Shown here: positions 1 to 64,000 of the stretch, piece by piece | Layout of the letters: every line of letters begins with the position of its first letter | Position numbering within the stretch: position 1 is the first letter of the stretch | DNA from: the human T2T-CHM13v2.0 reference genome, Homo sapiens | NCBI RefSeq assembly: GCF_009914755.1 | Contig: NC_060942.1 | Reading direction: 5' to 3' (one strand) | Length of the DNA: 64,000 nucleotides | The notes under the pieces: generated by a model | What the model was told of the DNA's origin: nothing | The model's input: only the letters and a program-made list of their open reading frames with translations | Databases searched by the model: none | Position numbers and translations under genes: made by a program

Positions 1-97
1 TTCCTCAGAATATGACTGTATTTTCTATCTCCAAATAGGGTCTTTAAAATGAGATCATTAGGGTGGGCCCTAACCCGTATGACTGATAATTTTATAG
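1..97 (+). mobile_element. MLT1A/B-type MaLR LTR fragment, cut by the window edge
   Basis: cctcagaatatgactgta...gggtctttaaaatgagatcattagggtgggccctaa matches the remembered MLT1 LTR interior. Confidence 0.7.
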
Positions 98-119
98 AAC
101 TACAGAATTTTAGGCTGCA

Positions 120-300
120 ATAAGCATTGTTCATCAGTGAATTGCTTATTGTAGCAAAAACTATTAAAAACTGTTGATAAAATGTAAACATCTATCAATA
201 TAGAAATAGTTAAATAAATTACGGTAGATCCTTGTAACAACATAATAAATGACAAAGCATATCTACATTCATAGGCTACATATATTCTATTTATAGTGTC
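120..300 (+). mobile_element. Old L1 (L1ME/L1MC-like) 3' fragment
   Basis: tagcaaaaact...atctatcaatatagaaatagttaaataaattacggta resembles the L1M ORF2 end/3'UTR. Confidence 0.45.
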
Positions 301-2204
301 ACATTAAGTAAGATTTAAAAAACCCATATAGGTCTATATTGCTAGTTCCAAGTTTGTTCTGTTGAATCTCCTTTTTATGTTGTTTAATAGGCACCTTAAT
401 AGGTTCTAGAGTGGATTCCAAAACTCCCTGACCTATTTTTATTATAAAAATCTCAATCTAGAGCACATTAAAAACTCCAATCTCATGTCAGATTCAACGA
501 ATCCGTCTTCTCTTTCAATGGCCAGACTTAAGGCTCTAGTGACCTGCAGTGGGGAAAGAATAGTGTTGGTTTCATTACTCCTCCCTTCCTCCCTCACTCT
601 GAAGTCAAGAGTGGACAGGGATCTGCTCTGGGAATCCTCCTCCTTTACTCTAGTTCTCTAGCTCCTGCAGTGTTTAGACACGGGTCCAGGGAGGTCTCTA
701 CAGGGGATTGTCTGGAGGCAGAAAGTCCAGTGGAGAATATTTATTTATAGCAAGAATAAGCCATTTGTTACATTGGTGAAACTGAGGCAGAGGAGGGTGG
801 AGTAGCATTCATGTGTTTATGCCACAAGCAAAAATGGCACTCTGTTCTCTCTTCCACCCTCTGGTTTGTTCCCCTGATCACCTTTCCCAGCACCTGACTT
901 TGAAGATGCTTGAATGGCCTTAATGCTCATGATTAAAATTTATAAAGAAAAATTCAACTGTGGATATAAATATTTCCCACATATCAGCAACGGGTAATTT
1001 TCTCCAAATGCTTATTTTGATTTCTGCTGGGTACAGTCCTCAGCTTATTCTCTTCATTTTTAGAATTAAATCTCTAAAGTAAAAACATTTTCTCTACTTG
1101 CAAATGCTAGTAATGGGCTGCCAGTCAGTCTAAAAAAAAAATCTACTTAGATTTCAGGGTCACAGAATCTTGCAAGAAGAAAGGCTCTGTGGGTTTTGTT
1201 CATCCCAAAGAAGAAAGAAAACGTGTGTTTAGTTTGCTCAGGGGGTCTTTGGATTACTAATCTACCATGCTGTGCATTTGAGTAGGTGGAGTTTGAGAGG
1301 GTAGGGACTCATTGAGAGCTGACTAGAGTTTAAGGCTCAACTCCTGCTGAATTATTCTTCGCGTAGTGAGTTGTTTTCATCCTATTGGGTTTGCTAGTGT
1401 CAGACTATGCAGCCTGTTATTCAGACCAAACATCAACCAAATTATTGTCTTGCCTCCTGAAGTCACTCGCAGACATAACTTTGTGGGTAACTCTGCTGCT
1501 AAGATTATTGAATTATTAAAGGCAGTGTCTCGTGGATTTCAACTTGTCCCAGAAGTGATGTGCTCACAGAGATATCCTAACATAGGAAAGGCTTGCCCTA
1601 CAATCCTATGACATATCCTAACGCCTCTCAAGGACTTAGAAGAAAATGAAAGAAAACACGGGTTAGGATGCATTGACCCACTCCCATGTGGCTTTGCTGG
1701 GCTTATAGAATGAATGTAAAAGAAAGGACTTTCAGAAATCAGAGTTTCTTCTGCATCTATGAAAGGGCCCTATGGTCAAGAATAATGAAAATTTATAATA
1801 GAGCTGAAAACCTGGGCAACTGCTCCAGAGAATTACATAGATCCCTTATAAATCTGGAGACCTGAAATAATCAAAGGTTTCCTTTTGCACCAGGAACACT
1901 CCTTCCATTGTTTTCTTTCCTCACTACCATCATCAGTAAGTTTGGGAAGCTCCCACTCTTCTGGTGAGTATTCTGGTCAGCCATCATTTTCTCTATTTTT
2001 CAGGTGTGAGACTTTGAAAAATAGCATATGACTTATACTGCTATAGCCAAAGCAAGTCAACGAATCAAACAAAGCATGTTTCTTGCTTGTCTTGATGGGT
2101 GTGCTTGTATGGGGAGACACTGGATAAAGAGTACTAGGGGAGAGGATAGAAAAGAGACTAGCTTCTTACTATAAATATTTTATGCCCTAGCTCAGAGGAT
2201 GTGG

Positions 2205-2372
2205 ACACTGGTTACACATTAGCATCACCTGGGAAGCTTTTCAAACATACCCATTCCCAGGCCACTCTCCCAAAAAGTCTGATTAAATCATCTCCAGTGG
2301 AGTTCAAGCTTTGGCATTTTAAAATTATTTTCCAGGCCATTCTTATATGCAACCAGAATTGAGAATGATTGG
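2205..2372. mobile_element. MER5A/B (hAT-Charlie) DNA transposon relic
   Basis: cacattagcatcacctgggaagctttt...attcttatatgcaaccagaattgagaa is typical of MER5. Confidence 0.65.
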
Positions 2373-3619
2373 CAGCTGGAACAATCGAGTATAAGCCTGG
2401 AGCTGAGTGTACGTGCATTTTAAAAATCACACATTAATTAATAATGGAACCTGCATAAACTTAACACATGTGTAGCAAGCTGACCAAAATAAAACAGTCC
2501 CTTTGTGTAGAATTAGATGGTGTTATTCTATTCACTCTTCTACAAAATAGAAGCTTGCTGAATTGTGAGCTCCTTGTTTTTATTATTCTCAATTTGAGTT
2601 ATTCTTGGAAGCATGATCTAGATCATTTAAAAGCACAGATCTTATCCTTAAATTTCTCAGAGTTAGACTCCCCCGTAAAATGTCTAAATATTTCAAAAGC
2701 TTTTCCCTGAAGGAGGTTTCAAGTTGAGTTTCTAAAGAAGTGAGAAACATAGATGGAATTGTAGGTTGGGAAAATTACGTGTAAGTGGAACATTGGATAT
2801 AGGAGAGTCAGGAGAAGAGAAAGTGGGGAGGAAAGGCAGAGCTAACATGCCACCCAGCCCTGTGAAGCAACCTCAGCTCTTGGGGAGGACACACCCAAGA
2901 CCTAATGGTCTTTTTAGTTTTAGAATGGATTTCAGATCATCAGTTTTAGAGCAGTCCACCTGTTCATCCTTTTGGGCACTCCTGTGACTTGACTCTACAT
3001 GATGACTGTGTGATTTGTTTAAATTTAGGCTTTAGGAAAATTAAGCCATATGTCTACAAACTTATTTCATGAAAGAATCATGAAATTCTTGCTGTTTATT
3101 TAAATGAAATTATTAAAAAGACACGTTGCGTTCACTGTAACACATTAGGAAGGCATATAAATGTATAAAGAAGAAATTTAGTTATCTTGAATTCTACCAC
3201 CCAAGATAATCATCATTAGTATTTTGTGTAGTTTTTGGCCACGAGAAAGGCAACTCATTGTGTTTTCCTTTTTCATTTACCATTTTTCTGATGGTAGCAC
3301 AGAGTTGGGAACATGACTGACATCTTCTATGTATTGAATAAATGCAGTGAAGTTTTCCTCAATGACATCAGACCATTGACACCCACCAGGTAGCTTTCAT
3401 CTCCATTTAGCTTTTTGTTTTCTTGCAGTATAGGCTTTGTATATCTTCATTAGTAGTTTGGGCCGTGAGGCTTTTCTTGCTTTCCTAGGTCAAAGAGCAA
3501 AAAGCAGAGTTTCTCAGTTTTGCTCAAGCTGAAAAAAATGGAAAGAGACTTTAAATTAGATGAAAGAAAGATGCTAAATCCATTGCACCAATGAGATTTG
3601 AATCTCTAGAGCAGCCAAC

Positions 3620-3651
3620 GTGTGTGTGTGTGCATGCGCATGTGTGTGTGT
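3620..3651. repeat. Interrupted (TG)n microsatellite
   Basis: gtgtgtgtgtgtgcatgcgcatgtgtgtgtg seen directly. Confidence 0.85.
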
Positions 3652-4095
3652 AAAATGGTGGTGGTGAAAGATAATAAAGTCTATTGTTAACCATAATCTC
3701 TAACTTTACAAAGCAATTATCATCAGCTTGGCATGATTCTCTTCCTCTTAACAACCTGGAATTTCTGGACTTTTTTAGGAATTGAAATTTGTAATGAAAA
3801 CATGAATGGATGTATTGATCTTTTGCCTGTGTTGCATTGATAGTTCGAGAAACAGGGCAAACATTCTATAAATCTAGATGCCTTCTGTTAATTTGAATGG
3901 CTATAGGCAATGTTCTCAACTCTTTTGCCCCTTTTATGTCCTTCTCCAGTCTATCCTAACAAATCTGCAATAATTCTTGCTGCCTGTTAGATTGCAAGAA
4001 CACTCAACACATTAATGGACCCTTCTTTTTCAGGGAAAAAAGTCATACTTCTCAGGTTCTGTCTCTGCCCCTAGTCTGTGCCTTCTGGCTTAGGC

Positions 4096-4305
4096 ACTGT
4101 TTCTCAACCTACACAACATTGACATTTTGATTGGAAACGTCTTTGCTGTGCAGGGCTGAGCAATGCATTGCAGGGGGTTTAGTGCCATCTCTGGCCTCTA
4201 CCCACTAGACGCCAACAGCACTCATCAAGTTGTGACAGACAAAAATGTCTTCCGATGTTGCCAAATATCCCCAGGGAAGTAAAATTGCCCCCAGTTGAAA
4301 ATGGC
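4096..4305 (+). mobile_element. MER20 (hAT-Charlie) near full length
   Basis: tttctcaacct...cattgacatttt...ctggcctctacccactagacgcca...gttgtgaca...aaaattgcccccagttgaaaa matches MER20. Confidence 0.85.
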
Positions 4306-4404
4306 TAACCTGATATTAGCACACACTGATTTTCTGTACTAATCCTCTCAGGTAACATATTTGCATTTGAGCTAATGATTTGATTTCAAATCCTTAACAT
4401 TAGG

Positions 4405-4575
4405 CTGGTTGTTCTTAGCATGGGAACTTTTGGAAACACAATCTGCTGTTAGAATCACAAACCTTCTAAAAACTATTAGGGTCCAGGCCCATGTCCAGGA
4501 AGTAGTTCTGGAATTGGGCCCAAGGAAAATTTTTTAACTCCCTAGGGAATTGTAAAGTACAACAAGGGTGAACAT
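4405..4575. mobile_element. MER5-like relic
   Basis: ttagaatcac...ggtccaggccc...gggcccaagga...tttttaactccctaggg; degenerate. Confidence 0.4.
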
Positions 4576-6157
4576 ACTTCTTGAGTGTATTTCCAAGGAT
4601 GTAGAGTTAAGCGAATGTTGCTCACGTCACATCATGGAAGTAATCATCCATTTGGAAAGCATCCTTAAGCAGCTTTACAGATCTGGCTAGGCCTTCCCCG
4701 GTGCTTTTATAAAGAGAAGTATTATGCCATTTAATAGTCAACCTTGAGGTGTATTTTTTTATTTTCTTTATTTTCTGGCAACTAGCAAATGTCACATGGA
4801 ATATGATTGGCTTACATTTCATTAGAGTACATAGTAGGTTCTTCTAAGTAATGCTATTCTTGATAAGAAAAACACTTTGAATACTTCAAACTAAAAACTT
4901 ACAAAAATGTAATTCTTAGTTATTGCTTTAATGGAAGAAAGAAACATATTTTTAAATAAAATAAAATTTAAATTATACTGGTGTATATGTGGTATATGTG
5001 TGTGTGCCTATTGTTTCATAGATAATAGCCATTAGTGATAAACAAATGTGTACATCAAGCTACAGATGACATTTTCCACTATGTAGTACGCCTAAGAGGA
5101 TTATACTTTAGAAAAGAAGACTGACCAAGGCCAATGTACCTCTTTATGAACTCAGAAAACTACCATCTTGATATACTGGGGTACCTAATTAATATAGTGT
5201 ATGTCCTGGGATTTTTGTCTGCCCAACATATATTTTCTTTTTTCTCCTGGAAATGATATGCAATTTCCTTTGAAACACATATGCCATTCTCCATGTTGCT
5301 GTGGATTATCAAACACAGTGCTCTTTCCTTTCCCGCAGTAACAGGCATGGGTGTGGAACACAAGCTGGACTAATTGTAATATGGAGTCACCTACAAAGAG
5401 ATGTGTGATGCACCTACTAATCATAAAACGTAGCCAATTACAAGCCTCCCCTGGAATTTTCTGCATTGGAAGATAAAATGTAGTTCTCAATTTCTCTTGG
5501 AATGTGAGCCAAAAATACCTAAGTCTACAACTGTCAGCAACCACCTTTGCTGGTACATGGAGAATCCCCACGTGCATTAGACAGAATGGGACCAGCAGAC
5601 ACAGGATGTAAGAGTTAGTCATGGCATTTTCAAGGAAATATTTCAGATAATAAACTGCCTCAAGAAATGTGATTCAATGAAGGGAAACTGCTTCATCATA
5701 AATTTGCAGATTCCATGTATATAGATAGTATACCTGAATTTTAGTCACAAGAAATGCCTATAATCATTTTGGTTTCCGTTTTGTGGTTACTGTCTATATA
5801 AAAGAAAAGTAGTTCAGACCAAAGCTTCCTGAAATAAAATGAAGTTTTATTTTTGTTGTGAACAGGGAAGTAGGTGATAGCAATCTGTCTTTTCCTGTGA
5901 TGTTGAATATGCTGTTATAGTGTGTCTACTTAAGTCAAAGGGGGTCAGGCATTTTGGATGTCACACTAACAAAGAATGAGTAGAGTTCCGCTTTGTGTCA
6001 TACCAGATTTAAAATAATTAGAATCATACTGTCATAGGACATTAGCAGTTTAAGGAAACTTGGAGGGCATCTTGTGCTTTGAATCTAAACCTCATGTGGG
6101 GATGAGGAGGACACATGTCATTGTGCAGAGATCAACTGAAGTAAATGGCATAGTGAA

Positions 6158-6557
6158 TGATATGGTTTGGCTGTGTCCCCACCCAAATCTCATCTTGAGT
6201 TGTAGTTCCCAATCTCATCTTGAATCTCATCTTGAATTGTAATTCCCATGTATTGTGGGAGGGACCTGGTGGAGGTAATTGAATCATAGGGGCAGTTTCC
6301 CCTTGCTATTCTTGTGGTAGTGAGTAAGTTCTCATGAGATTTCACGGTTTTATAAGGGGCTTCCCCCCTTTGCTCAGTTCTCATTCTTCTGTCTCCTGCA
6401 GCCATGTGAAGAAGGACATATTTGCTTCCCTTGCTGCCATGATTGTAAGTTTCCTGAGGCCAGCCATGCAGAACTGTGAGTCAATGAAACCTCTCTCCTT
6501 TATAAATTACCCAGTCTCGGGTATGTCTTCGTAGCAGCGTGAGAAGGGACTAATACA
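6158..6557 (+). mobile_element. THE1C/D (MaLR) solo LTR
   Basis: Starts tgatatggtttggctgtgtcccc and ends ggactaataca; perfect 5-bp TSD GTGAA at 6153-6157 and 6558-6562. Confidence 0.95.
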
Positions 6558-7263
6558 GTGAAGTTTGCAATGATTTGATTAGTTTTTTTTTAATAGACTA
6601 GAGTAGATTCAGAGTTAAAAGTTCAACATTTTCATAACTGGTTGTCAATTGATCCCACATTCCTCACAAAGTGAGCACTTATCTGTTTACAAGTCAAATA
6701 GAAATATCTATCCCATCACAGAAACCCAGAAGAAAAATAAACTTCTCTTTGTAGACAGGGGAGCACAAATAACTACATTCCAGGCTAGTGTCTTCATAGC
6801 AATATATTTTGAGAGCTTAAGATGATTGGGTGATGAGCTCTTGGCTTGAGACACAAACTAGCCCCACTTAGACGTTGTTTGAGCTCTCCTTCTTCAGATG
6901 GTTCTTCTTCCAGAGCACCACTGTTCCTGACAATCAAATGCATCTAAAGGGAAACTTGTAGCTTTCTTTGCAATAGACCAGCTTTCTCCCATTCCTGCAT
7001 TTAGATCTTATATAATCTCAATAATAGAAATCACGTTTTTTTGGTATATACCACATAATTCTGAATGAAAGTTTTCACACAGTAAGCACTAATTATTTTG
7101 CTTGTTAACTTGAAAAAAGAAAATTATGTCTAAACTATGTTAGCAATTAGAAGAAAAGATCAAGGAAAAGAAGAATTTATAAATGTATTCAAACTTAGCT
7201 CATTTGTCTTAAGCGATAAGGCAGAATGAAGATTCTCAATGTTCTTGTTTAAAATCTTCTGAG

Positions 7264-7337
7264 TCTCAACAATCAGTTGTGTGTAAATAAAATGAATGCT
7301 TCTCAACAAGCAGTTGTGTGTAAATAAAATGAATGCT
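7264..7337. repeat. 37-bp tandem duplication (2 copies, 1 mismatch)
   Basis: tctcaacaa(t/g)cagttgtgtgtaaataaaatgaatgct x2. Confidence 0.95.
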
Positions 7338-8274
7338 CCTTATTAGGAAGGGGAAAGCTTAGAGTGGGCAGTCAAACTTGTCAAAATGCATGGAAATGTG
7401 GTAAAAATGGTAAAATGGGACTTACAGGTGTAAAATTTTTGCATTAATGGCTGTTTCAAATGTCACTAAAACAAATGATTTGTGTAAATATGATAATGCT
7501 CTTTCATAAATGGGCACCTCATTAAGACCAACACGTCACCTTCTTAGCTGAGCTCAAACCACTTACCGTCTATTTTATAAGTTGATTCAAATGCTTTTCA
7601 ACCTTTCAGGGAAATTGTTTTGCATCAGAAAAATAAAAAGCCTGAAAACATGTCAATGAATCATTAGCAGTAGCATTTTCTTTTGAAAATATCAGACATA
7701 TTTTCTATAAATATCTCCACAGCCAATTTATATGTGTGTATATAAAATAAAGCAATCTTATCTCATACGTTTTACTTTATGTAGCTGTGTTCCTGAGTCA
7801 GTGCTGTTTTAGTCAAACAGAATTAAATATCTTTTTCAAGGTTCAAAGACATCATGCCATCCAAATAGAATAATCCTCTCTTTCCCAATCAAAACAAACT
7901 GTATTGTAGACATTTCAGTCATGTTACGCCCTTCTTCTTTTGAGTCAGTGGGATAGGCCATCTGAAACTCAACTGAAAGCTTGGTGGATTTTCATGTGGG
8001 GAGAGAGTAAAACATCACTGCATTGAACCTCTTCCAAACACGTAGGAACTGTCGTGGTATAGTAATGTGCTGTAAAGTTCAGAAGAGAGCAATCGCAAAA
8101 CGAAACACACAAGGATGGGAAAGAAATTGGTCTGGAAAGAATCTTTATTTTGCATAAGTGTGTTGCTTTTGGAGCCCAGCAAAGACTAAAATCAAGACAT
8201 TTTCTTTCACATTGTACCTGGCTGGGTATGCTGTGGGGCCAGCACACAGTTTAAAAAAGAGAACTGACCAATGA

Positions 8275-8646
<372 letters not shown>

Positions 8647-8919
8647 TAGATTTCAGTACATGAATAGCCATCAGTCATCCATACTGGATACTGTTTGGTA
8701 ATTGTTCATTACTTTTATTTAAAGTGTATCTGGACTCCCTGCCATATTAGAGAAGCTTATGGATGAAATCCCAAATTATATAATCAAGTAGGTGTTTTTT
8801 AATTGTTTCATTTTATTTCATAAAAGCCAGGAGTTTACAAATGCTAGGTGCACACAGCATGTCTTGACTCGCTCAACAGAGTCCATGGCCCTACCTTTCA
8901 GATTCCAGGGCATGAGCTC

Positions 8920-9100
8920 CAGAGACAGCATCCAGCCTGAGTCTACCACTTATTTCTGCCATGTCCTGGCACAGAAGTTCACAAAATGAGGATTAGTATT
9001 GCAACTATATCAGCACTGGAGTACACATTAAAGCTTATCATGTATATAAATCACTAAGCACTGTCCCTGATACATATTGAGCACTCAAAAAATAATTCCT
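8920..9100 (+). mobile_element. MIR relic
   Basis: ctaccactta...aaaatgagga...cactaagcactgtccctgatacatattgagcactcaaaaat. Confidence 0.6.
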
Positions 9101-9541
9101 ATAAATATGAGGATATTACAAAGGCACCTTTACTACTCACGTCGCTGTTCACTCCCTGAAAGTTCTCTGCATCCATCCCTGTCCACCTTGAGGCCCATTA
9201 AAACTGGTGTTTCATTCACCATTTGTAGGGGAAACAAAAAGACAGCAGGATTTAGAGATAATGTGGAAATGCCTGAAAACATGTGAAGGTTAGTCTAATA
9301 ATCAAGGAGTTTTTAAAGACTTTCCACTTTCTTTTCCCAGAAAATTCTGTAATCACAATATCTGTATTTATAATTTAGTAATAGCTCCTGTATTGAATTA
9401 CTGATGATATAATATTGGCTTGTCATTTAAACTGAACATTTGAGACATATGTGACACAGTATGACTAGAAATTAATAGGACTGAAACTGAACTTGGACAT
9501 CCCAATGCTGATTATCTTCCCTAGAGCGGTTGGATTGGAAG

Positions 9542-10010
9542 TGTGGCAGAGACCCTCTAAAACTGCCACCAATAACTCATGTCCCCTCCCTCCATACTGC
9601 AGAGCTGTTGCTGGTAACTGCTCAGGCAAGAACTATTAGGTTGATTCAAACGTAATTGCAGCTTTTGCCATTAAAAATAATGGCACTGACCTAATACATT
9701 TCTCAGACTTTTTCACTTCTGAGTAGTAAGTTTCTACAAATGGAATGTGAGTGCAAGGAATGTGTGTCAAATTCAGAACGAGGCTGAGAAGCAGCAAGTG
9801 GGTTATATACAGAGGACTGTGAGGTTCCAAGGATATCAGGGCTACAGGATGGAAGAAGCTGTGTCCGTGAATCACCCATGTGGAGAAGCCACTGGTTGAC
9901 CAGAAATGCCTGCAGTGGTGTGTTGTGTAGCAATTAATAAACTTATTTTGTGTTGAGCCACTGAGATTTTGGAGTTTTGTCACGCCAGCTTATGCTTTCA
10001 TAACTAATAT
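9542..10010 (+). mobile_element. MLT1J-like LTR interrupted by MADE1
   Basis: Start tgtggcagag; end aataaacttattttgtgttgagccactgagatttt...aactaatata. Confidence 0.7.
9636..9694. mobile_element. MADE1 (Hsmar1-derived MITE), right arm internally deleted
   Basis: TA|ttaggttgattcaaacgtaattgcagcttttgccatta...aatggcactgacctaa|TA with TA target duplication. Confidence 0.85.
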
Positions 10011-10249
10011 AAAATGTAATTCAGCTATCCCAATAATATACTCTTTCAGATATTTTGAAACTCTTCCGGGTTTGCTATCTGGGCTCTTCGGAGTCTCAGT
10101 GTAGAAAGTTTAAATGTAGAAGTTCTCAATGTATTATCAGGAATCAGTCTCATTAGTTAACCATATAGGTAATTCCAGAAAATGAAACCCTTAATAAAGT
10201 ACAACATGGCTTCATGGTATCATGCTAGAAAATCTTATCATGTTGAATC

Positions 10250-10450
10250 ACACTACTGCTCAGAAGACGTGATTTCTGATTCCAGTTCTGCTTCTTAACC
10301 TCTGTAAGCCTTGCTACCCTCGTTGTGAAATGGAGATAAAAAATGTCTGCATTGATTACTCACCAGAATTGTTGTAAGGTTCATATGAGGCAATGCATGA
10401 ACAGTATTTACAAATTGGACAAGGCTATAGAACGTAGCATAGCATTTAAG
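10250..10450 (+). mobile_element. MIR relic
   Basis: cttaacctctgtaagcc...gtgaaatggagataa...gttgtaaggttcatatgag. Confidence 0.55.
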
Positions 10451-11241
10451 AGTCTTTGTAGTTAGATGAAATTGGCCCAATATCCAAGAGACACTGTGAG
10501 TGGAACCCTGAAAGCAATATACTTTGAGGCGCTAGTGACCTAGCACTGTGTCTGGCATGTGGTCAGAGCTCATTGAACAGTAGCTACAATGACTATCATT
10601 TTGGCCTCCTAGGGTTAGAACATCAACAAGAGTTACTAATTCAGATTAGAATCATACTGATCTAGATGTCTACTGAGATAGACAGGCAGTTAGAGGAATC
10701 TTAGCCATTGACTACAATGCAACTGCAGAAGGAAGCAGTGTGGGCAAACACAGGGAGAACTGATAAGTTCTCCAGGAAGCTTATACAGTGTAGATCAGAA
10801 ATAACCAAGAAGTTGTACTTATTTCAAAAATTAATAAGAGGGTGCTATTGTGAGCTTAGGATTTTTGTTCCCGAATATATGAAAGAAATATTAACCATGA
10901 ATCTTGAATTTCCTTCATTTCCCTTTATGAAAACTAGTAGTAATTTATGATTCAGTTGTATATAAACAACAGAATGTGGCATTGCAATTGTAAATTAGCC
11001 AATTAATTTGAACCTTGTAAACCACTGAGAAGAATAATTTTGATCTCACAACATTTGTTTCTAGCAAATATAAATATGTCCCTTGCACATAATGCAGATT
11101 TACTAATTGACTGATTATTTGGGGGTCCTGTCTTCAATGATCAGATTATAACTACTATTAATTTTTTTAGATCAAGGAGCAGAACATTTAGGAAGACAAT
11201 TTATAAAAATTGTAGCAGGAAGAAATGTAGGAGGTACAAGT

Positions 11242-11495
11242 CAGTGGTTCTCAAAGTGTGGCTCTCAGACCAGCAATGTGAGCATCACTGGGGAACTTAT
11301 TAGAAATGCAAAATTTTCAAATATAAAATAAATTAGGATAAAACTGTAGGGGAATCATAATAAAAATTTGATTTCAGGTAATAAAGGAAATGATGTAAAA
11401 AAAAATGCAAAATTTCAGACCTTCCTCCAGACCTGCTGTATGTATTTAACCAGACCACTGAGTAATTCTCATACAAACTAAAGTTAGAGAATTGC
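11242..11495. mobile_element. MER5A split by a short retro-insert
   Basis: cagtggttctcaaagtgtgg...agcatcactggggaacttattagaaatgca...ctaaagttagagaa. Confidence 0.8.
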
Positions 11496-11519
11496 AGGCA
11501 TGTGCATGAAGATGAATAT

Positions 11520-11750
11520 AACTGGAGAAGAGACAGCTGGGAGTAGAGTGGTACAGGATGAGGTGGTAGAAATAGATACAGATTTGAGGGGTGTGGGACT
11601 TGAAGTTACTTAAAGCCAAATCAATATCCTAAGAGCAATGGGAAAACAGAATGGTTTAAGCATTAGGAATTTGAGTGTCACAGGATGAAATTTGCATTTT
11701 AAAAAGATCATTCTAGTTATAGTATGAAGAGTGAATTAAAGGAGGCCAAT
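11520..11750 (-). mobile_element. L2 relic
   Basis: tatcctaagagcaatggga...atttgcattttaaaaagatcattct is L2 antisense. Confidence 0.6.
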
Positions 11751-11936
11751 GTAAATATTATAATGTCAGAAGTATAACAAGGTTGCACATTTATTTATAC
11801 TGCAACTTGGAAGTGCAATGAAACCAGAGCTCCTTTATTTTATTTAAAATTGATCTGGTGGTCTTTGTGAAAATCCACCCACTTTGTAGCAAGAAAAAGA
11901 AAAATGTAAGCCAGTGATCATTTAACTACATTTTAA

Positions 11937-12244
<308 letters not shown>

Positions 12245-13169
12245 TTACATTCTAATTTCTGCCAGTTACTAAACCTTACAGTGTTTTAGAATTTACATCT
12301 TTGAAATGGGGAAAAGTTTATTTTTCTTCTTCACTGAAGTATTTTAATGATCCTATTGCATGAGAGATATAAACATGTTTTAGATAAAAATGCTACTGTT
12401 ATTTTATATTATTATTTTGTAAAAGAATGAAAACCATTAATATTAATTCCTCTAATGTCCATATAACAGTAAATGCATTTTGTTATGTCCATATTAATGT
12501 TATTCTCTATTTTAGGGTAAAAAATAGGAGTTTTGATCTTACTTTCACTTACTGTTTAACCAAAGTTTCATTTTTATTTCCAAAAAGCAAGAAGATGACA
12601 AACTGTGGGCATAGTATAGAAATATTTTTACAAAAGTCTTGGGATTTTTGTTTTTTAATGCCAGGCTACACTTTGAATGGTGAGTAAAATATCCATATGG
12701 CAATGTTAGCAAACATCCCTACTTGTTGCAAAGCATGATGGTATAATTTCCTAGTTATATTCAAATTCTTCTTTGTAAAAATATCTATATTTAAAATTCT
12801 AAAACTACCTTTCAGTGAGGTACCTCACATAATCAGATGAATAATATGGAATATGGAATTGTATAGCATTTATGTATCCTGCATGTTATCAGCAAACCAA
12901 GACAGCTGGGAGGCAAAAATTTAAAGAATTTCTGATATGGCTGAATTGGTCTCTGGAGCAGAAATGGTTTTCTATAAAATTGTTAAGAGGGAAAAGTTTA
13001 TATCTGGCTCCTCTCTTCAAATTTCTATTTTGCTGCTCCCTTCCCTGTGATTCTCCTCAGAACTGTCTCTCCCTTGAATATGTAGGGACCCATGCAAATA
13101 CTTTCTCAGGCCCCCAATCCGTATTAACAACTTGATTTTTCAAAGGTTATACATATTCAAGATGACCTT

Positions 13170-14425
<1,256 letters not shown>

Positions 14426-14492
14426 AAAAGTATTATTACAACATTCAAGAGCCTATGTAAGGGAGGGATTCTTGATGATGACTTAAAAGTGA

Positions 14493-14726
14493 CATTGGCA
14501 AACCTTTTATTTCAAGGGTCTGATAGTAAATAATTTAGGCTTTGTGAGCTTCATAAAGGCATGTCTTTATTACATATTGTATATTTAGTTAGTTACAACC
14601 CTTTAGGAATGTAAAAAATATTCCTAGCTATAGGGCTGTATACAAACAAGCAGAGGCAGATGGACTATAACTGCGAAATTATAATTTCGCTATAAAATAG
14701 CGAAAGGACTATAGTTGCAGATCTCC
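14493..14726 (+). mobile_element. MER58-family (hAT-Charlie) element
   Basis: ttggcaaacc...aagggtctgatagtaaataatttaggctttgtg...atagttgc. Confidence 0.7.
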
Positions 14727-17052
14727 AATTTAAAATAACATGTAGAGAAGAGCTATTTACACATTACTTTATTATCCCTCCAGTGCACATGTAGATTTTC
14801 TTAGTGTCCAGCCACAGTTTCTTCTTGTTCAGGTCCAAGAACTACCATCGCTTTTTGTTAGTCTTTTTTTTTTTTTTTTCTTGTTTTCTAAGACTGTTTA
14901 TTTGCATTGGAGTTTATTTTTTTTGATTCACTAATATTCAACTAAATGGTTTTCCTCAATTGTTTAAGTTCAGCCATTGAAGTACAGCCTTCTCTCACCT
15001 CTGCACTTAAATTCTTAGTCTTGCCTTTCCTGGAAAGACCTCCCTTACATTTCTTTATTCAGTCCATTCTTCAAGGCCAGACACTCCCCAAAGTTTTTGT
15101 TTTCTTTTGCTTTCTAGCTTTATTGAGGTAAATGATTGACATGTTAAAATTATATATATTTAAGATATACAATATGATGTTTCAATATGCCTACACATTG
15201 TGAAATGATTTTCATGATCAAACTAATTAACATATTAGTCACTTCAAATTAGCTTTTTTGTGTGTAAGAATACTTGAGATCTACTTTCTTAGCAAATTTT
15301 AGTATATAATACATTACTATTAATATAGTCACCATGTGGTAACTTAGGTCTCCAGAATATATTCGTCTTGTAACTACAGTTTTGTGCCTTTAACCAACAT
15401 CTATTTTTCCTCCCCACCAGCCCCTGGTAACTACCATCTTATTGTCTTTTTATAGGAATTTGACTTTTTTAGACTCCACGTGTAAGTGATATCATGCAGT
15501 ATTTGTCTTTCTGTGTCTCGGTTATTTCACTTAGCAAAATGTTTTGCAGGTTAATCCCTGTTGGTGTAAATGGCAAAATTTCCTTCTTTTAAAGGTTGAA
15601 TAATATTCCATTTTGTGTATGTATATGTAGCACATTTTCTTTATGCATTTATCCATCCAGTGATACTTAGGTTGTTTAATATCTTGGCTACTGTGAATAA
15701 TGCTGCAGTGAACCTGGGTGTGCTTTCTTCTGGATAGATACAAAGAAGGAGAATTTGTAGATCCAGGTGATAGTTCTATTTTTCGTTTTTTGAGGAACCT
15801 GCATATGGTTTTCCACAATAGCTGTTCCAGTTTACATTCTCATCAATGGTGTATAAGGCTTCACTTTTTATCACATCCTCACCAGCACTTGTTATCTTCT
15901 AGCTTTTTTTGTAATAGCTATTATAACAGATGTGAGATGTTATCTCATTGTAGTTTTGATTTGCATTCTTCTGATTATTAATGATGCTGAGCACCTTTTT
16001 GTATACCTGTTGGCCATGTGTATGTCTTCTTGGAAGAAGAGTCTATTGAGATTCTCAGCCCATTTTTAATTGGGTTATTTGCTTATTTTTGTTTTGCTAT
16101 TAAGTTTTATGAGTCTTTAACATATATTTTTAATATTAACCTCTTTTTGGATATATGGTTTGTAAATACTTTTTCCCAATCCATAGGTTGCCTTTTCTTT
16201 TTGCTGTTTCCTTAAAGGTCCAATTTCATTCTTATTCATGTTGATATCCAGTTGTTGATATCCATTTATTGAAGAGACATCTTTTCTCCTCGTATTTTTA
16301 ACACCTTTGTCAAAGACTAGTTGGTCATATATACACAAGTTTATTTCTGGGCTCCCTATTCTATTTTATTGGCCTATGTGTCTCTTCTTCTTGCCAGAAC
16401 TATACTATTTTGATTACTATAGCTTTGTAATATAATTTGAAATCAGTAATATCTCAAACTTTATTCTTCTGACTTAAGATTGATTTAGCTATTTAGGGTC
16501 TTTTATGGTCCTATTTGAAAAAAATTGCTTTTTCTCTGTCATTGAAAAATACCATTGGAATTTTGATAGAGATTGTATTTAATCTGCAATCACTTTGAGA
16601 AGTATGAATATTATAACAGTATCAGTTCTTCCAATCCATGAACATGAGACATAAATCCATGCCTTTGTGTCTTCTTCAATATCTTTCATCAGTGTTTTAT
16701 AGTTTTGGTGTATGTATCTCTCACCTCCTTGGTTAAATTTATTCCCGAGGGTTTTTTTATATATATTATTGTAAATGTTATTGTTTTCTTAATTTTCTTT
16801 TCAGATAGTCTGTTGTTAGTGTATAGAAGTAGAACTGGTTTTTATGGTGATTTTGGATTCTGCGTATTTACTGTATTTGTTTAATCTAGTAGATTTTTTT
16901 TGGTAGCATCTTTAAGGTTTTCTAAATCTATGTAAGATCATATCTTCTGCAAACAGAGACAATTTATTTATTACTTGAATGCATTTTTTTCCTTGTCTAA
17001 TTGCTCTGGGTAAGACTTTCAGTATAATGTCAAATATAATTGGCAAGAGTGG

Positions 17053-17931
17053 CAAACAAATCAGCAAGAAAAAAACAAACAATCCCATCAAAAATTGGGC
17101 TAAGGACATAAAAAGACAACTCTCAAAATAGATACACAAATGGCCTGCAAATATATGAAAAATGCTCAACATCACTAATAATCAGGAAAATGCAAATCAA
17201 AACCACAATGTGATATCACCTCACTCCTGAAAGAATAGCCATAATAAAAAAATCAGAAACAGGAGATGTTGGCATGGATGTGATGATCAGGGAATACTTC
17301 TACCCTGCTGGTAGGAATGTAAACTAGTACAACCACTATGGAAAACAGTGTGGAGATTCCTCAAAGAACTAAAAGTTGAACTACCATTTGATTCAGTAAT
17401 TCCACTACTGGATATCTACCTAGAGGAAGAGAAGGGATTATACAAAAAAGATACTTGTCCAGGCATGTTTATTGCAGCACAATTTACAGTTGCAAAATGG
17501 TGGAACCAACCCAAATGTTCATCAATCAACGAGTGGATAAAGAAACTGTGATATATATATATATATATGAATATTACTCAGCTATAAAAAGGAATGAATT
17601 AATGGCATTAGCAGCAACCTGAATGAAATTGGAGACTATTATTCTAAGTGAAGTAACTCAGGAATGGAAAACCAAATATCATATGTTCTCACTGATGTGT
17701 GGGAGCTAAGCTATGAGGACACAAAGGCATAAAAATGATACAGTGGGCTTTGGGGATTTAGGGGGAAGGATGGAAATGGGGTGAGGGATAAAAGACTACA
17801 AATAGGGTTCCGTGTATAATGCTCAGGTGATGGATGCACCAAGATCTCACAAATCACCACTAAATAACTTACTCATGTAACCAAACACCACCTGTACCCC
17901 AATAACCTATGGAAAATGTAAAAAAAAAAAA
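17053..17931 (+). mobile_element. 5'-truncated L1PB inserted antisense into L1MA
   Basis: ORF2 C-terminus ([15 protein letters not shown]...), L1PB 3'UTR, poly-A; TSD tggcaagagtgg at 17041-17052 and 17934-17945. Confidence 0.92.
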
Positions 17932-18768
17932 GGTGGCAAGAGTGGGCATTTTGATCTTGTTTTAGATCTTAGAGGGAAAGCTTTCAGCTCTTCATGTTGA
18001 GTAGGATATTCACTGTAGGTTTGTCACACATAACTTTTATATTGTTGAGGTATATGATTTTTTGATTTTTTTTGATGAAAGCATGTTGAATTTTATCAAA
18101 TGCTTTTTCTGCATCTATTGAGATGAACATATGATTTTTATCTTCATTCTGTTAGTGTGACATATCATAGTTATTGATTTGCATATATAGAACCATCCCT
18201 GCGTCCCAGGAATAAATTCCACTTGATCATCGCACATGTGCTTTTAACATGCTGTTGAGTTTGTTTGCTAGTATTTTGTTAAGAAGTTTTACATCTTCAT
18301 CAGGGATACTATCATAATGCCCTGAAATTTTCTTTTATTTTTGTAGTCTTCTTGTCTGGCCTTGGTATCAGGGCCATGCTGGTCTCATAAAATGAGTTTG
18401 AAGGTGTTCCCTCCTCTTCAAATTATTGGATGATTTTGAAAAACATTGGCATTACTTTTAAAAATATTTTGTAGAAATGACCTGTGAAGCCATCTGGTCC
18501 TAGGCTTTCTTGGTTAGGTGATTCAATACCTTTACTAGTTATAGGTCGGATCAGATTTTTAATTTCTTTGTAATTCAGTTTTGGTAGGTTGTATGATGCT
18601 AGGAATTTATCCATTCTTCCAGGTTATCCAATTTGTTGGCGTATAATTGCCCATTAGTTTCTTATGTTTTTGTTTTTTTAAAAAAATATTTCTGTGGCGA
18701 TACATTACATTGCAATGTATCATTTTTCATTTCTGATTTTATTTATTTTATTTATTAAATAACCATCT

Positions 18769-19268
18769 TGAGATGGTAAATTTTATGTATCAACTTGACT
18801 AGGTTAAGGGATGCCCAGATAGCTGTTATAATATTTCTGTGTGTGTATGTGAGGGTGTCTAGAAAAGATTAGCATTTGAGTCAGTAGACTTGAGTAAAGA
18901 AAATCCACCCTCGACAATGTTGGCGGGCATTTAAAAATCTGTTGAAAGCCCAAATAGAACAAAAAGGCAGATTAAAGACATACTTGCTCTCCCTCTTCTA
19001 GATCTGTGACATTCATCCTCTCCTGCCCCTAAACATCACAACTCTTTGGTCTCAGGCCTTTGGACTCTAATAAAGTTGACCCTATTGGTACCCCCAGTTT
19101 TCAGGCCTTCAGACTCAGACTGAATTACACCTTTGGCTTTCATGGTTCTCCAGCTTGCAGATGGTATGTCATACCACTTCTTAGGCTCCATAATCATGTG
19201 AACCAATTCCCATAATAAATCGTCCCTTTTATATCTACTTTTTCTGTTTCTACGACAATCCTAATGCA
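18769..19268 (+). mobile_element. MLT2B/D (ERVL) solo LTR
   Basis: tgagatggtaaattttatgtatcaacttgactagg...ccaattcccataataaa...cctaatgca. Confidence 0.85.
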
Positions 19269-21782
19269 TGTCTTTTCTTGTTTTCTTCTTAGTCTAGCTA
19301 AAAGGTTTGCTAGTTTTGTTAATCTTTCCTTTAAACCCAGTTCTTAGTTTCATTGATCTATTATTTTTCTAGTCCCTATGTTATTTATTTCTGCTTTGAT
19401 CTTTGTAATTCCCTTTCTTCTGCTAACTTTGGGATTGGTTTATTCTTCTAGTTCCTTGACGTGTAAAGTTAAATTGTTTATTTCCATGTATTTATTTGTT
19501 CTTAATGTAGGTGTTTATTACTATAAACTTCTCTCTTGAAACTGCTTTTGCTTCATCTTTTAAATGTTGGTAAGATGTGTTTCTATTTTTGTTTGTCTAG
19601 AGACTTTAAAATTTCTTCTTTATTGGTTGTTCAGGAGTATATTTTTAAATTTCCACATATTTGTGAATTTTCCAACTTTCCTCCTCTTATTGATTTCTAG
19701 TTTCACACCATTACATTGAGACAAGATACTTGATATGATTTCAATTTTCTGAGATTTGTTAAGACTTGTTTTGTGCCCTAAAATATCATCTATTCTGGAG
19801 AATGTTTGTGTGTGCTTAAAAAGAATATTCTTCAGATGTTAGATGGAATGTTCTGGATATATCTGTTAGGTACATTTAATCTAAAGAGTAGTTCAAATCC
19901 AATGGTTCCTTATTGTTTCCTGACTGGATGATCTATGCATCGTTCCTGGTTAATTTCAAGTGTTTCACCATGAGATAAAGTTAGCAGTGCTGTTATTATT
20001 CACAATGTCATAGCTCCTTAGAACTTGTTTTATTGAAACAAAATACATGTTCTTATTTTGCATTTCCCTACTACCATTCACTGCTGCATCATCCACTGAG
20101 CAACCCATGAATACTGACTTCCAATGACTCTCCCAAAAATAACTTGGCTTTCTTGATAGTGAGCTCAAATTAATGTCTTACCTAGAGTATGCAGGAAATA
20201 TGAACAATAATTACTTTTCTGAACATGCTAATTTTACTGTTCAGAATTTTTTAGTGGAAAGGTTGAACAACATATCTTCCAATCATGTCTTCCTTTGGAC
20301 TTTTTAGGCCATTGTCACTACATCTCTAGAATATAATATTTCAGTGTTTACTGCACCTCTGCCTTCCATATACTTTCATCCATGGGAGGAGAGGCAATGG
20401 CCTTTTGTGTAGAGTGAGAAAGGCATTTCCGTCTGCACAAGGAACACACATTCCCTCCTCCAGCAGAGTGTAATAGTCAAGAATGCACATTGTCACCACA
20501 TTGAGAAAGGACATGGATTAAAAGTGCCAACTGGTTGTGAAGCCACAGTCTGAAAAGCCCTCAGAAGAGATAAACATGACTGTTTTGTGGAGTCTTCCTC
20601 AAGCACGGCATAAAGCTTACAGAGGACATGAGAAGACTTCCCTGGAAGATATGTTGTTCAACTTTTATACTAAAAGACTTAAAATTGCCAGTAGCAGAGG
20701 TAGCACTGCCACCATAAGAAAATCCTGCCACCACTCCCATCCTACCACTTTCATGTCCTTCGAGTCCTAAGGTCAGAGGCAGTCCTAATGTTGCAATACA
20801 GAAGGCCAAAAACAGGCCCACAGGCCCACACAAGGATCTGTGGTAGATGGTAGCCCAGAGTCCTGAACTTGTACAGGGTCCAGAGTGAGTGAGAGTCATT
20901 CCAAATCAATGTGTTAGCACCATTCTGGCAGCTCAGTCTCACACAATCACCCAAAAGAAAAACTGTGTCATTCAGGTCGAATGATCTTCTCACTGTCCTA
21001 AAACTGCACCTCAATCACAGGGCCCAGGACTTACTGTATAAGCACAAATCTTGGAGCATCTGATTGACCCAATGCAGAGCAAATGTACAGCTCCAGGGAC
21101 ACTCCAAATGAGAAAAACATGAGCTGGAGAACTTATTTTAGTTGTCACTGCTGGCTTCATCCCAAGCCACAAGAGGGAGAAAGATAATTTTATCAGACTC
21201 TCCGAAATGTAGGGCCCTCTGAGATGGGGGATCCAGGGTAGAGACCTCTGCTTATTTGGTCTAAGAATGCTACCGCCTCTCTTATACCCTGCTTTTCAAT
21301 TAAAGGGATATATAATGCCCTCATGCTGATCCTAGATTCCAGTCTCTCTCTAGTGATCCCCCTACAATCATACAAAAGAACATTGCACACTTTCATTGAA
21401 ACCCATTCCTTTGCCGTGGTCATAGGCATTGGGGGATTCAGAAATGAAAAACATTTCCAGATTTTTTCTAAGTGTATATATCCTGCATCCTGTTCCTTCA
21501 GGCCCCTGCTGTCTAGTAACTATTTGGCAGAACTAAGTCAGACTACATATCAATCCTGATAATGTCTTAATTCCAGATAATGCAATTTTATTTAACAAGG
21601 TCATTTTAAATGCATTAACACAAACTTGGACCCTCCTGTGCTTGTTGAAACATGTAGATTCACAATGACCTGGCCACAGAGCATCGCCGATATCCAACAA
21701 TTTACTGAGGATTATCATTTTAAATTCACTCTTCTGAATACATTTTAAAACTCAACTAAGTAAAGAAATATTTATTTAGGAT

Positions 21783-21803
21783 TTCTTTTTTTTTTTTTTT
21801 TTT
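21783..21803. repeat. Poly-T tract
   Basis: About 18 consecutive T preceded by ttc. Confidence 0.8.
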
Positions 21804-22519
21804 GGTGGGAGAAAGTGGGGAGAGTACAGTACATCTAGTCTTCTGGATACTTTAACATCCAGCCCCAAATTATACCAGACAATTAAGAAATCGTGTACTT
21901 GAAGTAAATGTTTTGCACCCTTCTTTTCTCAGTCTCCAAAATCCTCTCCTTTGAGTTGCTTTTATTGACTTGTATTTTAATGTCTCACCGTAAATGTAAC
22001 TTTAGGGCAAGGGAGCCTAGTTAAATTTGACACCGTGTTATCTTGAAAGGGTTTGGTTAGGGGTGTTGTTCATCAAAATATACACTTGTATTAGAACTGA
22101 GAACAGTGGGGATAAAATCAAACTGAGTGTAGAGAAGAGCTCTAATTTTTGGGAATAACTGGTTGGCTTTTTTAAACAGAATATAGAGACCAATATGTGT
22201 ATGTTTTCTTACTCATCACTAGAAAACACACAGCCAGGTTTGAGACTCATCTCCAAAGAGACTGGTGTGTCCTAAACTGACTTGATATTCTCTTATTTTT
22301 CCATCCTTATTTTCCTATTTCATTTTGCTTTTATTTAAATTTTATTTAATCTTCCTGTAATGTTGGTATACTTGTAAGTCACCTAACATGCGTCTCAGAC
22401 CAAGGCTGGCTATAAATAATTAAGAAGTTGTGACCAATGTGCTTAGCAAGATTTTATGTTGTTGTGGACAGAGTGTGGGTTTTGGGATTACACAGGTTAA
22501 ATCAACTATTAGATCTTCT

Positions 22520-22807
22520 CCTCCTTCTTTTTCTCGATCTGTCGCCCAGCCTGGAGTGCAGTGGCGTGATCTCAGCTCACTGCAAACTCCACCTCTCATG
22601 TTCACACCATTCTCTCGCCTCAGCCTCCCGGGTAGCTAGGATTACAGGCCCCCTCCACCATGCCCGGCTAATTTTTTGTATTTTTAGTAGAGACGGGGTT
22701 TCACCATGTTAGCCAGGATGGTCTTAATCTCCTGACCTCGTGATCTGCCTGCCTCAGCCTCCCAAAGTGCTGAGATTACAGGCGTGAGCCAGCCACCACT
22801 CCCGGCC
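22520..22807 (-). mobile_element. AluY-like element
   Basis: Diagnostic ttcacaccattctc, ttagccaggatggtct, acctcgtgatc; TSD-like gatcttct. Confidence 0.9.
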
Positions 22808-23051
22808 TTGATCTTCTTATGAGTTCGGCGATCTTCTGCAGGTTTCTTAACTTGATATGGAATCTTCCAGATGTGTTATAACTGCTGATTAATCCCATTG
22901 TCTTTGTTTCTAATGCTATCTTTTTTGTAACTTTTGTATGCATGCAATATTTTCTAACATATCTGTCTATCCTTTCACTGGTAAGACAGTCTTGGACAAC
23001 TTTCACTTGCAAATGAATATCAACAAGAGAAAAGATCAGGAGATCCAATCG

Positions 23052-23401
23052 ATATATATAATATATCATATATGATATATATAATATATCATATATTATA
23101 TATTATATATATTATATATTATATTTAATAATTATATATTATATTTAATAATTATATAATATAATTATATGTTATATTTAATAATTATATAATATAATTA
23201 TGTTATATTTAATAATTATATATTATATAATATATTATTATAATATATATAAAATAATATAACATATTATATAATATATATAAAATAATATAACATATTA
23301 TATAATATATATAAAATAATATAACATATTATATAATATATAATAATATAGAATATATATTATATAATGTAAAATAATATATATTATATATTATATATAT
23401 A
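23052..23401. repeat. AT-only low-complexity array/minisatellite abutting an Alu tail
   Basis: Nearly pure A/T; 31-bp unit tataatatatataaaataatataacatatta x3 at 23239-23331. Confidence 0.95.
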
Positions 23402-23713
<312 letters not shown>

Positions 23714-26239
23714 TAGTAAAGTATACATCTCTAAACCTCTAATTCCCTATTCCACACCAGCATTCATAACCTGTTCTGCTGCTTAATTTATAGTACTGAT
23801 TTCACTGGTTTCCATCAGAAACATAAGGCAAAACACTTAATATTTTGGCTGTCATCAATATTTTTCTCTATTAATACAAACAGGAGCACTCCTTATCAAT
23901 GTACTATACATCAAAGAGATAGTGTCTGTCCTTACAAACAAACAAAAAAAATATATCAGAGTTTAATAAGCCTCTTCTATCTAATGAATGAATTTACAGT
24001 TTCAAAGAATAGTAAACCTGTCAGAGGGAATTAAATGATATATTGCACCAGGAATAACTTCTGTGTCTGGCATTGGTGTTAGGCCATTAGTAAGAGGAAA
24101 ATAGAACATGTGGACCTTGATAATATACCTGTCTTTGATATTATTGTTAAGCTTGACTCTTCTGGCGATTAAAGCGGCAGGTAATAAAATGTATCATGCA
24201 AACGTAAATGTGATATTTTTCTTCTATTTTAAGTTTCTCACGGAAAATGATTTTGTGATTGCTCTTTGAACAGCACTTTATTTATAATCCTATTTGCAAC
24301 TTGGAGAGATTTCACCTCAGAAGGCGAGTGAGCACACTGCTCTGGCTTTTGTGATTCTGAAAATGTCACTGCTGTCATTTGTCAAATATGCCTGAAATCT
24401 GCCTTTTCAATAAGTGACATCTCCCACTCCTTTTGGATGAAACTTTTCACTCCCTTTTTTTTTCTTTCAGAAGAATTCTATATAGAAAGCAAATATTTGA
24501 ATCCTGATTTTACAACAGGAATGAGAAATTAATTTCTTATGTAAAACTACTAAATAGTATTTATTTCAGTATAATACATTTGGGAAGCTTTAGACTTATT
24601 TAGTTTTAATTTTGCCTTGGGATGGAATGCTTTTTTTGCATTCATAAAATGGATTATGTTTCTTTATATTTGGCAGAAAATCCCATAGAGCAAGAGTTGT
24701 CTTCTCAAGCACGTATATTTTTACCTGCTCCTCCACGGCTGATTCCCTCCTTTTCTTTTCATAAGCCTCATGAAAGGTTTTCCTTTTCTTTCTGCTTACT
24801 TGCTAAAATCCACAGGATCGGACTTTCTTCCCTGGGGTGGGGATTTGCAAACCCTGCAGTCATGTCTTCAGATTTACAACTGACTGACCTGTCTGTCCTG
24901 CGGCTTCCGGCTTAATTCTCTGGTTCCAGGTTATACCATCTGAGAGATGTGGACAGCATCTCCTCACATTATGAGGGATGTTGTGAGGATTAATTGATGT
25001 TTGCAGTACACATCAAAGCCCAGGGCTGCAAGATGCTTTATAAATTCAAAATACCCCTATGTTAATAGCAGGCTCTGTTATGAGAAACCTGCTAAACACA
25101 AGCCTTCCACTCTCTGGAGCTCCATGACCTTTCTATCTAGCCTACTAATTCCATAGCATCTCCCAGAGGGTTATTCTCTGCCCCTCCAGCCTGGATTTGT
25201 CTCTAACTTAATAAATGCAGCAAACCTGAAAAGCAAGTATAGAAAAAAAAAGAAGGGATTTATTTATTTAAGTAATGCTTGTTCACCTGGAACATAATAG
25301 CAGCTGGATTCCTGCTGAATCAAGAATCTATTTGTTCCAGCAGGTCACCCAATGTTGTTTATCAATTTTCATTCTCACTAACAGAATTAAGCTCCCAAAC
25401 CATTTCAAATCAGTTTTCTCCCCTTCATTTTGGAGGCTTTCAATTGAAGGGATACATTTAGCACGGTCAGAGCCCATTAATTACCAGAGGAATGGTGGCT
25501 TCTCCTTTGTGCCAAAGCTGAGCTTTCCAAGAGAGCATCCCCTACCCAAGATATCAACTATATCTTAGTGCAAATACCATCTATTCCAAATGTACTTTTG
25601 GAAATGGCAGGTTTTAAATCAGGTAGTTTGCAGTTTCTGATATTAGAGTTATATGAATTATTTTTTATTGTCGTTAATTTTTTTAAAGATGTCCTTGTTA
25701 TGAACTATTTTAGTCTGGTGATTAAACCTAGATTTAAGATATAAAATCTTAATTATTATTTGAAAAGTGTCTGTTCCTCAAATAAAGCCATTTGTTTTTA
25801 TATTATTTTTCCAATAATGAAGGTAGGTTCAACTGAATTCAAGCCTCATTTTTTTACTTATTCTTCATAGGGCCACTGGCTCAGATGACTTACAATGTCA
25901 TAACTAGGCTTGATTAACAGAGGTGCTCTCCAAACCGGAGATGGATAGTCTGGAGTTTATTTAGACTTAAAGGGAAAAAGAAAAGGTAGCCGGGTTTTCA
26001 ATAATGAAGAATATTCTGTAAAAAGCATGCAAGCATTTGAATAAAACTGTGCTTCCAAAAGCCATGTAAGAAAGACAGTACCTATGTGAATATTGGTGAA
26101 AATTCAGATGGAGTCCAACTCTGGAGGTTGGACAGGTATTTAGCAGAGATGTGGGTCTGTAGACGGTACTGGGGATACCCAGAAGCAAAAATATCAGTTC
26201 CTATAATGACTAGAACTACCATCTCTCTATTCAACTATA

Positions 26240-26450
26240 TATAGAAAGCACCATGGTAAACACTACTGACATGTGTTAACACATATCACATGTGATCAGT
26301 ACCACATTTCTGTGAGGTGGGTGAAATTATTATTTTCATTACCCTGACAAAAAAACAAAGCACAGAAAAGATATGTAATAATTTCAAGTTCACATATTAG
26401 TAAATGGAGAGGAGAGGAGTCAACCCCAAGTAGTCCAATTCTAGAGCATT
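26240..26450 (-). mobile_element. MIR relic
   Basis: ctgtgaggtggg...attattttcatt...aagttcacatattagtaaatgg. Confidence 0.55.
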
Positions 26451-26464
26451 TCAAGCTCTTGAAG

Positions 26465-26670
26465 AAGCACAGGGCAGGGTGATTAAGAGCATGTGCTGTG
26501 GAGTCACATAAAGTCTGTGTGACCTTTACTTAGCCTCTCTTTATCCCAGTTTTCTTGTACATAAAATGGGATGATAATAGGTTATTGAGAAGATTAAATA
26601 AGATAATACCAATGAAACCTAAGAAGAGTTCTTAATCCATGGTAAGTGAGCAGCAAATGTTAGTTATTGC
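26465..26670 (+). mobile_element. MIR relic
   Basis: gtgattaagagcatg...tgtgacctt...aaaatgggatgataata...aaatgttagttatt. Confidence 0.7.
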
Positions 26671-27139
26671 TAAATTGTAAGTACGTGGCCTTGGATCCTG
26701 GGGTGCATGGAGAAGCAGATACTCCTCTTCTAAAAAAATGATGTTAGGGTGCAGAAAGCCAATTGGTTAGGAAACAGGGCACCAAGATAAAGTTCTCCCT
26801 AACCTGACATTTAGAATTTACCCAACATCATAGCTACTTCACAACCATTAACCCCAATCAAAGTTGTCAACTGACTGGCCCTGCTGATGCACAGAGAGCC
26901 CTATTAGCTTTCCTATGCAAGTGTTTAGTATAGAAATGAACAATCAAGGGTCACCAGATGTTTTAGGAAATTTGCATAATGAAAGAGAATGATCAAGACA
27001 GAGCAAAGTAACACTAGAGGAAGCAGACACATTGAAGATCAAAAGAAACTAAATTAAAACAAATAAAGCAATTCTAATTAGTCTCTTCAGGATGATTGAA
27101 GAATATATCACAGTCAAAAAGCAAGAAGATGCCTTTGTT

Positions 27140-27214
27140 AAAATAAATGTTTGTTGTTTATAGGCCACCCATTTTATGGTGGTTTGGTTATAGCCACCTG
27201 AATGGACTAAGATA
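27140..27214 (+). mobile_element. MLT1A/B LTR 3' end fragment
   Basis: aataaatgtttgttgtttataggccaccc...ggactaagata. Confidence 0.7.
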
Positions 27215-28224
27215 CCTCATAGCCTTTTGCATTCTATAATTTTATTATCTGTCTATTTATGAATTAAATTTCATTTATCCTATGTGAGATATGTTGGGAT
27301 TCCAGAATAATGTGTATTTCATCAACTCTGAAAAATTCCCATCCGTTATCTTTTTTTATAAATATTATATGTTGTCTATTGTCTTTACCTTGTAACTTAT
27401 CTTTTATATATATTTTTTGTTTTCATGTGTTTTGAGGGATTTTCATGTGTTTGTGGTGATTTCAGTAGATTTAATTTTTAGTTAAGTATTTTCTCTTCTG
27501 TTGCATCAATTACTTGGTTGTTTAACCTATCCTACTAACTTGATACATAGAGACAGATAGAATTATAGATATATAGATGGTACTTGTACGGCCTGGGTTG
27601 AAATTTCATTCTTCCTTGGTATAAGTGTGCATGTGTCAGCCAATCCAGTCACCTGGGGGCCCTACCAACCCAGAATAAACTTAAACTAAATTTCTAGCTT
27701 CTAGTTTTAGGGGCCATTCAGAAAATGTGAATTCTAGCCCCAAGCTTGCTTGAAGGTAGGTTTGTAGCTGAGAATCCTTTTCCTGTTTCTACTCTACTCA
27801 AAATCAAATAAAAAACACGAACATCCCAGTACTCCCTGAGGTACAGCTTTTTTTTCTGGTTTTCATGCTGAGTGTGTTTTTCTGTAGGAAACCTACTTTA
27901 TGCCAGTTATTTTTTAAGGCAGTCTTGCACCTTACTAGGCTCCCAGGCTTGTGTGCCCTTCACTTTCCATTATTCAAGGCCTCCTCAAACATCATGGCGC
28001 TAGGTCATCATTGATCAAACAGTAATGTCTACTTCAGCTTCACTGTCTTTTGTGGATTGATGCTTCCCTTGTTTTATGCTGTCATAGTATTCCCTTACTT
28101 TACTCCTAGTTCATCCATATATCAAAAAATATTTTAAAAAATATTTATTCGATGCTGAACTAAGAATGATTTCTCTAAATCTCTAGTTCCCTAAGACCAG
28201 TAAAAGAAGGCTTCTCCTTGCTGA

Positions 28225-28520
28225 CTCAAAAAATTTTATTTATTGTTTCAGGGCCAGTTCAATTGCCACCTCTTTTATGAATTTCACTCTGGTACCTCTC
28301 GTCAGAATTAGTTTTTCTTCAATCTGCCAAATGGTATATTTCTCCTAATTGTATCATTTGTAGTTTTTTGCCTTATAGTAAAATTTGTGGTTGATATGTC
28401 AGTATCCCCCTCTAGATAGACTGATTCTTAAAGTCAGGAAGCTGTGTTTCATCATCTTTCTTTTGACCAAGGGAATGCCACACAATAAGTTGTTGATAAG
28501 TCTCAAATAAGTAAATGGAT
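28225..28520 (+). mobile_element. L2 3' end relic
   Basis: cagttcaattgccacctc...ctagatagactga...aagtcaggaagctgtgtttcatcatc. Confidence 0.5.
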
Positions 28521-30676
28521 TAATGATAAAATTGATTTAAAAACTTTTATAGATTTGGTATTAGCAGGTGAAACTCAAGGGATATTGAGCATCTAGTATA
28601 TATGATGCCTGTTGCTATGTGATAAGTAAATTGAAATGATAGTACAAACCCCCAATGATAGAAATTACCCTTTTATTCTCCAAGATGAAGTATGTGGAGT
28701 GGGGACATATAGGATTTCCTTGGATAAGAAGAGGGTATGGAAAATATGGCTGTGATCAATGAAGCATGCATAATGGATTATACAAGAAACAAGGATTCTG
28801 GGGGATCATCTCTTCATTACTGAGATTTATATAATCACACATATTATAATGTGTGCCAGCCATACCCTTTCACAACACATTATTGACATAAGACTGGACT
28901 AGAAGGTTTAAAGGTCATTCTTGTGTGTGCATATGTGTGGGTTTGTGATTTTATAGGCCGGTAAGTACTGTTACATTACTCTTATCTCAGCAATTAGAAA
29001 AAAATTCGTAATATAGAAAAGATAATTTTTGGCTTATAAAAGCTATATAGGAAATGTCTTTAATACATAATGCATTATTAACAATGTGTATTAACATTGA
29101 TTGAAAAACAATGCACTTATGTATTATGAGGGTAGTGGGTAGTGAATTCAGGCATAGACAGTGAAAATGTCCTCAATATGTCCTCAATTATATTTTGCCT
29201 TTTACACACGTTTCAATAATTTATTTCTAGAACTTCAGATATGTTCTTGTTTGTTATCTTCTTATTCACTGCTGAACAAACACTTGACTGGCATAAGCCC
29301 AGTGATTTTCTTGTTGATTTACCACTTTTAGCACTCAGAGTAATTTCCATCTTTGTCTCAACTGTGTTAGGTTTATGAGATCTACACTTCTTGTATCAGC
29401 ATTTTCATCTTCCATTTGTTTTTATAAAATAATGAAGACAGAAGGCAATAAAATATTCCAAACATACAAACACTGCTATACGAATATCCTGCCAAAAGTG
29501 TACTGCTGTTTGGCAGTCAGAAACTCTATGTGTTACCTGAGCATTTCAGCTTATCACCTGTGTATGAAAGTACAAATTTACCATTTAAAAACTTAGTTTG
29601 GGCTGTTGATGTTATAATGTACAATTGAATGGATGGTATGAACACAGGATGAATAAAGGTCAAGGACAATCTCTAGCTAAAACAATGTTCCTTAAGTCTT
29701 TTCTTTGACTTGTGCATAAAGCAAAGACTGAGCCTCATATTTCTGGAACTACTAGTTTCTCTTTAGGAATATACCACATCTAAAGATTCTGTGGGCATCT
29801 AGGGAGGAAAGTACTCAAAACTGCATGTCATGATTGACAAAATAATAATATTAGTAATAATAATAATGTATCAATAATATTGATACATGTGTTCATTTTA
29901 TTATTTTTATATATTTTACTATATCTATTTATTTATTATTCGTCTCCATTTCTAGAGGAGTATGTTAGAAATTTCCCATTAAAAAACATTAAAAATATTG
30001 CAGCATCACAAAATAGTAAGATTCTCTTCTTTACTGACAAAAGAAGTTTCTTCCCATTCCCTCTCAAGGATTTCTACCTAGGTAATGATTTCAGTCCATA
30101 TATGTATCCTCCTAAGCTTTTCTTTTCTTCCTCTGATCCCATAGTCTTTCCAGCTCTCAGACTTTCACTGATTGAACCCAAGTCAACGTGACATTTTTGC
30201 ATGGTAATTTTCCAGCTTTATTTCTAATTACCAAGTATTGAGGAATTTTTGTTGTCAATAAGCAATAGCAAATTTTTTGAAAATTACAAGTAGGCTTATT
30301 TGTGGATATGAGGAGACTCCTGGTTCCTTGATTTTGTAACAAATAAGTGGCTACTAGATACCAGCAGTCAGAGAAACAGATGACCCTGGTCAGGTTTACT
30401 CTTTGCCTTTCTTGCCCTGGCCTTACATTTGACATGGTGAGGACTCTGTGACACAGCACGTATTTGTACTTATGGATATATTTATTTTTAGCCACTGCTT
30501 TATGTAAATTATGCAGAGGAAGTATGTGATCACCTGAAGAGATCCTCAGACTATAAATAAAAGTAGTTGGGTTGTGGTTCCTGTTCTGTCATTAAACTGG
30601 TATGAGATTTGGGCAAGTTAAATTCTATCTTTGAATCTTAGTTTTCTCATCAGTAAAATAAGTATATAAGACTAAA

Positions 30677-31385
30677 TCAGTGGTTTTTAATCTTGGAAGC
30701 ATATTAGAATCCAGAGAGCTTAAAAATGTGAACCACCTCTACAATTATCTCCATCTAATTTTTTTTATTATACTTTAAGTTCTAGGGTACATGTGCACAA
30801 TGTGCAGGTTTGTTACATATGTATACATGTGCCATGTTGGTGTGCTGCACCCATTAACTTATCATTTACATTAGGTATATCTCCTAATGCTATCCCTCCC
30901 TCCTCCCCCCACCCCACAACAGGCCCCGGTGTGTGATGTTCCCCTTCCTGTGTCCAAGTGTTCTCATTGTTCAAATCCCACCTATGAGTGACAACATGCG
31001 GTGTTTGTTTTTTTGTCCTTGCGATAGTTTGCTGAGAATGATGGTTTCCAGCTTCATCCATGTCCCTACAAAGGACATGAACTCATCCTTTTTTATGGCT
31101 GCATAGTATTCCACAGTGTATATGTGCCACATTTTCTTAATCCATTCTATCATTGATGGACATTTGGGTTGGTTCCAAGTCTCTGCTATTGTGAATAGTG
31201 CTGCAATAAACATACGTGTGCATGTGTCTTTATAGCAGCAATCCAATTTTTAATTTAAAAAATAGAAACATCTGAGGTTTACCCCCATGGATATTCTGAT
31301 TTGAGTGTAGTGGGTGTGGTCACCAATACTTTGGAAAAGCTCTCTTGATGATTCCAATATGCAGTCAACGCTGAGAACTGCTGGA
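30677..31385. mobile_element. MER5-like element split by L1PA
   Basis: cagtggtttttaatcttgg...cattagaatc on the left; gattccaatatgcagtcaacgctgagaactgctg on the right. Confidence 0.6.
30759..31240 (-). mobile_element. 5'-truncated L1PA4/5-like element
   Basis: ttattatactttaagttctagggtacatgtgcac 3' end; ORF2 C-terminus YKDTCTRMFIAALFTIA... Confidence 0.95.
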
Positions 31386-31409
31386 CAATATGATCCCTAA
31401 GTCTTGTTC

Positions 31410-31660
31410 GGAAAGGCAATGTAAGATAAATGTTTAAGAGAATAAACATTGGAATCAGACTGAGGTAGGTTTGAATCCTAGCTCTCCCACCTCCAGGTTA
31501 TATAAGCGTGGGTAAGTTGTAACTTCTTAAAGTCTCAGTTTCTTCATCTGTACAGTAAAGTTAATACTTAACTCAGTGAGTTGTTGTGAAGATTGAGTAT
31601 AATAATGGATATAAATAAAATAGCTCAGGACTTTGCCTATGGTAGGCATTCAACAAATGA
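31410..31660 (+). mobile_element. MIR, near full length
   Basis: tttaagagaataaacattggaatcagac...tttgaatcctagctct...ctcagtttcttcatctgt...ggtaggcattcaacaaat. Confidence 0.8.
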
Positions 31661-31949
31661 TGATGATAAAGAGGATTCTTACTATGATGAAGCTAATACA
31701 AAAATTAAAAAAAAAAAATCCCTGAGTGTGGCTTTGGTCCAAGATTAGAAAGTAGAATAATAGAACAAAATAAAGAAACCGAAACAGCCGTCTGCATATC
31801 TTAAAACCCAGTATATCCCATGAGTGCTTTCTCAATCACCAGCAACTATGCAGTAAATGGTGCTAGACCAAATGATTACCAAAAAGGAAAAAATAACAAT
31901 AACAGCAATGAAATTAAATTGCTATCTTCCATGTTCATAAAAGTAGGTT

Positions 31950-32990
31950 TCAGGGATGAAAGACATAAATATGACAAAGCAACACTCAAAATATCTTGGA
32001 AAAATAGGAACATATTGTTATGGCATTAGGACAGGAAGGAATCTATAAACACAAAAAGACAAATTATAAGGGAAGGAATAAAAATACTGATGGCTATAAA
32101 ATTCAACACTTCTATATTCTAAAAGTATTATATAGCTAAAAGATAATATGTTTACCATATATAAGCAACAAAGATATAATAATCAGAATAAAAATCTACA
32201 AATCAAGAAAACAAAATAAATAAATAATTTTAAAAATGGGCAAAGTTTAGGGATTGTCGGCCCATAAAAGTAGAAGTAAGCAAATAAAAAGATGTACAAC
32301 CTTGCTATTTATCAGAGGATTGCAAATTAAAACAGAATGAGGTACAAATTCACATTCATTAGATAGACAAATTTTAAAAATATAACAATTCTGGATATGG
32401 TTATGTCTACCTATAGTCCCAGCTACCTAGGAGGCTGAGGTGGGAGGATCCCTTGAATCCAGAGTTTGAGAGTGCAGTGAGCTAGGACGGCACCACTGCA
32501 CTCCAGCCTGGGCAACAGAGCGAGACCCAGTCTCTTCAAACAAACAAACAAACGGGAACTAACAATTCTATAAACTGCAAATTGGAGATTCAAATTGCTA
32601 TGACAACTTTATGAGAAACCTCAGCTTTTTTCTATAAGGGGACATGATCAAGAGTGATCCCAACAGTTTCTGAATAGACAAAAACTGGTACTAACTTCAA
32701 TGTCATCAACAGGAGAATTGATGAATGAATTGTGAGAACAGTGCACAATAATGCTAATCAAGAATAAAAACTAATGGATGTGGATGAATTTTACAAATAA
32801 TATTTTTAACAGAAAACATCATTCAGAAAGATATACATAGTATGTTACCAAAAATGCTTTAAATAGTCCATTAATAACATATAAATTGTGGTCAAAAGAA
32901 TAGATACCAACTTCAGGTTAGTGGATAGATGGGGAGACAGGCAGAGAGGGAGAGGGATAGGTGAAGGGACACAGAAGGAATTTCAATTTA
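31950..32990 (+). mobile_element. L1ME-type relic interrupted by an Alu monomer
   Basis: aaaaatgggcaaag...ttgcaaattaaaacagaatgaggtac...caatgtcatcaacaggagaattgatgaat. Confidence 0.6.
32393..32553 (+). mobile_element. FRAM / AluJ right monomer
   Basis: Single monomer with (CAAA)n tail; TSD taacaattct at 32383-32392 and 32560-32569. Confidence 0.85.
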
Positions 32991-33076
32991 ATTTTTTAAT
33001 TTTTAACTTTTTAAAGACTTGAAGGACCTGTAAAATAGATTTGCTAATCTGGGATTGTGATCACAGGATTTTCAAC

Positions 33077-33118
33077 TGTGTGTGTATGTATTTGTGTTTG
33101 TGTGTGTGTGTGTGTATG

Positions 33119-33181
<63 letters not shown>
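33077..33181. repeat. Compound (TG)n(TA)n microsatellite
   Basis: TG run followed by about 27 perfect AT units. Confidence 0.95.
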
Positions 33182-33184
<3 letters not shown>

Positions 33185-33279
33185 CTTTCACTTTGCTGTC
33201 TTCATCTGCTATTGCTCATAATCTTTGTATTGCTATTATTTTAAAATGTGATTGTTGTTTGCTCACACTGCCATAGACC

Positions 33280-33430
33280 CTGTGCTACAACCTTTGTGTG
33301 TACCTTCTCATTTAGTCATCATGAGGGACTATCATTATCCCTTTAGACAAATGACGAGAACAAAGCTCAGGGAAGTGATCACAGTGCTGTGACTGGTAGG
33401 TTGGCAGTAGGGCCCAGGAGCCCACGTTAT
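33280..33430 (-). mobile_element. MIR relic
   Basis: ctcatttagtc...attatccctttagacaaatgac...gctcagggaagtga. Confidence 0.55.
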
Positions 33431-34167
33431 TAATCACCACATGTTGGAAAAGCTTGGAACTCCTTGAGTGTGCAACCCAAATGTTTATCATGTGAGCTCC
33501 CCTTCCTTTCTCAGTGGTGAGAAAAATGGAATAAATACTGTAAATGAGATGCATGCGGGGCTCTCATAAGAAGACTTAGACTTATCCTCAAGAGTAGAGA
33601 GAACAATGAAGCATAAAGGGCTTGAGACTTCCCAGGCAAGCTCCTGTCCTATTTTCCTTTACTCTTTATATCTCATGAATCCCACAAATTTCCTATACTC
33701 TCTTTTCCAACTCCTCACCTTCTTTCTCTCCATAAGAAGGTTTTCTTCACATATACTAAAGGACAGTGTTTGGAGAAGGGCCAGGAAATCACTGTGGACC
33801 AAATCATGAAATTCTGTGCCTCATCTCAATGAGGTTGCACCATCAACTGTTCAATCCATTAATCTCAGAAATATCATTTCTCCAGAAATGAAGATAAAAT
33901 ATAAGCAACTAAGTACCAAGAAAACTCAGTTTCTATCCCTGGTATAAGAAGTGCAGGTCACGCATATGAGAAATGTGATTAATTTTCCTTTCTATTTCCA
34001 GTGACCACATTGTTTGTTTCAGTCCTCATTCAACAGATATTTGTCTTTTGCTTTTCGGGGACACAGTAGTAATTGGCATTTTGGTCTGGTAACATTGGAA
34101 ATGTTTAACTACTTTGAATACTATACATTTAAACTACCCAAACTGACATGTTCTAAAGAATAATCTC

Positions 34168-34512
<345 letters not shown>

Positions 34513-34779
34513 TTAAAGAAAAGAAAGAGAAAAGGTTGGAACTTAAGTTTCTTCTTCATTAACTAAGGCCCAAGGGACATTTTACGTCTTTTTCTTGGAA
34601 ACTGAAGCTTCCACTCAGCCTTCTGTTTCCCTTAGCCTCAGTTCGCAGTGGGGTCTTCCACAGTGGTGACTTCCTGGCTGCTCTTCACCCCCCTATCCAC
34701 TGTTCACCTTGGGATGGGCAGACACTTACATGAGCCATGGGCTTGGAAAGAGAAATTTGGCTCAGAAAATACCTGACTT

Positions 34780-34932
34780 CTTTCTTTTTTTTTTTTTTTA
34801 ACTTTTATTTTCAGTTTGGTGTACAAATACAGGTTTGCAACATAGGTAAACTTGTGTCATGGGGATTTGTTGTACAGATTATTTTATCACCCAGGTATTA
34901 AGCCTGCTACCCATTAGTTATTTTTCCTGATT
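34780..34932 (-). mobile_element. Short L1PA13-16-like 3' end
   Basis: Poly-T, then aacttttatttt...ataggtaaacttgtgtcatgggg...acccattagttatttttcctgat. Confidence 0.85.
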
Positions 34933-34977
34933 TCAAAACATACCCGGTTCAACCTTTCCTGTCTCTCTGTTTCAGAG

Positions 34978-35047
34978 CCAGCCTGTCCAGAAGACACATG
35001 GATATTAGTTTTGCCAGCCTGTCCAGAGGTCACACAGACACTAGTTT
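34978..35047. repeat. Degenerate ~35-bp tandem duplication
   Basis: gccagcctgtccaga...cac...tagttt occurs twice. Confidence 0.7.
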
Positions 35048-35956
35048 AGGAGGACCTACTTGTGTTAGACAGGCCTGCCATTTTTCCAGGGTTGTCTGTG
35101 ACAATGTGGTGAAGTCTGTCTAATTCAACAAGGGACTTTCAGCAGCCAGAAACTATACTCTACAACCAGCTTTATCAGTAGTAAAGGCTGATATTTTCAC
35201 TTCCATTTGTTCATTGTCTATTTTTTAAAATTTTCCAATTGGCTCGAAGCTCAAGAGGAGAAGAAAGGGAGTAATTTATTGACCCCCCCCCCCCGTTTTG
35301 TCATGCAATATCATGGGAGAGATAAATAAGAGGGGACAAAAAGAAAAAGAGGAACAGTGAAAAATCTGCAGCACAGTCCTTTACTCAGCTCTGGAAGGAA
35401 GCCAAAAAGGAAAAATTAAGGTTAAAAAAAACTATGTTATTTTAAAACAGCTTATTGAAGGAAATAATAGTAACAGGAAAAATCAATGAAGTGCACAAAG
35501 CCGAATAAAAAGCAATGAAGTCTGGAGTAAAGGCAAACACTATTGTATTCAACAGAAGGAATCATGGGACTAATAACAAGTATGTACTTTTTATTACATG
35601 AACAAATAAAACATTTCCAATTGAAGCCACTGATCCCAATACCTTGGAGTGCTTGAGAATCATAAAAAGCATTCAGAATCTTTTTAAAAAGTCAATTCAA
35701 TGCTTACAGTATATTATCAATATCAGTAAAGTGATATTTGCCGGAAAGTCACCCCAGAACTATAATGTCAATTATGTCTTAGAAAGCATGTAAGCACTAT
35801 CCTCTCAGGAGCATTTCTGAAAGAATAATTTTTCTTTTTTAATTACTGGAGAGTCAGATCAGGACATTGGATGGAGGTCTTTTTACTCCCCACCTAACCC
35901 TAGGGCCAAAAAGGGAAGAACATAATTGAACTTCATCAACAATATTAACATGGTAG

Positions 35957-36365
<409 letters not shown>

Positions 36366-36959
36366 CTGTTGAACCCTTATATTTTTATGTTGCTTGTTGC
36401 TGACCAATTCTGCCTGCAGCTACTTACTTCTTTTTTAAATTCCTTGGGAAAACTGTATATCTCCTGGGAGCATGACCCCCTGCTATACATTTTGCTCTCC
36501 AATCTGTTTATCGTATCTCTTAATTGGCTTGAATGCCCTGATTACATTGGGAATTAAATCTGTCTTCCTATTTGGTTGTGTGGCAGCAGTTTGTTTGCAG
36601 TGTCTTTACTCAGACAGGACAAACCTTTAATGCAAGCAGGAACTTGTCCCGCCTTGGTTTTCTAGGTTGAAGGATTGCACCCCACTCCATCTGATCCCCT
36701 GCAAAATGCATTGTAATAAAGGGGTTCTAAAACTTTGTCATTTGCCAGTGTGTAGGAATCAAGGTCCAGAGGGAAAAACTGGTTTGTGGAATGGCTGCCA
36801 TTTTGTGACTATTATGATAAAAGACCATGGTATTTTATTGAAGGCAACAGAGCCCAGTAGCAGCAGAACACCAGGAAGGAGCGAGGAGATACCAGGAGGA
36901 GGGGAGAGCGCACTCAGAATTTTCTCTGCTTCATGTTTCCTGTGCCTAAAAGGATCCTT

Positions 36960-37265
36960 TTATTTATTTTTTCTCCCTGATGGATTCTTACTCATTCTCC
37001 AAGGCTCAGCTTAAACACCATCTCCTCTGTGGAGTTGTTTTGTATGGACTCTTCCTGCTCTGTATTTCTTCTTTTTCCGCACCTCAGAAGAGGTCATGCC
37101 TTCATCCTGTAGGCTATGGTAGTCACATGCACACCTCCCCCTGCTGGGAACCTTGGAAGCAGAGATCATGCTTTATTTCTCTGTATTTTCTAAGATTATT
37201 GGGAACCCAGTAGATAGGCAATCCAGGCAGGAATGAACAAACTGATGAATGAATAAGCGAATGAA
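36960..37265 (+). mobile_element. L2 3' end relic
   Basis: ttactcattctccaaggctcagcttaaac...gaatgaacaaactgatgaatgaat. Confidence 0.55.
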
Positions 37266-39680
37266 AAAAACTAGCAACATTTTGCCTTGGGTCCTCTGTG
37301 CACACACTGTCGTCTAACTAAATGGTGCAGCAAGTAATTCTTGCTAAACGATTTGCAGAAACTAGCCCTGGCAACTTTCTTCTTGCCCATCAAAACCTTG
37401 GAAATCACTTAATTCCCCTCTCTCACTTTTATCTCCTCTTGTTGATTCCATGCCTGAAATATTTCTCACCTCTTTCCATTTCCCCTATACCAAGGTTTTC
37501 CATGCCCTCTCCTCATCCCTCTTCTTAGCATTCTACTTGGCAGCATGGTTGTATCTGTTCATGATTCATTTCAGTTCCTTCTACCACCACCCTTCAAACA
37601 GCAGTTTTATACCAAGAGTAAAATGGATGTGTTTACAGAGATAACTTTAGAATGCGCTTGCTAACTGTTAGAGGAACATGATATATCACTATACGTTAAA
37701 ATTATCTGAGATGTTAGGGATGTTAATAAAATAAATTGGAAAGAGATGTGCATGCAGGGCCCTTATCATTCAAGATAACATCGGAAGCTCAAAAGCAGAC
37801 TCCCCTGTGTAACTGAGGGGAGCGTTTTACAAGATTAAAATGTTCCAAGCACTGTCGGCTCTGACAATGGCATTAAACAATTTTTCACAAGGGGTGGAAA
37901 TCAAACCAGATCTAATAAGAAAGATCCTTATGTGGCTGCATGATGAGAAGATGAAAGACGCAACTATTGCAGGAAGGATGGCCCTGACATGCAGGGGTGC
38001 CAGGCGATTCACAAAATCCTGCATGGGTGTAAGTTTCCGCCTGACACTTTAATAACAAAAATATCTCTTTTTAACTGGTGTTAGCTTATTTTTCCCTCTG
38101 GCCTTTCTTTTTCTATTTCTTACTGAAAGCAAATAACCTATTATCAACTCCTGATAATATGTGGTGGTTTTAACTTCAGCTCCTGAAGCTGAGTCTTGGG
38201 AACTGATGAATAAGACATTTTTCTTCACGTTCTATTGTGAAAACATTCCTGGTATTTCTCTTATTTCCTGTGCCTTAGAGAACTCAGTAGGGTGCTGAAT
38301 TTCAGTAGAGATACAAATGTACTTGCAAACTTGGCATTGATTTATCATGATCTTTCCTGCAAGGGAAAAATAGAGATTGTTTTTGCTGTACAGACTTCCC
38401 TAGAAGAGTTTGACTTCTAACACCTCTGATGGGTAGTCTAATTGGATTTAGAAGATGGTATGAATCTCTTTTGGCAACAATGAAAGGCACACAGAGGCCT
38501 AAGGGCAGCCATCATTTATTTATTTATAACACATTTTATTTCAAAAAAATGTTAAGCCAATCCCTGCTCCTGAGTCTACATCAATACTTTTGACACGTAA
38601 AAAAACAATATAAATCACAAATTTAATACATTCTCTCTAAGTTTTCCTAATGATATATTCAATGGTCTCATGCCTTCTTTCAAATTAAACAACCTAGTTT
38701 AGTCTCTTCTGTTTTCATGTATGATAACCCGCCTTGCCAATGCACCTGGTCCTTTAAATATCAATCTATATTTTTCCTGAAATGGAGGATACCTAATAAT
38801 TATCTGGAACCAAATAGTGGATTGAATGGAAACTCTGCTGTCCACACCTTTGACAATTATACCACTGGTTCCTCATAAAGGAACCTCCAAATGTCAAAGC
38901 ATAGAAGAAAGAATGAGAACTTTCTGCAGTCCATCATCTGTAATAAAGGAATGTTATGGAATACATGGAGAGAACGCCTGAACACAGCATTGGAAAGTGA
39001 AGAATTTGAATTGTATAGAGTAGAGGACAGATGAGCATCTTTTTAAATTAATTGAATTAACCAAACTTAGTACAGTATTAATAGCCCTTTATGAGAAACA
39101 ATTAAATATAGCAAAAATTGTGGTATTCCAAGGAACTATTCTAAAAGACATACAAATGGAAAGCCTAAGTGTGAATATGCATGCATGATAACTTGGAGAA
39201 AATTCCAAAGTTTGAGTTTTCCAATCCTTGAGGCTGTTCTATTAATAATATTCATCAAAATATTGGTTTCACTCAAAGGAATTGAGACTGTGGCTTCAGA
39301 AGGAAACATTTAACCAGATATATTTATATATTCAACCAGTGGAAAGAAGAAAATACATTACTTCTCTTTCAATAACACAACATCTTTATTTTACCCTTCT
39401 ACCTGGAGGGTACAGATAGAGTCCAGAGGAAAATCAGCTATTTCTGAATTTTTAGGAATGGTATTATCTAATCGTGAGCTACCTGGGGCCGGTGCTAGGG
39501 AGCACAGCGCCCACTTGTGGGCATGCGTAATTTGCCACTGCTCTGTGCAGGTGAATTTAATCAACACCTTTTACCTTCTCCCCAAAGACACCAGCCCACT
39601 AAAATGCATGGGGTTGGGTAGGGGGATGGTGGAGAAGGGTGGGAGAAGGGGCTCTGGATGTACACAAATCATTCGGAAAG

Positions 39681-39975
39681 GCAAACCATCTCTGTTTTGG
39701 AAAATAAAGTTTTATGGACAGCTGTGCCCGTTTGTTTACATATTGTCTGTGGCTGCTTTCACACAACAGAGTTGCATAGTTATGACAGAGAGTAGATTGC
39801 AGAAAAAAGCAAAGATATTCAATGTGTGTCCCTTTACAGAAAAAGTTTGCCAACCTCTGCTTTAAACTCTTAGGTTTACCTGCAAGCCCGTCTGGAGATT
39901 TTCAGAGATCCATTCATCCAATCCTCCAGAATATCAGCAATGTTTCCTTTACATTTGTGATTATGCCTTCCTGCA
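39681..39975 (-). repeat. Left arm of a local inverted duplication (truncated MER58A + ~115 bp of unique flank)
   Basis: Reverse complement of 44304-44602; about 22 substitutions and one A-run indel by manual alignment. Confidence 0.95.
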
Positions 39976-41084
39976 TTTTCTAAAACTGGAGGGAATATTT
40001 ATTTTTTTCAGTGTTATCAGAAGACACTAGAGTCTACATTTGTTAACTCGTTTATGTAAATGGGTGAAAAATCAGAGAGGACCACAGGAAACTTGTATTT
40101 TAAATAGCTTCCAATCACTGAGCCATAGAGAGTGATACCATGATCCAAGCCAAAGAGTGAGTACCGCCCTATAACACCCTCACCCCCAAACCAGGAGGTT
40201 TGAATCTGGGAGCCATAGTCCCAGAGGCATTCTACTGCTGCCACTGCTGATAAACCCAGCTGTCACACCAAGAAGGATCACTTCTCAGACTGACAACAAA
40301 GACTTCGGTGGTACCTACTTGCAGAGGTTGGCAAAAGATGCCACATGGGCCAGGTGTTCACAGCCTATCTCCTCCTCCATAAACAATGCAGGATGTTTTA
40401 TGCTCACAGCAGAGTAATGACTCTAAGAGACTGAATGATTAAATGCCAGTCTGCCAGCCAGAGTACATTTGTTTTCTGCTTGAAAAAGCCACTTTCATTT
40501 TGTATGACAGCTTTCTTAACTGCAACATAGCTCAGAAAATGACAGAGAGCGAATGAGAATAAGTGATTGTAAACTGGCAAACAACTATTTGCTACTATTT
40601 GAACTACCATTAAACTGTTCATTCAATTTCTACTCAGAAGCCATCAGTCAGCTGTGGAACCAGAATGTAAGCATTATTTATTTGGTGGCATTACAATGCC
40701 ATCTAATCTTGGAGAAAATCATTTAGACAAAAATCAGAGTATCCAAAAATTGCCTTGACATTCAGTGGCAAAATGCAATGCTTAACCATAGCTTCTTGCA
40801 TTTCTGTATTTTTTTTTCTCATTATTATTACTGAGATACTTGAATTCCATTCTCATTCCAATATCATGCCTTCAATAGTATCATTTTTCTCACTAGCTGC
40901 CTGTGCAGGCCAGGAATTGTTAACACAGAGCAAAGCTAAAGCTTTGTAAAATGTTCAAGGGCTACTCCTGGCTCCCATTTAGTATCATTCATTTCCTTTG
41001 GGAATATGCCTGTTCACAATTTCCTAAGACAGCCTTGTTCACCATGGAAGAAACAGAAAATGTAAAAACAGTGAGGTCAGCTAC

Positions 41085-41260
41085 CAGGTGCTCTGCCTAC
41101 TTTACCTTATTTAAACCTCTTAATCTTAATGAGGTAGGTAGTTTGCCTCTGTTATAGACAAAAAAGTTGAGGCTTATGTAGGTTAAGGGATTCGCCAAAA
41201 AGTTGGAGCTGGATATCAAGTCTGACTGACCCTAAGTTCATCTTACGAAGTTGCTTCTTA
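41085..41260 (-). mobile_element. MIR relic
   Basis: cttatttaaacctc...atgaggtaggta...gaggctt...ggttaaggga...aagtctgactgac. Confidence 0.6.
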
Positions 41261-41829
41261 AAGGAAGCTAGTGTTATTGCCTGTTCCATCGAAAGTAAAG
41301 AAATTTAAATACTCCAAAGGAGTCGGTATTTATTATGTATATAGATAGGAATTTGAAGTAATGAAATAAATCATGTTTAGGCGAATGTCAGTGTTAGAGT
41401 TCCATATGAGAGTTAATTTTTCATATATTAATACTGGAAGATTATGTCCTTAGTCTAACGATATTGACCACATTGAAATCATGTTTTAGAACATTTTCTA
41501 AGACCCCCTTCATACATGGAGTCACAGGTCTTTTGCTTTTGTTTTTGTCATTTGTTTGCTCATTTGTCTGCTTATTTTTAAAGTTAGCTATTTTTTTCTT
41601 AGCCCTTTATTCTCTCAAAGTGAATTGGTGTTTGATAACAGCTGAATTAATTTGGAGTCAAGTTTAGTGTTAGTGAATAGATCAAATTATTTAATATCAC
41701 TTTGTGTGTAAAAAGGGTTGATCATATGGTGAATGGATGTAAGTTACTGCACCTCATAAATGAAACATTTGAGTATTTATAACACTGTCCTAATGGTTTC
41801 CCAAGGATGTTAATTAGACAAAAAATAAA

Positions 41830-42290
41830 CTTTCTGGAGGATATTTTGGCCATATGTATCAGGAATTTTACATTTTATACATGTTTTAGCACAACAATTC
41901 CATTTATAGAAACTTATGTTAAATAAATAAACAAGATGTATACTAAGATTTTTTTTAGAATACTCATCAGTGCATTATTTGAAAAGGTAAAAATAAAAAT
42001 CAACATATCTAACATGAGACATTAGTCAACTATGTAATAAAATATGTTTTCATTTAAAACAATGTTATAATATGTAATGGTTCAATAAATATACATAATA
42101 TGTTTAAAATATTTTTAAAATTTAGTACAATATACTTCTATTTTTGTGATATCAATATTCTTTATGCATAAATATTATTCTTTAATATGTGAAGAGATGT
42201 ATAATGAAAGAAAAAAATGATGTGTATGTGCATTTTCTCTCCAAATTTTCTGCAGCACATGTGTTAATTTTGTAATGCAAATATTTAAAA
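41830..42290 (+). mobile_element. L1ME-type 3' relic
   Basis: actttctggagga...ttttggc...caattccattt...tttctctccaaattttctgca. Confidence 0.5.
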
Positions 42291-42411
42291 ACCTATTTTA
42301 AAAACTTGATTTGATCTATAGACATAATTTATAAATTTTACAGTGGTAGATAAACCACTGGCTTTAAATAATAGAAACTCATCATAGCACCTTTCAAAAA
42401 TATAGTCTTCA

Positions 42412-44260
42412 TAGACTGGAAGAGAATATTTGCAAAAGATACATTTGATTAAAAACTATTACTCAACACAAAAGAAGAACCCTTAAAACTCTACACTAAG
42501 AAAATAAACAACCTGTTGGAAAAAAATGGTCAAAAGATCTGAATAGACACCTCACCAGAGAAGATACAGGGATGGCAAATAAGCATATAGAAAAATGTTC
42601 AACATCTCATATCATTAGGGAATTGCAAATTAAAATAATGACAAAAATCTAAAACACTAACAACACCAAATGCTGGTGAAGATATGGAGCAATGGGAACT
42701 TTCATTTATTGCTGGTGGCAATGCAGAATGGTACAGCATTTGCAAGACATTTTGGAAGCATTTAGAATGCAGTTTAGCAGTTTCTTACAAAACTGAACTT
42801 TGTCCTACTATTCAATACAGCAGTTGCTCTCCTTGATATTTACATAAGTGAATTGAAAACTATGTCCACACAAAAACCTACACATGAAGGTTTATACTGT
42901 ACTGGCTTTATTCATAATTGTCAAAACTTGGAAGCAAACAAGATGTCCTTCAGTAAGTGAATAAATAAACAAATTGTGGTATAGTCAGACAATGAAATAT
43001 TATTCAGCACTAAAAAGAAATGAGCTATCAAGCCATGAAAGGCCATGAAAAAAACTGACATGCATGTTACTAAATGAAAGAAGCCAATCTTAAAAGGCTA
43101 TATATTATTAAATTTATAATTCCAGCTGTATGACACTCTAAAAAAGTCAAAACTTTGGAGATAATAGAAAAGACCATTGGTTGGCAGGTGTTAAAAGAGT
43201 GGGAGGGATGAATAGGCAGAGCACAGAGAGCTTTTAGGCCAGTGAAAATATTCTGTATGATATTGCAATGGTGGCTACATGAACTATGTTAGCAGTGGAA
43301 ATTATCAGAGTCATATGGCATCAAAATATGTTACCAGCAGCAAATCCGTATGGGTCTGCAGCAACCTCAATTCTTGCCTCTTCAGAAGAAAGAATTTGAG
43401 GGGATTAAAGCAGAGGAGAGACTGAGGCAAGTTTTAGAGCAGGAACAGAAGGAAGGAAGGAAAGCACTTGGAAGAGGGCCAAGTAGGTGACTTGAAAGAC
43501 AAGCATATGGTTTGACCTTTTGACTTGGAGTTTTATGTGTTGGCATAATTCCGGGGTCTTACATCCCTTCTCCCCTCATTCTTCCCTGGAATGGGCTGTC
43601 TGTAAGCATAGTGCCCTGCCAGCACTTTGGAGGGGCTGCATGCAGTATGTTTACTAGAGTTGTATCCATGCTCATTTGAGGTGTTCTTCCCTTACCAGCT
43701 GAATGTCCCCAGAAGGTCATATACTAGTTAAACTCTGCCATTTTGCCTCTTAGTGTGCATGTGTGAGCCCACTCACCCCACTCCTGAAATAGCTTATCGG
43801 GAAGCTTCAGGTGTTTCTGTTTACTGGGAAATGGCCTTTCCCTGGCAGCGGCTGTGACCAATTATTATTTTAGAGAAACAGCTACCAACTGCCTGACCAT
43901 CACCTGATGGTTACCTGACATTCCTGGTATGTGTGGGGTCGGGGTCGGGGGTGGGGGTGGGGGAGCCCTCTTCTGCTCTGCTCATGTCTGACTAGTTACT
44001 TCCTGTAACAATTATATGTTTGTCAAACCCATAGATTATACAATACTAGTAGTAAACCCTTATTAAACCCTTACATAAACTATAGTGTTTGGTTGATGAT
44101 GTGTCAATGTAGGTTCATCACCTATAACAAATGTACCACTGTGGTTTGGGATGTCGATAGTGAGGGCAGCTAAATATGTGTGGGAACAGGAAGTATATGG
44201 GAACGCTCTGTGCTGTTGCTTAATTTTACTGTAAATCTAAAGCTGCTCTTAAAAAAATCC
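42412..44260 (+). mobile_element. L1MC1-like 3' portion interrupted by MER50
   Basis: agactggaagagaatatttgca...gagctatcaagccatgaaa...gtcaaacccataga...aaatctaaagctgctcttaaaaa. Confidence 0.85.
43287..44010 (-). mobile_element. MER50-like (ERV1) solo LTR
   Basis: TG...CA ends; minus strand reads cagacatgagcagagcag...ccatcaggtgatggtcaggcag...ctctaaaataataattggtc; 4-bp TSD a(c/t)ta. Confidence 0.85.
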
Positions 44261-44303
44261 AACTTCATTAATTTTTAAAACATAAATCCTTAAACTGTTT
44301 ATT

Positions 44304-44602
44304 TGCAGGAAGGTATAATCACAAATGTGAAGAAAACATTGCTGATATTCTGGAGGGTTAGCTGACTGGATCTCTGAAAATCTCCAGACGGGCTTGTGGG
44401 TAAATCTATGAGTTTAAAGCAGAGGTTGGCAAACTTTTTCTGTAAAGGGACACGCATTGAATATCTTTTTTTTTTTTTTTCTGCAATCTGCTGTCTGTCA
44501 TAAGTATGCAACTCTGTTGTGTGAAAGCAGCCGTAGACAATATGTAAACAAATGGGCATAGCTGTCCATAAAACTTTATTTTCCAAAACAGAGATAGTTT
44601 GC
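44304..44602 (+). repeat. Right arm of the local inverted duplication
   Basis: Reverse complement of 39681-39975. Confidence 0.95.
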
Positions 44603-44611
44603 AAATCCCTG
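44420..44611 (+). mobile_element. MER58A with both termini and intact TSD
   Basis: cagaggttggcaaac...tttgcaaatccctg; perfect 8-bp TSD gtttaaag at 44412-44419 and 44612-44619. Confidence 0.9.
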
Positions 44612-45978
44612 GTTTAAAGCAAGGGATGGGAATGTGGTATGGAAAGCATGACTTAAGTGTATACCAAAGCTTTGGAAGGGGTGAGAGGAGTTCTGCTCAC
44701 TGGGAGGCTGATGGGGAGCTGGAAGAAAAGATGGATTCCTTGGGTCTCAAAAAAAGTTCTGTTAGGTTCTAGGTAATTGCAAATAAGTCTTAGTTCTCTC
44801 GAATAATACCAACAGATGTTCAATTTATTTTCCAGGAACTGGAAATGAAATCCTTCGAAGAAAAAACAGAGGGTTGGGAAATGGTAAAAGGTAACTTAAC
44901 ACTATTCTTTAACTTTCTCAGAGGGCAACTTGGAATAATAGCAACAAGGAAAATACTGAATCACTAATTTCCCAGAATTCAGCTACCTCAAAATAGAATC
45001 TCCTATCAGTCTAATCATTGCCTAAATCAAAGCATTACTTTTTACCAAGGAGTTAGAGGAGAAGAGCCAGAGTCCCGCAGAAGTAGAACATACTTAAAAT
45101 GAAAAGTGAGATGTATTGTATGGCAGAATTACATAAGATTTGCTGTTATTGGATTCAAGTTGACCTAATACTACCTTTCCAGTTTGTATAATACTTACTC
45201 AACTCTTTATAATTCTTTAAAAATGATTTGATAAAAATCCCATTCAGAGTATTATTACATTAGATGAGACATTAATTTTCTTGTTAAACCTCAGAAATGT
45301 GCAACTGAATTCCTTTAGGTATTTAGAACACTCTTAATTATATCTTTAAGATTTATTTTTTCAGTTTTATTACAAAACAAAAGTGTAAATTTAAAAAGAT
45401 AAATTGGAACTATAAAAATAGACAAGATAAAACTCATACATGATACATTCTCTACATGAGTAAATATCCTAATTAAAAGTGAGATTCAATCACCATATAT
45501 AATTCCAAAGATGTCTACTAAAGCCAGAACTGGAATGATAATTAGAGATAAAGATTTGTTTAAATGTTCTGTCTTTAAATATTTTTATATTATTGTGTAT
45601 AATGGCCCTCCCATATTAATAAGAATCAAAGTAGAATTCAACTCCTACAGGTGAGCCTGGTCAAATGTCCCCATTCAAGGACATCTTCATGTCAGTACAT
45701 GCATGGATAAGATTCATTTTGTCCATGCCCTGGCATAGAGTTTTCGATGAGTTCGTGTTTCTGCAGGATCAGTGGGCTATAGTCATGTAGTTATGACTAT
45801 AACTCTGCTTGCCTAGCTAGCTAACTACTCTCATTTCTAGAATCAAAAGAGAAAAATGTCTATGTATGAGAATAGAGTTGCCCTTCTGGATTTCAAGAAT
45901 ATGACAAATGTGGGTTATTTCATTAGTATTTTGAAAAGGTTGTCAATATTCTACCTCAGAATGAATGTAGATCTATGG

Positions 45979-46333
45979 TATATTAGTCCATTTGCATGCT
46001 GCTGATAAATATATACCTGAGACTGGGAAGAAAAAGAGGTTTAATTGGACTTACAGTTCCACATGGTTGAGGAGGCCTCAGAATCATGGTGGGAGGTGAA
46101 AGGCACTTCTTATATGGCAGTGGCAAGAGAAAATGAGAGAGATGCAAAAGCGAAAATCCCTGATAAACCCATCGGATCTCATGAGACTTATTCACTACCA
46201 CAAGAACGGTATAAGGGAAACTGTCCCCATGATTCAAATTATCTCCCACCAGCTCCCTCCCACAACACGTGGGAATTATGGGAGAGCAGTGCAAGATGAG
46301 ATTTGGGTGGGGACACAGAGCCAAACTATATCA
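45979..46333 (-). mobile_element. THE1A/B solo LTR
   Basis: tattagtcc...gggacacagagccaaactatatca; TSD TATGG at 45974-45978 and 46334-46338. Confidence 0.95.
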
Positions 46334-46743
46334 TATGGCCTCCCTATGGGACGTTATACAACTCTCTCATTACTCAATATTTACTGAGCATCTATTATGT
46401 GTCAGGCATTGTACTAGATACAACGTGACAAGCAAGACATGTTTTCCATTTTATGTGAGGCCTTTAAGACCCCCTGTGGAAACAATACCATTAGGTATTC
46501 AGTGTCACTCTGCACAGCAAGAAGCAAGGGAGAAAATAGTCCCTTACTATACACATTTAATTCTGAGAATCTGAGCTGTGGCATGATTTGGGCCCATTTC
46601 TGTGAGTAGGTGGGATGCAACTATTCAAAGAAGAATTTTAACTTCACAAAAATATTTCTATTCTACTCTCTGCTTGATAATTTAAAAAAAACAGGGTGCA
46701 ATCAAAAAGCCCATGTTTTAAAATAAAATGTATAACTCCATTA

Positions 46744-46850
46744 ATATATGTGTGCATGTGTATGTGTGTGTATGTGTGTATATGTGTATATCTATGTATA
46801 TGTGTGTATGTATACATTAGTCCACATAAACACATATATAAATATATGTA
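46744..46850. repeat. (TG/TA)n low-complexity repeat
   Basis: Alternating tgtg/tata run. Confidence 0.75.
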
Positions 46851-47576
46851 GGGAGTGATTAATGCTTTACATAATGGAAGAAATTAAAATATTTGAATAT
46901 ATAAATAAAATGTATATATAAACATAAAAATGAAAGAGTGGTTACAAAAATATTAATGATAATCTCAAAATTGTGGGATAGTATGTGACATTTTCTTTCA
47001 TACTTTTTTATGTTGTTAGGATGTTTTACTATAAGCATGTATTATATATATATAATTAAACATAAGTAAAACTGTTTATTGAGAAAAGAAGACCTGTGTA
47101 GCAATGCTAACTACCTGGCTCTCACCATAAAATATAAACTCAAATGGACTGTCACTGAGATTTTTTTCAAGTATGCGGTGAAGAGAAACAAGATAATCAT
47201 TTGAAAAACATGCAATTTGTTCACTTCCAATGTCTTGTTTTAGCTCTGGACTCAACCAGACCATTCCAGAGCTGTGTACATGGGTTATCTTGCCTTATTT
47301 TTATCTTTCCCAGACCCCACCACTGGCATTTTGACTTTGTATTAAATGAAGCAAACAAAATTCCTGAAAAACTAACATACCAAAGATTTGCAACATAAAG
47401 GTACACAAAGGAACCTTCTGTTACACAAAATTAGGAAAAAAGCATTCTTTCTCTTAGAATTTGGTATGCTTTATGAAGTATGTGAATTTTGACACTTGTG
47501 ACATGTCCTATTTTGCTTTGACTGAAAGGAATCTTTTAGCACAGACATTTGTAATCTAAATCTAATTACAATATAT

Positions 47577-47760
47577 CAGTGTTTTTCAACCTTTTTCCCC
47601 CATTATTGCCTCCCTAGGGAGCCTTTTAAGGCATACTTTTTCTAGCCAATTATGGCTCCCCGTGAAATTTTAATACTACAGATATACTATATATCTGTTT
47701 ATGTATTGTATGTATATCTGTGCTTTATACATAAAGAGTAAGATTTTTTGCACCCCCTCA
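47577..47760. mobile_element. MER96B-like hAT relic
   Basis: cagtgtttttcaaccttttt...tgaaattttaatactacagatatact...tatatctgtgctttatacataaa. Confidence 0.7.
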
Positions 47761-48546
47761 AGCATTAATGCCTCATCAAAAATACAAGCTATACAGTAAT
47801 AGATGACTTACAGGCACTTACATAGACATTTCTCTGTGTTAAGTTGCCATTCTATTTAATTTTCTCTGGTTCTCTATATGTATATCCATATACAGAAACA
47901 CACACAGAGATGTATAATCAAATATATTTCCTGAATGCATTCTTGTAAAGAACTTCAAATTCACATAATCTGATATATCATTACATGTAAAATAAGGACA
48001 TTAGCAAGATGGCGGAGTAGGAGATGTCAGCCTTCAATACCCAACAAAAAAATCACACAGCTATCCACGAACAAAAATAGCCTTGAGAGGACTCAATAGT
48101 TCTTACAAAGGCACAAATAACTTACATTCGTGAAAGAGCACCCTCTTCAATAGATGGTGCTGGAAAAATTGGATATACATATGCAGAATAATGAAACTGT
48201 ACCGCTATTTCTCACCACATTAAAAAATTAACTCAAGATGAATTAAATACTTAAATGTAAGACCCAAAACTATAAAACTATTAGAACAAAACATAAGAAA
48301 AACACTTCAGGACATTAGTCTACCCAAAGATCTTATGGCTAAGACCTCAAAAGCACAGACAAAAAAAAAAAACCCAAAATAGACAAATGGGAGTATATTA
48401 AACTGAAAAGTTTCTGCACAGCAAATGAAACAACCAGCAACCTGTTGAATGGGAGAAAATATCTGCAAGCTGTTCATCAGACAAAAAAACTCATATCTAG
48501 AATATACAAGAAACTCAAACAATTTGAGTGCAAAAATCAAATAGTC

Positions 48547-48850
48547 TGCCAGGTGTAATGTCTCATGCTTATAATCCCAGCACTTTAGGAGGCCGAGGCA
48601 GGAGGATTGCTTGAGCCCAGGAGTTCAAGACAAGCCTGGGCAATGTAGCCAGACCCCGTCTCTACAAACAAATAGAAAAAGTAGCCTATGGTGGTGCATG
48701 GCCTAGAGTCCCAGCTACTCAGGAGGCTGAGGTGGAAGGGTCACTTGAACCCAGGAGTTTGAGGATAGAGTGAGCTATGATGCTGCCACTGTACTCCAGC
48801 CATTTTAAGATACAGAGTGATATCCTGTATCTTTAATAATATTAATAATG
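48547..48850 (+). mobile_element. AluJ
   Basis: ggaggattgcttgagcccaggagttc and gagctatgat are AluJ diagnostics. Confidence 0.9.
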
Positions 48851-49682
48851 ACAAAACAATGCCACTAAAAAGTGGGCAAAGGACATGAATAGACATTTCT
48901 CCAAAGAAAACATATAAATGGCTAACAGGTATATGAATGAATACTCAACAGCACTAATCATCAGAGAAATGCAAATCAAAGCCACAATGAGATATCATCA
49001 TACCCCAGTTAGAATGGCAAGGAAGTAGAGAAAAGGAAACTCTCATTCACTGTTGGTGGGAATATCGCTTCACTACAGCCACTATGAAAAATAGTATGGA
49101 GATTTCTTTAAAAACTAAAAATAGAACTATCATATCCAGCAATCCCACTATTGGGTATTTATATAAAGGAAAATCATTATATCAAAGGGTAACCTGCACT
49201 TCCATGTTTACTGCAGCGCTCTTTACAACAGCAATGAAATGGAATCAACCTAATATCCACTAACAAATGAATACATAGAGAAAATCTGGTATACATACAC
49301 CATGGAGTACGATTCAGCCACAGCAAGGAATGAAATCACGACATTTGCAGCAACATGGATGAAACTGAAATTAATTATGTTAAGTGAAATAAGCCAGACA
49401 CAGACAAATTTTGCATGTTCCCAGTCATATATGGGAGCTAAAATGTTGATCTTATGAAGGTGAGAGTAGAATGATATCAAAGACTGGACAGAGTGTGTGG
49501 GCAGGAGGAGTGGAGGAGTGGATGAAGACAGGTTAGTCAGTGGGCTATAAACATACAATTTCATAGAAGGGATAAATTCTAATGTTCAATATCAGAATAG
49601 GGTGACTGTAGTTAGCAACAATGTATTGTATATTTCAAAGGAGCTAGAAGAGAGTTCCCAACACATAGAAATGGTAAATACT

Positions 49683-49953
49683 GGCCAGTTGCAATGGCTT
49701 ATGCCTGTAATCCCAGCAGTTTGGGAGGCCAAGGTGGGAGGATCACTTGAGGCCAGGAGTTTGAGACCAACTGGGGTCAACATAGTGAAACCCCATCTCT
49801 ACCAAAAAAAAAAAAAAAAAAGTTGGTGCATGCCTATGGTCCCAGCTACTCAAGAAGCTGAGGGAGTTTGAGGCTGCAGTGAGCCATTATCATGCCACTG
49901 CACTCCAGCCTGTGTGACAGAGTGAGACCCTTTCTTTAAAACAAAAGAACAAA
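49683..49953 (+). mobile_element. AluJ with right-arm deletion
   Basis: TSD agaaatg(g/a)taaatact at 49667-49682 and 49954-49969. Confidence 0.9.
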
Positions 49954-50651
49954 AGAAATGATAAATACTCAAGGTGATGTATAATTTGAAAACCCTGACT
50001 TGATCATTACACATTCTATGCATGTAACAAAATATCACATGTACTCCATAAATACGTAAAATATCATGTATCAATTAAAATTTTAAAAAGAATTTACAGT
50101 AACACAGTGGAGCAAAAAAAGAAGAGCACTTCACAGAGAGAATCACTGGGGAGACTGGTATACCTGCAGTGTGTGGAATGGCTAGGAACAAAAAAGAATG
50201 ATAGAACTATATAAGCTATGGGGTGGGTGCCACTGGGTGGTCCTCTGTTGCTCACCCTGCAGAGAACCCTGGGAGACTTTGACACTGAAGACTTCAATGG
50301 TTCCAGTGACAACCACCCCAGCATTCACAGAAGAGGACTCCATAGTGTTTGTTGACAATGACCACAGTGGCCCCCTCTTTAGAGGTCACTGGCAGCATTT
50401 ATCACTGAGGTAATCAACAGCCATCACTGCCATGGGCCCCATGGAAATGGAGTTGATGCTGCACACCGCAGCAGGACCTGCTGTTGTACCACATCAGAAC
50501 ACAGGCTACCACCTCCCCCATGCCACAACTCCACATACACTCTGAACCCAGAGCCATAGCTGCTCTGAATGACCTTCATTCCAGAAACCAGCTCTGTAGC
50601 TGCTCTATGTGTGTACCTGTGCTTCATAACTTGCCTCCGAAAAACTCTGTG

Positions 50652-51011
50652 TATGTTAGTTTCTTCTCATGCTGCTATGAAGAAACACTGAGACTAGGTA
50701 ATTTATAAAGGTAAGAGATTTAATTGATTCACAGTTCTGCAGGGCTGGGGAGGCCTCAGGAAACTTATAATCGTGGCAGAATGGGAAGCAAAGACATCCT
50801 TCATCACATGGCAGCAGCAAGGAGAAGAATAATTGCCCAGCAAAGGGGAAAGCCCATTATAAAATTGTCAGATCTCATGAGAACTAACTCACTATCACAA
50901 GAAAAGGATAGAGGAAACCGCCATCCACCTGGTCCCTCCCACTACATGTGGGCATTATAGGAACTACAATTCAAGATGAAATTTGGGTGGGAACACAGCC
51001 AAACCATATCA
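50652..51011 (-). mobile_element. THE1C/D solo LTR
   Basis: Ends acacagccaaaccatatca; TSD CTGTG at 50647-50651 and 51012-51016. Confidence 0.92.
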
Positions 51012-51999
51012 CTGTGCATACCTGCATCTCAGGCACTGAAGCAGTCACCACTATGAACTAGCTGGTGCCCCCAGATAACAGAGCAGCTGTCGTTCTGAGT
51101 GCCTGTGCTTCAGACTCTAGTTTCTTGACTGTTCCATGAGTGCCTGTACGTGAGACACCAGTGCCACAACCACCAGAAGGCTTTCTGCAAACACTCATCC
51201 CCAAGAGGGATACCAAGGACCATAACCTCCCCTGTGCAAGAAATAACTAATAGGAGAATCTTAACAGTCTTAAGATTGGGGTCATAACTTAAGACCCCAA
51301 CAGCTCTCACTGCTGCTGTGGTCATCTGCAGCCTTGGTCATGGACGCTTCAATCTTCACCAAATTTGATCTTAGCTGACAGAACTGCATGAAGGCTATGC
51401 CATTGGGCCTTCCCAGGAGCTGGAACTACCACACCTCACCCAGCCAGTGCTTTCCCACTGACCCACAGATGTCCCCATCAAAACTAGTCTATGATTTCTG
51501 GAACAGGTGACTCCTCCATCAAACATGCAGACATTAATCCAAGACTAAAAGAGACACACACACACAAATCAAGAAAACATGACAACACCAGAAGAACACA
51601 ATAGCTATCTAAAAACAGACCACAAAGAAATGGAGATGTACAAATTTCCAGAGAAAGAATTCAAAGTAATATTTCAAGGAAGCTCAGTAAACTACAAGAG
51701 AACATAAACAACTCAATAAAATCAGAAAAATTCAATAAATGAGAATTTTGTAAAAAAATAGGAATTATATAAAAGGAACAGTCTAGAGCTAATAATACAA
51801 TTATGAAATGAGAAATGCAATAGAAAGCAGCAACAGCAGACTTGATCAAGCAGAAGAAATGATTTGTGAAATCAAAGGCAAATCATTTGAAATTATCCAT
51901 TTAGAGGAAACTAAATGAAGAGGAATAAAATAAGTAAAGAAAACCTACATGTATTTTGGGATATAATCTGTGAAGTAATATTTACATAATGGGATTTTT

Positions 52000-52950
52000 G
52001 TTTGCTTGTTTGTTTCAAGTTATAAGGTTTATTGAACAGAAGTCAGCTGGCTCAGTGTCAGTGTGTAACCTTATCAGAAAAGATGATCAAATATTTTTCA
52101 TGATTTCCAACTCCATTCACATTGGGGCTTCTCCATGCTAGTTAACATAAAAACTGAAATATATAATTGTATTATTATGAAGTCTTATTTTTGCTTAAAT
52201 TATTTAATAGTGAAACAAATTACTGATTATCATGTTCCATTTTTAATCAAAAAGCTTATTTTGAAGTAAGCATTTTAATAATATATTAGGCATGTGATTA
52301 CGTACATTTTGTCATATATCTTATTTTAATTTTTAATATTTAAATTTGTAACATAGTCTTATTTCATTGGATTATTTAATGTCACGTTTTCTGTATCTTT
52401 GAGAGATGACACTGGTTTTCTGTTTTTGGCCTTCCTCTCCTTCCCTAGTGCCTTGACTCAGGACTTCAGGAGCTAGGAAGGCTGTAAAAACACAGTATGG
52501 TTGTGGACTGTGCATAGTGTATGGACAGGATGGGAGGAGAGCAGTGAGAGGAGGCAGCTGAGAATGACTTCCATGTTCTTGCCCTGGGAGACTGGACAAT
52601 GGGACTGCCATTTGCCACGTCTGGAAATGTATACCAAGACCCCAGAGGTTGGGAGAGTGGGCATAAAGTTGATGTATTTTGTGTAACAAGCAGCTTGAGT
52701 TTGATTGTCCATAGAGCATTCAGCAAAAATATTCAATTGACAGTAGGAAATAGGGATTTGGAGATCCAGGAGAGAGGTCTGGGTTGGTAGGGGGTATGTG
52801 AAAATCATTCATTTGCAAGGGCTAAAATAAAGCAGTGGATGTTGAGGAACTCAGCTGATGAGATTCTGAATGCCAAGAAGGGTAATTGGATGGAATCCAG
52901 AGAACACCCAGTACTGAATAGGCAGAGATGCCATGGATAAGGAGGAAAGC
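52000..52950 (-). other. Non-L1 transduced/retroposed segment with AATAAA and degenerate poly-A tail; includes an L2 relic (~52430-52870)
   Basis: TTTATT at 52028-52033 lies 12 nt from a T-rich tail (52000-52015); the segment interrupts host L1 ORF1. Confidence 0.75.
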
Positions 52951-53572
52951 CTATAGTATTTTATCCCTTGCTCCTCTCCCACCCTTCCCCCCAAGTCCCC
53001 AAAGCCCATTGTATCATTCTTATGCCTTTGCATCCTCATAACTTAGTTCCCACATATCAGTGAGAACATCCAATGTTTGGTTTTCCGTTCCTGAGTTATC
53101 TCACTTAGAATAATAGTCTCCAATCTCATCCAGGTCACTGTGAATGCCATGAATTCATTTCCTTTTATGGCTGAGTAGTATTTCATTGTGTGTGTATATA
53201 TACAAATGTATATACATTTACATATGTGTATATATACATATACACATATATGTATATATGTGTATATATAAATATAAATATATATATACACACACATATA
53301 TACATATATATCCATTGTATTTATATATATATACACACACACATATATATACATATATATATCCATTGTGTATATATATACACAATGGAACCAACCCAAA
53401 TGTACATCAGTCAAGTGAATAAAGAAACTGTGATATATATATATATACACACACAATTGATATATATATATATATATTCATTACATATATATATATCACA
53501 GTTGGATATATATATATATCCATAGTGTGTATATATGTGTATATATATATATCCATTGTGTGTGTGTGTGTC

Positions 53573-53624
<52 letters not shown>

Positions 53625-53915
53625 TCACAGTTTCTTTATCCACTTGTTGATTGACGTACATTTGGGTTGGTTCCACCGTTTTGCAATTGTGAATTGTACT
53701 TGTTGAAGCATACATGTGCAAGTATCTTTTTTGTATAATGACTTCTTTTCCTCTGGGTAGATATATACCCAGGTGTATAATGTATACCAGGTGTATAATG
53801 ACTTCTTTTCCTTTGGGTAGATGCAGTAGTGGAATTGCTGGATCAAACAGTAGTTCTACGTTTAGCTGTTTATAGAATATCCACACTGTTTTCCATAGTG
53901 GTTGTACTAGTTTAC
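52951..53915 (-). mobile_element. L1PB fragment with expanded (TA/CA)n array and internal inverted duplication
   Basis: L1PB 3'UTR (ccccaagtccccaaag...ttatgcctttgcatcctcata) and ORF2 end ([18 protein letters not shown]). Confidence 0.88.
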
Positions 53916-56895
53916 ATTTTTAAAAGGAGAACAGAAAGAGAAAGAAAACAAAAAGCTTATTTAATAGAACAATGGCTAAAAACTTCCCAGATCTGGAGAG
54001 AGATATGGACATCCGAAACATAAAACGTAGTCACATACAGAGGTTCTGTCCAGTTAAAAGAGGAAATTCACCAAGGGACATTAAAATAAAACTGTCAAAA
54101 ATAAAAACAAAGAATTGTGAAGCAGCAAGAGAAAAGAAGCTCTTCTCATACAAGGGAATACTGATTTCAGCAGATTTCTCAGCAGAAACCTTGCAGGCCA
54201 GGATAGAGTGAGATAACATATACAAGGTGCTGAGAAAAGAAACTGTCAACCAAGAATATTTTGCTCAAAATATCTGCCCTTCAGAAATGAAGGAGAGATA
54301 AAAACTTTCAGGCAAATAAAAGCTGAGAGACCTCATCACCACTGGAATTGCCTTGAAGAAATCCTGAAGGAATTTCTTCAAGCTGAAACAAAATGATACA
54401 AATTAGTAACATGTAAATATGTGAAAGTATAAAACTCACTGGTAAGGAAAATGTATATTCAAATTCAGCATACCCTAATAATGTCTTGGTGATATATAAA
54501 TCACATAACTCTAGCATAAAGGCTAAAAACAAATTTATTGGAAAAATTATAACTAAAATAATTACGTAATGAATACACAATATAAAAATTGTAAATAGCA
54601 ACATCAAAAACATAAATGGGGGTAAGGTTAAAGGACAGAGTTTTTATACATAATCAAAGTTATTTTATTAGCATAAAATAGACTGTTAAATTTTTTTTGT
54701 AAGTCCCATGGTAACCACACAAAGCAAAAACCTGTAGTTACACATAGAAGATAAAGACAAAGTAATCAAAGCATATCAATATGGAAAAATATTCAAATCA
54801 CAAAGGAAGATGTAGCAAGAGATGAAGAAAAAAAACAAATAAATACAAAGCAGCCAGAAAGCAATGAAGATAATGGGACTAGTAAGTTCTTACCTATCAG
54901 TAATTACTTTTAAGGTAAATTGATTAAATTCTCCAATCAAAGACAGAGTGTCAGAATGGATAAAAGAACAAGACTTAACTATTTTCTGCCTACAAGAGAC
55001 TTTCTTCAGCTTTAAAGACATGGATAGGCTGAAAGTGAAGGATGGAAGAAAGATATTCCTTGTCATTGGAAAGCAAAAGAGAACAGGGGCAGCTATACTT
55101 ATATCAACTATGATAGGCTTTAAAAAAAAATATAAAAAGAGACAAAGAAAATTATAATATAAAGATAAAGGGGTCAATTCAAGAGAATATAACAATTTTA
55201 AATATATATGCACCTAAACTTGGAACATTTAAATATAATATGCAAATATTAACAAATCTGAATGTAGAAATAGACACCAACACAATAACACTAGGATACT
55301 GTAATATCTTACTTTCAGCAATAGATAGATCATCCAGATATGAAATCAATAAGGAACCCTGGACTTCAGTTACACTTTAGACCAAATCAACTTAATAAAC
55401 ATACACAGAACATTTAATCCAACAGCAGTAGAATGCACATTTTTCCGAAGTGCATGCAGAAAATTCTCCAGGACTGATCATATGTTAGGTCACAAAACAA
55501 GTATTTAGAATTTTTAAATATTAGAACATATCAAATATGTCTCCCAACCACAATGATATGAAACTAGAAATCAATAATAGGAGGAAAGCTAGAAAATTTA
55601 CAAATAAGTGGAAATCAATCATCACACTCTTGAATAATTAATGGGTAAAAGAAGGAATCAAAAGACAAAAAAATGTTGAGACACATGAAAATGGAAACAC
55701 AACATATCAAAATATTTGGGATGTAGCCTTTATACCTCAAGGAACTAGAAAAAGAAGAAAAAGCTAAGCCCAAAGCCAGCAGAAAAAAGAAAATAACAAA
55801 GATCCAGAACAGAAGCAAAGGAAATACAGACATGAAAAGCAGTAGAAAAGATTAGCAAAACTAAGAGCTGGTTTTTTGAAAAGACAAAATCTACAAAGCT
55901 TTAACTAGACTAAGAAAAAAGAGAGAAAACTCAGATAAATCAGAAAGAGGAGACATTACAATTGATATTGCAGAAATAAAAATAATTATAAAAACTACTA
56001 TGTGCAATTACAGCTAACAAATTAGATAATGTAGAAGAAATGAATAAATTCCTTAAAACACACACCCTGCCAAAACTGAATCAGAAAGAAATAGAAAATC
56101 TGAATAGACCTATAAGAATTCAGGAGATTGAATTAGTAATCAAATATCTTCCAACATAGAAAAGTCCAGGACCAGATCACTTCATGAGTGGTTTCTCCGA
56201 AATATTTAAAAAGAAATGCCAATCCTTCTCAAACTTTCCCAAAAAAATTGAAGAAGAGGAAACACTTCCAAACTTGTTTTACAAGGCCAATATTATCCTG
56301 ACACCAAAAGCAAATAAGGGCACTATGAGAAAAGAAAATTACAGGTCAATAATTCTAATGAATAGATGCAAATATCCTCAACAAAATAGTAGCAAAATAA
56401 ACTCAACAACATATTAAGAGGATAATTCACCATAACCAATGTGATATTTCCCTGAGATGTAAGCATTTACCAGAACAATTAGGCAAAAAAAGAGAAAGAA
56501 ATAAAAGGCATCCAGATCAGAAAAAAAAGTAAAATTATCTCTGTTTGCAGATGACATGATTCTATATACAGAAAATACTGAAGCATCCACACAGAAAAAA
56601 TTATCACAAATAAATATAGTAAACTTGTAGGATACGAAATTAACATACTAAATGAGTTGCATCTCTATACATTAATAACCCGATATCTAAAAGAGAAATT
56701 AAGAAAGCAAGACCATCTACGGTAGCATCAGAAACAATAAAACACTTAGGATAAATTTAACCAAGGAGGTGAAAGATCTGTGTACTGAAAGTTGTAAAGC
56801 ATTGATGAAAGAAGCTGAAGAAGACAAAAATAAATGAAAACATATCATTGTTTTGGGATTGAGAGAATAAATATTATAAAAATATCCATATTATC

Positions 56896-57323
56896 TGTGA
56901 TGGTTAATACTGAGTGTCAACTTGATTGGACTGAGGGATACAAAGTATTAATCCTGGTGTGTCTGTGAGGGTGTTGCCAAAGGAGATTAACATCTGAATC
57001 AGTGGGCTGGGGAAGGCAGACCCACCCTTAATCTGGGGGACACCATCTAATCAACTTCCAGTCATTATAAAGCAGGAGACAAATGTGAAAAGGAGAGACT
57101 GGCCTAGTCTCCTAGCCTACATCTTTCTCCATGCTGGATGCTTCCCGCCCTCGAACATCGGACTCCAGGTTCTTCAGTTTTGAGACTCGGACTGGCTCTC
57201 CTTGCTCCTCAAATTTGCAGACAGCCTATTGTGGGACCTTGTAACCATGTAAGTTGATAGTTAAGAAACTCACATACATGTATATTACCTATTCTGTCCC
57301 TCTAGAGAACCCTAAGTAATACA
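56896..57323 (+). mobile_element. MLT2A (ERVL) solo LTR
   Basis: tgtgatggttaatactgagtgtcaacttgattgga...tctgtccctctagagaaccctaagtaataca. Confidence 0.93.
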
Positions 57324-57404
57324 CTGCCCAACGTGATCTACATATTCAATGCAGTCCCTATGAAAATTTCAATGGCATTTTTCACAGAAATGAAAAGGAA
57401 ATTT

Positions 57405-57693
57405 GGTCCGGCATGGTGGTTCATACCTGTAATCACAGCATTTTGGGAGGCTGAAGTGGGAGTATGACTTGAGGTAGGGAGTTTGAGAAGAGCCTGGCCA
57501 ACATGGTGAAACCCCATCTCTACTAAAAATACGAAAAATTAGCTGGGCAAGGTGGCACGCACCTGTACTCCCAGCTACTTGAGAGGCTGAGATGGGAGAA
57601 TCACTTGAACCTGAGAGGTGGAGCTGAGATCATGCCACCACACTCCAGCCTGAGCTACAGAGTGAGACTCCATCTCAAAAAGAAAAAAAAAAA
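57405..57693 (+). mobile_element. Alu (S/Jb-like)
   Basis: Dimeric Alu with A tail inside L1 ORF2. Confidence 0.92.
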
Positions 57694-57974
57694 GAAAATC
57701 GTAAAATTCATATGGAACCATAAGACTCTATAAATACAAGCAATCTTGAGAAGAATAAAGCTGAAGGCATCATGCTTCATGCAACTGTATCACAAAGCTA
57801 TAGTTATTAAAATAGGATCATGGCATAAAAATAGACATTAGAGCAATAGAACAGCATAGAGAGCCCAGAAATAAAACCAAGGGTGCCAAGAATGCACAGT
57901 GACAAAAGGATAGTCTCTCTAATAAATGATGTTGGGAAAACTATACATCCACGTGACAAAAAAGAAAAAGAAAA

Positions 57975-58406
57975 GCAAAGACTTGGAACCAACCCAAATG
58001 TCCAACAATGATAGGATGGATTAAGAAAATGTGGCACATATACACCATGGAATACTATGCAGCCATAAAAAAGGATGAGTTCATGTCCTTTGTAGGGACA
58101 TGGATGAAGCTGGAAACCATCATTCTCAGCAAACTATCGCAAGGACAAAAAAACAAACACCGCATGTTCTCACTCATAGGTGGGAATTGAGCATGAGAAC
58201 ACTTGAACACAGGAAGAGGAACATCACACACCGGGGCCTATCATGGAGTGGGGGGAGGAGGGAGGGATAGCATTAGGAGATATACCGAATGTAAGTGATG
58301 AGTTAATGGGTGCAGCACACCAACATGGCACATGTATACATATGTAACAAACCTGCACGTTGTGCATATGTACCCTAAAACTTATAGTAAAAAAAATTAA
58401 AAAAAA
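57975..58406 (+). mobile_element. 5'-truncated L1PA4/5-like element
   Basis: gcaaagacttggaaccaacccaaatg...gtaacaaacctgcacgttgtgca...poly-A. Confidence 0.93.
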
Positions 58407-60254
58407 GAAAAGGAACTACACTCCTATATTATACCACATACAGAAATGAACCAGAAACGGATTATAGACTTAAATGTAATACCTAGTACTATAAAATTTA
58501 TAGAAGAAAATTTAGGGAAAGCTCTTTAAGGTTGGTCTTGGCAGTGAATTTTTGGGTATGACACCAGAAGCACAGGCAATAAAAGCAGAAGTAAACACTT
58601 GGGACTACCTCAACTGAAAAAGCTTCTGCCCAGAAAATGAAACTAGAGGATATTATGCTAAATGAAATAACCTGGATGTTATTGTATTGTGTCACTTATA
58701 TGTGGAATCTTAAAAAAAATATAGTCCCACTCATAGAACCAGAGAGTAGAAAGATGATTGCCAGGGCCTGGGAGATGAAAGAAGTGGGACGATATTGGTA
58801 AAAGATGTCAAATTTTCAGTTATAAGATGAATATGTTCTGATGATCTAACATACAGTCTGGTGACTACCGTTCATAACACTGTGTTAATTAGCTTGATAT
58901 GTTTATGTACATATATCGAATAGTCATATATATACTTTAAATGTATAAAATAACATTTGTCAGTTTTACAATAGTACTGATTATAGTCCTTCATTTTACG
59001 TTTTCAGCCAAAAGCTGAAGAAAAATTGAAACGAGGGACTATAATCAGTACTATTCTTTACTGCAGACAAATTTTACTTGGGAAGTAGAGAGATTCTTTA
59101 GGGATTAAGTTTTGATCATGCTGATTAAAGTAAAACTCTCCTAGGATGTGTTGACGTGACCTAGAGAAAAAAAAAAAAACATGAAGAGAGCTCATATTGA
59201 GTATGCTTGTGCATTAGGAAATATCTGTCAACAATAAATGCAGGGCGGAAGAAAACATTATAAACCAGAATATTATAAGCAGATTTTTGTGTCACAAGTG
59301 ATTCTTTTTTTTAACACATCTATTTATTCTAGTAAATGTTGCTATTTTACCAGGATCCTCACTTTTTAAATTCCATTCTATTCCCCATCTCTAACAATTT
59401 TCACCACTCTTTTTCCAGACCTTTTTGATCTCATCCATCTTGAGGGATGCGGCCTAAAGCACATACAGTCCTCCAAATAAAAAGTAATGCCGTGTTACAA
59501 AACAGGTTTCCTATTTTGATGCACCTGGACATACCGAGGACTAAACTGTCCTTAGAAGGGATGTGCACATTCACATCAAGACACAAGACAACACCATCAG
59601 ACTTCTGGAAATTATTTAAAACTTAAGTTTTGGTTATGGATTACTGTTGGAGCCACATCTCTGAAGGACAATAATAAATGGATTCCAGACACATGGACAG
59701 ACCCAGAAGACTCCAAAGCAGGGGCAATATTGCCTGTTTCTAGCAAACCCATAAAAATGAAACAATTGGGCACCAATTGTTTTAGAAAAGCCCACTCTCT
59801 TCAAATGTGAGATGAAAAATGAGAAGAAAAAGGTGTTAAGAAGGACCTAATTAAGAATTTTCATGTTACGTATTTGAACAACTTGACTCTGATGCAACAT
59901 CATGATGTAGGGAATGGTTCAGAAGTCATACTCGTGAAGTAGAAAGAAAAGAAAAACAAACAGAAAGTTGCACCAGAATTAGTGTGGCACTGGTTTATTT
60001 CCTACCTGATTGTAAAGGAAAAATTGAGATATGCTAATTTATCATGCAGCCGCATAACTTCATAATGCAAAATTTATGAGAAGAGATGAGAGGAAATTGG
60101 AGAGGAACATTATGGGAGCAATAAATACTTATATATACTTATATATAATACTTATATATAATTGCAAATATTATAATGCTGTTGCATATTAGTTGAGACC
60201 ATTTAGGTGATTATTTAGGCTAAAAGTATATATATATATATATATATATTTAAT

Positions 60255-60347
60255 TAAAATACTATTTAACTGAGCCTCTTGTAGGGGTTAAGTACCCTTC
60301 TAGGTATTGGGGATACATCAATTTCCCATATAAAGATTCCTGTAGAA

Positions 60348-60407
<60 letters not shown>

Positions 60408-61530
60408 ATATATATATATTCTATATATGTAGAGATCTATATATATATTTCTATATATATAGATCTCTATATATTTCTATATATATAGAGATCTATATAT
60501 ATATATTTATCTCTCTCTCTATATATATAGAAAATTTGGGAAACATCAATTTCCCATATAAAGATTCCTGTAGAAATCTATATATATATATATTTCTCTC
60601 TCTATATATTTCTATATATATTTCTCTATATATATTTCTCTATATATATTTCTATATATTTTCTATATATATATTTCTATATATATTTCTCTATATATAT
60701 TTCTATATATATTTCTATATATATATTTCTATATATATTTCTATATATATATTTCTATATATATTTCTATATATATTTCTATATATATATTTCTCTCTAT
60801 ATATTTCTACATATATATTTCTATATATATTTCTATATATATATATAGATATAGATCTATATGTATATAGATTTCTACAGGAATCTTTATATGGGAAATT
60901 GATGTTTCCCAAATTGCTGCTTTAGAGTTTATATTTTAGTAATGGAAAAGGCAGACAGTAAATAATATGCAAAATAAAGTAGTGAAATTCAGAGTATGCT
61001 AGAAGATTTTAAGTGCTATGGAAAACAATGGAAAGATTGAATGGGGGCAAGAGGCATCAGTCCCTCTGGCACAGCAGAGTCGGGGGTCCATTTGCTATTT
61101 TCAGTAGAGTAATCAGTGTAGTCAGTAGTAATAGTAGTGGTAGTCATCAGTAGGTCTCACTGATAAGGGGAAATTTGAACAAAAACTTTAAAGGAGATGA
61201 GGAAGAAAATTATGGAGATACTTGGGGAAATTGGATGGCAAGTAGAAGTTTTTACCAGTATGTGATCTCCTGAAATGAAGATATGCTGGGGTGTTCAAGG
61301 AGCAACTCGGGAGCCGGACTGGCAGCTGCAGGGGGAAGCAGGAGGAGGGATGTGGAGAGATTACGTCTGGGGCTGGATCATGGTAGGTCCCATAAGCCAG
61401 CAAAAGGACCTTGGGCTTTTCACATGACTGACAAGAGAGGCTATTTGGGGGCTTCAAGGAGGGAGTTTTACAATTTGATCTGGCTTCTCTGTGTTGAGAC
61501 TATCAGGAGGTGGCAGAGTGGCTTAAAATA
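60255..61530 (-). mobile_element. L2a relic interrupted by the palindromic TA array
   Basis: tatttaactgagcctc...ctaggtattggggatac | gctttagagtttatattttagt...aagtgctatgg...gctggggtgttcaaggagcaa. Confidence 0.75.
60315..60915. repeat. Palindromic AT-rich repeat complex: (TA)n/(GA)n/(TATATTTC)n with three copies of a 35-52-bp unique unit
   Basis: Perfect 52-bp IR at 60533-60584 / 60864-60915; identical 35-bp copy at 60315-60349. Confidence 0.95.
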
Positions 61531-61556
61531 TTAAGGAAATTAAATAATATCATCAG

Positions 61557-62039
61557 ATGTGTTTCCTTGGGCTGCTGCAACAAATTACCACTAACTGGGT
61601 GTCTTCAAACAACATCAGTTTATTCTTTCACAGTTCAGGAGGTCAGAAGTCCGAAATCGAGGTGCTACAGTGCTGATTCCTGCTGGAGGCTCTGAGGGGA
61701 ACTAGTTCTATGCCTCCCTCCCACATTCTTGTGGCTGCAGGCAGCTCTTGGTATTCCTCAGCTTGCAGAAACATCACTCCACCTTCAGCTTCTGTTGTCA
61801 CATGACCTTCCTTGTGTCTTCTCATGGTCTTCCCCACTGTGTATGTCAAATATCTCTCTCCTTTCTCTTAATGAGGATGCCAGTTATTAAAATGTAGGGC
61901 CCACCTTAAATCCAGGCAAAAGTCATTTCAAGACTTTTGCCTTAATTACATCTGCAGACTCTATTTCCAAATAAGGTCACATTCACAGGTACCCAGGGTC
62001 AGGATTTAGACCCATCTTTTTGAAGAATGCAACACTACA
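61557..62039 (-). mobile_element. MLT1C/D solo LTR
   Basis: gggctgctgcaacaaattacca...ggaggtcagaagtccgaaatc...ctatttccaaataaggtcacattc...caacactaca. Confidence 0.88.
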
Positions 62040-62284
62040 TTCATATTTTGTCCAGAAAGCTGACTTCAGGGTTGGTTAGTTTTGAGGCATAGTTATGTCA
62101 TCTGGGACTCAGAATCTTTCTGCTTTTTTTTTTTTTTTTCTTGTCGCCATCCTTAGTGTTCTGTTTCATCTTCAGTCTATCTTTGTAGCCTCGAGATGGC
62201 TGCAACTGTTACTGATGTCAGGTGCAGCTACGCCAACATCCTTAAGAAAAAAAACAACTGTCCCTCCCTTGTGTTCTTCTTGAT

Positions 62285-62395
62285 CCCATGAGGGCTGGAA
62301 TTTGTTTGTCTCTTTTATTCACTGCAGTCTGCCCAGCACCCGGAGCAGTGGATGGTACATTGCAGTGCTCAGCAAATATTAGTTGAATGAATTAT
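62285..62395 (+). mobile_element. L2 3' end
   Basis: cccatgagggctgg...ttcactgc...gtgctcagcaaatattagttgaatgaa. Confidence 0.75.
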
Positions 62396-62525
62396 TTTGC
62401 CAGGATTCTATAGCATGCCCATGCTTGCACCAAAGCAAAGTTTATGGGAATAGGTGTGAGGGCTTTGAACAATCAACACTCCTAAGGCCTTAGCACCAAA
62501 GAGGCAAAAGCTTTGTTGCAGAGAC

Positions 62526-62550
62526 AAAAAAAAAAAAAAAAAAAAAAAAA
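62526..62550. repeat. Poly-A tract (A25)
   Basis: Seen directly; not attached to a recognisable Alu or L1. Confidence 0.85.
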
Positions 62551-63639
62551 TCAGTCCAATTAGAAAGGAAAAAATAGCAGTGGAAATGGTTATTGGATAA
62601 CTTATTTCAATGTTTTACAAAAGAATGTGTCAACTAAGTTTTGGTATACACAGAATTGATTATTTTCAGGTTTCTGATATGACTCAATGACACTTAAAGA
62701 GAAGTAAGTCATATATACATGTGATTCCTTACAGAATTTCAAGCATTCGTCACTGCCTACATTTCAGCGTGGACTCTCATCCTTCTTAATATCTTGTTTC
62801 TCATGAAATTCCTGCATAAATCCTCATGTCATGCCATCAGCTTACATTGTACCTTTAGACAAAAACTATTTCCATAAAGGAATAATGTATTGATTTAATA
62901 AACTAGTTATAAACCATTAAATGATTTGGAAAAGACAGATCAATTCTGTCAAAACCATGGGATCATCTTTTATGAGCAAAGATTGAAACCACAGTGATTT
63001 TTTTCTGAAGTAATTCAGAAAAGTAATTAATCCCCTCAGTTTTTTTTTCTAAGTGTTCTCCTATCAAGTATTACATAATATATTAATATCATGACATCAT
63101 AACATCTGTTTCCCAAATTAATGCCTCTGGGGTCCACACTATTTTCTTCAATATTCATGTCAAGATCAATCAACTACAAAATAATTGCTATGAAATAGCT
63201 CTCAATATGTGTGTACCTTCCCATATGTGAATATAATTACAGTGTTTATTTTATATAATGCCTTATGTGCCTAGATGGATTTATTCAGACACTTGAAGAC
63301 TTAACAACAAAAACTAACCACAGTCTCTATTGTAGCAAAGGGCTGCAGAAGGAAATGAGGTGTAAAATAATCTCTCTATGTGGTTAGTGAGTCACCCTTT
63401 CAGGATTATTGATTGTCCTGCTAAGTGGGCAATTAAAATGAAAACCAAAGAGCTAAATATCCTCATACAAACATACAGACACTTATTTGAAAATTTACAA
63501 AGCAAACTCATTAAAATACCTTCTATTCTTGAGCCTTGCCTTGAAGGTGAAATGGGATCCTGAAATTTGCTATATTCAGCTCATCAGAATTTATGGATGA
63601 ATACTCACTACCCTGGGAGAGGAAAGCAACAGAGACAAG

Positions 63640-63990
63640 AAGAAACAAATGAACGTATTCAAATCCAAATCGTGGAGCCTGATGGCTTGCATCCCAGAGT
63701 TTTTAAGGGATTGACTTGTTATTTTGTTGCAACTATTACAGCTGAAGAATCGATATTGGAATTGTGCAGTCCCTAAAGGCTGAAAAAATGGGAGTTTCTT
63801 AATTAAACAATAGCCGTGGAGGTGGGACTCATTAATATAAAACAGGAAATGGTAGAAAATACCTGGAAAAGTAGTTGAGAAGGATGAACAGAAACATCTA
63901 AATTTCTAAAAAGATTGTAAGTACCTGGGATTAGGCCACACTGTTTTCTAAAGAACAGATGCTTCATATGAATCTGTGACAAGCTGGGGA
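63640..63990 (+). mobile_element. Possible CR1/L3 relic
   Basis: gagcctgatggcttgcatcccagagtttttaaggga (PDGLHPRVFK) resembles the CR1 GPDGxHPRVLKEL motif. Confidence 0.5.
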
Positions 63991-64000
63991 AAACAGTAGA

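What the first reader, a model, noticed from the sequence alone, without database searches (positions are those of the whole stretch)
39681..44602. Inverted ~295-bp duplication bracketing a 4.3-kb segment: candidate polymorphic or recurrent inversion
Seen: 39681-39975 is the reverse complement of 44304-44602, about 92% identical by manual alignment, with a longest perfect run of 44 bp. The duplicated unit is most of a MER58A plus ~115 bp of unique flank, and both arms appear to share the same deletion relative to the remembered MER58A consensus. So these are not two independent insertions of an ancient MITE. The right copy keeps both termini and the 8-bp TSD gtttaaag, while the left copy lacks the terminal cagggattt, so the left outer junction is derived. 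Inference: an inversion made by staggered breaks or template switching left inverted duplicates that can re-flip 39976-44303 by NAHR. From memory, this resembles a catalogued ~4.3-kb human inversion at 2q22.1 (InvFEST HsInv0040); that identity is unverified.
Basis: partly seen in the sequence, partly recalled or inferred. Interest (0 to 1): 0.8.

Follow-up and report, generated by a model that had tools for sequence, protein, structure and literature searches.

The report
Old inverted 295-bp duplicate pair near DCC

Summary
39681-39975 is the reverse complement of 44304-44602: 273 of 299 columns match, the longest perfect run is 44, and blastn gives E about 1e-120. Both arms descend from one insertion of a hAT-like MITE plus 108 nt of flank. 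That flank occurs only twice in the whole T2T genome. In the MITE part the arms share 3 deletions and 28 derived substitutions against 28 other family copies. The right arm is the parent; the left outer junction is derived.

K2P divergence is 0.079 +/- 0.017, roughly 20-55 Myr. Differences are split evenly between the arms, and there is no conversion tract.

HsInv0040 lies on chr2 and has 755-bp, 99.9% identical repeats; this window is on chr18. A T2T-coordinate inversion callset of 41 genomes lists two chr18 inversions, neither here.

Whether the 4.3-kb spacer was ever inverted cannot be tested here, because the junction flanks are unique and no outgroup genome is available. The geometry fits the commonest human class, an inverted duplicate under 1 kb placed within 5 kb. 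It also fits a staggered-break inversion. This is an ordinary, fixed, probably inert structural fossil.

The parts
39681..39975 (+). Left arm, the derived copy (295 nt). It holds the element lacking its first 9 nt (39681-39859), the inner TSD ctttaaac (39860-39867) and a 108-nt unique flank (39868-39975).
   Evidence: The outer junction 39680|39681 falls inside the element, so it is a novel junction.
44304..44602 (-). Right arm, the part of the parental locus that was copied (299 nt). It holds the 108-nt flank (44304-44411), the inner TSD (44412-44419) and the element from 44420 to 44602.
44420..44611 (-).
   Evidence: The termini match 12 of 15 by eye and 25 of 31 by blastn. It belongs to a dispersed family with 713 first-look candidates.
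44612..44619 (-). Outer 8-bp target-site duplication. It matches the inner TSD at 44412-44419 perfectly and is absent from the left copy.
39976..44303 (.). 4,328-nt spacer between the arms. Its ancestral orientation is unresolved.
   Evidence: Its first 345 nt are unique genome-wide. It contains only old repeats and no Alu-like match.
42412..43290 (+). LINE-1-like ORF2 C-terminal remnant and start of the 3' region. It continues at about 44016-44280 after a nested insert.
   Evidence: Frame translations (recognition of ORF2 motifs is recalled). 8,358 first-look candidates genome-wide; all 41 scored non-self rows are 69-78% identical. Pfam found nothing.
43291..44015 (+). About 725-nt dispersed repeat nested in the LINE remnant.
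   Evidence: 2,073 first-look candidates; the long non-self rows are 74-78% identical.
39381..39680 (+). Unique sequence abutting the novel left outer junction.
   Evidence: 1 of 1 genome-wide match is itself.

Best explanation
This is a fixed fossil of one local inverted duplication. About 20-55 million years ago (point estimate 33-40 Myr), a 295-bp stretch at 44304-44602 was copied in inverted orientation and joined between 39680 and 39976, 4.3 kb from its parent. The stretch comprised most of an already resident hAT-like MITE, its inner target-site duplication and 108 nt of unique flank. The most likely route is two template switches at a stalled or broken replication fork, or end-joining capture of a copied fragment. 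Under this reading the spacer 39976-44303 keeps its original orientation. Both junctions look blunt, with no recognisable microhomology. Since then the two arms have drifted apart independently. The pair is too short and too diverged to drive homologous exchange at an appreciable rate, and it has no evident function.

Shown: single origin, direction of copying (right to left), age range, absence of a conversion signal, and absence from the inversion catalogues examined. Inferred: that the spacer was not inverted, and the replicative mechanism.
For: Single origin. The 113-nt query (5 nt of TSD plus the 108-nt flank) matches 2 places in the 3.1-Gb genome, both arms (2 of 2 candidates scored). 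The arms are 92% identical, whereas full-length copies of the same family are 70-73% identical to them. The median among the 28 other copies is 70.3%. Within the homologous part the arms share 3 gaps (8, 4 and 6 columns) where at least 60% of the 28 copies have residues. They also share 28 derived substitutions in 171 identical columns.

Direction. The right copy has both termini and a perfect 8-bp TSD; the left copy starts 9 nt inside the element.

Age and independence. K2P is 0.079 +/- 0.017. The 11 differences in the MITE part polarise as 5 on the right arm, 4 on the left and 2 ambiguous. The longest perfect run of 44 equals the random expectation of 44.3 (P = 0.45).

The spacer was already present. 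Its LINE remnant and nested repeat are 69-78% identical to their genomic relatives, so they are far older than the arms. There is no Alu-like match inside it.

Class prior. In passages of Sudmant et al. [quoted passage not shown] That is this geometry.

Fixed, not polymorphic. Table S1 of PMC10150506 (T2T coordinates, 41 genomes) has 2 chr18 inversions, at 12.31 and 28.05 Mb, and none at 52.49 Mb. Its T2T-versus-GRCh38 orientation table has 3 chr18 regions, none here. All 16 occurrences of 'chr18' were seen.
Against: Nothing in the sequence shows that the spacer kept its orientation. The flanks of all three junctions are unique in the genome, so no repeat element bridges a junction. A search for the LINE's target-site duplication and strand-composition skew were both uninformative. 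The preference over the inversion model therefore rests on class frequencies among human polymorphisms, not on this locus. Inversions with a one-sided inverted duplication of this size are well documented in Drosophila (median 321 bp). CNV-flanked inversions (dupINV, INVdup) are a recognised human class. No microhomology is visible at either junction, which is not what a microhomology-primed template switch predicts, although tens of millions of years of mutation could hide 1-3 nt.
Confidence: 0.55

Rival explanations
1. Ancient fixed inversion with a one-sided breakpoint duplication (staggered-break or dupINV/INVdup type). The ancestral order was A, then the reverse complement of 39976-44303, then the right arm. 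Two nicks or breaks 295 nt apart at the right end, plus one break at 39680, were filled in and rejoined. This inverted the 4.3 kb and left the 295-bp stretch at both ends in inverted orientation.
For: The present structure is exactly what this model predicts. It has inverted duplicates of ancestrally single-copy sequence at both ends of the segment, one intact parental outer context and one novel outer junction. Ranz et al. 2007 (PMC1885836, abstract and passages) found 17 of 29 Drosophila inversions with such duplications. In 12 of these, sequence from only one breakpoint was duplicated; the median size was 321 bp and the range 46 bp to about 1.9 kb. Collins et al. 2017 (PMC5338099, passages) list dupINV and INVdup among human complex variant classes. 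The blunt junctions suit end joining.
Against: Among validated small human events, inverted duplications without inversion are reported far more often: 54% of 229 sites, against 5% 'more highly complex'. No orientation evidence could be extracted from the locus.
Confidence: 0.33
2. The pair is an active substrate for non-allelic homologous recombination, so 39976-44303 is polymorphic in humans or has flipped recurrently in primates.
For: Repeats of about 300 bp can mediate inversions. Lee et al. 2008 (PMC2603318, sections 7 and 15 read) found 28 Alu-mediated inversions between human and chimpanzee. HsInv0040 has a similar layout, with 755-bp repeats made of unique sequence plus TEs around 3.6 kb.
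Against: There is no call at chr18:52.49 Mb in the T2T-coordinate callset of 41 genomes. None of the 45 genotyped inversions is on chr18: 0 occurrences in the features table, against 2 for chr17 and 1 for chr19 as controls. No row with these coordinates appears in the stored part of the HGSVC3 tables or the gibbon inversion tables; both files were cut when stored. The 24 validated NAHR inversions have repeats of 654 bp to 24.2 kb, whereas this arm is 295 bp at 91-92% with a longest identical run of 44. Most Alu-mediated inversions are under 1 kb, and inversion size scales with repeat length. The arm differences are evenly split and randomly spaced, so there is no sign of exchange.
Confidence: 0.04
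3. Two independent insertions of the same MITE family that happen to lie in inverted orientation.
For: The family is abundant (713 first-look candidates).
Against: Homology continues 116 nt beyond the element, through the same TSD, into a flank found only twice in the genome. The arms share 3 deletions and 28 derived substitutions. They are 92% identical against about 70% for other family pairs.
Confidence: 0.005
4. Assembly artefact in the T2T assembly.
For: None found.
Against: The arms differ at 22 substitutions and one indel, which is not what a collapsed or chimeric join of one sequence gives. The region is not among the T2T/GRCh38 orientation discrepancies on chr18.
Confidence: 0.01

Closest known systems
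'Inverted Dup' class of the 1000 Genomes phase 3 structural-variant map (Sudmant et al. 2015, PMC4617611; passages read)
   Same: The duplicated stretch is under 1 kb (295 bp), inverted, and placed within 5 kb of the parental copy (4,328 nt between arms). It is not a retrotransposition product.
   Different: Those are segregating human variants defined against a reference. This one is fixed (as far as the catalogues examined show) and about 8% diverged. Whether its spacer is uninverted could not be tested.
Staggered-break inversions with inverted breakpoint duplications (Ranz et al. 2007, PMC1885836); human dupINV/INVdup complex variants (Collins et al. 2017, PMC5338099)
   Same: Inverted duplicates of ancestrally single-copy sequence bracket a segment. 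The duplicate size sits near the Drosophila median (321 bp), and one-sided duplication is common there (12 of 17 or 18; the paper's counts vary between passages).
   Different: Inversion of the bracketed segment is the defining feature and is untested here. The Drosophila cases are large chromosomal inversions, not 4 kb.
HsInv0040 (InvFEST; Giner-Delgado et al. 2019, PMC6748972, Supplementary Data 1, 6 and 12)
   Same: Inverted repeats made of unique sequence plus TE fragments bracket a few kb.
   Different: It lies at chr2:138.72 Mb (hg18), not chr18. Its repeats are 755/756 bp at 99.9% identity, against 295/299 bp at 91-92% here. It is polymorphic, with a single origin dated at about 0.9 Myr. 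Here no polymorphism is catalogued and the arms are tens of Myr old.
Retrotransposon recombination-mediated inversions (Lee et al. 2008, PMC2603318)
   Same: Inverted repeats of about 300 bp bound a segment.
   Different: There the repeats are independent Alu or L1 insertions that later recombined, mostly across less than 1 kb for Alu. Here the repeats are two copies of one locus created by the event itself, and no recombination between them is evident.

Membership tests
NAHR-mediated polymorphic inversion (InvFEST type) | Inverted repeats flanking the segment | tested here: met
   295/299-nt arms with 4,328 nt between them.
NAHR-mediated polymorphic inversion (InvFEST type) | Repeat length and identity within the range of validated cases (>90% identity, 654 bp to 24.2 kb) | tested here: not met
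   Identity of 91-92% is just inside the range. Length of 295 bp is less than half the shortest case, and the longest identical run is 44.
NAHR-mediated polymorphic inversion (InvFEST type) | Both orientations segregate in humans | tested here: not met
   No call in the T2T-coordinate callset of 41 genomes. None of the 45 genotyped inversions is on chr18. Nothing in the stored part of the HGSVC3 tables. Rare alleles are not excluded.
HsInv0040 | Same genomic locus | tested here: not met
   HsInv0040 is at chr2:138,720,715-138,725,814 in hg18, with tag SNPs on chr2. The window is contig C18:52,452,001-52,516,000.
Local inverted duplication ('Inverted Dup', Sudmant 2015) | Duplicated stretch <1 kb in inverted orientation within 5 kb of the alternate copy | tested here: met
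   295 nt, inverted, 4,328 nt between copies.
Local inverted duplication ('Inverted Dup', Sudmant 2015) | Copies derive from one parental locus, not from separate mobile-element insertions | tested here: met
Local inverted duplication ('Inverted Dup', Sudmant 2015) | Sequence between the copies keeps its ancestral orientation | not testable with these tools
   This needs an outgroup genome. The junction flanks are unique, and the internal tests were uninformative.
Inversion with breakpoint inverted duplication (staggered break; dupINV/INVdup) | Inverted duplicates of ancestrally single-copy sequence at the two ends, in the size range 46 bp to 1.9 kb | tested here: met
Inversion with breakpoint inverted duplication (staggered break; dupINV/INVdup) | Bracketed segment inverted relative to the ancestral state | not testable with these tools
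   Perfect 8 of 8, at 44412-44419 and 44612-44619.
   12 of 15 terminal bases by eye; 25 of 31 by blastn.
   713 first-look candidates, 40 scored, on many chromosomes.
   No repeat library (Dfam or Repbase) is on hand. The name is recalled.

The most novel reading that the evidence does not exclude
The pair marks a Drosophila-style staggered-break inversion fixed in an early catarrhine ancestor. Its self-made 295-bp repeats have since allowed the 4.3-kb segment to flip again in some primate lineage or in rare human haplotypes. That would be a case of an inversion creating the substrate for its own later toggling at the very lower limit of repeat size.
Probability: 0.04. Interest if true: 0.5.

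Novelty: new member of a known kind. Interest (0 to 1): 0.2.

Why it matters
It matters little for biology. The structure lies in a gene desert about 46 kb upstream of DCC, with no annotated gene or functional element in the window (hub annotation), and it appears fixed and inert. Its value is methodological. It is a clean, datable example of how a short inverted repeat pair in the human genome can be the product of a rearrangement rather than its cause. It also shows that 'inverted duplicates bracket a segment' does not by itself establish an inversion, let alone a recurrent one. If an outgroup comparison showed a true inversion, it would be a small primate instance of the staggered-break mechanism best known from Drosophila.

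Tried and rejected
1. Repeat continuity across junctions, to tell inversion from simple inverted insertion. The 300 nt left of 39681 and the 345 nt right of 39975 are each unique in the genome, so no element bridges a junction.

2. Target-site duplication of the LINE remnant that ends about 25 nt from 44303. Matches were no better than shuffles for either candidate 3' flank.

3. Strand-composition skew of the spacer versus its flanks. The background skew is near zero, so this was uninformative.

4. Homology beyond the arm ends. There is none above shuffle level.

5. Pfam on the LINE-like frame read through stops as X. It found 0 families, so the LINE-1 label rests on recalled ORF2 motifs and copy number.

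6. A 15-nt exact match to the element's terminus at 40321-40335. The surrounding 261 nt are unique genome-wide, so I treat it as chance.

7. Primate orientation from the literature. Supplements of the primate structural-divergence preprint and the ape T2T paper could not be read. The gibbon inversion tables had no row starting 5228, 5229 or 5249 (one file unsearched, one cut). These leave the outgroup question open.

8. HGSVC3 tables. There was no coordinate match, but the file was cut when stored, and my GRCh38 coordinates are estimates from a recalled DCC start. This is weak evidence only.

9. The search of earlier findings was not open.

10. The word 'staggered' in Aguado et al. 2014 refers only to restriction enzymes, so it is irrelevant.
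Full report
OBSERVATION. The repeat finder returns two adjoining inverted pairs. A gapped local alignment merges them into 39681-39975 (295 nt) against the reverse complement of 44304-44602 (299 nt). The alignment has 273 identical of 299 columns, 22 mismatches (16 transitions, 6 transversions), one 4-nt gap inside an A run, and a longest perfect run of 44. Within the window blastn gives E = 2e-120. The next best hit to the arm, at E = 0.015, is the element's own terminal inverted repeat. Homology ends abruptly at both ends: flank-versus-flank alignments score at shuffle level.

ANATOMY. Read on the minus strand, the right locus is laid out as follows:
- outer TSD ctttaaac (44612-44619);
- a complete 192-nt element (44420-44611) whose termini are inverted repeats (12 of 15 by eye; 25 of 31 by blastn);
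- the same 8-nt TSD again (44412-44419);
- 108 nt of flank (44304-44411).

An 8-bp TSD plus terminal inverted repeats is the signature of a hAT-type non-autonomous element. The name MER58A is recalled and could not be tested, because no repeat library is available. The left arm starts 9 nt inside the element. It therefore lacks the terminus and the outer TSD, then runs through the inner TSD (39860-39867) and the 108-nt flank to 39975.

ONE ORIGIN, NOT TWO INSERTIONS. The window's own 3.1-Gb assembly could be searched.
- The 113-nt query 39863-39975 (5 nt of TSD plus the flank) has two matches genome-wide, namely the two arms (2 of 2 candidates scored).
- The element belongs to a dispersed family with 713 first-look candidates, of which 40 were scored. 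Apart from the two arms, the 39 listed rows are 70-86% identical, except for one 35-nt piece at 94%. Full-length copies are 70-73% identical, against 92% between the arms.
- I aligned all 28 fetched family loci with the two arms. Inside the homologous part the arms share 3 gaps (8, 4 and 6 columns) where at least 60% of the 28 copies have residues. A fourth shared gap lies outside the left arm's homologous part and does not count.
- The arms share 28 substitutions away from the family majority among 171 identical columns. The median identity among the other copies is 70.3%.

AGE AND SUBSEQUENT HISTORY. The Kimura distance between the arms is 0.079 +/- 0.017. Long-term primate rates of 1.0-1.2e-9 per site per year are a recalled figure. 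With them the distance gives 33-40 Myr, with a range of about 19-56 Myr. That places the event around or before the split of apes and Old World monkeys. A slower rate would make it older.

The 11 differences in the element part polarise as 5 on the right arm, 4 on the left and 2 ambiguous. Some of these are CpG sites, where a majority rule is unreliable. If the 23 differences fell at random, the expected longest identical run is 44.3 +/- 11.7. The observed 44 has P = 0.45. There is therefore no sign of gene conversion or other exchange between the arms.

THE SPACER. 39976-44303 (4,328 nt) begins with unique sequence. It also holds two old repeats:
- a LINE-1-like ORF2 C-terminal remnant and 3' end on the plus strand (42412-43290 and about 44016-44280);
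- a roughly 725-nt dispersed repeat (43291-44015) that splits the LINE remnant.

Genomic relatives of both are only 69-78% identical, so both predate the duplication. Nothing Alu-like lies inside the spacer. The two copies were therefore about 4.3 kb apart from the start.

INVERSION OR NOT. Two histories give the present structure.

(b) The ancestral order was A, spacer, right locus. A 295-bp inverted copy of the right locus was inserted between 39680 and 39976, and the spacer never inverted.

(a) The ancestral order was A, reverse-complemented spacer, right locus. A break at 39680, plus a pair of breaks 295 nt apart at the right locus, inverted the spacer and left the 295 bp at both ends.

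Each history needs three breakpoints or two template switches, and each leaves the same blunt-looking junctions. I tried to separate them in three ways:
- Repeat elements bridging a junction: impossible, because the flanks are unique.
- The LINE's target-site duplication: no signal.
- Strand skew: background is near zero.

The locus itself is therefore silent, and no outgroup genome is reachable with these tools.

The literature gives priors. [quoted passage not shown] That geometry is exactly this one. On the other side, 17 of 29 Drosophila inversions carry inverted breakpoint duplications. These are often one-sided, with a median of 321 bp, and are attributed to staggered breaks (PMC1885836, abstract and passages). 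CNV-flanked inversions (dupINV, INVdup) are also a named human class (PMC5338099, passages). I put (b) at about 0.55 and (a) at about 0.33.

POLYMORPHIC OR RECURRENT? The evidence is against it.
- HsInv0040 is at chr2:138,720,715-138,725,814 (hg18). It has 755/756-bp repeats of 99.9% identity around 3,589 bp, a single origin and an age of about 0.9 Myr (PMC6748972 Supplementary Data 1, 6 and 12). It is nevertheless a different chromosome.
- None of that paper's 45 inversions is on chr18: 0 occurrences in the features table, against 2 for chr17 and 1 for chr19 as controls.
- Its 24 NAHR inversions have repeats of 654 bp to 24.2 kb at more than 90% identity. This arm is 295 bp.
- In the T2T-coordinate inversion callset of 41 genomes (PMC10150506, Table S1) chr18 has two entries, at 12.31 Mb and 28.05 Mb. 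The table of T2T/GRCh38 orientation differences has three chr18 regions, at 12.1, 20.6 and 20.8 Mb. None is near 52.49 Mb. All 16 'chr18' occurrences were seen.
- The stored parts of the HGSVC3 tables and the gibbon inversion tables hold no matching coordinates. Both files were cut when stored, and my GRCh38 coordinates are estimates, so these count for little.
- Lee et al. 2008 show that inverted Alu pairs of about 300 bp can recombine. They found only 28 such events between human and chimpanzee. Most span less than 1 kb, and inversion size scales with repeat length and identity (sections 7 and 15 read). For one particular 92% identical pair 4.3 kb apart the expected rate is therefore very low.

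I found no paper describing this locus. Searches were aimed at inversion catalogues rather than at the locus by name, so absence from print is not established.

VERDICT. The inversion is unproven and is the less likely of the two origins. The recurrent or polymorphic reading is unsupported, and identity with HsInv0040 is refuted. The feature is an ordinary, old, apparently fixed footprint of a small break-repair event in a gene desert upstream of DCC, and a new instance of a known kind. An outgroup alignment would settle the one open question in minutes.

Noticed in passing
window 43291-44015: A dispersed repeat of about 725 nt is nested inside the LINE-1-like remnant. It has 2,073 first-look candidates, and the long copies are 74-78% identical. 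The family was not named, because no repeat library is available.
   Followed up: partly
window 43935-43965: A G-rich run of GGGGT/GGGGGT-like units lies inside the nested repeat. It is a possible G-quadruplex motif.
   Followed up: no
window 40321-40335: A 15-nt exact match to the MITE terminus. The surrounding 261 nt are unique genome-wide, so it is probably chance.
   Followed up: yes
window 44466-44480 vs 39806-39817: The only indel between the arms is in a mononucleotide run. The right arm has about 15 T on the plus strand, where the left arm has 6 A followed by GCAAAG. This is likely run-length slippage after the duplication.
   Followed up: no
loci L007-L034 (other family copies): One pair among the 28 other MITE copies is 98.6% identical, far above the 70% median. 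Two of the loci, L017 and L033, lie about 123 kb apart on contig C2, which suggests a recent segmental duplication. I did not check which pair it is.
   Followed up: no
window 45978-46333, 6157-6555, 50651-51011: Three copies of another dispersed repeat at 68-71% identity, just right of the finding.
   Followed up: no
window 48001-58000: Strong negative T-A skew (-0.14 to -0.32 in most 2-kb bins). This is probably long A-rich LINE sense strands.
   Followed up: no
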